DNA of 64,000 nucleotides from positions 46,562,001 through 46,626,000 of the forward strand of contig OX597828.1 of NCBI GenBank assembly GCA_951406725.2, in the 5' to 3' direction. Source of the DNA: Octopus vulgaris. Its lineage: Eukaryota. The notes under the pieces were generated by a model. That model worked only from the letters and a program-made list of their open reading frames with translations, did not search any database and was not told the DNA's origin. Position numbers and translations under genes: made by a program. The stretch's first letter is position 1; every line of letters starts with the position of its first letter. Below, one piece after another: positions 1 to 64,000 of this stretch.

Positions 1-126
1 AGGAAGTCGTACGTACCCCAGAAAAGTGGGTTTTCTGCTCCCAGGGGCCCAATTGTTCATTATGTGAAAAATTTTAAGAGCCTAAAACGAGAAAATCAGT
101 TGCGAACCTCAGAATTCTTGCGAGTT

Positions 127-164
<38 letters not shown>

Positions 165-174
165 TTTATATAGA
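1..174 (-). mobile_element. 5' end of a non-autonomous Helitron-like element (continues beyond window start)
   Basis: Minus strand begins A|TCTATATAAAACTC(TG)n, the same 5'-TC terminus style as the complete Helitron at 16800-17193. It interrupts the 3' end of the adjacent maT element. Confidence 0.5.
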
Positions 175-175
175 T

Positions 176-1397
176 ATATATTTTCCAAAATTACATAAAA
201 TATCTTGAAATACTAACGGGTAAATTTATTCAATAAAATCGTCATTCGCTTCAACTACGCCCTCCAGACGACTTCGGAATCTGCTGCAACTCTTCTGGAC
301 GGTTTCCTTGTTTAGGTTGGTGGATGCTGTCATAATCTTTGCTTTCAGTTTAGCTTTGGTGTTACAAGGCGTTTTACTGCTATCTCGCTCAATAGCGCCC
401 CACACATAATAATCAATGGGGTTGCAGTTTAGGGAGTTAGGTGGCCTGATCTTAGGTGTGATGTGGTCAGAGAAATTGTCTGACAGCCATGACTGAGTTC
501 TCCTGCTTCTGTGACATGGTGCACAGTCCTGTTGCCAGTCACAAGGTCTTCCTGTAGCCACCCTCTTGGCCCAGGAGATACATCATCAAATACATCCTCC
601 CGGTACTTGATGTAAGCCCCCGTGTTGAGTCTGAGGCCGTGTGGGAAGATGAATGGAGGTATCACGTCTCCCTCACAACTGATCACTCCAAACACCATGA
701 TGTTTGATATTTATCACTCTCGGTACATGTTTTGGGGACACGGCAAGCTAACGGTTGCTCTGTGTGTTCGCCACCTGGTCCTGGCAGAAATTTTTCTCGT
801 CTGAGAGAAACCAAAGCATGTTCGGTTGGAGATGATGCTTGTGTTTGTGCGTTGCTCGGCCTTTCCTCTTGTCCTTGATGGCTCGGGATAAAAATTGGCC
901 GTTTTTTTAATCTTGTATGGGGAATACCGAATGTTGTCATGCACTACCTGCCTGATTAGAAACTGATCAGACACTCCTATGTCATTGGTGATGTACCTGT
1001 TTGTTTTCCAGGGATCATTGTCAATTATGACTTGGATCTCACCAGCAAATTTAAGAGTTCTTTTCTTATTACAATGATCAGAGTGAGTTTTCCAAGCTGC
1101 CGTACCTTCGTAATTACCATTAGACTCATCCCACTCTTTCTGAATCCTCTGCACTGACCTCAAATTGACAACCAAATACTGACATGTTCCTATTGGGGCT
1201 TCCGGTGCGAATGCCAAGCAGTACAGCACGTCGTTTCCAAATTTCTGGCAGAGTGAATTGCGTCATGCTGCTGTTCTTCTCACAGACAGTATCCAACTGA
1301 CTCTTCTATAATGTGTAGTCGGCAAAATCTAAAACAAGCAATACATATGCCTGAAATTTAAATTATAAGATAGTAATAATTTACCCATGGCAACCTG
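176..1397 (-). mobile_element. Decayed Tc1/mariner-superfamily DD37D (maT-type) DNA transposon
   Basis: Frameshifted transposase pieces: MVFGVISCEG..PPFIFPHG and WQQDCAPCH...PPNSLNCNPIDYYVWG, with 37 residues between the 2nd and 3rd Asp. 5' terminus TA|CAGGTTGCCATGGGTAAATT at 1397. 3' TIR not in the window. Confidence 0.85.
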
Positions 1398-1777
1398 TAT
1401 ATATATATGTATATATAGAGAGAGAGATGTATATAGATATATGTGTGTGTATATTGGTATCCGTACATAATGAACATCCATAAAGAATATATTATATGCA
1501 GTCATACTGACATACATAAGAAGTATGAGTGTTTGGTCAACCAGATTCGCCAGGAGCCATGTGAGTGTCGACTTGTGAGTTCGATTCTGCCTGGGGTTAG
1601 CTCGTGATTTTACATTCATTTGTTTATATTTTTAAAAATTGACGATTCAAATCGGGGAATGAATATCATTATGATATATATTATACAGTTATTATACTAT
1701 GAGCATTCCATAATAGCTTTTTGTCTGTAACTCGCAAAACCATTCGGGGTTGTTAATAACAAGATTATTTATGTAGT

Positions 1778-2158
<381 letters not shown>

Positions 2159-2683
2159 CACTCATACGTGTATGTGTGTGTGTGTGTGTGCGCGCGCGCG
2201 TGTATGTGCGTGAGTATGTATAGATATATACATATGTGCGAATTTCTGTTTTTGCGTATGAATATTTGTAGATACATATTGATATGTTTATTTATATCAT
2301 TTTTGATATGCATAAACACGAACGTACATTTATGATTATTTATGTAGTACTTTGGCAAGCTGATGCTTGTTTCGGGTCTAGTGTCTATCCACAAAGACAC
2401 TTGTTACACTATAAGGCATTAAACGAAGTGGGAAGAAAAACGTTGATAAAATGACAAGATTTAATATTCCGAAAACTAAATTACAAGTTTATACCTAAGA
2501 GAAAAGAAGAGCACTTGACGTTTAGTATATTTTAAAGAGTGCAATATCATACACACACTCGTCTGTATATTTTCTCCCTACTTACACAAATAGATACCTA
2601 TGTGCATGTTTATGTGTGTGAGTCTGTGTGTGTGTGTGTGTGTGTGTGTGCATAGCTAGATATACAATATGTATATATAAGTA

Positions 2684-2903
2684 GGCAGAAACGTTAGCGC
2701 GCCGGGCGAAACGCTTAGCGGTATTTCGTCTGTCGTTACATTCTGAGTTCAAATTACGCCGAGGTCGACTTTGCCTTTCATCCCTTTGGGGTCGATAAAT
2801 AAAGTACCAGTTGCGTACTGGGGTCGATGTAATCGACTTAATCCGTTTGTTTGTCCTTGTTTATCCCCTCTATGTTTAGCCCCTTGTGGGCAGTTAAGAA
2901 ATA
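2684..2903 (+). mobile_element. SINE family C (5' truncated)
   Basis: B-box-like GAGTTCAAAT, central GTCGACTTTGCCTTTCATCC..GGGGTCGATAAA, tail ...AGCCCCTTGTGGGCAGTTAAGAAATA. Many copies in the window. Confidence 0.85.
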
Positions 2904-2950
2904 TATATAAATATATATATATATGTATAGATTTATAAAGGAATTGATAA

Positions 2951-2988
<38 letters not shown>

Positions 2989-2997
2989 AAATATATA

Positions 2998-4079
<1,082 letters not shown>

Positions 4080-4434
4080 GTATGTATATATATAAATATA
4101 TATAAGCAGTAGAAGATTGTATAATATATCGAATATTATTTTAAAGATCTGAAAAATATATGAAAAGGTATTTTTGAAAAACATATAAAAAGTTACTGAT
4201 TTTGATTTAGGTAGGTAGACATTGGTATGAAAATTTTAAAGTTTGTATATACATATCCTTGGTAAGTTCACCTCGGTAATCCATGATAATTTTGTGTAAG
4301 TGGTACCTTATCCTGCATTCCATATTTGAAACGTAGAAGTTTGGTTTTGGTGAAAGTATTACAATTATATTTTTTATTTGTATAGTTCGAAGATATCAAT
4401 TTAAATTTGATTTTTTTATTACAACTGTAAAGGT

Positions 4435-4703
4435 CTATTTATTTACATTATTTTCATTATTTATATTTGACGGATATTTGTCCTCATCTTGTTTGTTGTT
4501 AACACAACGTTTCGGTTGATATACCCTCCAGCCTTCATCAGGTGTCTTCGGGAAATTTTGAACCTTGGTTCTCATTCTTAGGTATTTTTTGATATTGTTA
4601 TTATTATTATTATCATTTTTATTAAGATCACTGCCTGGAGTCGAATTCCCAATATTCGGGTTAGTAGCTCGCGCTCTTAACCACTATGCCACATGACCGT
4701 GGG
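4435..4703 (-). mobile_element. tRNA-headed SINE-like element with a hammerhead-containing (Penelope-type) tail
   Basis: A box TGGCATAGTGG and B box-like AATTCGACTCC (~4635-4695), (AAT)n spacer, HHR, and (TAAATAATG)-like tail. Confidence 0.7.
4501..4546 (-). ncRNA. Minimal type-I hammerhead ribozyme
   Basis: GACAC-CUGAUGA-A-GGCUG-loop-CAACC-GAAAC-GUU^GUGUU. Palindromic AACGUU stem III. One stem-II mismatch relative to the copy at 40607. Confidence 0.8.
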
Positions 4704-4957
4704 TATATGGCGTAGGCCTATTTATTTTAGGTTAAATGTACGGTTTCAAATTCTAAGAAAACCAATTTATCAATCGTTTAATGTATAATATATGTCGTGT
4801 AAATATGTTTATAGTCAAAAATTTTAGTTTATAATTATCTCCTTATTTTGTTTATAATTATAATTTACAATTATCTCCTTATTTTGATACCGCGACTATC
4901 AATAATAATAGACTCGAATGTAAATCTTTATTGGAGTTTTCATTATATTTTTGTATG

Positions 4958-5006
<49 letters not shown>

Positions 5007-5096
5007 GCGCATAAAGTTACATAATGGACATGTATACAGACACAGATGTGTATGTATGTATGCATGTATGTGTGTGTGTGAGTGCGTGTGTGTGTT

Positions 5097-7204
5097 CTAG
5101 GTGAATGACCCGGCATTACCGGGGTTACTGCTGTTCTTATCACGAGTAGTAAACAAAAAATATAAAAATATATTCACAGAGGTATTTCAAAATATCTATA
5201 TTTTATTGAAAAATATCCAAATTGTAATCATAATAGAATTTCGAATTGAAAATCTGTCAACACTGAAGCACCTTAGGGTAAACAATATTCATTGTATAAT
5301 TTTTTTTTTTTTTGGTGTCGAAATGAATAAATAGTCGCAGCTTCCAACTGGTGAGCAAGCAAATTAGACTTGGCCGTGGAAGAAGCATGTAGTAGAGAGA
5401 TCGAGTTCAACTACCTTGAGGGATTGACCCTGAGATTTGTTAATTGAAATACTAAAACTTAGTTTGACTGGAAATTGAAGTGTCTTACATTCAAATGGAG
5501 CATCTGTAGCTACGAGAGGATTTTTGGGGAATAAAGACATTTTTTCCTTTGTGACTACCTGTTATGATTTTTGCCTGTATGACATGGGGCTTCATGAAAG
5601 TAACGAATAAACGAGTTCCATTACACAGGTGAGATGGGTCAAGATTCCTAAGCAACATAATTGGAGCACACAGTTTTAGTGCCAAGTTAAGCGGTGGCAT
5701 CCCAGTGGTTCAGTGTGTTCAGAAATTCAACATCTTGATTTTGATCGGCTGTTGTCGATTGACCGAAAACACATCTCTGATGTATCTGCTAACTTTTGAG
5801 GAAGTTCATGATTGAGTTTATCAATCATTTCATTAGTTGGAGCTAGTATAGCTGTTTCACATAGCAAGTTTACATCAGTGTACTTGACAGATAAAGTAGG
5901 AAATACTAAGAGAAAGCATGTAATTTCATGTAGCTGAAGTTTTGAGTTGAATGTGAATATTCCATTATCAATATTAAGAAGCTCATATGATCACCTTGTA
6001 GAAGTATTCTAATGCAGCTTGTAAAATGAAGGATTTTCACGTCTCCAAGGGTACGAGTTTTTGAAGCATGCATTGACTTCATCAGCTTTTGATCGTTTGG
6101 GGATGACTGACAACGTTTGACCAAAACCTCCTGCAAGAATTTTACTTCTCCCATGAGCGTGCTATTGATTCTTATGTCTTGGAAGGTACGGTCAAGTACC
6201 TCTGGAGTTCCTCGGTGTGACAGTGCACTCATACCAAAAAATTAGACAAGTTTGTTGGAGAACTGTTCCCATTGCAGAGTTTCTAGAAATGTTGCACATT
6301 TCAGTTTCTTTCATTGCAACATTTAGAAGGAGCTTGAACATGGAATGAGTAGTTCTTCTTCCATTGAGGAGGGTAGCTGCAATGCCCGAAGATGCAACAC
6401 TGGAAGAAGGTAAGATTTTATTTCCTCCTATTTAGGACTGAAGGAGAAATTGACTAAAAGATCTGGTTTTCCATATGTCCTGACATGTCATAGCATCTTG
6501 TGTTCGTTTGTGTATATATCGAGGTCCACCTGTGAATGATGATGGGAGGATTATAAGTTGCCCCATGTTTTGGATATTACCATCTGTCCTCAGAGCATCT
6601 TGGAGATGAAAATAATTTTTAGCATCTTTCACTCTTTTACTCTTTTATTTGTTTCAGTCATTTGACTGCGGCCATGCTGGAGCACCGCCTATTAGTCGAG
6701 TAAATCGACCCCAGGACTTATTCTTTTTAAGCCTAGTACTTATTCTATCGGTCTCTTATGCCGAACCGCTAAGTTACGGGGATGGAAAGACACCAGCATT
6801 GGTTGTCAAGCGATGTTGGGGGGACAAACACAGACACAAACATATACGTTCCACAGAATAAGAGGATAATAGAGACCATCATAAGAGGGGTGTGTCTCTG
6901 AAACACGTCTAAGATTGTTATCTCGAGCACGAATGAGACTATCACGATTTTCATGGAGATCACTTGCCATAAAGATGGTTATTTCATTAGATGTGGGCTC
7001 ATTAGAACGGCGTAAAATGTCCTTTACTATAATTGACTATAGACGTAACGAACGCGGAAACACACAAACACACACACACATTCACAGACACATAGGCACT
7101 CATAAAACTAATAATACTGAAAACAGCAAAACGTATATACGCGAAATTCCCGCAAACCGAAATGTAGACGATATTGGTGCCAAATATACTTTCTGTAGTA
7201 TAGA
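5097..7204 (-). mobile_element. Internally deleted, decayed autonomous-type Helitron (Rep/helicase remnants)
   Basis: 5' A|TCTATACTAC at 7204. Pieces RRSNEPTSNE...RVSETHPSYDGLYYPL (~6850-7015), IILPSSFTGGPRYIHKRTQDAM (Rep), PIMLLRNLD..LCNGTRL and QFPVKLSF..TKSQGQSL (Pif1 helicase). 3' hairpin CCCGGTAATGCCGGG followed by CTAG at 5097. Confidence 0.88.
6631..6848 (-). mobile_element. SINE family A 3' half, nested in the Helitron
   Basis: Matches the family A tail. Confidence 0.85.
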
Positions 7205-7417
7205 TATGCTTTTGAAATTTTTTTTTTAATATTTCCAGAAGAAATATTCCAGCATCGAAAAGTCACCAATGTAAGAACTCTTTTACCCTTTTACTTGTTT
7301 GAGTCATTTGACTTCGGCCATGCTGGAGGGCCACCTTCTAGTTGAACAAATCAACCCCAGGACTTATTTTTTGTAAGCCTAGTATTTATTCTATCGGTTT
7401 CTTTCGATATATAACGT

Positions 7418-7695
7418 TATCACATGACCGACCAGGCTATCAGATGTTGCTACACATCGCTGGTCACAATGCGCTTCACATTATTTTAGCCTTCAAATGG
7501 CGCCACCCCGCTGGCTAAGCGATCAGACCAACAGAAGAAAGAGTGAGAGAAAGTTGCGGCGAATGAGTACAGCAGAAATCGCCGCCACTCCCTGCCGGAG
7601 CCTTGTGGAGCTTTTGGTGTTTTCGGTCAATAAACACTCACAACGCCCGGTCTGGGAATCGAAACCGCGATCCTACCAATGGGCTATTGCGCCGC

Positions 7696-7698
<3 letters not shown>
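7418..7698 (-). mobile_element. SINE family B (tail type 2), internally deleted
   Basis: Head GTGGCGGCGCAATAGCCC..GGTTTCGATTCCCAG. Tail ..GCGATGTGTAGCAACATCTGATAGCCTGGTCGGTCA. Confidence 0.8.
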
Positions 7699-7731
<33 letters not shown>

Positions 7732-7748
7732 GTATATTCGTAATTATG

Positions 7749-7785
<37 letters not shown>

Positions 7786-7832
7786 GAACGCATATTCCCA
7801 ATTATGTATGTGTGTGTGTATGTATGTATCTA

Positions 7833-7877
<45 letters not shown>

Positions 7878-8163
7878 TGTTGTGTCCCGGGAGAGTCATC
7901 ATCATGCCAATAAAATTAACCCACACACTGGTTCAATACCACGCGTTAATTAAATCGCTTATCTTTTTTCAAAGATCTTTCGTTGCTTTTTTGTGATTGT
8001 ATACAAAAAACTAAGGTATTTAATAAATGAGTGGAATTTAACCTGTGTATGTCTTAATTATCATGGCATAATCACTCTGCGTAGACACAATAAAGATCTG
8101 TTTCAACCACGAATTCACATAGTGTGTCTTGCAAACCAGATACGAAACGAAGTATGTATATAC

Positions 8164-8315
<152 letters not shown>

Positions 8316-8489
8316 TTATATACATATATATTCTATTGCTTGTTTCAGTCATTTGACTGCAGCTATGCTGGAGCACCGCCTTTAGACGGCTTGAGGCTAT
8401 AGTAGAAGACATTTGCTCAGGGTGCCACAGGACTGAACCCGGAACCATGCGGTTGGTAAGCAAGCAACTTACCACACAACCACTCTTAT

Positions 8490-8857
8490 TTATAGTGAGA
8501 ATTTACAAAAAAAAAACAAAAAAAAAAGATGAATAAGGGTGTGTAAACAACAAATAGATGTATTATTTTAACGCTCGGGAAGTGAGAAAGTCTTTTATGT
8601 TTCGAGCCTACGCTCTTCGACAGAAAGGAACACATAAATAAGCAGGGAGAGAAAATAGAAAAGGGTTTAGTGGCTAGAGAAGCGACAATAACAAAAAGCA
8701 GAAAGTACAAAAACATTTGAAGGTATGAAAAAAGCAGTGGTTGAATGTATTTAGTAGTGTCGAGGAGTTGTGTGTTAACATGTGGAATGCCTCTTTCAGG
8801 CATAACGTACAGGCTAAGTGTTGACCCTGGTATGGAAGCCAAGGACCATGACATCAC
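8490..8857 (-). mobile_element. Penelope-like element 3' end (ORF C-terminus plus HHR-like motif)
   Basis: An alternative frame reads PYQGQHLACTLCLKEAFHMLTHNSSTLLN, resembling the PLE C-terminal PY..CxLCLxE..LLN motif. HHR-like motif follows at 8592-8627. Related 3' ends at ~9560-9735 and ~28350-28492. Confidence 0.65.
8592..8627 (-). ncRNA. Hammerhead-like motif with non-canonical core (CUGUCGA)
   Basis: CUUU-CUGUCGA-A-GAGC-GUAG-GCUC-GAAAC-AUA^AAAG. Confidence 0.55.
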
Positions 8858-9074
8858 GTGATCGTCAAAATTATCTGTTCTTGCTATACATCGCCGATCA
8901 TAATGCGCTTTACATCGTTTTAGCTGATCGGAATGCTAGTCCAGCGTAAGGTTGGCTATTTGAAGCTGAGTGAGCAAGGGCAACGAGAAATGACGTGTTT
9001 TGCTTGATTTCACAACACGCAGCAGTTCTGGGAATTCAGAAGACGATCTTCCGAGCATGAATGCAACGTACCTT

Positions 9075-9493
9075 AGGCGCAGGAGTGGCTGTTTGGTAAG
9101 TAGCTTGTTTACCAACCACATGGTTCCGGGTTCAGTCCCACTGCGTGGCACCTTGGGCAAGTGTCTTCTACTATAGCCTCGGGCCGACCAAAGCCTTGTG
9201 AGTGGATTTGGTAGACGGAAACTGAAAGAAGCCTGTCGTATATATGTATATATATATATATATGCGTGTGTGTGTTTGTGTGTCTGTATTTGTCCCCCTA
9301 GCATTGCTTGACAACCGATGCTGGTGTGTTTATGTCCCCGTTACTTAGCGGTTCGGCAAAAGAGACCGATAAAATAAGTACTGGGCTTACAAAAGAATAA
9401 GTCCCGGGGTCGAGTTGCTCGATTAAAGGCGGTGCTCCAGCATGGCCGCAGTCAAATGACTGAAACAAGTAACAGAGTAAAAGAGTAAAGAGT
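9075..9493 (+). mobile_element. Full-length SINE family A nested in an old family-B SINE
   Basis: Complete head to tail, flanked by a GTACCT duplication. Old B-type pieces at ~8855-9070 and 9494-9520. Confidence 0.9.
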
Positions 9494-9814
9494 ACCTAAC
9501 CACTAAACCACGTTCCTTCACACATATTCTTATGTATATATGATTGACCGCTAAATCCACAAGTATTTTCTTTGTTTCATTCTCTCTCTGCTTATTTCCT
9601 GGTGTTCCTGTCTATTGAAGAGCGTACACTCGAAACCTAAAAGACTTTCTCACTCTCCTGAGCGTCAAACAAATACACCTGCGTGTTGTTTATAAACATG
9701 CGTTCGCCTTTTGTTTTTCTGTAAATTTCAACTATATATACATACATATCTGTGTGTGTATGTGTGTGTGTATGTGTGTGTGTGTGTGTGTGTTTATGTA
9801 TGTATATGTATGGG

Positions 9815-9972
9815 GTGCAGGCACGGCTTTGTGATAAGAAGCTTGTTTCCACACCTGTTCTGGGTTCAGTCCCACTGTGTGGCAACTTGGGCAAGTGTCC
9901 TCTACTATAGCCTAGGGCCGACCAAACCCTTGTGAGTGGATTTGGTCGACAGATACTGAAAGAAGACCGTTG

Positions 9973-10069
<97 letters not shown>

Positions 10070-10305
10070 TGGGGGCTGTATGTATGTATTCATTTGTATG
10101 TGTGTGTCTGTGTTTGTTCCTCCACCATGACTTCACAACCGATTTTAGTGCGTTTACTGTCACCATAAAATAGCGCTTCGGCAAGAGAGACCGATAGAAT
10201 AAGTACTAGGCTTACAAACAATAAGTCCTGATGTCGATTTGTTCGACTAAAGGCGGTGCTCCAGCATGACGACAGTCAAAAGTCTGAAAGAAATAAAAGA
10301 ATAAA
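9815..10305 (+). mobile_element. Older, diverged SINE family A copy
   Basis: Diverged head and tail with an expanded internal (TA)n. Confidence 0.8.
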
Positions 10306-10326
10306 ATAATATATACATATATATAT

Positions 10327-10591
10327 ATCACCGTGACCGACCAGACTATCAGATGTTGTTACACATCGCTGGTCACAATGCGCTTTGCATTGTTTTAGCC
10401 TTCAAGTGACGCCACCTCGCTGGCTAAGCGAGCAGGCCAACAGAAGAAAGAGTGAGAGAAAGTTGTGGCGAAAGAGTACATCAGGGATCGCCACCACCCC
10501 CTGCCGGAGCCTCGTGGAGCTTCTGGGAATCGAAACCGCGATCCTACAACCGCGAGTCCGCTGCCCTAACCACTGGGCCATTGCGTCTCCA
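10327..10591 (-). mobile_element. SINE family B (tail type 2)
   Basis: tRNA-like head and the same tail as 7418-7698. Confidence 0.85.
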
Positions 10592-10609
10592 TATATATGT
10601 ATATATGTA

Positions 10610-10677
<68 letters not shown>

Positions 10678-10684
<7 letters not shown>

Positions 10685-11019
10685 TCAATATATATATATA
10701 ATTAATCAATATAGGGTGGCAAAAAAAATTTTGTAGAATTCTTTTGCCACCAGCGGCCTAGTGGGAAAAAAATTAAATAGTCATAAACCATTTTTAAGTT
10801 CAACATCACAATCAAGGAACGGCCATAATAGGCCATTCACCCACTAGAAATAACAGCCAAAAAGCTTTAACCGCAAAATAACGTCAATTCCGTAAACCAG
10901 GAGAAAATTAAATGTTTTTTAATTTTCTCCTGGTTTACGGAATTGACGTTATTTTGCGGTTAAAGCTTTTGGCTGTTATTTCTAGTGGGTGAATGGCCTA
11001 TTATGGCCGTTCCTTGATT

Positions 11020-11024
<5 letters not shown>
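10678..11024. mobile_element. Truncated, fold-back (inverted) insertion of the 491-bp retrozyme-like element
   Basis: 10699-10912 matches the first ~215 bp of the unit at 51301. 10805-11024 is a ~108-bp-arm palindrome. (TA)n flanks. Confidence 0.92.
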
Positions 11025-11084
<60 letters not shown>

Positions 11085-11415
11085 GGGGAAGGAGGAATGC
11101 ATACATGCATACATACTGACGTACATACTTATAGGCATAAATGCGTTTATACATATATGTACGTATTATGTATATGCATTTGAATTTTTGTCTATATATA
11201 CACATGTCAACAAGTTTGTTCCGATCGAAACTGTATCCAGTATTGTTTGGTTATACAACTCCATCCAACAGACTTCTAGCGTTAATAGTTTTCGCCTTTT
11301 TGTTTGTGTTGAGTGTTTTCTGAATACGTGTTTCTGTTTGTGTGTGGGACCTGTCTTGTGTGTATGGGTGTGGCTGCTCGTGTATGCATGTGTACGTGTG
11401 TGTACGTATGCATGC

Positions 11416-11454
<39 letters not shown>

Positions 11455-11568
11455 TGTGTTCATGTGTGTGTTCTGACTATAGACTTTTAATATTGTACCA
11501 AGTTACAGTATCCTATCCTGTGATATCAATATCTGTATAGACGTTCGGCTGGGCAACAAATATGCATC

Positions 11569-11620
<52 letters not shown>

Positions 11621-11747
11621 CGTGCGTGTGTGTATACACACACATATATATACATGTATATATACATATTTATACATATATACATACATGCACACAATCA
11701 CATATATATAACGTAAAATAGCATAATATATATGTGTGTGTATGTAT

Positions 11748-11802
<55 letters not shown>

Positions 11803-11839
11803 ACACATATATATACAGAGACACATATATATACATACA

Positions 11840-11874
<35 letters not shown>

Positions 11875-12199
11875 GCACATATATATACTGATATATTGTG
11901 TAGAATGTTAGATATATATGTATAGACATATATCTGTAGAGTGTTAATGTGAGACTAAATAACATAATAGGCAATACATTATGAAAATGGCGACAATAAG
12001 AACGACAACAGCAGACTCATTTTATACCATCTAAAGTTTCATGTTTTAAAAATTATCGTACAAGTTTCAAAGCAGGCATAACTATATTTCAGCTGAACTG
12101 AAATAAGCGAACATAACACTACAATTTTATAAGTATATGTTTAATACCACTGATGAAACACAAGACCATTAATCTTAAATACAGACACATACATGCATA

Positions 12200-12480
12200 G
12201 TCACTCTCTTACATGAAGAGAAGATCACACTTTTAAACATACAGTCTTACTTAAGTAGAAAGTGGATAACTACGGACAACTGCTTCTACACCCAGTATAT
12301 AAGTTTACGTTACAGCAGTAATAATTGGTGATCTTGCTTTCCCAAGTGAATGGCTAAGGGATAATCTGTATAAGCTCGGGTTTTCAGAAAAAGAATCCAG
12401 CCAGCTAATTCGCAAATTGCAAATAAAATTTGTAAGTGGAACAATCAAAATATGCAAGATTTTTCTGGATTTTCAAAACG
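12200..12480 (+). mobile_element. Decayed C-terminus of an RLE-type (R4-like) non-LTR retrotransposon
   Basis: Frames join to KVDNYGQLL..HPVYKFT..AVIIGDLA..LRDNLYKLGFSEKE..LIRKLQIK..GTIKICKIFL. Recognised by eye. Confidence 0.5.
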
Positions 12481-12619
12481 TGAGGTTGATTATCTATATT
12501 CCAGTAAAAGAATTTTGTATTCTTCTAACAAAGTACCTCTTTTACATAAAGAAGGAAAACTTTCCGCGGATGAAGCTAATCTAGTTTTGTTATTTGAAAA
12601 AACAAATTTTCTTTCTGTG

Positions 12620-12785
12620 ATACACGATACCTTTTGATCGCTTTTTTTCCCCCGACCACTTTTCATCGAAATTTTACATTTGTTTCCTGTATTTTTTCTT
12701 TTTCCTTTTCCATCTTAGAAAAGAAAAGCTCTACATTTGTATTTTTCCCCTCTGTGTCCAGCCCTGTGTGGCCAATAGAGAAAGT
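12620..12785 (+). mobile_element. Diverged LINE 3' UTR fragment ending at (ATCT)n
   Basis: Similar to 13170-13295 (GAAAAGCTCTAC..TCTGTGT..AGCCCTGTGTGGC.AA.A.AGAAA). Confidence 0.6.
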
Positions 12786-12787
12786 TG

Positions 12788-12856
<69 letters not shown>

Positions 12857-12897
12857 ATATCTATCTCTCTGTCTGTATGTCTGTCTTTCTCTCTCTA

Positions 12898-13296
12898 TGA
12901 CGAAGCCACCTTGAGCATAATCCTATGAACCCAGAAATTGAAAACAGAGAGTTGCTTATTTGCAAAAAAAAAAAAAAGAAATATAACATGTGACTCCATT
13001 GACCGAGGTTACCGTGGTCTTTTCCGTAGGCTTTTCTTTCCACGGGTAAACCTCACCTGTCCTCCCCTTTACACTTCATATTGACATTTCTGTGATAACG
13101 ATCCCTATTGATCAATTTTTTTTCCTCTCCCCTTTTTTTTAACCCCCTCCTTTTTTTGTCCTCTTTCTCTCCTTTTACGATCCCTTTTGATCGAAACTCC
13201 CCCTTCCTTTTTTTTTTTTTTAACCTTCAAAAGAAAAGCTCTACCTTGTAATTTGTTCTATCTGTGTGCAGCCCTGTGTGGCTAACAAAGAAACAT
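12898..13296 (+). mobile_element. 5'-truncated LINE 3' end (probably Tx1/L1 type) inside an (ATCT)n-type tract
   Basis: Short ORF end DEATLSIIL*, pyrimidine-rich UTR, AACAAAGAAA terminus followed by ATCT repeats. Confidence 0.6.
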
Positions 13297-14109
13297 ATCT
13301 ATCTATCTATTTGTGTCTCTATGTGTCAGTCTGTCTTTCTATATACCTATCTGTCTATACATTCCTGCATAATACAAATGCACGTACATACAGATACGTA
13401 AATTTAGTCCCTTTGATACTTTGATAGCAACAACGTGTCAGTGGTACTGTTAAAATATACAAAACGTTCATGAAGTCCAGCTGTAAGAAAATCCACATTT
13501 TCAATGTCCTCTATGCCTACGCGTGTGTGTATATACGCTCATACATATGTGTATGTCTACATGTGTTCATGCACACACACCCACGCACTCGCGCATTCAC
13601 ACACACGCATATACATACGCGTATGCATGCCTACTTACATACATGCGTAGATGTATTTATATGTACGAAACGAATATATTTGATGTTATCTCAGTTCCAG
13701 CGGAAGAATCTTGTTTCTTGGTTAGAAATCGATTCCGCCATTGGAGAGGAATTTGCAAATTACTATTTAGCAAGCATTAATTGTGTGCATGGATATTATA
13801 TACGATAACTTTGATAAACATCTATATAATTATGTGAAAATATAATCTGCAGTGGGGTCACTAACTCGGGATAACTTAATTTCATGACACAGCTGCTGAA
13901 TTGTAGAAAAATATATATTCTTACTTAGAAAAGATGCAAACGAACTATTATTGACGTGAAGAATTTATTCTAAATATTAGAAATGCGATAGCTTAAGTTT
14001 AATTTTTTTAAATGGTAGAAGAAATTATAGCTGCATTAAAAGTACATGTGTATGACAACCTGCCAGAACATCCTGGTAAGCTAAACTAGAAGTTAATTTC
14101 ACAAGTTTC

Positions 14110-14328
14110 TTGACTCGGTAAACCACCGCCTATTACTTGTCAAGCTTCAAGCATATAGTTTCCATCCGGATATTGTACGATGGGTTGGTGCCTTCCTCTC
14201 AGATCGCTCCTTCCAAATTCAAGTTAATGGTTCGCGGTCCGACGTCTCCAGTGCGAGCAGTGGTGTGCCTCAAGGTTCAGTGCTTGGGCCCTTACTGTTC
14301 TTAGTCTTCATAAATGACTTGCCCGACG
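14110..14328 (+). mobile_element. CR1/L2-group LINE reverse transcriptase fragment
   Basis: DSVNHRLLLVKLQAY..WVGAFLSDRSFQIQVNG..SGVPQGSVLGPLLFLVFINDLPD. Confidence 0.85.
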
Positions 14329-16045
14329 ACCAGGTCGATGTGCTTGTGGATCGACACTATGACGGTGACGACGTCCCCGTATGCAGACACGCTCGTCCTG
14401 CATCACATCTCTCGTGGGATGCCCCTCAGTGTTGCCAGTTTCCGCAATAGTGGCTCAAGAGTCAATACATACCGACGCGATGAGAGGGGGCATCCTTGGC
14501 GAACCGAACGCATGATGTTAAAAGCTTTAGATAGATGACCATTTACGCGAACTGCCGAGCGGATGCCGCTGTATAAGGCAGCGATCAAACCGCAGAAGAT
14601 GGGATCGAAACCAGCCGCTTTAAGTACAGCCTCCAAGTAGTGATGGTCTACCCTAACGAAGGCTTTTGATTGATCCAAATTGATCAGCGCCCCACCCATG
14701 CCAGGATCCTTAACTACCCTGTCTATGATGTAGCGCATCAGATGGAGGTTGTCATGGATACTCCTACCCGACACGGCGCACGTTTGCGCCTTGTCAACTA
14801 GTTTTTCGATGACAAGTGCCAACCTCTCGGCTAACACCATGGCCAAAATTTTCAAATCTGCGTTGAACAGAGTGATGGGCCTGAAATTATCTATGACGTC
14901 CCACTTGTTTGGATCTTTCTTTAGCAGTGCCACTGCTCCTTGCTTTACAAAGGCGGGGATACTCCCGTTTTGCTACCAGTTGCAGGAGACAGCTGCTAAG
15001 TCGCCTCCAAACAAGTCTGGCATATGACAATAAAGTTCGTAGTGCAGACCATCTAAGCCTGGTGACTTGTCTCTCGCGCAGCCTGGCACCGCATCCCGTA
15101 TGTCTGCGGATGTGATGGGTTTTTCACAACACTCCGCCTCTCTTGCTGAGAGTCGTGGCAGGGCATGCAGGTAGGCACTAAAGTCCACTCTGCGTTCTGG
15201 CCCACCACTTGTCCCAAACAGTTGGGTAAAGTGTTGTTGAAAAGCCTCACACATCCTTTCAGACTGGAGTAATCCGCGCCCCTGTTCATCTGTAAGTGAC
15301 CTGATGGTGGCTCTGTTGCCTCGTTGCGTCTCCACCACTCGGGCCCCCCCGGGCGGCTCCAAATCCTTCGTTCCTCAGAGCATGCATCCTAACTCTGACA
15401 ATGCATCCTTCGTGTTTGGCGTTGAGATGCTGGTCGAGGGCCAACCTCGCTGCCAGTACGTTGGAAGCGATGCCAGATCTAAGTGCCTCATCTGAATTCT
15501 TAACTAAGTCTCCCTCTATTCTATTTCGGTCTAATGCTAAGGCCTTACTGTACATAACCGATTCTGTTTTAATTGCTTTCTTTAGAGTATACCACCATCT
15601 TTTGTTGATGATGGCACACCGTCAAAGCTCTCTTAACTAATGTGCTAATCCTGTCCCTGTAAGCGTGGCGTGTCGTGAAAGATGCGTTCGACTTCCAGTA
15701 ACCAGGACCCTGCCTATGAGTCTTATCTAAGTCAAGTGTACAAGTCACAAGTTTGTGGTCTGTGTAGCTGACTATATGGAACTATGGACAACCTACACTA
15801 TCTTTATCTACTGTCCTACAGAGTACTCTATCTAAGTACGACCTGGACGACCCGATGCGGTTGCTCCATTTCACCATTGGCACATTCGGGTGGTCCAGTC
15901 GGTACCTGTCAGTTGGAAACGTCTCAGCAGGTCTTTGAGGCATCTGCATCCCCTCCTATTACTATCTCTGCCCACGTAATCTAGATGCGTGTCCAGGGTG
16001 GCGTTCCAATATCCCACTAAAAGTAAAGGTCGAGACGTACCCAGG
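14329..16045 (-). mobile_element. Decayed Tx1/L1-clade LINE ORF2 (APE endonuclease plus RT)
   Basis: LVGYWNATLD, SYLDRVL and TDHKLV (APE); KSPGLDGL, FRPITLFNADLKILA, LDQSKAF, RQGCPLS, and YADD decayed to YGDV. Stops and frameshifts present. 5' truncation abuts (GATA)n. Confidence 0.92.
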
Positions 16046-16161
<116 letters not shown>

Positions 16162-16296
16162 AACCTCACACCTAATTACCTTGCAGAATTACCGCGTTAC
16201 ATTCCTTGAGCAGAACTTTCTAAAGGACTGGTGATGAATAAAAGCACTCGAAATAATATCAGTGAGACGAGAGTCGTCTGTTACGGCGACTGAGAT

Positions 16297-16341
16297 TGCC
16301 AGAACACGTAGTTTCACCCTCGTATGGATTCGTCAATGACA
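16297..16341 (-). ncRNA. Degenerate hammerhead-like motif
   Basis: UGUCA-UUGACGA-AUCC-AUACGA-GGGU-GAAAC-UACGU-GUUC-UGGCA. C3U change and an imperfect cleavage junction. Confidence 0.45.
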
Positions 16342-16354
16342 GATGTGTTCGAAA

Positions 16355-16730
16355 TGTATTGGTGGGGAGCGGCAATCGATTAGATCGACCCCAGTACGCA
16401 ACTGGTACTTGATTTATGGAACCTGAAAGGATGAAAGAAAAAGCCGGCCTCTGCGGAATTTGAACTCAGAACGTTAAGACAGGCGGAATACCAATTTCTT
16501 TACTACCCACAATTTCTTTACTACACACAGAGAGGACAAACAAGGACAGACAAACGGATTAAGTCGATTATATCGACTCCAGTGCGTAACTGGTACTTAT
16601 TTAATCGACCCCAAATGGATGAAAGGCAAAGTTGACCTCGGTGGAATTTGAACTCAGAACGTAGCGGCGGACGAAATACCGCTAAGCATTTAGCCCGGCG
16701 CGTTGATGTTCCTGACAGCTTGCCGTCTTA
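16355..16730 (-). mobile_element. Two adjacent SINE family C copies
   Basis: Family C central domain and tail. Confidence 0.8.
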
Positions 16731-16799
16731 CTCAACCTCATACATATGCACACGCCAAATGTGACATTGTTATTTAACGGAGCTTTGTATTATACAAGA

Positions 16800-17193
16800 C
16801 TAGCAGTATCGCCCGGCGTTGCTCGGGTTTGTAAGGGAAATAACTATATAAGCATTTTTAGAGAGTTATAGCCAAAAAATAGCAAAAAAATGCATTAAAA
16901 ATGGAAAAAAAATTATGGTAAATTTTTTTTAAATCGTTGACTCATCGTAGACATTTTTAGAGAGTTACTTCCCTTATATAATAGCGAAAAAATGCATTAA
17001 AATTGAAAAAACTGATGGTAATTTTTTTTTAAATCGTAGACTCATCGTAGACGCGTGCTAATACCCAGAAGGGCTCGATATGAATCACGACTATAAGATA
17101 CCCGGTTTTGGTTAAACTGCACCGCAAAATGTGGGAGTAGTTAGGAATCTAAATCGTAGGAGACAGACACAACTTCACTTTTATATATAAAGA
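16800..17193 (-). mobile_element. Complete non-autonomous Helitron (394 bp)
   Basis: Inserted between A and T, no TSD. 5' TC..., 3' CCCGAGCAACGCCGGG hairpin then CTAG. Internal imperfect tandem repeat. Confidence 0.9.
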
Positions 17194-17218
17194 TTTCTCA
17201 GAAGAGAATATGGATTTG

Positions 17219-17407
17219 TACATACATACATACATACATACATACAAACATACATACATACATACATACATACATACATACATACATACATACATACATA
17301 CATACAAACATACATACATACATACATACATACATACATACATACATACATACATACATACATACATACATACATACATACATACATACATACATACATA
17401 CATACAT
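17219..17407. repeat. (TACA)n microsatellite
   Basis: Direct observation. Confidence 0.95.
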
Positions 17408-17769
17408 AGCTGTCTGGAGCAAATTATGACTGAACTGGGAAGATAAGGTAATTCCTTAATTCATACACTACAAACGATTACAGTAACCGAAACTATGAAA
17501 ATCTCCAATACCTTGTTAAGACTTAACGGATGATGAACAGAACAAAATACTTTCGTTCACAACCTTGCTACTAATTAAGTGGCCGGTCAAAATGTATTCT
17601 AAATTTAAAAGAGAAAGAGAAAATATATACAAACGCTCATACATGCAAAAATACATAACATACATGCATACATACATACATACATACATACATACATACA
17701 TACATACATACATACATACATACATACATACATACATACACTATTCATAGAGAATTTCATCAGATTTAT

Positions 17770-18020
17770 TTTCAGAATAATATTCATAGCCCTATCTAAT
17801 GAATCAGACCAAAAGATTACTATTAATACTAACTTATACGTTGTTATTTTTTAGATTTTACCATAAATTCAGATATCAAAATATTTTATCTATTAAGAAA
17901 CCAAACAAGAATGTGGAGCGCGTAAATATAGCTTCTAGTAATCCTCCTGTTATTACAGATAATTTAGTTAGCAGTATTAATATATACTTATCCAGAATTT
18001 CATCTTATATTTCTTTAAAA
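17770..18020 (+). mobile_element. Penelope-like element RT C-terminal/thumb remnant
   Basis: With frameshifts: KITINTNLYVV / FLDFTIN / KKPNKNVERVNIASSNPPVITDNLVSSINIYLSRISS, resembling PLE KITI..NL..V.FLD...KPN....SNHPP.I...I..RLS. Confidence 0.7.
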
Positions 18021-18114
18021 ACAGTTCCTAATAATAATTAAACGTTTATGCACGATAGCTTTCACGATAAGATTAATTCCATAAATATTAATAATGACAA
18101 CAAGTATGCTTTTG

Positions 18115-19015
18115 TAATTATGGCACAAGGCCAACAACTTTAGTGAGGGTGAGTGTAAGTCGATTAAATGAAACACAGTACCTGATTGGTACTCTAATTT
18201 ATCGAGTCCGAAAAGATGAAAGGCAAAGTCAAATTTGAATTCAGGCCGTAGAACCGGAAAAGATGCCTATAAGCCTTTTGTCCAACGCATTAACAACTCT
18301 GCCTGGCAATATAAGCACAGTACCTCATATTGTTTTGTTTTTTGGGGCGGGTGGTGCTGTGAGACTGGCTGGCTGGGTAAAGAAGTTAGTTTTATTTCAT
18401 GGACCTCAGTACTCAAAAGATACTTAATTTATCGACTCATGAATAGATGAGAGGCAAAGTTGACCTCGGCGAGATTTGACTTATAACATTGGAAAAAGTG
18501 CATCTAATCATTTTGTCCAGCGTATTAAGAATTCTGTCAACTAATCGTTTAAATTCGTTTTTTTCAATAGGCACGAAACCTGAAATTTTGCGGGGAAGGG
18601 ATTAGTCGATTATTTCGACCCCAGTTTTTAACTGGTACTTATTCCATCCACCACGAAAGAATAAACAGCAAAATCGACCTCATGAGAAATTGAACGCAGA
18701 ATATAAAGCCAGAAGAAATGTCGCTAAGCATCTCATCCGGCGTGCTAACGACTCTGCTATCTCACCGACTTAGTAATAATAATTTTTTTTTTTTTTCAGA
18801 GGGCAAGGCGGTGAGTTGGTGGTATCATTAGCATACCAGACAAAGTGCTTAACGGTATTTCGTCTTTAAGTTCTGAGTTCAAATTCCGCCGAGGTCAACT
18901 TTGCCTTTCATCTTTTCGGGGTCGATAAAATAAGTACTAGTTGGGAACTAAGGCCGATGTAATCGACTATACCTCTACCCCAAAATTCCACGCCTTGTGC
19001 CTACAGTAGAAAGGG
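18115..19015. mobile_element. Cluster of old family-C-like SINEs (three minus, one plus)
   Basis: Repeated decayed central domain (GAAAGGCAAAGTCGACC-like). Confidence 0.7.
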
Positions 19016-19619
19016 TTATTTTATACAGAGGCAAGTAGAAAACGCAGAGCGATATGATACAATCTCGCATTTAACAATTCTGTGCGTAAAATATAACTAA
19101 AATAGAATGTGCATTACATAATTGCTTAGAAAGTAAGGTAACAAAATCGTTAGAGCATCGGAAAAATTTGAACCTTGTCCAATCAAGTCCATTCAGGCTT
19201 TATAATACATCGCCCAGTGTTGCTTTCCGTTTTTTCTAAGATCGTAGGCTTTCATTTGAGAGAAACTCGGTCAATATATTTAGCAGACTGAGCGATTTTA
19301 CAGGGTTACGATAATTGTGTTGGTTGCATGCCTGGGTGCTTGTTTGGTTGGTTTATTGTATCGTTGCTTGGCTGTTTAGTTGGTTAATTGGTTGTTTAGT
19401 TGGCTATTTTGTTTTTCAGTTGGTTATTTGGTATGTTTGCTACTCTGTTAGGCTGGTTGCTTGCTTTGTTGCTCGGTTGCTTGACTGCTAGCTTGATTAC
19501 ATCGTTAGTTGGTTGGTTGGTTGGTAAATTGGTTAGGTGATTGGTTGATTGGCTGGTTGGGTGCCTAATATTTTCGGTGGTTGGTTGGCTAGCTTGTTTG
19601 CTTGCTTGGTTAGTTGCCT

Positions 19620-19835
19620 ACTCTTTACTTGTTTCAGTCATTTGACTGCAGCCATGCTGGAGCACCGCCTTTAGTCGAGCAAATCGACCCCGGGACTTAT
19701 TCTTTGTAAGCCCAGTACTTATTCTATCGGTCTCTTTTGCCGAACCGCTAAGTGACGGGGACGTAAACACACCAGCATCGTTTGTCAAGCAATGCTAGGG
19801 AGACAAACACAGACACACAAACATATACACACACA

Positions 19836-19894
<59 letters not shown>

Positions 19895-20056
19895 GACAGG
19901 GTTCTTTCAGTTTCCGTCTACCAAATCCACTCACAAGGCATTGGTCGGCCCGGGACTATAGCAGAAGACACTTGCCCAAGATGCCACGCAGTGGGACTGA
20001 ACCCGGAACCATGTGGTTGGTTAGCAAGCTACTTACCACACAGCCACTCCTGCGCC
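19620..20056 (-). mobile_element. Full-length SINE family A
   Basis: Complete head and tail. Confidence 0.92.
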
Positions 20057-20528
20057 TATTTGTTTGTTTGCTTGCTTGAATACTATCATTTTTTGTTATT
20101 TTATGTTGCTGTAGTTTAAGCTCTAAATAACCACTGAGTGAGCCAACAGATTCACGATCTAAGGCACTCTAGACAAGTGTTTTACATTTCTTTCGAACTG
20201 CTATTTCCAGCATTTCAAACGACCGCTTCGATGTTCTCTCGATGGCTCGTCTAACCCTTTGTTTCAACCTTATCGGGGCATTAGGTACTGAGAGTTTAGG
20301 GAGTAGAAAAAGTTCCCTTAATTCTTATACCATTGCTCGTGTCTGCGGTCCGATACGGATCACTGGTTGCAGTTAGAGCGCAAAATAGCTGAAAAATATC
20401 CCCCTTGCATAATTTCGGCGACATTTTCCGTCCAGTAAATTTGGAAATGGCCTTAAAACCCCAAGACACTTAAATTCTGGTGACAGCCCTCACTGACACC
20501 CCTCATCTCTTACTTCCTCTTTCTATAC

Positions 20529-20579
<51 letters not shown>

Positions 20580-20866
20580 ACCTCCTCCTCTCTCTCTCTC
20601 TTTCGCTATATGAATATATATCCGTATCTCTGTACATAAACGCTTATATGTGTTAGTGCGGATGTTATTACATATATACTGTATATGTATACATATATGT
20701 ATACGCATATATGTATACACGTAGTATACACACACATATATATGTATGTGTGTATAAGTATATGTATACGTATACGTATTTATATGTCTTTATATATATG
20801 TATATATATATGCATATATATATATATATATGTATATATGTATATACATATATGTATGTATGTATA

Positions 20867-20907
<41 letters not shown>

Positions 20908-21203
20908 GTGCTTATACCTATTAGTAAATGTATGTATAAACGCCTAACTGTTTGTTTACATAAGAATGCGTCTGTGCATATCTGTTTAGATGTGTATGCG
21001 TATATGTATGATATGTATCTATACGCAAACAATTGCACACACACACACACACACGCACATACATACGCAAAAACACAAACACAAACGCACACACGGTCGC
21101 GCGTGTATGTTGAAGCATATACCCATATCTAACACTTATTAACCAGGCTTGTTGGCCATCATTCGCGGCAAAGATTTTAAAATCAACGCTTATGCCTGTA
21201 TGT

Positions 21204-21251
<48 letters not shown>

Positions 21252-21481
21252 GTATATATATATATATAGATATATATATATATATAGATATATATATATA
21301 TCTGTATCTCTGTATGCATGTATGTGTGTCTATGTATGTACGTACTTATGGACGTATACACAAATACAATAATAATCACATGCATAAACACACGCACACT
21401 TGTTAATACACTCGAACATTAAAACGCAGACATTGTTACACACACACACACACACAAATGCAGGCAGGCACGCACATTTCT

Positions 21482-21513
<32 letters not shown>

Positions 21514-22267
21514 CACAAATCACACTAACAACCACAACAATATTCATAACAATAATAATGAACTTAAGTCTATGTATCTATTTATCTGTCTAGTAATATA
21601 ATATATATATATACATACACATACATATATTTATACATGTACAACACTCATACATACATGTATGAATGTATGCGTGTATATACTGCATATATATATATAT
21701 ATATATATATGCATATATATATATACACGTATATGCATACAGGCACACACGCACACACAAACAGGCACACACACACACATAATATATATACAGACAGACA
21801 GACACACACATATATATACATAGGTGCATGCATATATACATACATACATACATACATACATACATACATACAAACAACTATACTTACATACACACATACA
21901 TGCCTACCTACCAACCTTCATATATACATCCATCCATCCATACATACATACATCCAACTACACATACATCCATCCATCAATACATACATACATGCATATG
22001 CATGTGTATACGCGCAATATATTCATGGAGGTTTTCAGCTGCAAAAATACTTACACGTCAGATTGTTTAGTGTTGACTTTGAAGCCTCCTTCAGCTCTCT
22101 CCTGTAACCGCCGATGGGGGGTCTTCTGAGATGACTCGGGTAGCCCTTATTAGTTCGAAAAACAGGGCAGCTGTTTCAATAGTGATGGCGGTATGGGATG
22201 GGACGGTTTCAATTCTAATTATTTATATATTTATTTGTCTACTCGTTTCTAAGTTTACTACTACAAC

Positions 22268-22348
<81 letters not shown>

Positions 22349-22694
22349 CTTTACTGTTATTATTATTATTATTATCATTATTATTATTGTTATTGTCTAT
22401 TTTTCCCATTCATCCTTCCGGAATCGATAAAGCAAGCACCGACCAAATACGGGGGTCAGACTGAATCTATAGAAAATGCCCCCTGCCCGACCTCTTTCAT
22501 ATGTTGTCATTTTGTGCTAACGCAACATGTCGTAGAATTATGGTGGCGCAGAAAATATAAAACTTCATTACATTATATAGGTTTCTAGTGCTTCACGATC
22601 AGATTTCAAATCCCTACTAAGGTCGAATTATTTTTTTAATGTTTCTTTAAGGTACAAAAAAAATAACACTTGTATTCTGAATTTAACTTAACCT

Positions 22695-22925
22695 ATTTCT
22701 TTATTACCCACAAGGGGCTAAACACAGAGAGGACGAACAAGGACAGACAAACTAATTAAGTCGAAATTATCGACCCCAGTGCGTAACTGTACTTATTTAA
22801 TCGACCCCGAAAGGATGAAAGGTAAAGTCGACATCGGCGGAATTTGAACTTAGAACGTAACATCAGACGAAATACCGCTAAGCATTTCTCCCGGCGCGCT
22901 AACGTTTCTGCCAGCTCGTCGCCTT
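22695..22925 (-). mobile_element. SINE family C
   Basis: Full length, head AAGGCGACGAGCTGGCAGAAAC. Confidence 0.88.
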
Positions 22926-23174
22926 CTGAATTTAATTTAACCGTGTATTAATCATGCCCGAAAATGTATGGTTCTCTACTGTCGTAAGAAATTAAGTTTT
23001 ATAAAAACAATAATAGCGATGGAATGGTAGAATCGTTAGAGCTTCGGAGAAAGGATTTCTACTAAGTTCAACTCACGACCGTGTCGACTTTACTTTTCTT
23101 TTTCTTCTTTCTGAATTCGATAAAGTACCAGTTATATACTAGTATCGATTTAATCGACAGCTAGTCGATATCTA

Positions 23175-23389
23175 TTTCTTTACTACTCACAAGGGGCAAA
23201 CAAGGATAGACAAACGGATTAAGTCGATTATATCGACCCCAGTGCGTAACTGGTACTTATTTAATCGACCCCGAAAGGATGAAAAGCAAAGTCGACCTCA
23301 GCGGAATTTGAACTCAGGACGTAGCAACAAACGAAATACCGCTAAGCATTTCGCCCGGCGTGCTAACGATTCTGCCAGCTCGCCGCCTT
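23175..23389 (-). mobile_element. SINE family C
   Basis: Full length, flanked by a TAGTCGATATC duplication. Confidence 0.88.
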
Positions 23390-23577
23390 TAGTCGATATC
23401 ATTGATAGTCGATATCATTGACCACCCCGCTCTGCTTGATAGGTATTTTATGTACTGTATCTAGAAAAGAATCAATGTCAAGTTTGACCCCAGTAGGGAC
23501 TAAACTCATCACGTTAAAAACCCAGAAAGAATATAACAAGGCAATTTGTCTGATATTCTAACATCTTAATGATATTT

Positions 23578-23964
23578 GTGGAAGCACTCCGTCGGTTACG
23601 ACGACGAGGGTTCCGGTTGATCCGAATCAATGGAACAGCCTGCTCGTGAAATTAACGTGTAAGTGGCTGAGCACTCCACAGCCACGTGTACTTTTAACGT
23701 AGTTCTCGGGGATATTCAGCGTGACACAGAGAGTGACAAGGCCGGCCCTTTGAAATACAGGTACAACAGAAACAGGAAGTAAGAGTGAGAGAAAGTTGTG
23801 GTGAAAGAGTACAGCAGGGATCACCACCATCCCCTGCCGGAGCCTCGTGGAGCTTTAGGTGTTTTCGCTCAATAAACACTCACAACGCCCGGTCTGGGAA
23901 TCGAAACCGCGATCCTATGACCGCGAGTCCGCTGCCCTAACCACTGGGCCATTGCGCCTCCACG
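23578..23964 (-). mobile_element. SINE family B (tail type 1), full length
   Basis: tRNA-like head GTGGAGGCGCAATGGCCCAGTGG..GGTTTCGATTCCC. 12-bp TSD TTAATGATATTT (23566-23577 / 23965-23976). Confidence 0.93.
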
Positions 23965-25128
23965 TTAATGATATTTACACAAGAACATAAAGTAGTCAGC
24001 TGACAATGGTTAGCAAACCGAGTAAAATGCTCAGTGACATTTCGTCCGTCTTTCGTCTGAGATCAAATTTTTCCGAAGTCCACATTGCCTTTCCGCTCAT
24101 CGGGGTCAACAAATTAAGTGGCGTTTGAGCCTTAGGGGGTCGATGTCACCGACTTACGCTCTCCTGCGAACTTTCTAGATTTCTGCCAAATTTGAAATCA
24201 ATAGTTACATAAGAACATAAGACGGTGAGCTGGTAGACTCGTCAGCACACCGGAAGAAATTCTTCGCGGCATTTCGTCTGTCTTATTAAGGTTCTAAGTT
24301 CAAATTCCGCCGAGGTCGACTTTGCGTTTCATCCTTTCGATCGGTGGCATTGTGTTTACATTTGGTGTCATTTTTGAAACAGTGAAAGGACAGAATCGTC
24401 GGTGCTTGAAAAACATTGATATTCTGTGTTTTTCTCTAATTTTTTTCGGCTCAACTTTTCCTTTCATCTTTGCAGAATCAATAAAATAAAGAAACAATCA
24501 ATAAACTCTTTATCCCAGTAATTTTTTATTGTGCCAGTGAGTGAACCAATAATTTTAATAGCGGCGAGAAAGACGAGGATCTTTACAGCAGGATCTTTAC
24601 AGCCTCGGGCAAAATGCCTAGCATCATTTCTCCCAGTTCATTACACTCTGAGTTGAAATCATTCCAAGGTCATTTTTACATTCGAAATTCTGCGTTCGAT
24701 AGAACAAAGTACCAATCAAATTCTCGGGTCAATATAATTCAATCTTTCCTCTTCCTAATATTTCTAGTTCTCTCCCTTTTTAAGGGCGCTTGGCTTAAGG
24801 ATTAGGATGTTGTGCTCAAGATCGCTAGATCGTGTGTTCGATATCTGGATCTAACAAACTGTTTATTATGGCATCGGTGAAGGCATCCAGCTGGCAAATA
24901 CGTTAAAACGTGAGACTCCTTTGCGGTATTTGTTGCAACGCTTTACAGTCTGACTCCAAATTCCACCGCGGTCACATTTGTCTTTGATCTATCGGAGAAT
25001 GAATAAAATAGAAAACCAAGTCAAGTACTTCGGTCCACGATTATGAATCATTACTCCAAAAGAAACTTCCGGTTTTGTGCTTAACACAGAAATCACTATA
25101 ACAACGATGTACATTTATAGATTAGATA

Positions 25129-25546
25129 GGCGCAGGAGTGGCTGTGTGGTAAGTAGCTTGCTAACCAACCACATGGTTCCGGGTTCAGTCCCACTGCGTG
25201 GCATCTTGGGCAAGTGTCTTCTGCTATAGACCCGGGCCGACCAATGCCTTGTGAGTGTATTTGGTAGACGGAAACTGAAAGAAGCCTGTCGTATATATGT
25301 ATATATATATATAAGTGTGTGTATATATGTTTGTGTGTCTGTGTTTGTCCCCCTAGCATTGCTTGACCACCGATGCTGGTGTGTTTACGTCCCCGTCACT
25401 TAGCGGTTCGGCAAAAGAGACCGATAGAATAAGTACTGGGCTTACAAAGAATAAGTCCCGGGGTCGATTTGCTCGACTAAAGGCGGTGCTCCAGCATGGC
25501 CGCAGTCAAATGACTGAAACAAGTAAAAGAGTAAAGAGTAAAGAGT
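25129..25546 (+). mobile_element. Full-length SINE family A
   Basis: Complete head and tail. Confidence 0.92.
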
Positions 25547-25718
25547 ATAGAGCGACATTAAGACAAGCTGGATTCAATAAATTTGTTCTTCTTCCTTAGG
25601 TTCTAAATTCAAATTCTGCCCGGTTATGACTTTGTCCTATAGCGTCCTGTGAAATATAGAATTACTCCAAGCCAAGTGCACCAAAACTATCAACGTATAT
25701 ATACGTATATATATATAT

Positions 25719-25818
<100 letters not shown>

Positions 25819-25838
25819 TAATGGAAAACCTCTATTAA

Positions 25839-25922
25839 TGGCTGATGAGTGCTCAGCATTTTAAAACTGTTGTAACACTTACAACATTTAATAAAACGAT
25901 GTAGTGCGAAACGATTGTACCA
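25839..25922 (+). ncRNA. Type-I hammerhead ribozyme motif with extended stem II
   Basis: UGG-CUGAUGA-GUGCU..(UGUUGUAA/UUACAACA)..AGUGC-GAAAC-GAUU-GUA^CCA. Lies in a ~240-bp island between (GT)n and (TA)n. Confidence 0.7.
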
Positions 25923-26052
25923 AATTACCGGAGTTATTCTTGTTGCTTATTTTGATTATAATCACCCCATGGATTTATATGGATAACACCATACAGAATT
26001 CTGGTGCATCCAACTTAAGTACCATATTCATTTGAATCTAAATTTTGCTGAA

Positions 26053-26206
<154 letters not shown>

Positions 26207-26231
26207 CATATATATGTGTGTGTGTATGTGT

Positions 26232-26550
26232 GTGAAAGCGCATGGCTCAGTGGTTAGAGCGCCGAGCTTACGATCATGAGGTTGTGAGTTCGATTCCTGC
26301 ACCGGGTTGCGTGTTGTCTTCTTGAGCAAGACACTTTATTTCATGTTGCTCCAGTCCACTCAGCTTTAGAAATGAGTTGCGACATCACTGGTGCCAAGCT
26401 GTATCGGCCTTTGCCTTTCCTTGGATAACATCGGTGTCATGGAGAGGGGAGGCTGGAATGTATGGGTTACTGCTGGTCTTCCATAAACAACGTCGCTCGG
26501 ACTTGTGTGCATTGAAGGGTAACATTCTAGGTGCAATCCTATAGTCATTC
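26232..26550 (+). mobile_element. tRNA-derived SINE family D (CORE/Meta-like central domain)
   Basis: A box TGGCTCAGTGG, B box GTTCGATTCC, then CTTGAGCAAGACACTT..CCACTCAGCT..AAATGAGT. Confidence 0.75.
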
Positions 26551-26573
26551 GTATGTAAATATATGAGTGGCCA

Positions 26574-26950
26574 GGCGCATGAGTGGCTGTGCGGTAATAA
26601 GCTTGCTTCCCAACCACATAGTTCCTAGTTCAGTCCCACAGCGTAGCACCTTGGGCTAGTGTCTTCTATTGTAGCCTCGGGCTGACCGAAGCCTTGTGAG
26701 TGGATTTGGTAGATGGGAAATGAAAGAAGCCCGTCGTATATAGATGTATATATGTATGTATGTGTTCGTTGTTTGTGTCTGTGTTTGTCCCCCGACCATC
26801 GCTTGCCAACCGATGTTGGTGTGTTTAGAAACCAATAGAATCACTACACTACGTACAAAGAAGTCCTTGGATCGATTCGTTCGACTAAAGGCGGTGCTTC
26901 GACATGGCCGCAGTCAAATGAGTGAAGCAAGTAAAAGTATAAAGGAATAA
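26574..26950 (+). mobile_element. Older SINE family A copy
   Basis: Diverged, internally deleted. Confidence 0.8.
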
Positions 26951-26990
26951 AATAACATATATGTATATGTTTCAGAAAATTCAACAAGAC

Positions 26991-27028
26991 CTGTTACTCT
27001 GAGTTTCCCGTTGCCGTTCATCGGACAG
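26991..27028 (-). ncRNA. Compact hammerhead-like motif (core CCGAUGA)
   Basis: CUGU-CCGAUGA-ACG-GCAA-CGG-GAAAC-UCAGA-GUA^ACAG. GNRA-capped stem II, quasi-palindromic stem III. Confidence 0.6.
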
Positions 27029-27536
27029 TTTTTGCTAGAATGGAACCGATATGTCAATTCTATCCAGACTATTACAAACGCTACACCTTTAAAAATGGAC
27101 TTGTTTGATTGGCCCTTTAGAAATAACGGTCAATTTTCGAGCGATAAATAAAAATGAGCTCAAAATTTTTTTTTTTTCTTTTATTCTCTCTGGCTCCAGT
27201 ACAAGTTGAGTAATGGCGTTGACGTAATCGAGTTACCATTTACCCTGAAATTGCTGGCCTTGTGCCAAAATTTGAAATCGTGATTCAGGATTAATCAGGC
27301 TGGCGAAGTTGATTCAGTGTTCCAAGCAATGATGAAACATGGCGGTAGATTAAGATGAATTCGCTGGAAATCGGAAGCGATTATGAATTGACATAATATA
27401 TTTTCCTTCAATATTAAATGGAATATAAAGGAGTGACTACGCTACTTAAGGGTGTCAAGATCTTCCGCTATTTTTACATCCATGTGTTAATGTATTTGAG
27501 AGTGATATGATGAGTGAATAATATATTTAATATAGG

Positions 27537-27598
<62 letters not shown>

Positions 27599-28368
27599 CC
27601 TGCTCGCTTAGCCAGCGGGGTGGCGTCGTTTGAAGGCTAAAACAATGCGAACGCATTGTGACCAGCGATGTGTAACAACATCTGATGGTCTGGTCGGTCC
27701 CGTGATCCTGTGATATATATATATATATATATATAAATGTAATATGTGACAATTATTCGGTAGCCAAGGTAAGTTTACAGATAAACTCCTCTATTTACAT
27801 AGTATCGAGGTCTCTTTCTTTCTTTTGTTATCTTACTGTCTTTATCAATATATATATATATATATATCTGAATGTATGTATGTATGTATGTATGTATGTA
27901 TGTATGTATGTATGTATGTATGCATATTAATGAATATATATGGCTGCATGGTAAGAAGTTTGTTTCCCAACCAAATAGTTCCGAGTTCAGTCCCCCTGAG
28001 TGGCACCTAGGACAATTGTCTACTGCTATAGCCTCGGGCCAAAGCCTTGTGAGTGGCTTTGCTAGACGGAAACTGAAAGAAGCCCGTAGTAGATATATAT
28101 GTATATATGTATGTATTTGTGTGTTTGTGTTTTCCCTGTGCTTGCAAAGAATAAGTCCAGGGTTTGTTCGATGAAAGGCGGTGCTCCAGCATGGCCGCAG
28201 TCAAATAACTGAAACAAATAAGCGAATGAAAGTACAAACAATCAATATTACTATATACGCGGTCTGCTCAATTAGTGTACAAGCTGTGGACATAGTAACG
28301 AAGCTAAAGCATGCGGGGTCAAGCTGCTTGGCACAGATTGACCTCCAACTGCGTTTCTTTCTGTGTTC

Positions 28369-28404
28369 CTTTCTGCGGAAGAGCGTAGGCTCGAAACGTT
28401 AGAG
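28369..28404 (+). ncRNA. Hammerhead-like motif with non-canonical core (CUGCGGA), same family as 8592
   Basis: CUUU-CUGCGGA-A-GAGC-GUAG-GCUC-GAAAC-GUU^AGAG. The element ends in (TA)n at ~28493. Confidence 0.55.
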
Positions 28405-28489
28405 AGTTTTTCAAGTCCCGAGCGTTAAACTAATACATCTGTTTGTTGTCTACACCACCTGTGTCGTCTTTTGATTTTTTGCGAGTTCT

Positions 28490-28545
<56 letters not shown>

Positions 28546-28626
28546 ATATATATATATATGTTCACATACATACATGTCTATACATGTAAGTAAGGGTATA
28601 TATATGTCTATATAAATATATTATAA

Positions 28627-28843
28627 AGGCGGTGAGCTGGCAGAAACGTTAGCATGCCGGGCGAAATGCGTAGTCGTATTTCGTCTGTCGTTACGTTGTG
28701 AGTTCAAATTCCGCCGAGGTCGACTTTGCCTTTCATCCTTTCGGGGTCGATAAATAAAGTACCAGTTACGCACTGGGGTCGATGTGAACGACTTAATCCC
28801 TTTGTCTGTCCGCTTTTGTCCCCTCTATGTTTAGCCCCTTGTG
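28627..28843 (+). mobile_element. SINE family C
   Basis: Head plus central domain. Confidence 0.88.
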
Positions 28844-29067
28844 TATATTATATATGTGTGTATGTGTGTGTTTAAATATGTAAATGTGTATATATGTATA
28901 TATCTACGCATGTATTCACTTACGTATTTATAAAAATATATGTGTGCATATATACACATATGCACACAAGCTCATACAAGCATAGAAACATACATACACA
29001 CACATATACATATATACACATATTAATATAAACATATGTGTGTATATATATATGTGTATATATGTAT

Positions 29068-29100
<33 letters not shown>

Positions 29101-29107
29101 CATACAT

Positions 29108-29185
<78 letters not shown>

Positions 29186-29368
29186 TCCTACATATATAAC
29201 AGACATATGATCCTAGATTAATTCGGGTAGTTTAAACTTTGATCCCATATTTGTACCTAATTCCAGAATGTTTTTTGAAAATTTCTATTAAAATATAATA
29301 TCACGAAAAGAAAACCTATAAGTATATCTATCAATCAATCAATCTATCTATCTATCTATCTATCTATA

Positions 29369-29405
<37 letters not shown>

Positions 29406-29406
29406 C

Positions 29407-29437
<31 letters not shown>

Positions 29438-29647
29438 CTTCCTCTCTCTCTCCCTCTCTCTTTCTCTCCATATATGCATATATACGTATATATAAATCTT
29501 TATGTATGTTTATATGTACTTATACAAGTATGGCAAAATGTTGAGGCTAAATGTTTTAAAAGTATTTATCTATGAACTTTATCAGATTAATGTATGTATT
29601 AAAATGCATGTTGAAGAACATTCGTAACTATGTAAATATGTAAATGT

Positions 29648-29686
<39 letters not shown>

Positions 29687-30299
29687 ATCATCACACTCAC
29701 ATAAATATATATACACACTCATACACCTATATATATTATGCATATGTATCTGTATACATATACATACACACACACGCATATATAAGATTCATATCTACAT
29801 TTATTACATATATTTCCACACATTATGAACATATGTTATATATGTACATGAGTGCGTGTGTGTATGAGTGTATGTATATACATATATATGTATGCGTACA
29901 CAGACAAACACACAAACAAATATATACATGTTTACTGAAAGAACTGGCAAAATAGTGATGGTGGTGGTGGTGGTGGTGGTGGTGGTGGTGGGGTGGGAGA
30001 AAGAACAGGAAAGGTTCAACAGGTTGAATGCTTAGATAAGCATTTTTTAATATTCTTCATACTGAAATAATAAAAAAAAAACCAACTTCATGATTTTAAT
30101 CGCCGAAATAATTCCAGAACGGAAAAATAATAAAATGACAAAAAAAAAAAAACGCCAAAAGAAAATATCCAAATAACAACAACAGCGTCAACAACAGCGT
30201 CAACAACAACAGGAACAACAAGAACAGTTAAAAAAATTAGTACTGAATATAAAATATTCCAAAATATAAAAAAGAAAAAAAATACGCCTCACACGTACC

Positions 30300-30375
<76 letters not shown>

Positions 30376-30728
30376 TATACATACACAAATACAGACGCAC
30401 TGACACCTCTAACTTCATGGAATTATATATGTGATTATGTCTCGTAAACGCATACACGTATATTTGCAGACATGTTTCTGCGTAGGCGTCCAAGGGGAAA
30501 GTGTTCGGTTCCTGCGAATTTTTTTTTTTTAATATCATTTCAAAAGTAGCTTATTGATAGAAATTTCCAGAATCACCTTCGCCAAGCTTATATTGCGTTT
30601 TGCTTGTTAGCCTTTGTTTCTTTTCTTTCTTCTTCCCCCCTTCTATGTATCTATCTATCTATCTATCTATCAACCAATCTATCTGTCTATTAGATTTGTT
30701 TATATATATATATATATAAACAAATCTA

Positions 30729-30784
<56 letters not shown>

Positions 30785-30792
30785 ATATATAA

Positions 30793-30835
<43 letters not shown>

Positions 30836-30840
30836 AAATC

Positions 30841-30874
<34 letters not shown>

Positions 30875-30875
<1 letters not shown>

Positions 30876-31265
30876 GAGGGCTGCATGAAAACTTTTGAGC
30901 CTAACCAAGAAATGGGGCTGTCAGGTAGCTGAAACAATTTTTAAGCTAATTTTCATGATTCTGATATTTTAATTTTTGTTTTGTTGCAGATTTTTGAATA
31001 AACAAGCGTCGAGGTTACAAGGAAAATGGAGAAAACTGAGTATTGTGCTGTCATAATGTACCTTCATTTTGAAAGACATGATTCCATCAGAAATCCATGA
31101 AGATATGTGGAGAAACTTAACAGACAATGCTACTTCATATGAAACAGTCAAACGCTGGGTAAATGAATTCAAGCGTGGCAGGGAGACTGTGGATAATGAT
31201 CCCATGCCAGGAGACCTCCAACTGCAATCACTGAGGACCACATTGACCTTGCTCTTGGTAAGAGA
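30875..31265 (+). mobile_element. Mariner 5' fragment (TIR plus N-terminal HTH)
   Basis: TA|CGAGGGCTGCATGAAAACTTTTGAGCC terminus; MEKTEYCAVIMYL / EIHEDM..SYETVKRWVNEFKRGRETVDNDP. Confidence 0.8.
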
Positions 31266-31279
31266 ATGCATACACACAC

Positions 31280-31381
<102 letters not shown>

Positions 31382-32096
31382 ATGTATGTGTGTGTATATG
31401 TTTGTGTATCTGTGCTTGCTTCCCCAACATCGCTTGACAACCGATGCTGGTGTGTTTACGTCACCGTAACTTAGCGGTTCGGCCAAAGGGTCCGATAGAA
31501 TAAGTACTAGGTTTACAAAGAATAAGTTCTCGGGTCGATTTGCTCGACTAAAGGCGGTGCTCCAGCATGGCAGCAGTCAAATGACCGAAACAAGTAAAAG
31601 AGAGTAAGCTTTAAAATTTTGTTCAAGTTACTAAGTATTCGGAGCGAAAACGAGACCCCATAATCTCCTGATCGGGAAAATTAAAATATTTTAAGTTCTC
31701 GGCCATTCTCAAACTTTCATACACATAGAGACCAGTTGTAACACACACATTCAGACACGCATGCACACACACACCGACCGGCACTCCCTCAGTTTCGATG
31801 ATGTGGGTTGTAGCAGATCCGTTGAACTGATCAGCCGGCTCATGAAATTGAAATGTACGTAGTTGTGCTCTCCACGGACACGAGTATCTTTAACGTAGTT
31901 CTGGAGGTGCAGCGTGATACAGAATGAGAAAAAACTGGTTATTTTCAAATACATTTACAATTCCTTTTTGCTACTTGAGTGGACACAACTAGCTGAATAT
32001 ATCCTAACCACTAAGTCACCCATCTCCACATACACTCACAAACACACATACAAGCACACACGCACAAACACACACACACACACACGCATCATATAT

Positions 32097-32398
32097 ATGT
32101 TTGTTCCTTCTCGAGCCATGCCTGGCTCATAAGGGCCGGTTTCCCGGTTTCTTGGCATATAGGTTCCCCACCTGGATGGGACGCCGGTCCGTCGCAGGTG
32201 AGCTGCAAGATGCAGGAGAAAAGAGTGAGAGAAAGTTGCGGCGAAAGAGTCAGCAGAAGTTCGCCATTACCTTCTGCCGGAGCCGCGTGGAGCTTAGGTG
32301 TTTCGCTCATGAACACCCACATCGCCCGGTCTGAGATTCGAAACAGCGATCCCTCGACCATGTATCTGCTGCTCTAACCACTAGGCCATGTGCCTCCT

Positions 32399-32400
<2 letters not shown>
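32097..32400 (-). mobile_element. SINE family B head with tail type 3 (V-domain-like)
   Basis: B-type head followed by CCTGCGACGGACCGGCGTCCCATCCAGG. Confidence 0.75.
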
Positions 32401-32432
<32 letters not shown>

Positions 32433-32435
32433 AAT

Positions 32436-32830
32436 ACTCTTTTATTCTCTTTTACTCTTTTACTTGTTTCAGTCATGTGACTGTGGCCATGCTAGAGCAC
32501 TGCCTTTAGTCGATCAAATCGACCCCAGGACTTATTTTTTGTAAGCCTAGTACTTATTTTATCGCTCTATTTTTTGCCGAACCGCTAAGTTACGGGGACG
32601 TAAACACACCAACATCGGTTGTCAAGCGATGTTGGGGGGACAAACACAGACGCACAAACACGCACATACATATATGCATAGATATACATATATACGACGG
32701 GCTTCTTTCAGTTTCCGTCTACCAAATCCACTCAAGAGGCTATAGTAGAAGACACTTACCGAAGATGCCACGCAGTGGGACTGAACCCGGAACCATGTGG
32801 TTCGTAAACAAGCTACTTACCACACAGCCA
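32436..32830 (-). mobile_element. SINE family A
   Basis: Head and tail. Confidence 0.88.
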
Positions 32831-32911
32831 CAAACAGATACGCATCAAGCACACACGTACACATTCCTACTCACATACAAATGCCAATCATGTAACGCAT
32901 ACATTCACATA

Positions 32912-32944
<33 letters not shown>

Positions 32945-33235
32945 TGCCTTTTCCATATAATGCTCGGCAATTTTCGCAAACCGAATTCATCAAATCGGTT
33001 ATTGTTTTTTTTTATGTCGTTTCCTTTCTATCTCTCCAAGCTTATCTCTTATGTTTTTGATTATCTTAATGTCTTTATTATGACTTTAGTTTGAAATCTC
33101 TGAGTAGATTCACTGAAAATAGTTCTAGCGAGAAGAAGTCGTAGCTCCAAGAATGGTTATGAACGTATGAGGAAACTATTTATGTACAAGTACATACCAA
33201 AATTTAGTAAAACACAAGCATATGTGTTATATATG

Positions 33236-33278
<43 letters not shown>

Positions 33279-33317
33279 GTATGTATGTATGAATGACTTA
33301 TGAATGTATGTATATAT

Positions 33318-33549
33318 ATTTCTTTATTGCCCACAAGGGGCTAAACATAGAGGGGACAAACAAGGACAGACAAAGGGATTATGTCGATTACATTGACCCC
33401 CAGTGCGTAACTGGTACTTTATTTATCGACCCTGAAAAGATGAAAGGTAAAGTCGACCTCGGCGGAATTTGATCTCAGAACGTAACGGCAGACGAAATAC
33501 CGCTAAACATTACGCAAATGCGCTAAGGTTTCTGACAGCTCGTCGCCTT
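33318..33549 (-). mobile_element. SINE family C
   Basis: Full length. Confidence 0.88.
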
Positions 33550-33617
<68 letters not shown>

Positions 33618-33702
33618 GCGTGTGCGTGTGTGTGTATATTTGGTTGACAGTTATATTTGTTCGTCTTTTTCCATTTATCTTAATCTTTATTTTTGAACAA
33701 CA

Positions 33703-34116
33703 GGCGCAGGAGTGGCTGTGTGGTAAGTAGCTTGCTAACCAACCACATGGTTCCGGGCTCAGTCCCACTGCGTGGCATCTTGGTCAAGTGTCTTCTACTA
33801 TAGCCTCGGGCCAACCAAAGCCTTGTGAGTGGATTTGGTAGACGGAAACTGAAAGAAGCCCGTCGTATGTATGTATTTATATATATATGTGTGTGTGTGT
33901 ATGTTTGTGTGTCTGTGTTTGTCCCCCTAGCATTGCTTGACAACCGATGCTGGTGTGTTTACGTCCCCGTCACTTAGCGGTTCGGCAAAAGAGACCGATA
34001 GAATAAGTACTGGGCTCACAAAGAATAAGTCCTGGGGTCGATTTGCTCGACTAAAGGCGGTGTTCCAGCATGGCCGCAGTCAAATGACTGAATCAAGTAA
34101 AAGAGTAAAAGAGTAA
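33703..34116 (+). mobile_element. Full-length SINE family A
   Basis: Complete head and tail. Confidence 0.92.
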
Positions 34117-34134
34117 CAGTTTCACAAACCAATC

Positions 34135-34500
34135 AATAATATAGTCTCCTTCAGACTTATTTGCAGCGTTCCACTAGCTTGTCAAAGCTTAGATACCTTG
34201 GCCTTAGATATCACCGTGTCTAGTTGCGAGGGGTTCCTTGATCCACGATTTCAGCTTCAAACTTTTGATGATGAACGAAACACTTCACACACTTGGTGAG
34301 CGAGCGAAAAAGGTGATCATGAGACAACACTAAATCAGAGGAATACAGTGGGTACGCAAAAACACCCCAACCAAGTTTTTGAATAGCATCTTGCGTCAAA
34401 TAAGAGACGTAGGTACGAGCATTGTCAAATTGAAAACGCGTGCTGTGTGGCCAGTCAGTTTGTTTCAGCTCAAATGCTTTTTTAGCCTGTGAATGCAAAG
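34135..34500 (-). mobile_element. Mariner transposase C-terminal remnant
   Basis: FDNART..TQDAIQKLGW..YPLYSSDL..DHLFRSL (decayed HDNARPH/YSPDL motifs). Confidence 0.75.
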
Positions 34501-34701
34501 TTTTACATAGACTGTAGGTTTGTTTTCAAGCATTTTGTAGTTGATTAACCCTTCTCAGTTTTACAAACGAATTAAGGCGACTAGCGGTGACTTTCAGGTG
34601 TTTTAACACCTGAGTGGCTGTCTGTTGTGAGATATGAACCACATCGTGATAGCAGTATATACTCTCCGGGAAAATAAGTGAAATAGTTTGAATATCTATC
34701 A

Positions 34702-34757
<56 letters not shown>

Positions 34758-34758
34758 G

Positions 34759-34893
<135 letters not shown>

Positions 34894-34972
34894 GTATGTA
34901 TGTATGTATGTATGTATGTGTGTTTCTATGAATGTATAAGTTTTGTAGGCAAGGAAAGTGGCGTTAATTTGA

Positions 34973-35037
34973 CTAGTCTCAAGTCTTTACAAGCAATCTT
35001 TAGAGGAGGCTTAATCTCCTCTCAGCAGTGAGATTAG
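34973..35037 (-). ncRNA. Degenerate hammerhead-like fold
   Basis: CUAAUCUCA-CUGCUGA-GAGGAG/CUCCUC-UAAA...UGAGACUAG. Strong stems I and II, but GAAA and stem III are damaged. Confidence 0.4.
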
Positions 35038-35048
35038 CAGTTTTTTTC

Positions 35049-35124
<76 letters not shown>

Positions 35125-36113
35125 CTATATCTATATATATATATATATATTTATATATATAAGGACTGAGTATAACTTGGTACAATATTGTATGTTTATC
35201 AAAATGGTAACCATAACAGCAACAAAAGACGACAACAAAAACAAAGCCAGCAGCAGCAACTGTATAACCAGTGGTAGAAACAGGATTCTGAAAGGCAAGA
35301 GATGTGTGTAGATAAGTTTAGCAACGCGGGAGTGCCTTCACCACCAAAAATATCACAGTACTATCAACAAAATATACGAGTCATACACACAGTGATAAAT
35401 GCACCAAACAGCCTTTCCACTATTTTTGCTCAAAATTCCACGACTCTTTGGAATTCTCGTGAAATGACGAAGGGAAAACAATATGGATATTGGATCATGG
35501 GGTATTTTGGTAGTGGGGAATTTGGAGAGAATGACTTAAGAACGGATGTCGTTCTACAACGAAATATTGTTTTCAAATTTTGTTACAAGACCAGCGATTC
35601 TGGGGGAGGAGTAAGTGGGTTACATCGACACCAGTGTTCAACTGCTGTTTATTTTATCAACTCCGAAAGGCTGAAGGGCACGATCGACCATAGCGGAATT
35701 CGAACTCCGAACGCAAAGACCGACGAAATGTCGCTATGCATTTTGTCCGGTGTGCTAACGATTCTGCCAGTTCTCCACCTTATTTACAACGAAATACTGA
35801 AAAAAGAGATGAGCTGCGAAGGAGACTTGAAGCCAATCAGCCGCTACCAGCACCATAACATTGACAACATATGTAGCGATTTTAACCCAAATCCTCGCAA
35901 CAACACGATCGAATTCATCGACCAGAACAAAAATGTCAAGGGGCGAGATCTTTTATTATCCTGCGCTGTTTTCATTGCTATGACATAATGTCAATATAGC
36001 CTCGATCCTGCAGTATCTATTTCCTGCGTTACTTAGGATTCCAAACCATTTACTGATTTTTCACTGAAAATAGAATTATTGGTTCCCGTGTCTCTGAGAT
36101 ACTCAGCCACTTA

Positions 36114-36760
36114 CGAGTGCTGTTCATTAAAGATTTCCCCTGACCCACTTCCCAAGGACGAAACTTGCCATACTTATTAGTTCTCTACATTGCCACTACC
36201 GATGTTGACACACTTCTCCCATCGCTTTATGCAGCTATGAAGACTTCGTCCTTAGAAGTCGGTAGGTTGCTTCTAGATCCAAGACTTTACATTAGACATG
36301 GATGGATGGAAGCACTCCGTCGGTTACGACGACGAGGGTTCCGGTTGATCCGAATCAACGGAACAGCCTGCTCGTGAAATTAACGTATAAGTGGCTGAGC
36401 ACTCCACAGACACGTGTAGCCTTAACGTAGTTCTCGGGGATATTCAGCGTGACACAGAGAGTGACAAGGCCGGCCCCTTGAAATACAGGTACAACAGAAA
36501 CAGGAAGTAAAAGAAAGTTGTGGTGAAAGAGTACAGCAGGGATCACCACCATCCCCTGCCGGAGCCTCGTGGAGCTTTAGGTGTTTTCGCTCAATAAACA
36601 CTCACAACGCCCGGTCTGGGAATCGAAACCGCGATCCTATGACCGCGAGTCCACTGCCCTAACCACTGGGCCATTGCACCTCCACACATTAGACATACGT
36701 TCATCATCATCCGAAAAGTGCTTCACGTTCAAAAAAGACTTCATGATGACCTTTCAAGTA
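36114..36760 (-). mobile_element. Mariner 3' end interrupted by a SINE
   Basis: TA-CGAGTGCTGTTCATTAAAG TIR-like end; KHFSDDDE..VKSWI..IKRWEKCVN..G.NVE across the SINE. Confidence 0.65.
36300..36685 (-). mobile_element. SINE family B (tail type 1)
   Basis: 11-bp TSD ACATTAGACAT (36289-36299 / 36686-36696). Confidence 0.93.
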
Positions 36761-37874
36761 TAAGAACCTGATCACTGATCTGCATCCAACTGCCTCCATT
36801 ATAATACCTTAGTCCACTTCAGCAGCCGTAAGAGACAAATGAATACTAGTGGAAAGCTGCAATTTGCAATGTGGCATGGAGAGACATATATGATTATATC
36901 TGTACTAGTTCTTGTTTCCTGAATTAAGCGGAAGTGGGTCAGAGAAAATCTTTAATGAACACCTTTCGAACACATTAATTTTACGAGCTGGAATTCAGTT
37001 GTTCAAATAAGTGATATCTCATCATTGATAACCGCCGAGAAGTCTGTTATTTTTAGCAGTGCATCAACCTGCAATAGCTAGTTATTTACATCAATGCACT
37101 TATGCGTGGCCGCTTGGTAGTGGTGGGTTCCTTCGTGTTAATGTAGACTATTTGTTTTTATCTGTTTGCGGAGGTCCTGGCTAAGGTTCGAGTGTGTGTA
37201 GTAATACCAGTCGTCCATTCATTCAAATCTTTCCTTTATTCGACACCAATGCTCTTCACGGGAATGGTTACTGGCGTTGGCACCGATGCACCTCAGCACC
37301 TGTGTCATCCCAGGCGTTACTACCAGAAAACAAAGGACATGTAGCGATATATCAAAAGGCATCTTGTCGGACGTCAAGTCACCACCTCGAACTGATAGAT
37401 TTTTCCTCAGCCCGAAAGGATGGAAATCAATATTGATTCCGACGGAGACATTTTATCCAACGTTTTAACGAGTCTGCCAACTGAAGGCCTTACTCTTCAA
37501 TACGTCCATTAAATCACGTCGTATCTCAAATAATAAAAAATATGTATTGAATTATATAGTCCCGACATCATTTCTAAATATGATGATCATACTAGAATGT
37601 GCATATTTTATTACACAAAAACTGCATTAGACTGTCATAGTTTCCTGCATTCAGAGCAAAATGTACAGCCAAACGCAGGTGAATTGACTTTCACACAGAC
37701 GACTTTGGAGGGCCAAAAGTTCCATGTTAAATGTTGAATGATTTGGAAAGTCAATGTTCATGTCTGATTGTTTACACTACATGTTTACACCTTATGCTCG
37801 ATCGAATTGTATGATAGAAAATAAGGCATGTACTTCTTTGCTGACATGTTTAGATTTGTGATGTAAAGTTATAT

Positions 37875-38106
37875 ATTTCTTTACTACCCACAAGGGGCTA
37901 AACACAGAGGGGACAAACAAGGACAGACAAACGGATTAAGTCGTTTACATCGACCCCAGTGCGTAACTGGTACTTAATTTATCGACCCCGAAAGGATGAA
38001 AGGCAAAGTCGATCTCGGTGGAATTTGAACTCAGAACGTAACGGCAGACGAAATACGGCTACGCATCTCGCCCGGCGTGCTAACGTTTCTGCCAGCTCGC
38101 CGCCTT
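37875..38106 (-). mobile_element. SINE family C
   Basis: Full length, flanked by an AGATGTAAAG-like duplication. Confidence 0.88.
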
Positions 38107-38212
38107 CAGATGTAAAGATATAACGAAGGAATTTACACAGTAGTTAGCATTCTACGCTTCAATGATCAGGACAGAATATACAAAGGGAAACACGAATGCA
38201 ACAGCATCATGC

Positions 38213-38660
38213 GTGGAGGCGCAATGGCCCAGAGGTTAGGGCAGCGGACTCGCGGGCGTAAGAACGCGGTTTCGATTCCCAGACCGGGCATTGTGAGTGC
38301 TTATTGAGCAAAAACATCTAAGCTCCACGATACTCCAGTGTGGGGCGGGGTTGAACCCTACTGTACTCTTTTACTACAAAGCAGAGGAACCATGTTGTAA
38401 CTCACCATGGTGTGGTAAACTTTCAGATCCTAGTCTAGATTGCGAATCCTCTTTACCCCAGGATGGTTCAGCTCTCCACCCGTTAAAAAAAGCCACCGTT
38501 TACGGAATGAAGATAACAACGTAACTTTCGCTCCCGTGCAACCGCCAGTCTATTCGGGTGTGGTGGGTGGATCTTCAAGTTGCCACACGCATTCTTAGTA
38601 GCTTAGAGTAGGCTCGAATTCGAGATTTTTCTTTGTGGCTAATGGCGTGAGTTCTGATTG
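38213..38660 (+). mobile_element. SINE family B head with tail type 4 ending in (GAA)n
   Basis: B-type head 38213-~38375, unrelated body, then (GAA)n. Confidence 0.6.
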
Positions 38661-38693
38661 GAAGAAGAAGAAGAAGAAGAAGAAGAAGAAGAA

Positions 38694-38736
<43 letters not shown>

Positions 38737-38891
38737 TTGATGAAGATGATGATGAAGAAGAAGAAGAAGGAGAGGAGGAGGAGGAGGAGGAGGAGAAGAA
38801 GAAGAAGAAGAAGAAGAAGAAGAAGAAGAAGAAGAAGAAGAAGAAGAAGAAGAAGAAGAAGAAGAAGAAGAAGAACAAGAACAAGAGGAAG
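38661..38891. repeat. Compound (GAA)(GAT)(GAG)(GAA) trinucleotide tract
   Basis: Direct observation. Confidence 0.95.
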
Positions 38892-39486
38892 ACAGCATCC
38901 TGCTTAAACACGTTTACAGAGGAATAGACAAGAAAAACCAAACAAATAATACGTCGTTCGGTCCGGGGATTGAAACCACAAACCTGTAAGCATGAGTTGA
39001 ACATTAGGCTTCCACAAAAGAATAACTGTCGGAGTAATTAAACCAAAAGTCGCATCCTGAAAAAAAAAAGGAAAATGAAGAAAAAAATAGACTCATAACA
39101 AAACGAAATTGTTTACGCTTAAACAAAAACAGATATGTGTATACATTAACACTAATAGCTATATTAGAGAATAGGGTTTAATGTCGATTAGAATAGGGTG
39201 TTGGAGTCAGGGACTCTGGAGTAAAGCTAAGCAGCAGAGCGAATAATGATTTCCATGCTATCATTTAAAGTAAAAAAAAAAAGAAAGAAAGAGAACGAAT
39301 TAATAGAGAATATTATAACATAATATAAACCGGATGATGGTCATTATCTATTAAAAGTAGATAAAATTATAATATTAAAATATGTCTGATTCAAAATGAT
39401 GATATTTAATACAAGTTGATGCATTGTTTCTTTCTGCGACCATATGGTGCACACTCATCACATAAGTGTCATATTTACACACACAC

Positions 39487-39528
<42 letters not shown>

Positions 39529-39844
39529 ACACATACGTATACATATATATGTATATGCATACGTTTATATACGTACACGTATATATATATACAAACATAT
39601 ATTTATATTTATATATAAAATTATATGTATATATATATATATATACACACACATATATATATACAAACATATATATACATATATATTTATATTTATATAT
39701 AAAATTATTTATATAAATATATATTATTTATATTTCTGTATTTGTATTTGTTTATCTAAATGTGTGTGTGTGCCTACGTATATATATATGAGCGGTACAT
39801 CATTTGTACGATGTGGAGAATATACCGCCAACTTTGCCCAAACG

Positions 39845-40208
39845 ACTTTAACATTAGCTTCAAGGTTCATCCAAGACTGGGACCACGGGCCATACGTCCC
39901 CTGCCCAATTCAAGATCACAACATACATGTACACTGCAACATAATTTCTTTTCCTCAACAGGCCCTGCCCTATTTAACATTGTCCCGAGGGAGATCAAAG
40001 AGGAAAAGGATCCCATCAACTTTAAACGGAGTCTGGATAGATTCCTTCAAAGAATACCAGATAAGCCACCCATAATTGGATACAACTCACCCAACAAGAA
40101 CTCACTACTTGAACAAAACTTGACTTAAACAGGATTCAAATAATCCTATCAGGTGGTGCTATTAAGTTAGAAATGGCCCGGACCAATCTTTGGTCGAAAC
40201 ATATCTAA

Positions 40209-40211
<3 letters not shown>
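39845..40211 (+). mobile_element. LINE (CR1/L2-group) ORF2 C-terminus and 3' UTR
   Basis: HPRLG...FFSSTGPALFNIVPREIK..FKRSLDRFL..IPDKP..GY...NSLL*, then a short UTR ending at (TA)n. Confidence 0.8.
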
Positions 40212-40276
<65 letters not shown>

Positions 40277-40606
40277 TATAATATCGTGTGCATGCGTACT
40301 TCGTCCCGTGTGTCTGTGTATTTGGATCTTTCTTCAGTTTCGACGATAAACCTTAAATTGTTCGTTCGATCAAGCGGTATTACCTTTAAACTTTAAAGAC
40401 CAAGCTGCTGAGAATTCTACAGAACGATCTTTCATTTAGTTCTCACGCCGAGTTAGCGTCCGAAACTAATCTTTCATTCAGTAACGGGCTCGATCCATCC
40501 GCCAAGTTTCCTAAAGATTTACGTCTACTCGATTTCATTCATAAATACTAATAATAATAATAACAATAACATCAAAAAATACCTTAGGAATGAGAAATTT
40601 CCCAAA

Positions 40607-40652
40607 GACACCTGATGAAGGCTGGAGGGTATATCAGCCGAAACGTTGTGTT
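40607..40652 (+). ncRNA. Minimal type-I hammerhead ribozyme (headless copy of the 4435-4703 element, ~40548-40700)
   Basis: GACAC-CUGAUGA-A-GGCUG-GAGGGUAUAU-CAGCC-GAAAC-GUU^GUGUU. All core nucleotides intact. Confidence 0.85.
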
Positions 40653-40837
40653 AATAACAAACGAGATGACGACAAATATCCGTCAAATGTAAATAATATA
40701 TATTCTTTTATTTGTTTCAGTCATTTGATTGCGGCCATGCTGAAGCACTGCCTTTAGTCGAACAAATCGACCTCAGGACTTATTCGTCATAAGTCTAATT
40801 CTTATACTATCGATCTCTGTTGCCGAACCGTTAAGTT

Positions 40838-40881
<44 letters not shown>

Positions 40882-40882
40882 G

Positions 40883-40919
<37 letters not shown>

Positions 40920-41186
40920 GACGGGCTTCTTTCAGTTTCCGTCTACCAAATCTATTCATGCGGATTTCGTCAGCCCAATGTTATAGTTGAAGACACTTGC
41001 TCTAGGTACCACGCAGTGAGACTGAACCCTGAACCATGAGATTGGTAAGCAAGCTATTTACCACACATGCGTGTGCACATAAAGATGTGTATGTAATTCT
41101 GTGTGTGTGTGTGTGTGTCATTTATATTTATGAGAAATGAATTTTTTTTCAAATTGTTTACACGTGAATCTATGCTTGTAAATATA

Positions 41187-41217
<31 letters not shown>

Positions 41218-41295
41218 GTCTGTGTGTGTGTGTGTATGTATGTATATATATGTATATATGCATGTATATATACATATATATACATATATATATAC

Positions 41296-41362
<67 letters not shown>

Positions 41363-41401
41363 TACATATATATATATACTTATATATATATATATATATA
41401 T

Positions 41402-41463
<62 letters not shown>

Positions 41464-41738
41464 TATTCTTGTTCTTTCATGTTTTATCTATACACTTAAG
41501 ACAAGTGGTTCTCCAATCGTGGCCATAATCTACCTAGAATTTTAATGATTCCACGTGTGACATGAATGTCTGCTTGTCTCCGTCAGTTCTTATGTTCAGT
41601 ATGTGTATAAACACACACACTTACACACACACACATGCACACTCGTAAAAACTATGTATATATGCATATAAGTACACACAGACAGACAGACACACACTGA
41701 TATGTATATGTGTATGTATGTATATATATACATATCTA

Positions 41739-41822
<84 letters not shown>

Positions 41823-41846
41823 AAGAGAGATACAGACAATTTAACT

Positions 41847-41917
<71 letters not shown>

Positions 41918-42382
41918 GAGGAGACAGACAGACACATAAATACAAGCATAGACAGATAGACAGACAGAAAGGTAGACCGATAGATAGGTATATACATACA
42001 TAAAAACAACATACATTCACACATGCATGCATACATACTTACATACATACATACTTTAATCTACGTGCACACGGATACAGTTTCATCTCCATCATTGGAC
42101 AGCGCCCATGCTGTTTTACTGCATTTAAAAGTTCTCAGTTCTCATATGTGACCTCAGTACAGCTTATGTCAGCGTAATACTTCGATCATATAGAGTACAG
42201 ATTGTAATATCAATTAATAAATGACAGACGAACGGGAGTCACGTAATCACCTACGTTATTTTAAGGCTGTTCCTACTATGAATAGCAATGCATCCATAGA
42301 GCAGACAATATCTTATAACTTGATTAAAATAAAAACTTCATTTTGATGACATCGGATAAACCGCTGCTATTCTTACTAAAGT

Positions 42383-42751
42383 GGGAAGCACTCCGTCGGT
42401 TACGACGATGAGGGTTCCGGTTGATCCGACCAACGGAACAGCCTGCTCGTGAAATTAACGTGTAAGTGGCTGAGCACTCCACAGACACGTGTACCCTTAA
42501 CGTAGTTCTCGGGGATATTCAGCGTGACACAGAGAGTGACAAGGCCGGCCCTTTAAAATACAGGTACAACAGAAACAGGAAGAAAGAGTGAGAGAAAGTT
42601 GTGGTGAAAGAGTACAGCAGGGATCACCGGAGCCTCGTGGAGCTTTATGTGTTTTCGCTCAATAAACACTCACAACGCCCGGTCTGGGAATCGAAACTGC
42701 GATCCTACGACCGCGAGTCCGCTGCCCTATCCACTGGGCCATTGCGCCTCC
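42383..42751 (-). mobile_element. SINE family B (tail type 1)
   Basis: Imperfect TSD TCTTA(C/T)TAAAGT. Confidence 0.9.
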
Positions 42752-43262
42752 TCTTATTAAAGTATTACTTGTATTGCTATTGTTTAGCCCGTGGTGTAAA
42801 TTGTAGGTTAGCCTCATGACAAACCCAACATCAAAGATATACCGCAAATTACAATCCTCTCTTTTTTTCCTATGTGCAAAAATAAAGAATCACATTATAG
42901 AACGCAGCTTATCTGTGAGTATGTGGTGAGATTTCTGGAACACTGAGCTGCAATAGTCGCTAATAAATGAGTCTGGCACAAAAGATAGAGCATCATGTCT
43001 AGACGTCTATGGTGTGCTCTCTTTGATATCAACGGTAAACAACCACTAAGGTTAATAACCGCATTTATCTTAATTAATTCAACGATAATATCTCAGTCAC
43101 CCATTGTAAATTGTCAACATTTTACCATCAATGCCAGTTATTGAATTTTTTGCAGTCATTAGTGCTTCAATCAACAATCGGACTCAAGAGTGAACACCAA
43201 ATATTTAGAAAGTAATCGATTATATATACCTTCATGTAAATCTGTGCTTATTTTCATATATA

Positions 43263-43430
43263 GGCGCAGGAGTGACTGTGTGGTAAGTGGCTTGTTTACC
43301 AACCACATGGTTCCGGGTTCAGTCCCACTGCGTGGCACCTTGGGGAAGTGTCTTCTACTATAGCCTCGGGCCGACCAAAGCCTTGTGAGTGGATTTGGTA
43401 GACAGAAACTGATAAGAAGCCCATCCCGTC

Positions 43431-43529
<99 letters not shown>

Positions 43530-43740
43530 TGTGTGTGTTTGTGTGTCTGTGTTTGTCCCCCTAGCATTGCTTGACAACCGATGCTGGTGTGCTTATGTCC
43601 CCGTTAATTAGCGGTTCGGCAAAAGAGACCGATAGAATAAGTACTAGGCTTACAAAAAATAAGTCCCGGGGTCGAGCTGCTCGATTAAAAGCGGTGCTCC
43701 AGCATAGCCGCAGTCAAATGACTGAAACAAGTAAAATAAT
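43263..43740 (+). mobile_element. Full-length SINE family A with an expanded internal (TA)n
   Basis: Complete head and tail. Confidence 0.92.
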
Positions 43741-43806
43741 AAAATATTTGTATATATATGTGCATACATACACACGTACAACCAGGCAGATATTATTGTG
43801 TGTGTA

Positions 43807-44021
43807 AGGCGGCGAGCTGGCAGAAACGTTAGCACGCCGGTCGATATGCTTATCGGTATTTCGTCTGTCTTTACGTTCTGAGTTCAAATTCCGCTGAGGT
43901 TTACTTTGCTTTTTATCCTTTCCGGGTCGATAAATTAAGCACCAGTTGTGTACAGTGGTCGATCCAATCGACTGGTTCCTTCACCAAAAATCTCGGGCCT
44001 TGTGCCTAGAGTAGAAAAGAT
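43807..44021 (+). mobile_element. SINE family C variant (different tail)
   Basis: Family C head and core, tail GGCCTTGTGCCTAGAGTAGAAAAG. Confidence 0.8.
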
Positions 44022-44040
44022 TATTATGTATAACTAGGTA

Positions 44041-44081
<41 letters not shown>

Positions 44082-44233
44082 ATGAGTGAAACGGTGTGTA
44101 TGGAAGGATGAGGTTTTTATGTAAATAACTCAGACAGAATGACTAGTACCATGAATGCGAATAACGAAAGCGAACAACGGCGTATTAAATAATATACAAT
44201 AAGAACAAAATCTCCATTTATTGAAATTGTCAA

Positions 44234-44296
44234 CTCTTCCTGAAGAGATTCAACGATCACTGAGTGACGGTCGTTAAAACTGCTACAGGAGAAAGG
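44234..44296 (+). ncRNA. Degenerate hammerhead-like motif
   Basis: CUCUUC-CUGAAGA-..AACGAUC/GGUCGUU-AAAAC-UGCUACAG-GA-GAAAAG. G12 and U16.1 mutated. Confidence 0.35.
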
Positions 44297-44485
44297 GGCA
44301 ACGATTTTAAGAATCAAGAATTTGTTCAACAATAACTTACGATAAAGGAGACAGTATGATTGCCTGGAAACTAGAGGGCAGGAGTCCTGGATGGATTTCT
44401 GCCTGTATAGACACTATCATCACAGCAGCAGTCCTAGATTATCTACAGCCCTGTACATGCATATGTACACGTACACTCGCATATA

Positions 44486-44522
<37 letters not shown>

Positions 44523-44530
44523 GGGGGGGG

Positions 44531-44778
44531 GTGATTGTGTATAGAAGAATATATTAATAAAAGGAATTCCAACCTTGTCTGATTTTCACGTTTTATTTAC
44601 AATCTTATAATGATATAAGATAATATAATATAATATAATAAAATAAAATAAAATAAAATAATAGAATGTTAAATGTTCATTCTGATTGAACTAGTACTTT
44701 CATGCATTTAATTCTGCAATCTTCAGGTTCATGTAGTAGTGGTGACAGTCATGCTTCCCAATTTTTGACTGTCACACG

Positions 44779-44826
<48 letters not shown>

Positions 44827-44827
44827 T

Positions 44828-44900
<73 letters not shown>

Positions 44901-45357
44901 CTATGTATATATGCATAATATATACATACAGGCATACAAAAGTAGACTTTGTATTTCATCCTTTTGGAGTCGATTAAATAAGTACTAGTTACGCACTGGG
45001 GTTCATGTAATCGATTTAATCCTTTTTGTCTGTCCTTGTTTGCCCCTTCTGTTTAGCCCCCTGTAAGCAATAAAGAAATAAATACATATGTGAGTATACA
45101 TATATACATATATATACAGTCAAAAATTGTGAAGCATGACTGTCAACACTACTACATGAACCCGAAGATTGCAGAATTCAATGCATGAAAGTACTAGTTC
45201 AATCAGAATGAATATTTAACATTCTACTATTTCATTTTATTTTATTCAATTATAATATATTATCTTATAATATATCATTATAAGATTGTAAATAAAACGT
45301 GAAAATCAGACAAGGTTGGAATTCTTTTTATTAATATATTCTTCTATACACAATCAC
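44531..45357. repeat. ~245-bp inverted repeat pair (44531-44775 / 45117-45357), each arm with a minimal HHR
   Basis: Arms are reverse complements with several mismatches. HHR at 44687-44731(-) is UGAAC-CUGAAGA-UUGCA..UGCAU-GAAAGUACUA^GUUCA; the copy at 45157-45201(+) has core CCGAAGA. Confidence 0.85.
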
Positions 45358-45378
45358 ACACACCCATATATATATATA

Positions 45379-45444
<66 letters not shown>

Positions 45445-45459
45445 CAGACAGACGCTCTC

Positions 45460-45701
45460 TGTGCTTAGCCTGCGAGATCCCCAGACCTCACCGTGTGTGA
45501 TTTTTTCTTGTGGAGATATGTAAAAGATCGCGATTATGTTCCAGCTGTGCTGCAGGTAGTGGCCACATTGAACACTTGTAAGAGAGAAATTAAAAGTTGA
45601 TGGTAAGTAAATACTTGTGACTTAGCTGGAGTTTTCCATTGCTATTCTTTATTAAAATTTTGCGTAATGAAAACGGTTCATTCTTTTTGAATAACCTTGT
45701 A
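45460..45701 (+). mobile_element. Tc1/mariner-superfamily 3' remnant
   Basis: PARSPDLTVCDFFLWRYVKD..GHIEHL*, with a TIR-like end ..TTGAATAACCTTG|TA. Confidence 0.75.
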
Positions 45702-46529
45702 TATTAACATAATCATTAAGATTTCTTTTATTCTTTTCTATTTTTCATTTACCCTATTTTACAGTATATTCATATATATCATTGACACACAGCTTCCAGC
45801 TTCTAACTTTCGTCACGTAGCACACATGTGACGAAAGGCCCGAACGGCGCGAACTTATCACTCTCACACTCGCATGTATACAAACAACGGCAATCAGTCG
45901 AAGGTCTGACTGATTACAAGATCAAAGAAACAGAGCCATGACGTAAAGTACGGCCCTGAAGGTCAAAATTGATGAAAACAATGACCCATAAATTTTCCTT
46001 AAAGTATGTGAAAATTCGAAAAGCCCCGTCGAACGAAATACATTGGGTTTACACTAAAACTTCCCTGGTGCATGTGTTATCAATTGTTTTTAATAATACA
46101 TATTAAGTTTGATTTCATTTCATTAATCCTGTTAATTTGTTGGCTTGATTAATCCTTCAATTAACAAATAATTTCGCTTAATTCAAAAAACGAAATTACG
46201 TCAGAGAAGCCAACTTTTAAGCTGAAAGACTCAGCTCATGTTTTGATTAATAATTATATTCATAAACTTTAGATTGCTTGCAGTGAACAAAGCCGATATC
46301 TGATGTATGTATGTGTATGTATCTATATATGTATCTATTTATGTTGATGTACGTATGAATTTAAGTATGTATGTGCATGTAATTTACAAAATAATCATTC
46401 GTTATACATATTTTAATATATATGTATGTGTGTGCGCGTGTATATGTATGTACGTATGCATGTATATACGTGCGTGTATATATAAGTGTGTGTATGCATA
46501 TGCCTACACACACACACATATATATATAC

Positions 46530-46614
<85 letters not shown>

Positions 46615-47379
46615 TATATACATATATACACATACATGCACACAAGCATATAGAAATACACACACAAGCACACAAAACGAGTTTGCTTTTTGGTTAGTTA
46701 GTTTGATGTGCAGAATGAGGAGGAGAAAGATGCGGAAGCAGGAGGGGCAGTGCAGCATGACCTTTCCAGGCCCTCCATCTCGTCACAGAAAATCTGGCTA
46801 TTGATGTTAAATTTGAACTTGCGTCAATCGACATCTGTAGAAAAAGTTTGGGCGCGTGGGAATTCCATACAGCTGCTGCCTCTGGGGAGCCAGACAGGGT
46901 TAATACTCTTACATGTGTTGAGAAATGTGTGTGCTTATGTGCAGGTTCGATTTCAGGTGCGGGCAGTTTGATGCGTCCTTGAACAAGCTGATTCATGCCG
47001 TGATACAGATCCTCTTATTCAATATGTGTATCTGCATCACCACTTGTGTATCAACAATCCGATAAACTCTTGTTCAGTTCAGGGACCTGAGATATGTACT
47101 TCAGTCGCTTATGCAACATGGAAAACTAGAGGTCGGAAAAAACCAGCCAAATCAGTCTATAGAATGGAGATAGAGTCTATATCTTATATACATACATGGT
47201 GGCTGCCCCCTCGTTATCGAGTATGGCTATTGCACGAAGCTTAATCAATGTTGTTATCGTGCAATGCATGTGCAAGAAGATTTTTTTTAAAGTGAGGAAA
47301 GGCTGTGCACTGAGTCAATCCCACTCACTAAGCAACAGCAGCCATAATCCGAAAAGAAGTACAAGTCAGCATCATCGGT

Positions 47380-47685
47380 AAGGTTTTATGTCGGAGTTAT
47401 CCCAGTTACCGGAGTTACCTTCTCCTAGAAGGATGCCCTAACAAAGGCTAGGAGTCCTTCAATCCCAATGGTTTATCTGGGCGATCGGATATTTAGTCCG
47501 ATTATTTCTATGTCCCCGTGCATGATACAGCCTTAAGACATTTATTGGATGGCCATTGACTCTCAAGAGTTCCTCCACCCTTTAACGGGTTTTGTTTTTC
47601 ATCCCGCAGGGTGTCCAATAGACACCCTCCTCACCAAGCAAGCTTGGTGGGGTTGCCAGTTTAGTCACCGACGACCCGACCATGC
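47380..47685 (-). mobile_element. Probable RTE-type LINE 5' UTR fragment
   Basis: Structured GC-rich segment with CTAGGAGAAGGTAACTC..AAAACC, recalled as RTE 5'-UTR-like. No ORF support. Confidence 0.4.
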
Positions 47686-47710
47686 ATGCATACATACATA
47701 CATACATAAA

Positions 47711-47741
<31 letters not shown>

Positions 47742-48329
47742 GCTGAACTATTGAAGAATCTATAACTACTCTATGCAGATTACAAGTTCAAGTTTACTCT
47801 TTTACTGTTTCAGTCATTTGACTGTCGCCATGCTGGAGCACCGCCTTTATTCGAGCAATTCGACCTCAGGACTTATTCTTTGTAAGCCTAGTAATTATTC
47901 TATCGGTCTCTTTTGCCGAACCGCTAATTCAGGCAGTAGAATTAACATACTGTATTGTAAGTATGTTCATCGGTTTAACAAAGAATATCTTTAAAACGAG
48001 ATAAACGTAGGAAACTTGTTCGTTTATGTCCAGAAATAAGAGTATAGCGCCACATCAATGTCGAACTAATAGGAGCTCAGGAAAACATGAAGAATCATCT
48101 GCATGACAAATTGGAATATTTCTGCAAAGCAAAAGCATATACAATAGCCGTACATGTCACTATAAACAAAAGAGTTCGAAATTTTAAATCTGTCTTTCTA
48201 TGCCTAGGACAGGAGGGCAGAGGCCTTCTCATCATGCCCCCACGTTAATCGATATGTATTACGCCATCAAACATATTCCCCTATGAATGTATATTGATAC
48301 CAAGCTGGCAGGAACTAAAACAGAATTTC

Positions 48330-48900
48330 AAAACATCGGACTGTTAAAATTAAGTCCCATTGCAAGGTGTTATTATGTGCACTATGTGACGAAAGGACTG
48401 AGCTGACAAACAGCATAGTAAAGAGAACTGTCACCTACAAGACAATGAGAATCGCGACAAGAAAAATAGAGGTTGCATCTGTGGAGGAAATAGAACAAGT
48501 ATTAGAGAACATGAAAAAGCTGATAGTCTTTAGAACGAGGGGAAGAAAGCAAGTCACGGTGGATGTACGCTTCACGTCGGAAGAGGAGGCAATTAAGCAT
48601 GCAACGGAGGCAATACGCCCAGAGGAATGGATACTTTTGCCGTCGTATTGTATTCAGGACAAGTACCCCCTGAACTGGAAGAGGCATGACTCATGACAAC
48701 CATAATGTATAACATGCAGGACGGGCCAAGATAGTAAAGGCCACAAGAACCAATAAACTTGACTATTGGGGCTATGGGATAGAACTTACTATCCAAGCAA
48801 CTGTGGAAGATCTAAATAAGATTGTTGAAGATATAGTGCTGCCTGGCGGCTTTGCACTGAGAACTAAAGTGGAAGGCAGGCCGCCTGTATGCTTTGGATA
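48330..48900 (+). mobile_element. Decayed LINE ORF1 (gag-like, Tx1/L1 type)
   Basis: RGRKQVTVDVRFTSEEEAIK..LLPSY (RRM-like) and LRTKVEGRPPVCF, the motif that normally precedes a zinc knuckle. Confidence 0.5.
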
Positions 48901-49241
48901 AAATATCGTGCAGAGGAAGAACATCCACGAAATAAAAATCTGAGTAACTATCTCATGTAAAACTCATCGAGACATTCAGATAGCACCTTGCTTGCATTTC
49001 TTGCATCTGTTTTGTTCCAGAGATTTCTCAGAGACTCAATTGGTGTTTTTCCCTAATACTAAAAATAAGTTTCATGAACGAACGTATTTCAGTGGAAAAT
49101 AGTAGTACACAACACACAGAAACGTACAACGATACAAACACACAGAGAAACATATGTACATGCGTGTAGACATATATACATACATGTATATATATATATA
49201 TTTATATATATGTATGCATAGATATTCAGAGAGAGAGAAAC

Positions 49242-49331
<90 letters not shown>

Positions 49332-50308
49332 CTACATTTTTAACTCCATATATAAATATATACTTATATATATATATATGTGCACACACATATACATATA
49401 TATATACTTATATCTAGATCTATATATGCACACACACACACAAACAAACATATGTGTGTGTGTGTATGCATATGTATAAATATATATATATATACATACA
49501 TATACATACTGCTACACATATGTGTATACATAGTTATATGTGTATATGTGAGTACGTGTTCATGAATATAGATTACGACTGATGTTTTGTTATTCTTTTT
49601 GGTTTACATGTTTTTCTTATTCTTTCTTCAACGAAACCAATTTCTCAAACAACAGATTTTATTGTATTTTGTACTGTTTTGTTTCTTTTCGTTTGTTTAA
49701 TTGTCTTGTTTGTTTTGTCTTGTTTTTTTTGTTTTTTTGTTTTTCTTGCTTTCGCGGGGACGGTTAAGATTTGTTGGTGGCGAGGGTGTTGCTTACATTT
49801 ATTTTATTTCATATTCAATGTGATATCTATTCTAGATTGTTTACTGTGGTCTACTAGTTGACCCAGTCTACATATTAATAACAAGATGTCTATAGATAGA
49901 CTGGGACAACATTAACCCAGTAACATGTGAAATGAATTGTGCTGACACTAGTTAACAGCTTGAGTTAAAACAAAACAAAATACACACTCAACACGAGTTT
50001 AGTGTCTCACTCGATCCATAAGTAATATTTCTGCATTTTTTAAGCAATGTTTATTGGTGTACGGTTTTTAATGTAACAGCCTGAATGAAAGAAAGGATCG
50101 TCATCTCGATATCTCGAGTGAAATCTTTTATTTAAACTTGAGTGCGATAAACAGTATTTACGAAAATTACATTATTTTGTGTAATCTCTGACTGAAGTAT
50201 AATAACATTGAATAAAGAGTTTTTTCGTAAATCTCTATACGAATGTCTTTAACAATAATTTGCATAATTGCGTGATTGACACGAAAACGTCATCTCAAGT
50301 TAGGTGAC

Positions 50309-50357
<49 letters not shown>

Positions 50358-50359
<2 letters not shown>

Positions 50360-50770
50360 TCTTTTACTCTTTTACTTGTTTCAGTCATTTGACTGCGGCC
50401 ATGCTGGAGCACCGCCTTTAATCGAGCAACTCGACCCCGAGACTTATTCTTTTTTTTTGTAAGCCCAGTACTTATTTTATCGGTCTCTTTTGCCGAACCG
50501 CTAAGTAACGGGGACATAAACACACCAGCATCGGTTGTCAAGCAATGCTAGGGGGACAAATACAGACACACAAACACACACACGCATATATATATATATA
50601 CATATATACGACGGGCTTCTTTCAGTTTCCGTCTACCAAATCCACTCACAAGGCTTTGGTCGGCCCGAGGCTATAGTAGAAGACACTTGCCCAAGGTGCC
50701 ACGCAGTGGGACTGAACCCGGAACCATGTGGTTGGTAAACAAGCTACTTACCACACAGCCACTCCTGCGC
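50358..50770 (-). mobile_element. Full-length SINE family A
   Basis: Complete head and tail. Confidence 0.92.
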
Positions 50771-51037
50771 ATATATATATATATATATATAATTAATCAA
50801 TATAGGGTGGCAAAATAAAAATTTGTAGAATTCTTTTGCCACCAGCGGCCTAGTGGGAAAAAATTAAATAGTCATAAACCAGTTTTAAGTTCAACATCAC
50901 AATCAAGGAACGGCCATAATAGGCCATTCACCCACTAGAAATAACAGCCAAAAGCTTTAACCGCAAAATAACGTCAATTCCGTAAACCAGGAGAAAATTA
51001 AAAAACCAGGAGAAAATTAAAAAACATTTACCCTGTA

Positions 51038-51144
51038 ATTTCTTAGACGATGCACCGTTTCATCTACTGTTTAATGGAAAACTAACCTGATTAAATTAAA
51101 TCAAGCCAATCTACCATAGGCCCTTAGATTCATCAGTAAGAAAT
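51038..51144 (-). ncRNA. Type-I hammerhead ribozyme (unit 1)
   Basis: AUUUCUUA-CUGAUGA-AUCUA-[long hairpin]-UAGAU-GAAAC-GGUGCAUC-GUC^UAAGAAAU. 8-bp stem I. Cleavage predicted between 51046 and 51045. Confidence 0.92.
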
Positions 51145-51528
51145 AGCCAAGCCGGAACAGATATTTTTCACGAGGCATTCTCGTTGCTACCTCGTCAATA
51201 TCTGACCTAAAATTTTCAAATCGTCGCACTCGCGCCAAATTTATCGGCAGCAAATAAATATAAGCCGCCGATTCCATTACGGAATTAACCAGAAAATTCA
51301 TAATTAATCAATATAGGGTGGCAAAAAAAAATTTTGTAGAATTCTTTTGCCACCAGCGGCCTAGTGGGAAAAAATTAAATAGTCATAAACCATTTTAAGT
51401 TCAACATCACAATCAAGGAACGGCCATAATAGGCCATTCACCCACTAGAAATAACAGCCAAAAGCTTTAACCGCAAAATAACGTCAATTCCGTAAACCAG
51501 GAGAAAATTAAAAAACATTTACCCTGTA

Positions 51529-51635
51529 ATTTCTTAGACGATGCACCGTTTCATCTACTGTTTAATGGAAAACTAACCTGATTAAATTAAATCAAGCCAA
51601 TCTACCATAGGCCCTTAGATTCATCAGTAAGAAAT
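51529..51635 (-). ncRNA. Type-I hammerhead ribozyme (unit 2)
   Basis: Identical to unit 1. Confidence 0.92.
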
Positions 51636-52020
51636 AGCCAAGCCGGAACAGATATTTTTCACGAGGCATTCTCGTTGCTACCTCGTCAATATCTGACCTA
51701 AAATTTTCAAATCGTCGCACTCGCGCCAAATTTATCGGCAGCAAATAAATATAAGCCGCCGATTCCATTACGGAATTAACCAGAAAATTCATAATTAATC
51801 AATATAGGGTGGCAAAAAAAAATTTTGTAGAATTCTTTTGCCACCAGCGGCCTAGTGGGAAAAAATTAAATAGTCATAAACCATTTTTAAGTTCAACATC
51901 ACAATCAAGGAACGGCCATAATAGGCCATTCACCCACTAGAAATAACAGCCAAAAGCTTTAACCGCAAAATAACGTCAATTCCGTAAACCAGGAGAAAAT
52001 TAAAAAACATTTACCCTGTA

Positions 52021-52127
52021 ATTTCTTAGACGATGCACCGTTTCATCTACTGTTTAATGGAAAACTAACCTGATTAAATTAAATCAAGCCAATCTACCAT
52101 AGGCCCTTAGATTCATCAGTAAGAAAT
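52021..52127 (-). ncRNA. Type-I hammerhead ribozyme (unit 3)
   Basis: Identical to unit 1. Confidence 0.92.
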
Positions 52128-52246
52128 AGCCAAGCCGGAACAGATATTTTTCACGAGGCATTCTCGTTGCTACCTCGTCAATATCTGACCTAAAATTTTC
52201 AAATCGTCGCACTCGCGCCAAATTTATCGGCAGCAAATAAATGATT

Positions 52247-52291
<45 letters not shown>

Positions 52292-52479
52292 TCAAATATG
52301 TTCATCGGTTTAACCAAGAATATCTTTAAAACGAGATAAACGTAGGAAACTTGTTCGTTTATGTCCAGAAATAAGTATAGCGCCACATCAATGTCGAACT
52401 AATAGGAGCTCAGGAAAACACGAAGAAGCATCTGCATGACAAATTGGAATAGTTCTGCAAAGCAATATACTTTCCAATC

Positions 52480-52678
52480 GAAGTCGGCAGTTTTGCGGGG
52501 AAGAGGTAAGTCGATTACATCGACCCCAGTACTCGATTGGAACTTATTTTATCGACCCCGAAATGATGAAAAGCAAAGTCGATCTTGGGAGAATTTGAAC
52601 TCAGAACGTGAAGCCAGACAAAAATACCGCTAGGCATTTCACCCGGCGTGCTAACGATTCTGCCAGCTCGCCGCCTTT
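52480..52678 (-). mobile_element. SINE family C variant
   Basis: Head and core domain. Confidence 0.8.
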
Positions 52679-52758
52679 CATGGCCTATATACGTATTGGG
52701 AAATTGGTCTACTGGCGGACTGCTCCAGGCACGTTCTACATGTATAGAAAGAATGCAG

Positions 52759-52793
<35 letters not shown>

Positions 52794-52916
52794 ATAAACA
52801 GAGACAAAGGAATATAACATAAGAGGTGTATCTTCTTTTACTTGTTTCAGTCACTAGACTGTGGTTAGGCTGAGACACCGCCTTGAAGAACTGTTGGTTG
52901 AACGTGGTACTTATTC

Positions 52917-53300
52917 GGATGTAGAGGGTTCGTTGGACACAGCGTGAGACGACTGTTGTTATCGCTAAGCCTAACTCATCGTAAAGTCAATACCACCATG
53001 ACCGATATCCAATCTACAGTGGAGAAGGCTAGCCACTGGGTTTTGGTTAAAAAGAGACGATGAGCGATGGCTAGAAGGATATTGAGCGTAATTTGATAAC
53101 AGCTGATCTAGCAAGCGGGGCCTCATATCAGTGAGGGGGGCTGGTGCGCATTGATGCCGTCGAGAGGTAGGCCACGAAACAGCGCGCATTCTCTGCTGAT
53201 GACCCCATACACTTGCTGGCTTCCGGTATATGGAGCTTTTGACTGGAAGCACTTGCATGTGCAAGTTGAATGCAAGACATACTCACGTTTGAGGATGACT
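52917..53300 (+). mobile_element. HERO-clade non-LTR retrotransposon 3' end
   Basis: GCRGFVGHSVRRLLLSL...VEKASHW/WLKRDDERW*, matching the recalled HERO C-terminal EVGCRGF...AEKAS.WLW.KR motif, then a GC-rich UTR. Confidence 0.7.
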
Positions 53301-54812
53301 CTAACAAGCGAAATTTATAGAAGTTACAAGTTACTAACTATATAAAGATCCTCCCGAGTGAAGTCTTGTACATTTTGCGTCTGCAAAATGGGAAGATTTC
53401 TATAGTTACAAAATATTGTTACGAAAGATATTTGTCACTAGATGAAGTATGTTACTCAGTCTTTACGACTATTTCTGACAAGGATCCGGCAGACAAAGGA
53501 ATTTCTTTTCGACTAATTTCTTTAAATTTTTGAAAAAAAAAATAGCTTCTAGTAAGATAAATATATTTAAATTACAATGCAAGATATACTGCTCTCATCA
53601 AATCTCGAATAAATGGGTGCTTTGAAGAATAATCGAAAATATTTACAACAGATTTGTAAGCTCTATAAGTATATATGTATACATAGGTAAGATACTCTAC
53701 TTAAGGTATTCAAATTGCGAATACAAAAGTGTGTGTGTGTGTGTGTGTATGTATACGTGTGCGTGTGTTTGTGTTTCGGGGTACACAATTTGAATCAACA
53801 CAGACCGGTTGTCACAGTTAATATATATCAAAACAGCTAGGTATTTATGTATGTACGTGTGTATCAATCTGTGTAGCTATTTATTTTTTAATTTATCCAG
53901 TTATCTACTGGATGTCATGGCCTTGGACATATTACAAGTACATATATATATACTTGTATACATATACAGCTATACATATACATCCATATACTTACAATAG
54001 AGTGATATTTTTATTTCACCTTTAACATTTAATACTGAAATAGTGAAGATATGATATTGCTGTGGGCCCGCCCTAGGCAAGACGTTAAACATTTTTTTGC
54101 CCATGACACTACATGGACCCTAAGTAAAGCATGTGTAAAATGTGTATGAAATTGGTTCTGTAGCTCTCATGTTTTAGGGTTTCACACAGACAGACAGACA
54201 GACACACACACATTTCATGCCAAGTCACCACACAGTGGGACTGAACCCAGGACCATGTGTTTTGGAACGAAGTTTGTTACTACACAGCCACACCTGCACC
54301 TATGTGTGTGTGTGTGTGTGTGTGTATGTGTGTATGGGTATATATATGTATGCATGTATATATGTGAATATATGCGTACATATTACATGTACATCTATAT
54401 ATATATACATCTACACATATACATGTATACATATACAACTATATGTATAGAAATAAATGTATACATATACAGCTATACACACATACGCACGCACACACAC
54501 ACACATACACACACATACATAGCTGCAGGTGTGGCTCTGTGGTAACAAACTTCGTTCCAAAACATATGGTCCTGTGTTTAAATTTAAAATAATAAGGGTG
54601 AGTAATTCAATATTAATTTGATTAATATGAATTGAAAACCAGTGGTGTAGCATATAAGATCATAGCGGATCTTCTTCTAGCGAAATGGATGTCCACTGTT
54701 AATGGTTCATCCCTCTTATATAATAGTTTGACTTTAATAGTTTCAGTATTAAAGTGAAAGTATCTGACATTACAATAGAGATATGTTTTTGTTTCACTTT
54801 TAACACGTAATA

Positions 54813-55300
54813 CTGAAATAATAGAGAAGATATGATACTGCTGTGGGCTCGCCCTAGGCAGGAAGTTAGAAACTTTTTTGCCCATAAAAATACATGGACA
54901 CTAAGTAAGGCATGTGTAAAATTTGAATGAAATTGGTTGTGTAGTTCTCAAGTTTTAGGGATTCATAGTGGAGAAGATATGATATTGCTATGGGCTCGCT
55001 CTAGGCAAGAGGTTGAACATTTGTTTTGCCCATGAAACTACATGGACCCTAAGTAAGGCATGTGTAAAATTTGAATGAAATTGGTTATGTAGTTCTCAGG
55101 TTTTAGGGATTCATAGTGGAAAAGATATGATATTGCTGTGGGCTCGCCCTGGGCAAAAAGTTAAAACTTTTTTTGCCCATGACACTCCCTGGACCCTAAG
55201 TAAGGCATTTATACAATTTGAATAAAATTGGTTATGTAGTTCTCAAGTTTTAGAGATTCACACAGACAGACAGACTGACACACACACATTCTCAGTTTTA
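54813..55300 (-). repeat. ~147-bp tandem repeat (x3), probably internal to a non-autonomous Helitron; another unit at ~54030-54215
   Basis: GAAGATATGAT..GCCCTAGGCA..GGACCCTAAGTAAGGCA units at 54826, 54973 and 55121, ending in (CAGA)n-CACACATTCTCAGTTTTATATA like the other Helitron 5' ends. Confidence 0.65.
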
Positions 55301-55798
55301 TATATATATATATATATGCATAGACATATATAGATAATGGTAGTGGTGTATATGAGAATTATACGTCTGCACTCTATATGCGCACTATATAATGTAAAAT
55401 AAATAGACGTATAAACATTCATCTACAGGCATAAATATTTAGAAAAGCACGCATATACATGCCAAGTTCAAATAAACACACACTCACAAACGCACATGCA
55501 TATGCACGCACAAACACACACACACATATACGCACGCATGCTTCTGTCAGATGGTGTAAAGAAAATCACCACGCATTTACAGCAACATATACATCTGTGT
55601 CCGTTGTAAGATATGTGTGTGTATGTGCATGTGTGTGTACGCATATGTCTATATAATTGCATGTATGCATATATATATAAACATATATATATACGAATCT
55701 ATGTATATACGTGTGTATATGAATATATATATATATATACATACATATACATATACATATATAGTACATATAGGTACATATATATATGTATGTGTATG

Positions 55799-55842
<44 letters not shown>

Positions 55843-55907
55843 TATATATATATATAGTGAGAGAGAGATACATACATGTATATATATATATAGATATACT
55901 TGTATAC

Positions 55908-55973
<66 letters not shown>

Positions 55974-56740
55974 TATATATATATAAATATACATAAATAT
56001 ATTTGTATACGGATACATGTATGTATATATGTATCTTTATTTATATATATATATATATATTTATACTCACACATATATGTATCACAAACACAAACATACA
56101 CACACACATATATATATACATATATACACATGGATACATATACATAGATGCACATACATTCAAATATACATTGATATATACTATAAATATACGTCTATGT
56201 TCGTATGTTTCTGTGTTGATGGATGTGTGTGCGTGCGTGTGTGTGCGCGCGAGTGCGTGCGTGTGTATGTGTGTGTGTGTGTGTGTGTATTCCCAGACAT
56301 AAGTTTACGTGTACCTGGCCAGTGAGAAAGAGAAGAGAGACAAAGAGCCCCATTAATAAAATCAGACTAAGAGGATTTGTGAGGTGGTGTGGTGGGGGAC
56401 GCATGTCTTTAAGGGATATGTCGCTCTCTGTGTCTGAGCCGTGAGTATAGTTATTGTTATTGACGATTGTAAGCTGTGGTTGCGGTGGTGGTGGTGGTGG
56501 TGGTGGTGGTGGTGGAGGTGGTGGTGGAGGTGGTGGTGGAGGTGGTGGTGGAGGTGGTGGTGGCAGATGGATTCGTCGTGGTCGTTGCCGTTTTCTTTCT
56601 CATAGTGGCAATATGAAAGGTTGCTTTGCGGTACATAAGATGATGATGGCGATAGTACACTGCAGGAGGGGAAATGATAATTCAAATTGTTGTTGGTGTT
56701 GTTGTTGTTGTTTTCGTTGTTGTTGATGATGATAATAATA

Positions 56741-56775
<35 letters not shown>

Positions 56776-57044
56776 AACTGAAAAATGTTCGCAATGATGA
56801 TGATGATGTCGGTGGTAGTGGTTATGTCTAAGACGATGATGATAGACAAATTGAAGATTGCGACGAATGTGCAATAGTTTGTACTTATTCATTGTTAGTA
56901 GTAGAAGTACTACTTTGAGTTGTTATTTCTCATTATAATTTGGTTTCTGTTTACCTTGTCATGAGATTCATTGTCCATCATTGTCCAACGTCGATGCACT
57001 CACAGTACCATTGTCGTAAAAACTTAAGACTAAACTGTAAATAA

Positions 57045-57101
<57 letters not shown>

Positions 57102-57545
57102 TAAATGGAGGAACAAATTCATTTCAATCATCAACTTACAGATATTACCATTTCATATTATTTATTAACTATATAAAAAGGAACATCCAAATCGAACAAA
57201 ACAATATACATCAATATGCAAGATAATAATACCATAAGAATAATACACATAAAATGGCCCTTACAGCTGTTTCAGCCTATAGATAAAAGTATCTCATTCT
57301 GCCTATATTAGTCAGATGTATTGAGGTAATATATTGGATAACTAATATCCCATAGTGGGTTACCCTCATAACCCCTGTCTTACTTTTTACAATATATATA
57401 TATGCTTTGCGTACGGTAGATGACTTCAGTAAAATTTAGATTCAGATGAATATGGTACTTAAGTTGAGGCACAAGAATTTAGTACGGTATTTTCCATTCA
57501 ATTTCCAAGTAAGGTGTTTCAAATCAAAATAAGCAACAAGGTCAG

Positions 57546-57630
57546 GCAGTACGATCGTTTCCTGCAACTCCATTTAATTGAGCAATGCAATCATTACATC
57601 AATTTAAAATGCAGAAGAATCTTCAGCTGC
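57546..57630 (-). ncRNA. Hammerhead motif with long stem II
   Basis: GCAG-CUGAAGA-..UGCA...UGCAG-GAAAC-GAUC-GUA^CUGC. Confidence 0.7.
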
Positions 57631-58027
57631 ACAAAGACATAGAATTTAATTAAATTTGAACAGATGGACACATTTGTATAATCATACCTAAAATCTCCAA
57701 TCCGTTAAGAAGATAGACAAAGAACATGTTGTTTCACTCCAGTTTAGAAGTTACTGAAATTTTCAAGAAGATATACATTGTTACAGATTCTGCCTGTGAC
57801 TGATATTTTTGTTTTTATGGGGTCAGTTTTAATTTATAGACTATTTTATCAAATCCCTTGTATATCTAACGCTGAGAGAACAGAGGGCAGTATTCGTTTG
57901 TGACTGCAGGAAGGGAAATGATGATTCAAATTGTTGCTGTTGTTGATGAGGATGATGATGATGATAATTGATAATGATCACAATGATGGTGATGTGGGTG
58001 GTAGTGGTTATGTCTAAGGCGAAGATC

Positions 58028-58114
58028 TGCAGCTGAAGATTGCTCTGCATTTTAAATTGATGAAATGATTGCATTGTTCAAGTAAATTGAGTTGCATGAA
58101 ACGATCGTACTGTA
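58028..58114 (+). ncRNA. Hammerhead motif, inverted copy of 57546-57630
   Basis: UGCAG-CUGAAGA-UUGC...GCAU-GAAAC-GAUC-GUA^CUGUA. Confidence 0.7.
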
Positions 58115-58140
58115 TTACCTCTGGATGTCCTTGTTAGTTA

Positions 58141-58205
<65 letters not shown>

Positions 58206-58686
58206 TGAGAGAGAGAGAGAGATAGAGAGAGAGAGAGTATTAATTAATAGTAGGAGATGGATTTCGTATTATACTTTTATTAGGTACAACATATGTTTCG
58301 TCCGATCAGTTTGGGTTTCACTAGAGATTTTCATTGTTGACTAGCTCCTTATATATCCATCAAGAGAGAGTTGTCTGTGTGTGTGTTTATATATATATAT
58401 ATATATACACACATTTGATGGATACTCTATCAAATCAACGTTGTCTGAAAAGGTGCCCAGTTTACCACGTTCAGTTGTCGAAGCGATCACATTATATATA
58501 TATATATATACAATTTATAAAAGACATGCTAATAGTTTCAGACCTGCTAATACTTTAGAAGTAATGTAGTTTATTTGGCACATTTATATGGCATGCCATG
58601 TATCTCGAAGCAATCTTTCAGGTCTGAAAAATGCTTGGAGATACATATGTACATATAGGAAAAACAGGGGCCATGAATTTGTCATA

Positions 58687-58811
58687 TCCATTACGATCGT
58701 TTCAGCGATCCATAATCAAGCTCCATGAATAAATAAAATTTATAATTTATAATTTACAGCTTATAAACTATGTTCAATCATATTGATCAACAGCCACTTT
58801 CATCAGACGGA
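58687..58811 (-). ncRNA. Hammerhead motif with ~90-nt stem II insertion
   Basis: UCCGU-CUGAUGA-A-AGUGG...UCGCU-GAAAC-GAUC-GUA^AUGGA. Confidence 0.72.
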
Positions 58812-60367
58812 GGTGAAATAGAAGCTAAACATAATGGCTCAACTTTTTTAAAACAAACCTATGAAATGTTCGTTCGAGGAGCAGTGACCTGAATTACTCC
58901 CTGGTTTCACTTGCTCCGGTCACAACGAATTCTAATGCGACAGTATCCAACGTGTTCAATTTCTTTTTCACTACAGCAACCATTAATATTGGTTTCAAGC
59001 TTTTGCAGAGAGCCAGCAAGTTCCTGGAGATGGTAAGTTGATGACATCATCCTCAGTGTTCAATTGGTTATCGTTTTATCGATCCCTAAAGGATGAAAGG
59101 CAAAGTAGACCTTAGCGGAATTTGAATTCAGAACGTTAAGACAGATGAAATGCCACTAATTATTTTGCCTAGCGTGCTAACTCTTCTGCCAGCTCGTCCC
59201 TTTATAGCAACGTGTAATATTATATCAAGGCAGCCCCTGTGATTTAAAGTTTTACTTCTGTACTGTTTCTACTGCCCATCCATGGCAGGAGATATCCATG
59301 CGTTAATCTCTTGTCTGAAGAGGACTGTTCACCGTATTACTCATAAGAATAGTGAAGCTGTCTTTGTGTCTATCAATGCTTATTTTCTCACGGAACTGGA
59401 TGGAGCTCATAATTCCAGCGTGTTGGGTGTGTAAGAGTTGGGAAATTGCTTTGAAAGAATGTTTCAAGGAAGTATCTGCATACAATTCAATATTGAAGCT
59501 GTAACCGCTCCTAGCTAAGACCTCATTTTATTATTGTGCATTGTTACTTAAAATTTGCTCGTTGGCCGAAAGAGTGGATAGTCGTATGGATAAATATTTT
59601 ACAAACCCCTAATTATGGGTCAGGGTGACAAAAGGATTTATTGATGTCATATAGCAACATATTACTTTTATATAATCCTATCCGGTAACCGAGTGTAAGA
59701 TATGGGAAATTAACCACTTTTAATCTGTGATAGCGAGGTAAAGAGTGAAGCCATAGTTTTTAAAGAATTTATGGATAATCATTCAAGCTTTCTCTTTGGC
59801 TGGAGTAGCGTAACATACCAAAGTATGTGTTTCCTTATACATAGCACTGCTTAAGTCAGGGGAATGTATTGCTAATTTATACGGGAGGTATAAATTCGTC
59901 AGATACGTTACCCGAAATGTGTGAGAGGAACCCGCTGCAACATTACAGTTTTCGATGCGAGATTTTCTTGCTCAAATGTAAACCTCTTGAAAAGGATACT
60001 AGTAATTCTAGTTGTAAGTATGGCTTCATAATCTGGCACAAGGATGGAATAAGTCGATTTCAAGAAAGCGATAATTGATTGCATCATCCTCAGCGACCCA
60101 TCACTATTTACTCAACCGATCCTGAAAAGAGGAAGGACTAACTCGATCTCAGAATTTGAACTGAGAAGGCAAAAAGCCGGAAGATATACCGTTGAGAATT
60201 TTGTCCGGCGTGCGAACGATTCACTCAGCTGACCGTAATATTTCTAGCTCTAAGTATAACATCTAATTCTATCAAGGAGATTTTAGTAGACATTCCACGA
60301 CGATGTGAGTCTGTGTGTGTCTGTATGTGTATGTGTATCAGTATGCATCTGTGTCTCTTTGTATGTA

Positions 60368-60411
<44 letters not shown>

Positions 60412-60590
60412 TATTCATGTGTAAGTTTCTGTATGTGTGTAAAATGTCCATTCATTAAAGTGTCTTCAAGTTTATAATCGCTCAGTTGTTTAAATTTATT
60501 TCTCTTTAGAATTTTTTTTCTTTTTAATTTGCATGTATTTACAATCTCTCGCGCTGATATTCGTCCGGAAGATATGGTATTTTACAGAAG

Positions 60591-60648
<58 letters not shown>

Positions 60649-61390
60649 CAGACAAACGCTTATACACACACGCACGCATACGCAGACATATTCACGCTAT
60701 CACGCAGATACGGCCATGTACTTGCACGCAAATAGACACACAAATGTGTTCGTGTGTATGTGTGTGTGTCTATATATGTGTGTCTGTGTGCGAATGAGTG
60801 TCTGTGTATATATACGCCAATACACATGCATACACACACACGCACACACACACAGATACACACACATATAAATATATATTATACGTTATACAAATATGTG
60901 TGTGTATTGTTTGTACATATGCTATATGCATGCATGTATGTATAGGTATATAAATGTGTTGTGTGTGTGTGTGTGTGTGTGTACGAGTGTGTGTACACAT
61001 GTGTATGGGTGCGTGCGTGTGTGCGTGCTCGCGAGCCCGCACTCGACTCTGAGAAAACTATAAAACATTGTAAATGAGTTTATTTTTAAAATAAAAGACG
61101 GATTCTCTTCGTTTTATCTGAGGATTTACGAGAAATACTGTCTGTATGACTAAATTTAGTTGTAGTCTATTGAATTGACAATACGTCAGAGCAAATCTCG
61201 CCCGAAGGAAGACATTTTTAATAACGATGTCTAAATCGTGAAGTTTCAAAGAGGAATTACTCTAAGGTAATAGAAACATAGAAAACACTAAAAAAACAAA
61301 ACAAAAGTGTTTAAAGCTACTAAAGTTATGTTTTCCCGTGTGTGAGATCTAACGATGAGTCACTGTGACCGTGTGAATAATCTGTAAGCA

Positions 61391-61795
<405 letters not shown>

Positions 61796-62286
61796 CTGCT
61801 ACGGCAGCCTTTTTCATTTCCTCACCCCCGCCCACTTTATTCTTTTATTCTCCTCTTCAGCTTCGCCATCTTTCTCCATGTTCTTCTTCTTCTCTTTTTC
61901 TCTCTTCCTTCTCGTCTTCTTCGTCGTCCTACCTTTTCTAGTTCTTTCCTCTCATCTTTCTCCCTCCTTGTATTCATTCCACTTCTTCATCTTCATCTTC
62001 ATCGTCTTGCTGGACTTATTCAGCTTGATTTCCATCTACTTTTCTTGTTCTCCGTCTCATACTTCTCATCCTCCTAGTTTTCTTAGCTTCTCTTTCTTCG
62101 TCTTCTTCATCATCGTCTCCCCGCCCCACCTCCTTCTATTACATCTTCTTCTTCTTCTTTTAGATATAAATATTTAACAAAGTGCATGTAAACCATATTA
62201 ATCAAAGTCTCATCCTAATACAATTTTCTCCTACAATTACCCACCATACTGCAGCGAAAATGACAATATGTATATACTTATAATAT

Positions 62287-62332
62287 ATTTGTATGCACGC
62301 GTTTCGTCATTATTCTGACCTCATCAGCAAAT
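62287..62332 (-). ncRNA. Compact type-I hammerhead motif
   Basis: AUUUG-CUGAUGA-G-GUCA-GAAUAA-UGAC-GAAAC-GCGUGC-AUA^CAAAU. One probable CpG decay in stem III. Confidence 0.72.
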
Positions 62333-62749
62333 CGCAATCTTCATTATACTTGCTGACGTAGCCATAAGCGCATTACGAAGTAAATGAACAAGATTGTATA
62401 CTTATTAATATACGATAATGGTTGCTTTTCTGCCTACACCCGAACGAATTTGTCAAACCATCGCCCAAGTAATAAAGTATAATCGCCATAAAAGTAGCAC
62501 TTTTACCGATTAACATTGTTGTCAAAAGGAAAGGAAAAAGGCCCTCAGCGAGGGTTATTACAAACAGATACTGATATCTTGAGTAACAAACTTTAATGGT
62601 TTAAACATCTGAAATGGTTTAGGGTGTGTGGTATGGTAGAAATAGATAGGCGGGTTTTTGGATAGACGGATGGAAAAATGGATGGATGGATGGATACATG
62701 GAAGGAAAATGAGATGGATGGTGGCGAAATTTGATGGACTTGATGCCAG

Positions 62750-63275
62750 TGGTAATGATGGTAATGGCTGTAGTGGTGTTGGTGGTGTGCGTGGTGGTAG
62801 TGGTGGTGTTGATGATGGTGGTGGAGATGGTGTCTATCGCAGTGGTAGTAGAGGTGGTGGAGATGGTACTGGTGGTGCTGGTGATGTTTGGTGGTAATGC
62901 TGGCGATGGTGGTGATGGTGGTGGTAGTAGTGGAGGTGGTGATGGTGGTGGTGGCGGTGGTGGTGATGGCGGCGATGGTGGTAATGGTGGTGGTGGTGGT
63001 GGCGGTGGTGGTGATGGTGGCGATGGTGGCGATGGTGGTGGTGGTGGTATTGGTGGTGGTAGCTGTGACGATGGTGCTGCTGCTGCTGCTGGCGGTGATG
63101 GTTTAATATGGGAGCCAGTGGTGGCATTGGTGGTGGTCGTCTGTATTGGTGGCGATGGTAAAGTAAGGTGGTAGTGGTACTGGTGGTGATGGTAAAGAAA
63201 GGTGGTGGTGGTGGTGGTGGTGGTGGTGGTGGTGGTGGTGGTGGTGGTAGCAGCGGCGGCGGTGGCGATCGTGAT
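62750..63275. repeat. Degenerate (GGT)n tract
   Basis: Direct observation. Confidence 0.9.
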
Positions 63276-63439
63276 GGCGCGAAACTTCCCTAACGTTGAA
63301 ATGGATACAGTTGTTTTGCTATTCGCTTGGGTGGCTGCAGCATCGTCAAAAGTAAAAATTACATCAATTAAAACAGTTGGGGATCAATCAAAATTATTGG
63401 CGTAAACCCATATTTGAGCCATTAATTCATTACGCCATA

Positions 63440-63509
<70 letters not shown>

Positions 63510-63600
63510 TAGACAAGTGTGTGTGTATTTATGTGTGTGCATGCTGGCGACCATTCGTGTGTGATTTGTGTGCGAGTGAGTTAGTGTCTCTCTGTGCGCC

Positions 63601-63684
<84 letters not shown>

Positions 63685-63686
63685 TG

Positions 63687-63718
<32 letters not shown>

Positions 63719-63719
63719 C

Positions 63720-63774
<55 letters not shown>

Positions 63775-64000
63775 TAGACATGCATATTTTTACATTGTGT
63801 CATATCACACAAGCACATGTACACAAGCTCGCTCACACGCATTATATATCCCTGAGTGTGTGTGATCGGGTACGTATTTTTGTGAGTGTGTGTATATGTG
63901 TAAGTGTATGTGTGATTCTGTTGCTCTGTGTAACCCAGCTGAGAGAGTCTAGAAGTAAAAGTGCTAGTAACAAGATGTATATACGTTTATCATTTGCAAA

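Follow-up and report, generated by a model that had tools for sequence, protein, structure and literature searches.

Two-armed insertion of a 491-nt hammerhead retrozyme in Octopus vulgaris, probably primed at both DNA ends on one RNA

How can a direct and an inverted partial copy of the same repeat come to lie back to back between two (TA)n runs? The question is raised by positions 10678-11024 of the window, i.e., the whole 64,000-nt stretch of Octopus vulgaris DNA analyzed here. The initial annotation, made from the sequence of the window, saw in this locus a fold-back copy of the element that forms a tandem array at 50790-52251, primed at two fixed sites and ending just before a ribozyme cut. 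We consider it, with a probability of roughly three in four, to be a two-armed insertion of a 491-nt hammerhead retrozyme, likely made by a Penelope-type reverse transcriptase (RT)/endonuclease that acted in trans and used both DNA ends as primers on a single RNA.

The short insertion, the array and their ribozyme

Positions in the repeat are given relative to a reference unit (u), taken from the window at 51301-51791 (491 nt). The sequence 10699-11024 consists wholly of this repeat and is flanked on both sides by (TA)n (Table 1). No ORF coding for RT and GIY-YIG domains was found in the short insertion, which is unit sequence throughout between its (TA)n runs. The motif TAATTAATCAATA is found at 10678, 10699, 50790, 51301 and 51792 of the window, and the insertion does share its priming point with the array. 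The inverted 10-mer TGATTGTGAT ends both loci, at 11015-11024 and 52242-52251, and 10909-11024 is indeed an inverted copy, corresponding to u221..106. The two arms of the short insertion differ in extent and in one homopolymer, u213-221 being present in arm B and missing from arm A. Arm A ends 24 nt before the predicted cut at u236|237, the distance originally given (~24 nt). Arm B also ends before the cut, at a distance of 15 nt rather than the 16 nt first reported, or 19 nt if the microhomology is assigned to the other arm. The repeated start is real, but its description as an aborted ~14-nt first attempt is only one reading: as this was the sole full repeat among 117 A starts inspected, either RT re-initiation or later slippage may have produced it.

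Table 1. Features of the two insertions in the window (strand given where assigned; u, position in the reference unit).
Feature	Position	Strand	Remark
(TA)n target, left of short insertion	10591..10698		
Repeated start	10678..10698	+	u1-15, then TATATA; arm begins again at u1
Arm A, from start site A	10699..10912	+	cDNA-sense copy of u1-212; 98% to unit
Inversion junction	10909..10912		4-nt microhomology (TAAA)
Arm B, from start site B	10909..11024	-	cDNA-sense copy of u106-221, opposite strand; 100% to unit
(AT)n target, right of short insertion	11023..11067		
(TA)n target, left of array	50772..50789		
Array arm A, from site A	50790..52242	+	2.9 tandem units
Type I hammerhead ribozyme, unit 1	51039..51143	-	predicted cut 51045|51046
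Type I hammerhead ribozyme, unit 2	51530..51634	-	predicted cut 51536|51537
Type I hammerhead ribozyme, unit 3	52022..52126	-	predicted cut 52028|52029
Array arm B, from start site B	52242..52251	-	10 nt, u106-115
(AT)n target, right of array	52250..52286		

The array had been set apart as a case that needed a circular or multimeric template. A circular template is likely for arrays, but the array has the same two-armed structure, with a second arm of 10 nt, and is not a different kind of insertion. Its first unit shows two base differences from the others and carries a 19-nt duplication at 50984-51025 (u195-213), where A arms of the short class described below usually end; the duplication may be the record of a pause or template switch. 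In both cases, the (TA)n run that received the insertion is preceded by a short stretch of higher GC content (10420-10590 and 50612-50771), which looks like a dispersed, SINE-like repeat. The window contains two further tandem repeats, at 54824-55260 (148 nt, 3 copies) and 16853-17052 (100 nt, 2 copies).

On the minus strand each unit contains the parts of a type I hammerhead, namely stem I (TTTCTTA/TAAGAAA), CUGAUGA, a 68-nt stem II domain, GAAA, stem III and GUC, which place the predicted cut at u236|237 in each unit. Of 182 arm sequences, 181 retain the core CUGANGA, in which N varies freely, and likewise 181 retain GAAA; the cut-site base H17 was C or A only. A search of Rfam at the gathering score returned no match, and the minimum-energy fold of the ribozyme region is an alternative pairing. 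With an intact type I core in every unit, and as dispersed tandem repeats of 491-nt units (up to ~11 per arm) that lack LTR, PBS and PPT, these elements have the hallmarks of retrozymes.

Two start sites, one of each per insertion

Searching the 2.8-Gb genome with the unit yielded 195 matches from 40 of 1,075 candidates, many of which begin at query position 1 or 105. Exact starts consisting of (TA)n and site A numbered 710 genome-wide and those of (TA)n and site B 441, with no match genome-wide for the reversed control patterns; the ribozyme pattern had 2,355 exact matches. Unit variants include frequent homopolymer indels. Two sets of loci were analyzed. The score-ranked set comprises 38 loci and is biased to long ones. 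The anchored set, limited to contigs C1-C2 and to loci with an exact start motif at one end, comprised 140 loci, 90 from the first 100 A starts listed and 50 from the first 100 B starts listed; removal of six duplicates left 134, the window's own copies being excluded. The pairs of arms analyzed number 92, two of which have long fillers and were included manually.

The far end could be typed in 90 of the 134 anchored loci and was always the other site, never the same one, which bears out the two fixed priming sites proposed at the outset. Among A-anchored loci (n = 86), 56 had B as their far end, none had A and 8 had another position, while 17 showed no arm and 5 were cut off; among B-anchored loci (n = 48), the corresponding numbers were 34 A, no B, 3, 5 and 6. 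The loci without a typed far end thus comprise 22 without an arm, 11 with another start and 11 cut off. Three of the 17 A-anchored loci scored as lacking an arm (L110, L166 and L174) carry B arms of 8 to 11 nt, which the 10-nt arm B of the array resembles. An inverted truncated copy framing the insertion, as in Penelope-type elements, was therefore found in 90/134 anchored loci, and an inversion junction in 33/38 score-ranked loci. The two fixed RT start sites, u1 and u106, are spaced 105 nt apart and give a one-sided tail. Most ends adjoin (TA)n in the score-ranked set, for which (TA)n was no selection criterion; inside such runs, a target-site duplication would blend into the repeat.

At both sites the start overlaps the (TA)n run by 2 nt, followed by 3 nt and then AATCAA. 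The RNA is predicted to be single-stranded at both, with a hairpin 12-16 nt away, and u1-16 and u118-139 are the least variable parts of the unit after the ribozyme core (0.6% versus 2-4%). On account of these shared properties, priming seems to depend on RNA structure or on the binding of a protein rather than on base pairing.

Two sister retrozyme families with 70-75% identity adjoin copies of the main family (L150:466-1060 and L187:2600-3200). Their hammerheads have CUGACGA or CUGAUGA, stem II domains of 55-59 nt and compensatory stems, and they show similar two-armed anatomy with starts at corresponding sites. A third, more distant sister family was seen at L122:2760-3025.

The same data bear on whether the palindrome could be an assembly or chimeric-read artefact, which we hold to be exceedingly improbable. 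No read or contig was found across the 10678-11024 inversion in the raw runs X22 and X23 (0 and 2 reads) or in the X1 and X2 contigs. Since these contigs break at repeats and the reads are so few, the junction is neither supported nor contradicted by them. An artefact is at odds with a one-of-each rule common to 90 loci with differing junctions, fillers and flanks, and with the differences in extent and homopolymer between the arms of the short insertion. Moreover, the X1 and X2 contigs contain the right flank, (AT)n immediately preceding site B, and A arms that are joined, at other positions, to an inverted arm.

The two arms were copied from the RNA independently of each other. In 20 of the 92 pairs each arm includes sequence that the other lacks, 8 of these pairs having no common sequence at all, and the longer arm can be either one, B reaching further than A in 42/92. 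"Fold-back" thus describes the shape of the locus but not the mechanism. Self-priming, as proposed for Penelope inversions (PMC3846280), would have a single cDNA fold back and copy itself, site B being where the copy is cut or stops. Near-perfect palindromic junctions in L050, L112, L127 and L161 are compatible with this, as is the finding that, among the 35 pairs without an arm across the cut, 21 have their two ends no more than 10 nt apart. Against it speak the presence of u213-221 in arm B but not in arm A of the short insertion, the variable identity of the longer arm, and the pairs in which neither arm contains the other; the disjoint ones contradict it as a general rule. We therefore favor two primings and regard self-priming as very improbable.

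Both arms of an insertion share one source haplotype. Arms of the same locus differ by 0.41%, compared with 4.2% between loci (74 loci), and in 49 multi-copy loci only 19/5,469 calls were discordant at 26 common sites, versus 40% between loci. Rare variants were fixed throughout both arms in 28 cases, partial in 10 and single-copy in 143; 2 were limited to one arm, in which several copies carried them, and a further 7 of this kind came from two loci that contain two insertions. The 91 loci typed fell into 29 haplotypes. The partner arm at the same locus was strictly closest in only 23/74 cases, tied in 33 and beaten by another in 18, so that we limit the claim to a common source haplotype rather than a single molecule.

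Arm ends and the predicted cut

The initial annotation proposed that breakpoints random with respect to the cleavage site would speak against its reading. Run without the window loci, this analysis revealed a clear excess of ends just before the cut. First-pass stops at u200-238 accounted for 25/85 A arms, 4.9 times the hazard elsewhere (p = 5e-9), and for 23/89 B arms, 4.1 times the hazard elsewhere (p = 9e-7). This bin was set after the data had been seen, its place having been predicted by the annotation; the best other 37-nt window reached 1.3x, compared with 3.5x at u200-238. At u235-247, no stops occurred with 126 arms at risk. On later passes, stops at u200-238 accounted for 7/72 (Fisher p = 0.002 versus first pass), with hazards of 1.3x and 1.0x. 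Both arms stopped together in this interval in 17/92 pairs and singly in 4 and 5 (odds ratio 56, p = 9e-11). The claim that the element stops just before the cut thus holds for the short insertion and for this class of pairs, but they are a minority: of the arms that get as far as the cut, the majority continue past it (60/85 A arms, 66/89 B arms).

In the 17 short-class pairs, the arms end at median positions u217 (A) and u226 (B), i.e., 19 and 10 nt before the cut and not at it; B ends past A in 14 of 16 untied pairs (p = 0.004), as it does at 10678-11024. Ends exactly at u236 were found in 3/316 arms (L042, L138 and L178; p = 0.03). The short-class junctions show microhomology (7), filler (8) or blunt joining (2), lie in differing flanks and represent 9 haplotypes. 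This diversity, together with a similar identity to the unit (94.1 versus 94.3%, p = 0.87), speaks against a subfamily or age effect. Local microhomology was also rejected as the cause of the pile-up: inverted 5-mer and 6-mer partners at u200-238 (1.28 and 0.33) are near the unit mean (0.87 and 0.29) and below those at u5-43. A second, weaker cluster was noticed, in which both arms end at u147-157 (L075, L131, L170, L186, L196 and L207). Fillers of reiterated AAAAATTT-like units occur at the junctions of L126, L144, L153, L158 and L182, and we take them to resemble polymerase theta end joining.

Short pairs also co-end away from the cut, 10/18 ending within 10 nt of each other where 3.9 are expected, as if both arms had run off one broken RNA. 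When at least one arm crosses the cut, the phase of the two ends is only weakly coupled (6/57 within 10 nt, p = 0.02; 2/33 in the long set, p = 0.48), so that such arms were probably synthesized one after the other, or trimmed back before they were joined. Collision of two RTs on one circle was rejected on the same grounds, phase coupling being weak or absent. As some pairs are uncoupled (662/213 in L113, 202/798 in L159 and 712/236 in L138), there is also little support for two enzymes moving together round one circle.

From these positions of the arm ends we infer, for the short class, the linear self-cleaved monomer that had been suggested as template. The pile-up at u200-236 could be explained differently if all templates were circles or multimers on which, after the same twin priming, the leading RT stalled at the folded ribozyme with the trailing RT behind it. 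Such a stall would account for the excess on the first pass only, the coupling of the arms, the position of B past A and the fact that most ends fall short of u236. It would also agree with in vitro data for the Anolis Poseidon element PAc, for which the main text reports that cleavage is dispensable and that no reads terminate at the cut (PMC11167929). Yet stops cease abruptly at u234-236 although the ribozyme extends to u334, and the hazard within it (u241-320) is at or below background. Stronger hairpins that are met earlier (u17-53) cause no comparable pile-up, and some B arms end inside stem I (u229-234), in addition to the three arms that end exactly at u236. We consider stalling an improbable cause of the pile-up, and cleaved linear RNA the better explanation.

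For arms that cross the cut, the length was unchanged in 325 of 327 crossings, which argues that the template was continuous across it; template jumping between linear monomers was rejected because scars are absent at the cut. The templates of arrays are likely circular. A homogeneous multimer would also fit the scar-free crossings and the single haplotype per locus, and one may imagine that, after the same A/B priming, long arms were templated by linear, uncleaved multimers of parent arrays, or lengthened later by unequal exchange, with the two arms possibly using two RNAs of one source. Four A arms that stop at u221-236 on the second pass point in this direction, and local amplification of tandem repeats is favored in a recent preprint on retrozymes, judging from its main text (bioRxiv 10.64898/2026.07.22.740005). 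However, multimers with ribozyme-made 5' ends predict an excess at the cut on later passes, which the hazards given above do not show. The co-ending of short pairs away from the cut is what a single molecule would give. In 15/33 long loci both arms are longer than one unit, with variants common across the inversion, and none of the 17 short-class junctions was recognized as a copied parent junction. Multimers are thus unlikely, and we retain circles as the templates of long arms.

Known systems and a proposed mechanism

In L1 twin priming, two primings on one RNA produce an inverted 5' part joined by microhomology; the second priming takes place at variable internal sites by base pairing, affects a minority of insertions and yields non-overlapping arms. 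In contrast, second priming takes place here at a fixed site and as a rule, with both arms copying the same sequence.

The elements are a real new retrozyme family with Penelope-type insertion anatomy. Metazoan non-LTR retrozymes have been defined as non-coding, low-GC tandem repeats with a type I hammerhead per unit, for which linear and circular RNAs were demonstrated and tandem cDNA synthesis from circles by a Penelope or LINE RT was proposed (PMC7229834). Later work tied them to Penelope pLTRs by phylogeny, leaned to local amplification and left the mechanism open (bioRxiv 10.64898/2026.07.22.740005). The family shares these features, including the proposed circular RNA intermediates and Penelope-like helpers, but its unit is longer (491 nt versus ~170-400 nt) and has a 68-nt stem II domain. 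An inverted second arm, fixed starts and mapping of ends are not described in the main texts of these reports.

Penelope-like elements (PLEs) are described as having an inverted truncated copy, a one-sided tail of 30-40 bp, a bias for (TA)n targets and microhomology junctions (PMC3846280; bioRxiv 2021.04.23.441226), all of which have counterparts here. Unlike them, the insertions are putatively without an ORF, the "tail" measures 105 nt, and both arms can extend to many units. The closest parallel is Anolis Poseidon PAc, which in vitro uses two internal RT starts that bound the tail, with little primer homology and an AT-rich target, cuts and extends both strands and is predicted to act as a dimer (PMC11167929). 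In that study neither start showed a strand preference, whereas here each insertion uses each start once and the cut is marked by a class of arm ends. For Penelope elements, both the two start sites and the inverted ends are thus already known, and the parts of the mechanism are known separately; the joint genomic record is sharper here than that found in print. In the mostly open-access literature consulted, the main texts contain no description of one-of-each pairing, of two-armed arrays made by rolling reverse transcription or of retrozyme ends mapped to the cut; the cycle models in the supplements of PMC7229834 (Fig. S9) and PMC11167929 (Fig. S2) may bear on these points.

An abundant Penelope-like family with an intact 781-aa reading frame, RT followed by GIY-YIG, inserts into (TA)n in the same genome. 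This young family, represented at L221:930-6172, has a CxxxxCxxC motif before the nuclease and a first start 16 nt from a hairpin. Its two starts, with 188 and 639 exact matches, are separated by 40 nt, and all six convergent pairs within 12 kb, paired from coordinates among the 127 ends listed, had one of each. It has no sequence in common with the unit and no canonical hammerhead, so we treat it as an example of the same mechanism in this genome and do not assign it as the helper. Neither the unit nor the sister units matched elements in 32 GIY-YIG loci, drawn from the 148 listed of 6,136 candidates, a sample in which a partner element may be missed; a match at L211 is a separate retrozyme fragment on (TA)n.

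The two start sites, their one-of-each pairing, the single haplotype per insertion, the pile-up of ends before the cut and its scar-free crossing are established by these loci. In the mechanism that we propose, minus-strand transcripts of the putatively non-coding retrozyme would self-cleave at u236|237, and some would be ligated to circles. A (TA)n run would be opened by a putative helper, a Penelope-type RT/endonuclease. Its two RT active sites, which probably belong to a dimer, would be placed at A and B, each at a distance in the RNA of ~12-16 nt from a hairpin and of 5 nt from UUGAUU. On cleaved linear RNA both RTs would run off near the 5' end, B ahead and A behind, leaving loci such as 10678-11024. 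On a circle, one or both arms could circulate up to ~11 times, generating arrays such as 50790-52251. The two free cDNA 3' ends would be trimmed and joined via microhomology or filler synthesis, giving the inversion.

A wider proposition, for and against which we see an even balance, is that Penelope-type retrotransposition is obligate twin priming by a dimeric RT/endonuclease, which binds one RNA at two fixed positions and elongates the DNA on both sides of a cut, and that, on a ribozyme-made circle, two-armed rolling-circle reverse transcription writes inverted arrays in one event. The tandem and inverted ends of PLEs, the role of their hammerhead and the insertion of animal retrozymes are each treated as open questions in the main texts of published work. 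One testable answer is offered here, namely one-of-each priming at two sites on one RNA, with ribozyme cleavage leaving its mark in the genome and circles giving rise to arrays, and the 491-nt unit provides a substrate for an in vitro test. If this answer is true, arm ends in the genome are a tally of linear versus circular templates, and the mobilization of retrozymes by Penelope-type elements would have mechanistic as well as phylogenetic support.

Follow-up and report, generated by a model that had tools for sequence, protein, structure and literature searches.

Twin-armed insertions of a 491-nt hammerhead ribozyme repeat in Octopus vulgaris: a candidate non-LTR retrozyme probably moved by a Penelope-like element

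Introduction

At one locus of the Octopus vulgaris genome, a tandem array carrying successive hammerhead ribozyme motifs interrupts a (TA)n tract, which raises the question of what kind of element this is and how it was copied and inserted. The array lies in a 64,000-nt stretch of DNA (assembly GCA_951406725.2, contig OX597828.1, positions 46,562,001 to 46,626,000 of the forward strand; hereafter the window). The original prediction, made from the letters of the window, regarded it as a tandem hammerhead retroelement, young and non-coding, that targets (TA)n and is moved by a Penelope-like reverse transcriptase, a reading that fits all of the genomic tests reported here.

Non-LTR retrozymes, their circular RNAs and their proposed mobilisation by Penelope-like elements (PLEs) have been described (PMC7229834, PMC7761336; consulted, like all papers cited here, in part). 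Two models have been published for the mobilisation of animal retrozymes: the copying of a circle by a PLE reverse transcriptase (RT), and local tandem growth from a pLTR. In its accessible text, a 2026 preprint (Li, Clavereau, Pollet; 10.64898/2026.07.22.740005) reports that pLTR homology is frequent in Xenopus and considers amplification in place; it does not decide on a mechanism of mobilisation, and has no mollusc among the groups that it names. As for PLEs themselves, the sections available to us describe an inverted truncated copy, a tail of 30-40 bp often present at one end only and a bias towards (TA)n (Craig et al. 2021, PMC8557442), as well as a PLE protein that nicks and extends both strands, with two internal RNA start sites bounding the tail and a predicted dimer (Frangieh et al. 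2024, PMC11167929).

Our literature search brought up neither a cephalopod retrozyme nor a twin-arm analysis of one, with supplements, Repbase, Dfam and subscription papers lying outside its range. The class and its link to PLEs are thus already published; the analysis of insertion architecture and the cephalopod family appear to be new.

Results

The array in the window

The features on which the analysis is based are listed below in window coordinates. Sites A and B are the two fixed positions of the unit at which the arms of an insertion end, and at which reverse transcription would have started.

10698..11024, no strand: second independent insertion of the 491-nt family, in (TA)n, with a 215-nt A arm and an inverted 116-nt B arm
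50771..50789, no strand: left half of the target tract, (TA)n, which merges at its edge with the first bases of the A arm (sequence and flank read-out)
50789..52242, minus: A arm, 2.96 units; in RNA sense its left edge is the 3' end, located at fixed start site A
51038..51144, minus: type-I hammerhead, copy 1, H17 at 51046
51301..51791, minus: reference monomer, 491 nt
51301..51406, minus: 105-nt 'tail' between sites B and A (B at unit position 106, window 51406; A at unit position 491/1)
51529..51635, minus: type-I hammerhead, copy 2, H17 at 51537
52021..52127, minus: type-I hammerhead, copy 3, H17 at 52029
52242..52251, plus: B arm, 10 nt, inverted, ending at site B and sharing 1 nt with the A arm where the two meet
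52250..52286, no strand: right half of the (TA)n target tract

The array consists of head-to-tail units of a 491-nt repeat, with 98.4% identity to unit 2. The units are not identical to one another, and unit 1 contains a 19-nt internal duplication. Three minus-strand motifs of the form CUGAUGA...GAAA...GUC are spaced 491 and 492 nt apart, so that the original count of about 2.9 near-identical units with these spacings was accurate. The longest stop-to-stop frame within the array is 68 aa, and the array is accordingly non-coding; a tRNA search of it found none, and no LTR structure was visible in the examined arrays. The GC content over window positions 50001-52000 is 0.36.

Site A is located 236 nt downstream of the cleavage site and site B 131 nt downstream of it. 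Each of the two follows UUGAUU by 3-4 nt, and a strong hairpin lies just upstream of site A, inside the tail. The array had been described as starting and ending mid-monomer, and both ends do so; the right end, though, is no plain truncation and is formed by the inverted B arm. The architecture of two arms and two start sites was missed at that stage. In the second insertion listed above the ribozyme is absent, the arms being too short to reach it.

Two other repeats of the window were recorded. A dispersed common repeat at 50359-50770, which we take to be a SINE, carries the TA tail that appears to have been the target of the array insertion. Broken LINE-type reverse transcriptase frames at 14403-15374 (minus strand) are unrelated to the array; they were labelled from their translation, with no family search.

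The hammerhead ribozyme

Each of the three hammerheads has an 8-bp stem I and the CUGAUGA, GAAA and GUC elements. In copy 2, stem II is a 5-bp helix carrying a 68-nt insert that forms a long hairpin, and stem III is self-complementary. The initial description of the motif as fully canonical type I therefore applies to its core and has to be given up for stem II, with its long insert, and for the short palindromic stem III; a stable stem III and a short loop 2 contacting stem I, which mark canonical fast monomeric type-I ribozymes, are both lacking. The Infernal search against Rfam that had been suggested as a check gave no hammerhead in the window, either at the gathering score or at E<=10, probably because of the stem II insert. 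Hammerheads with such inserts slip past Rfam, and families of this kind may be undercounted. Four weak Rfam matches were rejected as hairpin look-alikes scoring far below their own gathering scores.

Among 206 ribozyme copies from the fetched loci, 197 retain the core, GAAA and GUH (163 GUC and 34 GUA). Covariation was examined in 43 of the 71 distinct rows, comprising the window and the more divergent copies. In this set N7 takes all four bases and H17 also varies freely, 99.1% of the cells pair, and four pairs (20 cells) are changed on both sides. Twenty covarying cells were reached in none of 500 shuffles and four pairs in 97 of 500; slid controls gave 0-1. Stem III is self-complementary throughout, its centre changing from GC to AU in seven rows. 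Judged by this comparison of copies, the putative ribozyme is under selection.

The unit is predicted to be strongly folded as a circle (z of -6.7 against 40 shuffles). The active fold of the monomer is predicted to lie 3.3 kcal/mol above the minimum, with a probability of about 0.001 in a model that leaves tertiary contacts aside, and stem III has a predicted probability of at most 0.01 in the circle. Conversely, a self-duplex of the 12-mer of stem III has a predicted energy of -17.5 kcal/mol. Hammerheads with a palindromic helix III are described, in the portion of PMC4209133 consulted, as cleaving as dimers and as being active in multimers and inactive in monomer circles. Taken with the folding model, the palindromic stem III points to cleavage as a dimer, a type of stem III also present in amphibian retrozymes as far as the texts consulted describe them. 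According to the accessible text of 10.64898/2026.07.22.740005, eight of nine Xenopus retrozyme dimers were uncleaved in vitro.

Distribution of the family in the genome

The genome (2.8 Gb in 227 contigs) was searched with the unit, as had been proposed when the array was first noticed. The search yielded at least 195 matches in the 40 candidates scored out of 1,075, the full-length ones being 96-100% identical. An invariant 23-mer of stem II, counted as representing ribozyme copies, occurs 2,883 times. Exact TA-flanked ends were found at least 763 times for site A and 433 times for site B, while reversed-pattern controls gave 0. The family thus occupies hundreds of dispersed loci on different chromosomes, with units that are 98-100% identical. 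Position-ordered samples also hold older copies, mostly 85-98% identical, which together with the near-identical ones indicate that the family was active over a period and very recently.

Contigs of four sequencing runs (three guessed to be RNA, and one large) cover all 29 bins of the unit and include the head-to-tail joint in three of the four runs, as well as TA-flanked ends; these contigs do not discriminate between a circle, a tandem transcript and DNA. Two diverged sister elements of about 70% identity (L082 and L093:2380-2970) share the A-type end and the two-arm shape.

Insertions consist of two inverted arms with fixed outer ends

The shape of the insertions was studied at 38 long arrays, 30 loci anchored at an A end and 30 anchored at a B end; after the removal of six duplicates 92 remained, about a tenth of the loci. 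In most of those examined there are two arms in inverted orientation, each with its RNA-sense 3' end on the outside, next to (TA)n; the inner join between them is variable, usually with an overlap of 0-7 nt or a few extra bases. The outer ends were paired as A-B in 60 of the 92 loci and as A-A in one, with no B-B pair; on inspection the single A-A locus is a one-armed insertion, and its score is hence spurious. Of the other 31 loci, nine ran beyond the limits of the fetched sequence, and the rest had no TA on one side or an unassignable end. Among the unanchored long arrays the A-B combination was seen in 29 of 38, and in the first 100 listed ribozyme places all 15 two-orientation clusters, counted by eye, face with their 3' ends outward. 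The window array obeys the same rule, and a B arm as short as its own is also found at locus L081. One insertion outside (TA)n (L067) has a target duplication of 10-12 bp; elsewhere (TA)n hides such duplications. By comparison with described PLEs, this two-arm, fixed-end shape bears the signature of PLE insertion.

At three places (window 10677-10698, L122 and L126) a short A-site start is followed by more TA and then by a second start, which looks like aborted priming followed by re-priming.

The window holds a second hammerhead family, with a 397-nt unit (3485-4001, minus strand, H17 at 3657), also inserted in (TA)n. It has 585 candidates genome-wide, arrays of up to about seven units and one fixed end, which follows UUGAUU. 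Seven of its 33 partial-unit ends fall at unit positions 160-176, adjoining the cleavage site at 172-173. A convincing inverted arm was found at none of 14 variable ends; this family is one-armed, and the two-arm shape is therefore specific to the 491-nt family.

The template that was copied

Both ends are visible in 156 arms. At least one cleavage site was passed by 53 of 82 A arms and 55 of 74 B arms, and 22 of the 156 passed three or more, up to a maximum of 11. Since the arms read through cleavage sites, their template was not a cleaved linear monomer.

Private substitutions were compared at positions covered by both arms, with two loci that hold two insertions each (L068 and L108) excluded. 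Fifteen such substitutions, from seven of 59 two-armed loci, are present in every unit of both arms, two in some units only and 65 in a single unit; at L047 and L064 the private variants occur in six of six units. On the sequence evidence, this distribution points to one monomer having been copied repeatedly by both RTs. Three arrays are heterogeneous: L040 repeats a four-unit pattern, and single variants occur in 7 of 10 units of L038 and in 3 of 11 units of L035. This fits multimeric templates or circles, template switching or later duplication.

At unit positions 217-236, immediately 3' of the cleavage site, the termination of arms is raised 2.9-fold (20 ends in this 20-nt bin, one of 12; p=3e-5); the next two bins give 0.77-fold and 0.43-fold. 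The excess suggests that some templates were cut at the predicted site; it could also be due to stalling of the RT at stem I. Rolling-circle reverse transcription, as originally proposed, is suggested indirectly by the read-through, the excess of ends and the private variants present in both arms.

An alternative with some call on these data is that PLE twin priming took place on a linear, incompletely cleaved multimer transcribed from an array already in place; such a route dispenses with a circle and leaves the hammerhead only the trimming of 5' ends. It would account for the clustering of ends just inside the cleavage site, which includes later passes (7 of 20), for the four-unit periodicity and the mixed variants of the three heterogeneous arrays, and for the weak fold of the monomer; the in vitro substrate of a PLE protein is, in the text seen, an uncleaved RNA for which the hammerhead is dispensable (PMC11167929). 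An uncut multimer transcript of a homogeneous donor array could likewise transmit shared variants. Against this, variants present in all units of both arms (15, as opposed to two partial ones) require a step from monomer to multimer somewhere, and truncated copying can only shorten arrays, whereas near-identical arms reach 11 units and most unbiased arms are shorter than one unit. We consider a linear template unlikely, and favour copying from a predicted circle.

Penelope-like elements in the same genome

PLEs were collected by GIY-YIG and protein searches, in which 150 of 6,136, 120 of 25,319 and 150 of 9,930 candidates were scored. The genome holds young PLE families, PLE1 to PLE4, together with fragments of others; among the candidates scored, three have full-length intact ORFs. 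PLE1 (781 aa), PLE2 and PLE3 (775 aa) contain RT and GIY-YIG domains by Pfam and have two end sites in (TA)n, separated by 33-38 nt. Copies of PLE1 and PLE3 with both ends visible pair a short with a long end (L154, L156, L200, L181 and L192), and most copies are one-armed. These two families (L149-L162 and L170-L204) are young two-ORF elements with an overlapping upstream ORF and degenerate hammerhead cores.

PLE4 (L212, G000:C25:7477300-7484400; L213-L252) is a very young autonomous family with a single ORF of 1311 aa (L212:2209-6141) in a 4,581-bp unit. It gave no match to Pfam at E<=0.1, and its classification as a PLE relies on blastp to PLE1-3 (best E about 3e-11) and on motif order. At least 150 matches at 98-100% identity include full-length head-to-tail tandems, with frequent twin arms; PLE4 may itself be copied from a circle. 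Its tail measures about 56 nt, and its hammerhead core is a variant one. In 20 twin-arm insertions of PLE4, a short end was paired with a long one in 17 by scoring and in two more on inspection (19 of 20), one end being out of range; like-with-like pairs were seen in none of the 20. The presumed cleavage site and the short site are separated by 127 nt, close to the 131 nt of site B. Inverted pairs counted by eye numbered 31 in 150 rows for PLE4, one in 122 for PLE3 and one in 150 for the GIY-YIG list, a rough comparison between queries of different length.

BLASTN of the 491-nt unit against the ends of PLE1-PLE4, as obtained from the scored candidates, found no similarity. With no DNA shared between the unit and these elements, the identity of the helper is judged by habit and age: PLE4, for its age and its short/long architecture, is the best candidate.

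It had been pointed out at the outset that a unit always attached to a long PLE ORF would simply be a Penelope pLTR. One may still suppose that the unit is the pLTR or tail of an autonomous PLE outside those found, the arrays arising as by-products when its insertions were truncated; in Xenopus, homology between retrozymes and PLE pLTRs is described in the accessible text of 10.64898/2026.07.22.740005, and the PLE survey extended to the scored numbers of candidates given above. Yet an ORF continuous with the array was found at none of the 92 loci and at none of seven lone-ribozyme loci (about a tenth of the loci having been sampled), six of these seven having TA on both sides. PLE ORF fragments near arrays at nine loci are separate neighbours, and the non-TA junction sequences of nine arrays share only common repeats and no PLE ORF. 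Moreover, no same-strand ribozyme pair 3-7 kb apart was present among the first 100 listed places, and the head-to-tail joints are seamless in arrays of up to 11 units. We regard this origin as quite improbable.

Least probable, and largely refuted, is local satellite growth by unequal crossover from one inserted monomer, or an assembly artefact: the four-unit duplication of L040 is possibly local, and copy number per array is that of the assembly, but hundreds of dispersed loci with units 98-100% identical each have their own inner junction and two inverted multi-unit arms with variants common to both, the units of the window array differ, and the head-to-tail joint recurs in independent contigs of the large sequencing run.

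Discussion

Taken together, these results make it likely that the array belongs to a young, non-autonomous animal non-LTR retrozyme, moved through a predicted circle by the RT-endonuclease of a PLE using twin priming. Arrays would be transcribed as multimers, in which the hammerheads, to go by their fold and covariation, would cleave as dimers via the self-complementary stem III and release 491-nt monomers for circularisation by a host ligase. If published retrozymes are a guide, a lone circle should hardly be able to adopt the active fold and hence would persist. The PLE protein, which probably acts as a dimer, would then nick both strands of a (TA)n tract, and a single RNA would serve as template for two cDNAs, primed at sites A and B respectively, in keeping with the observed pairing of ends. 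Each RT would go round the template, presumed circular, between 0.02 and 11 times, read-through of this extent being present in the arms. The inner ends of the cDNAs would finally be joined, usually over 0-7 nt, which would give the two inverted arms with outward 3' ends that are seen in the genome.

More tentatively, and with rather less confidence than an even chance would warrant, a stronger version may be put forward, in which a viroid-like RNA circle of 491 nt attracts a dimeric PLE RT through its structure, while having no sequence relationship to this helper. The two subunits would then work simultaneously on that one circle by rolling-circle reverse transcription, each starting at a fixed site of its own. 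If this were true, the exclusive pairing of one short with one long site in each insertion would explain the PLE 'tail' in general, and the RNA of PLE4 itself, 4.58 kb in length, would be copied in like manner.

The family is very young, and each insertion preserves traces of how it arose, namely a single use of each of the two fixed starts, many passes and one template. Of the two published models, this record favours the copying of a circle by a PLE RT. It also offers an explanation for the one-ended tail of PLE insertions. The model lends itself to a direct test: the RNA is 491 nt long, the (TA)n target is simple, and three candidate PLE proteins with intact frames are encoded in the same genome.

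The octopus family shares with the animal non-LTR retrozymes of Acropora, Mytilus and axolotl (Cervera and de la Pena 2020, PMC7229834, as far as its accessible text goes) the tandem units, non-coding and each provided with a type-I hammerhead, the low GC content (<50%), the dispersed dimers to multimers and the co-occurring PLEs. It differs in several respects from retrozymes in the published texts seen. Circular RNA and cleavage have been demonstrated there, and the family described here is known from genomic sequence alone; the 68-nt stem II insert and the absence of homology to a PLE pLTR in our searches also set it apart. The words 'inverted' and 'microsatellite' occur 0 times in the portion of PMC7229834 that was accessible, whereas paired fixed ends, inverted arms and (TA)n targets characterise the present insertions. 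The unit length, at first thought unusual, is above the 150-450 range of PMC7229834 and within the 51-972 bp range given in the accessible text of 10.64898/2026.07.22.740005. Target duplications of retrozymes exceed 4 bp when present, a size with which the duplication at the one locus outside (TA)n may be compared.

Endonuclease PLEs with a Zn-finger linker (Neptune/Nematis, PMC8557442) and the anole Poseidon PAc (PMC11167929) resemble the family, in the sections consulted, in their inverted 5'-truncated arm, one-ended tail, two internal RT start sites downstream of a hammerhead and AT-rich or (TA)n target. Unlike them, it has no ORF, a tail of 105 nt rather than 30-40, multi-unit arms, and two arms as the rule (60 of 92) and not occasionally. 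The non-autonomous PLEs of Chlamys, such as MRC1 (PMC8557442, same portion), are likewise multicopy head-to-tail elements relying on PLE machinery; they generally resemble an autonomous partner at the 3' end and mostly have no canonical hammerhead, whereas the octopus unit has a conserved hammerhead and no matched partner.

In twin priming of LINE-1, two target nicks each prime cDNA synthesis, producing an inverted insertion joined by short overlaps. The octopus insertions differ in that both starts are fixed and internal, neither is at a poly(A), and both arms can exceed one template length.

Further hammerhead-like motifs were noticed in the window at 57500-57630, 58025-58120 and 58685-58815, and also at two other loci (L137 and L157). 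They have a long stem II and a palindromic CGAUCG stem III. One of these loci (L137) carries an inverted two-arm copy in (TA)n, by which the motifs probably represent a third retrozyme-like family.
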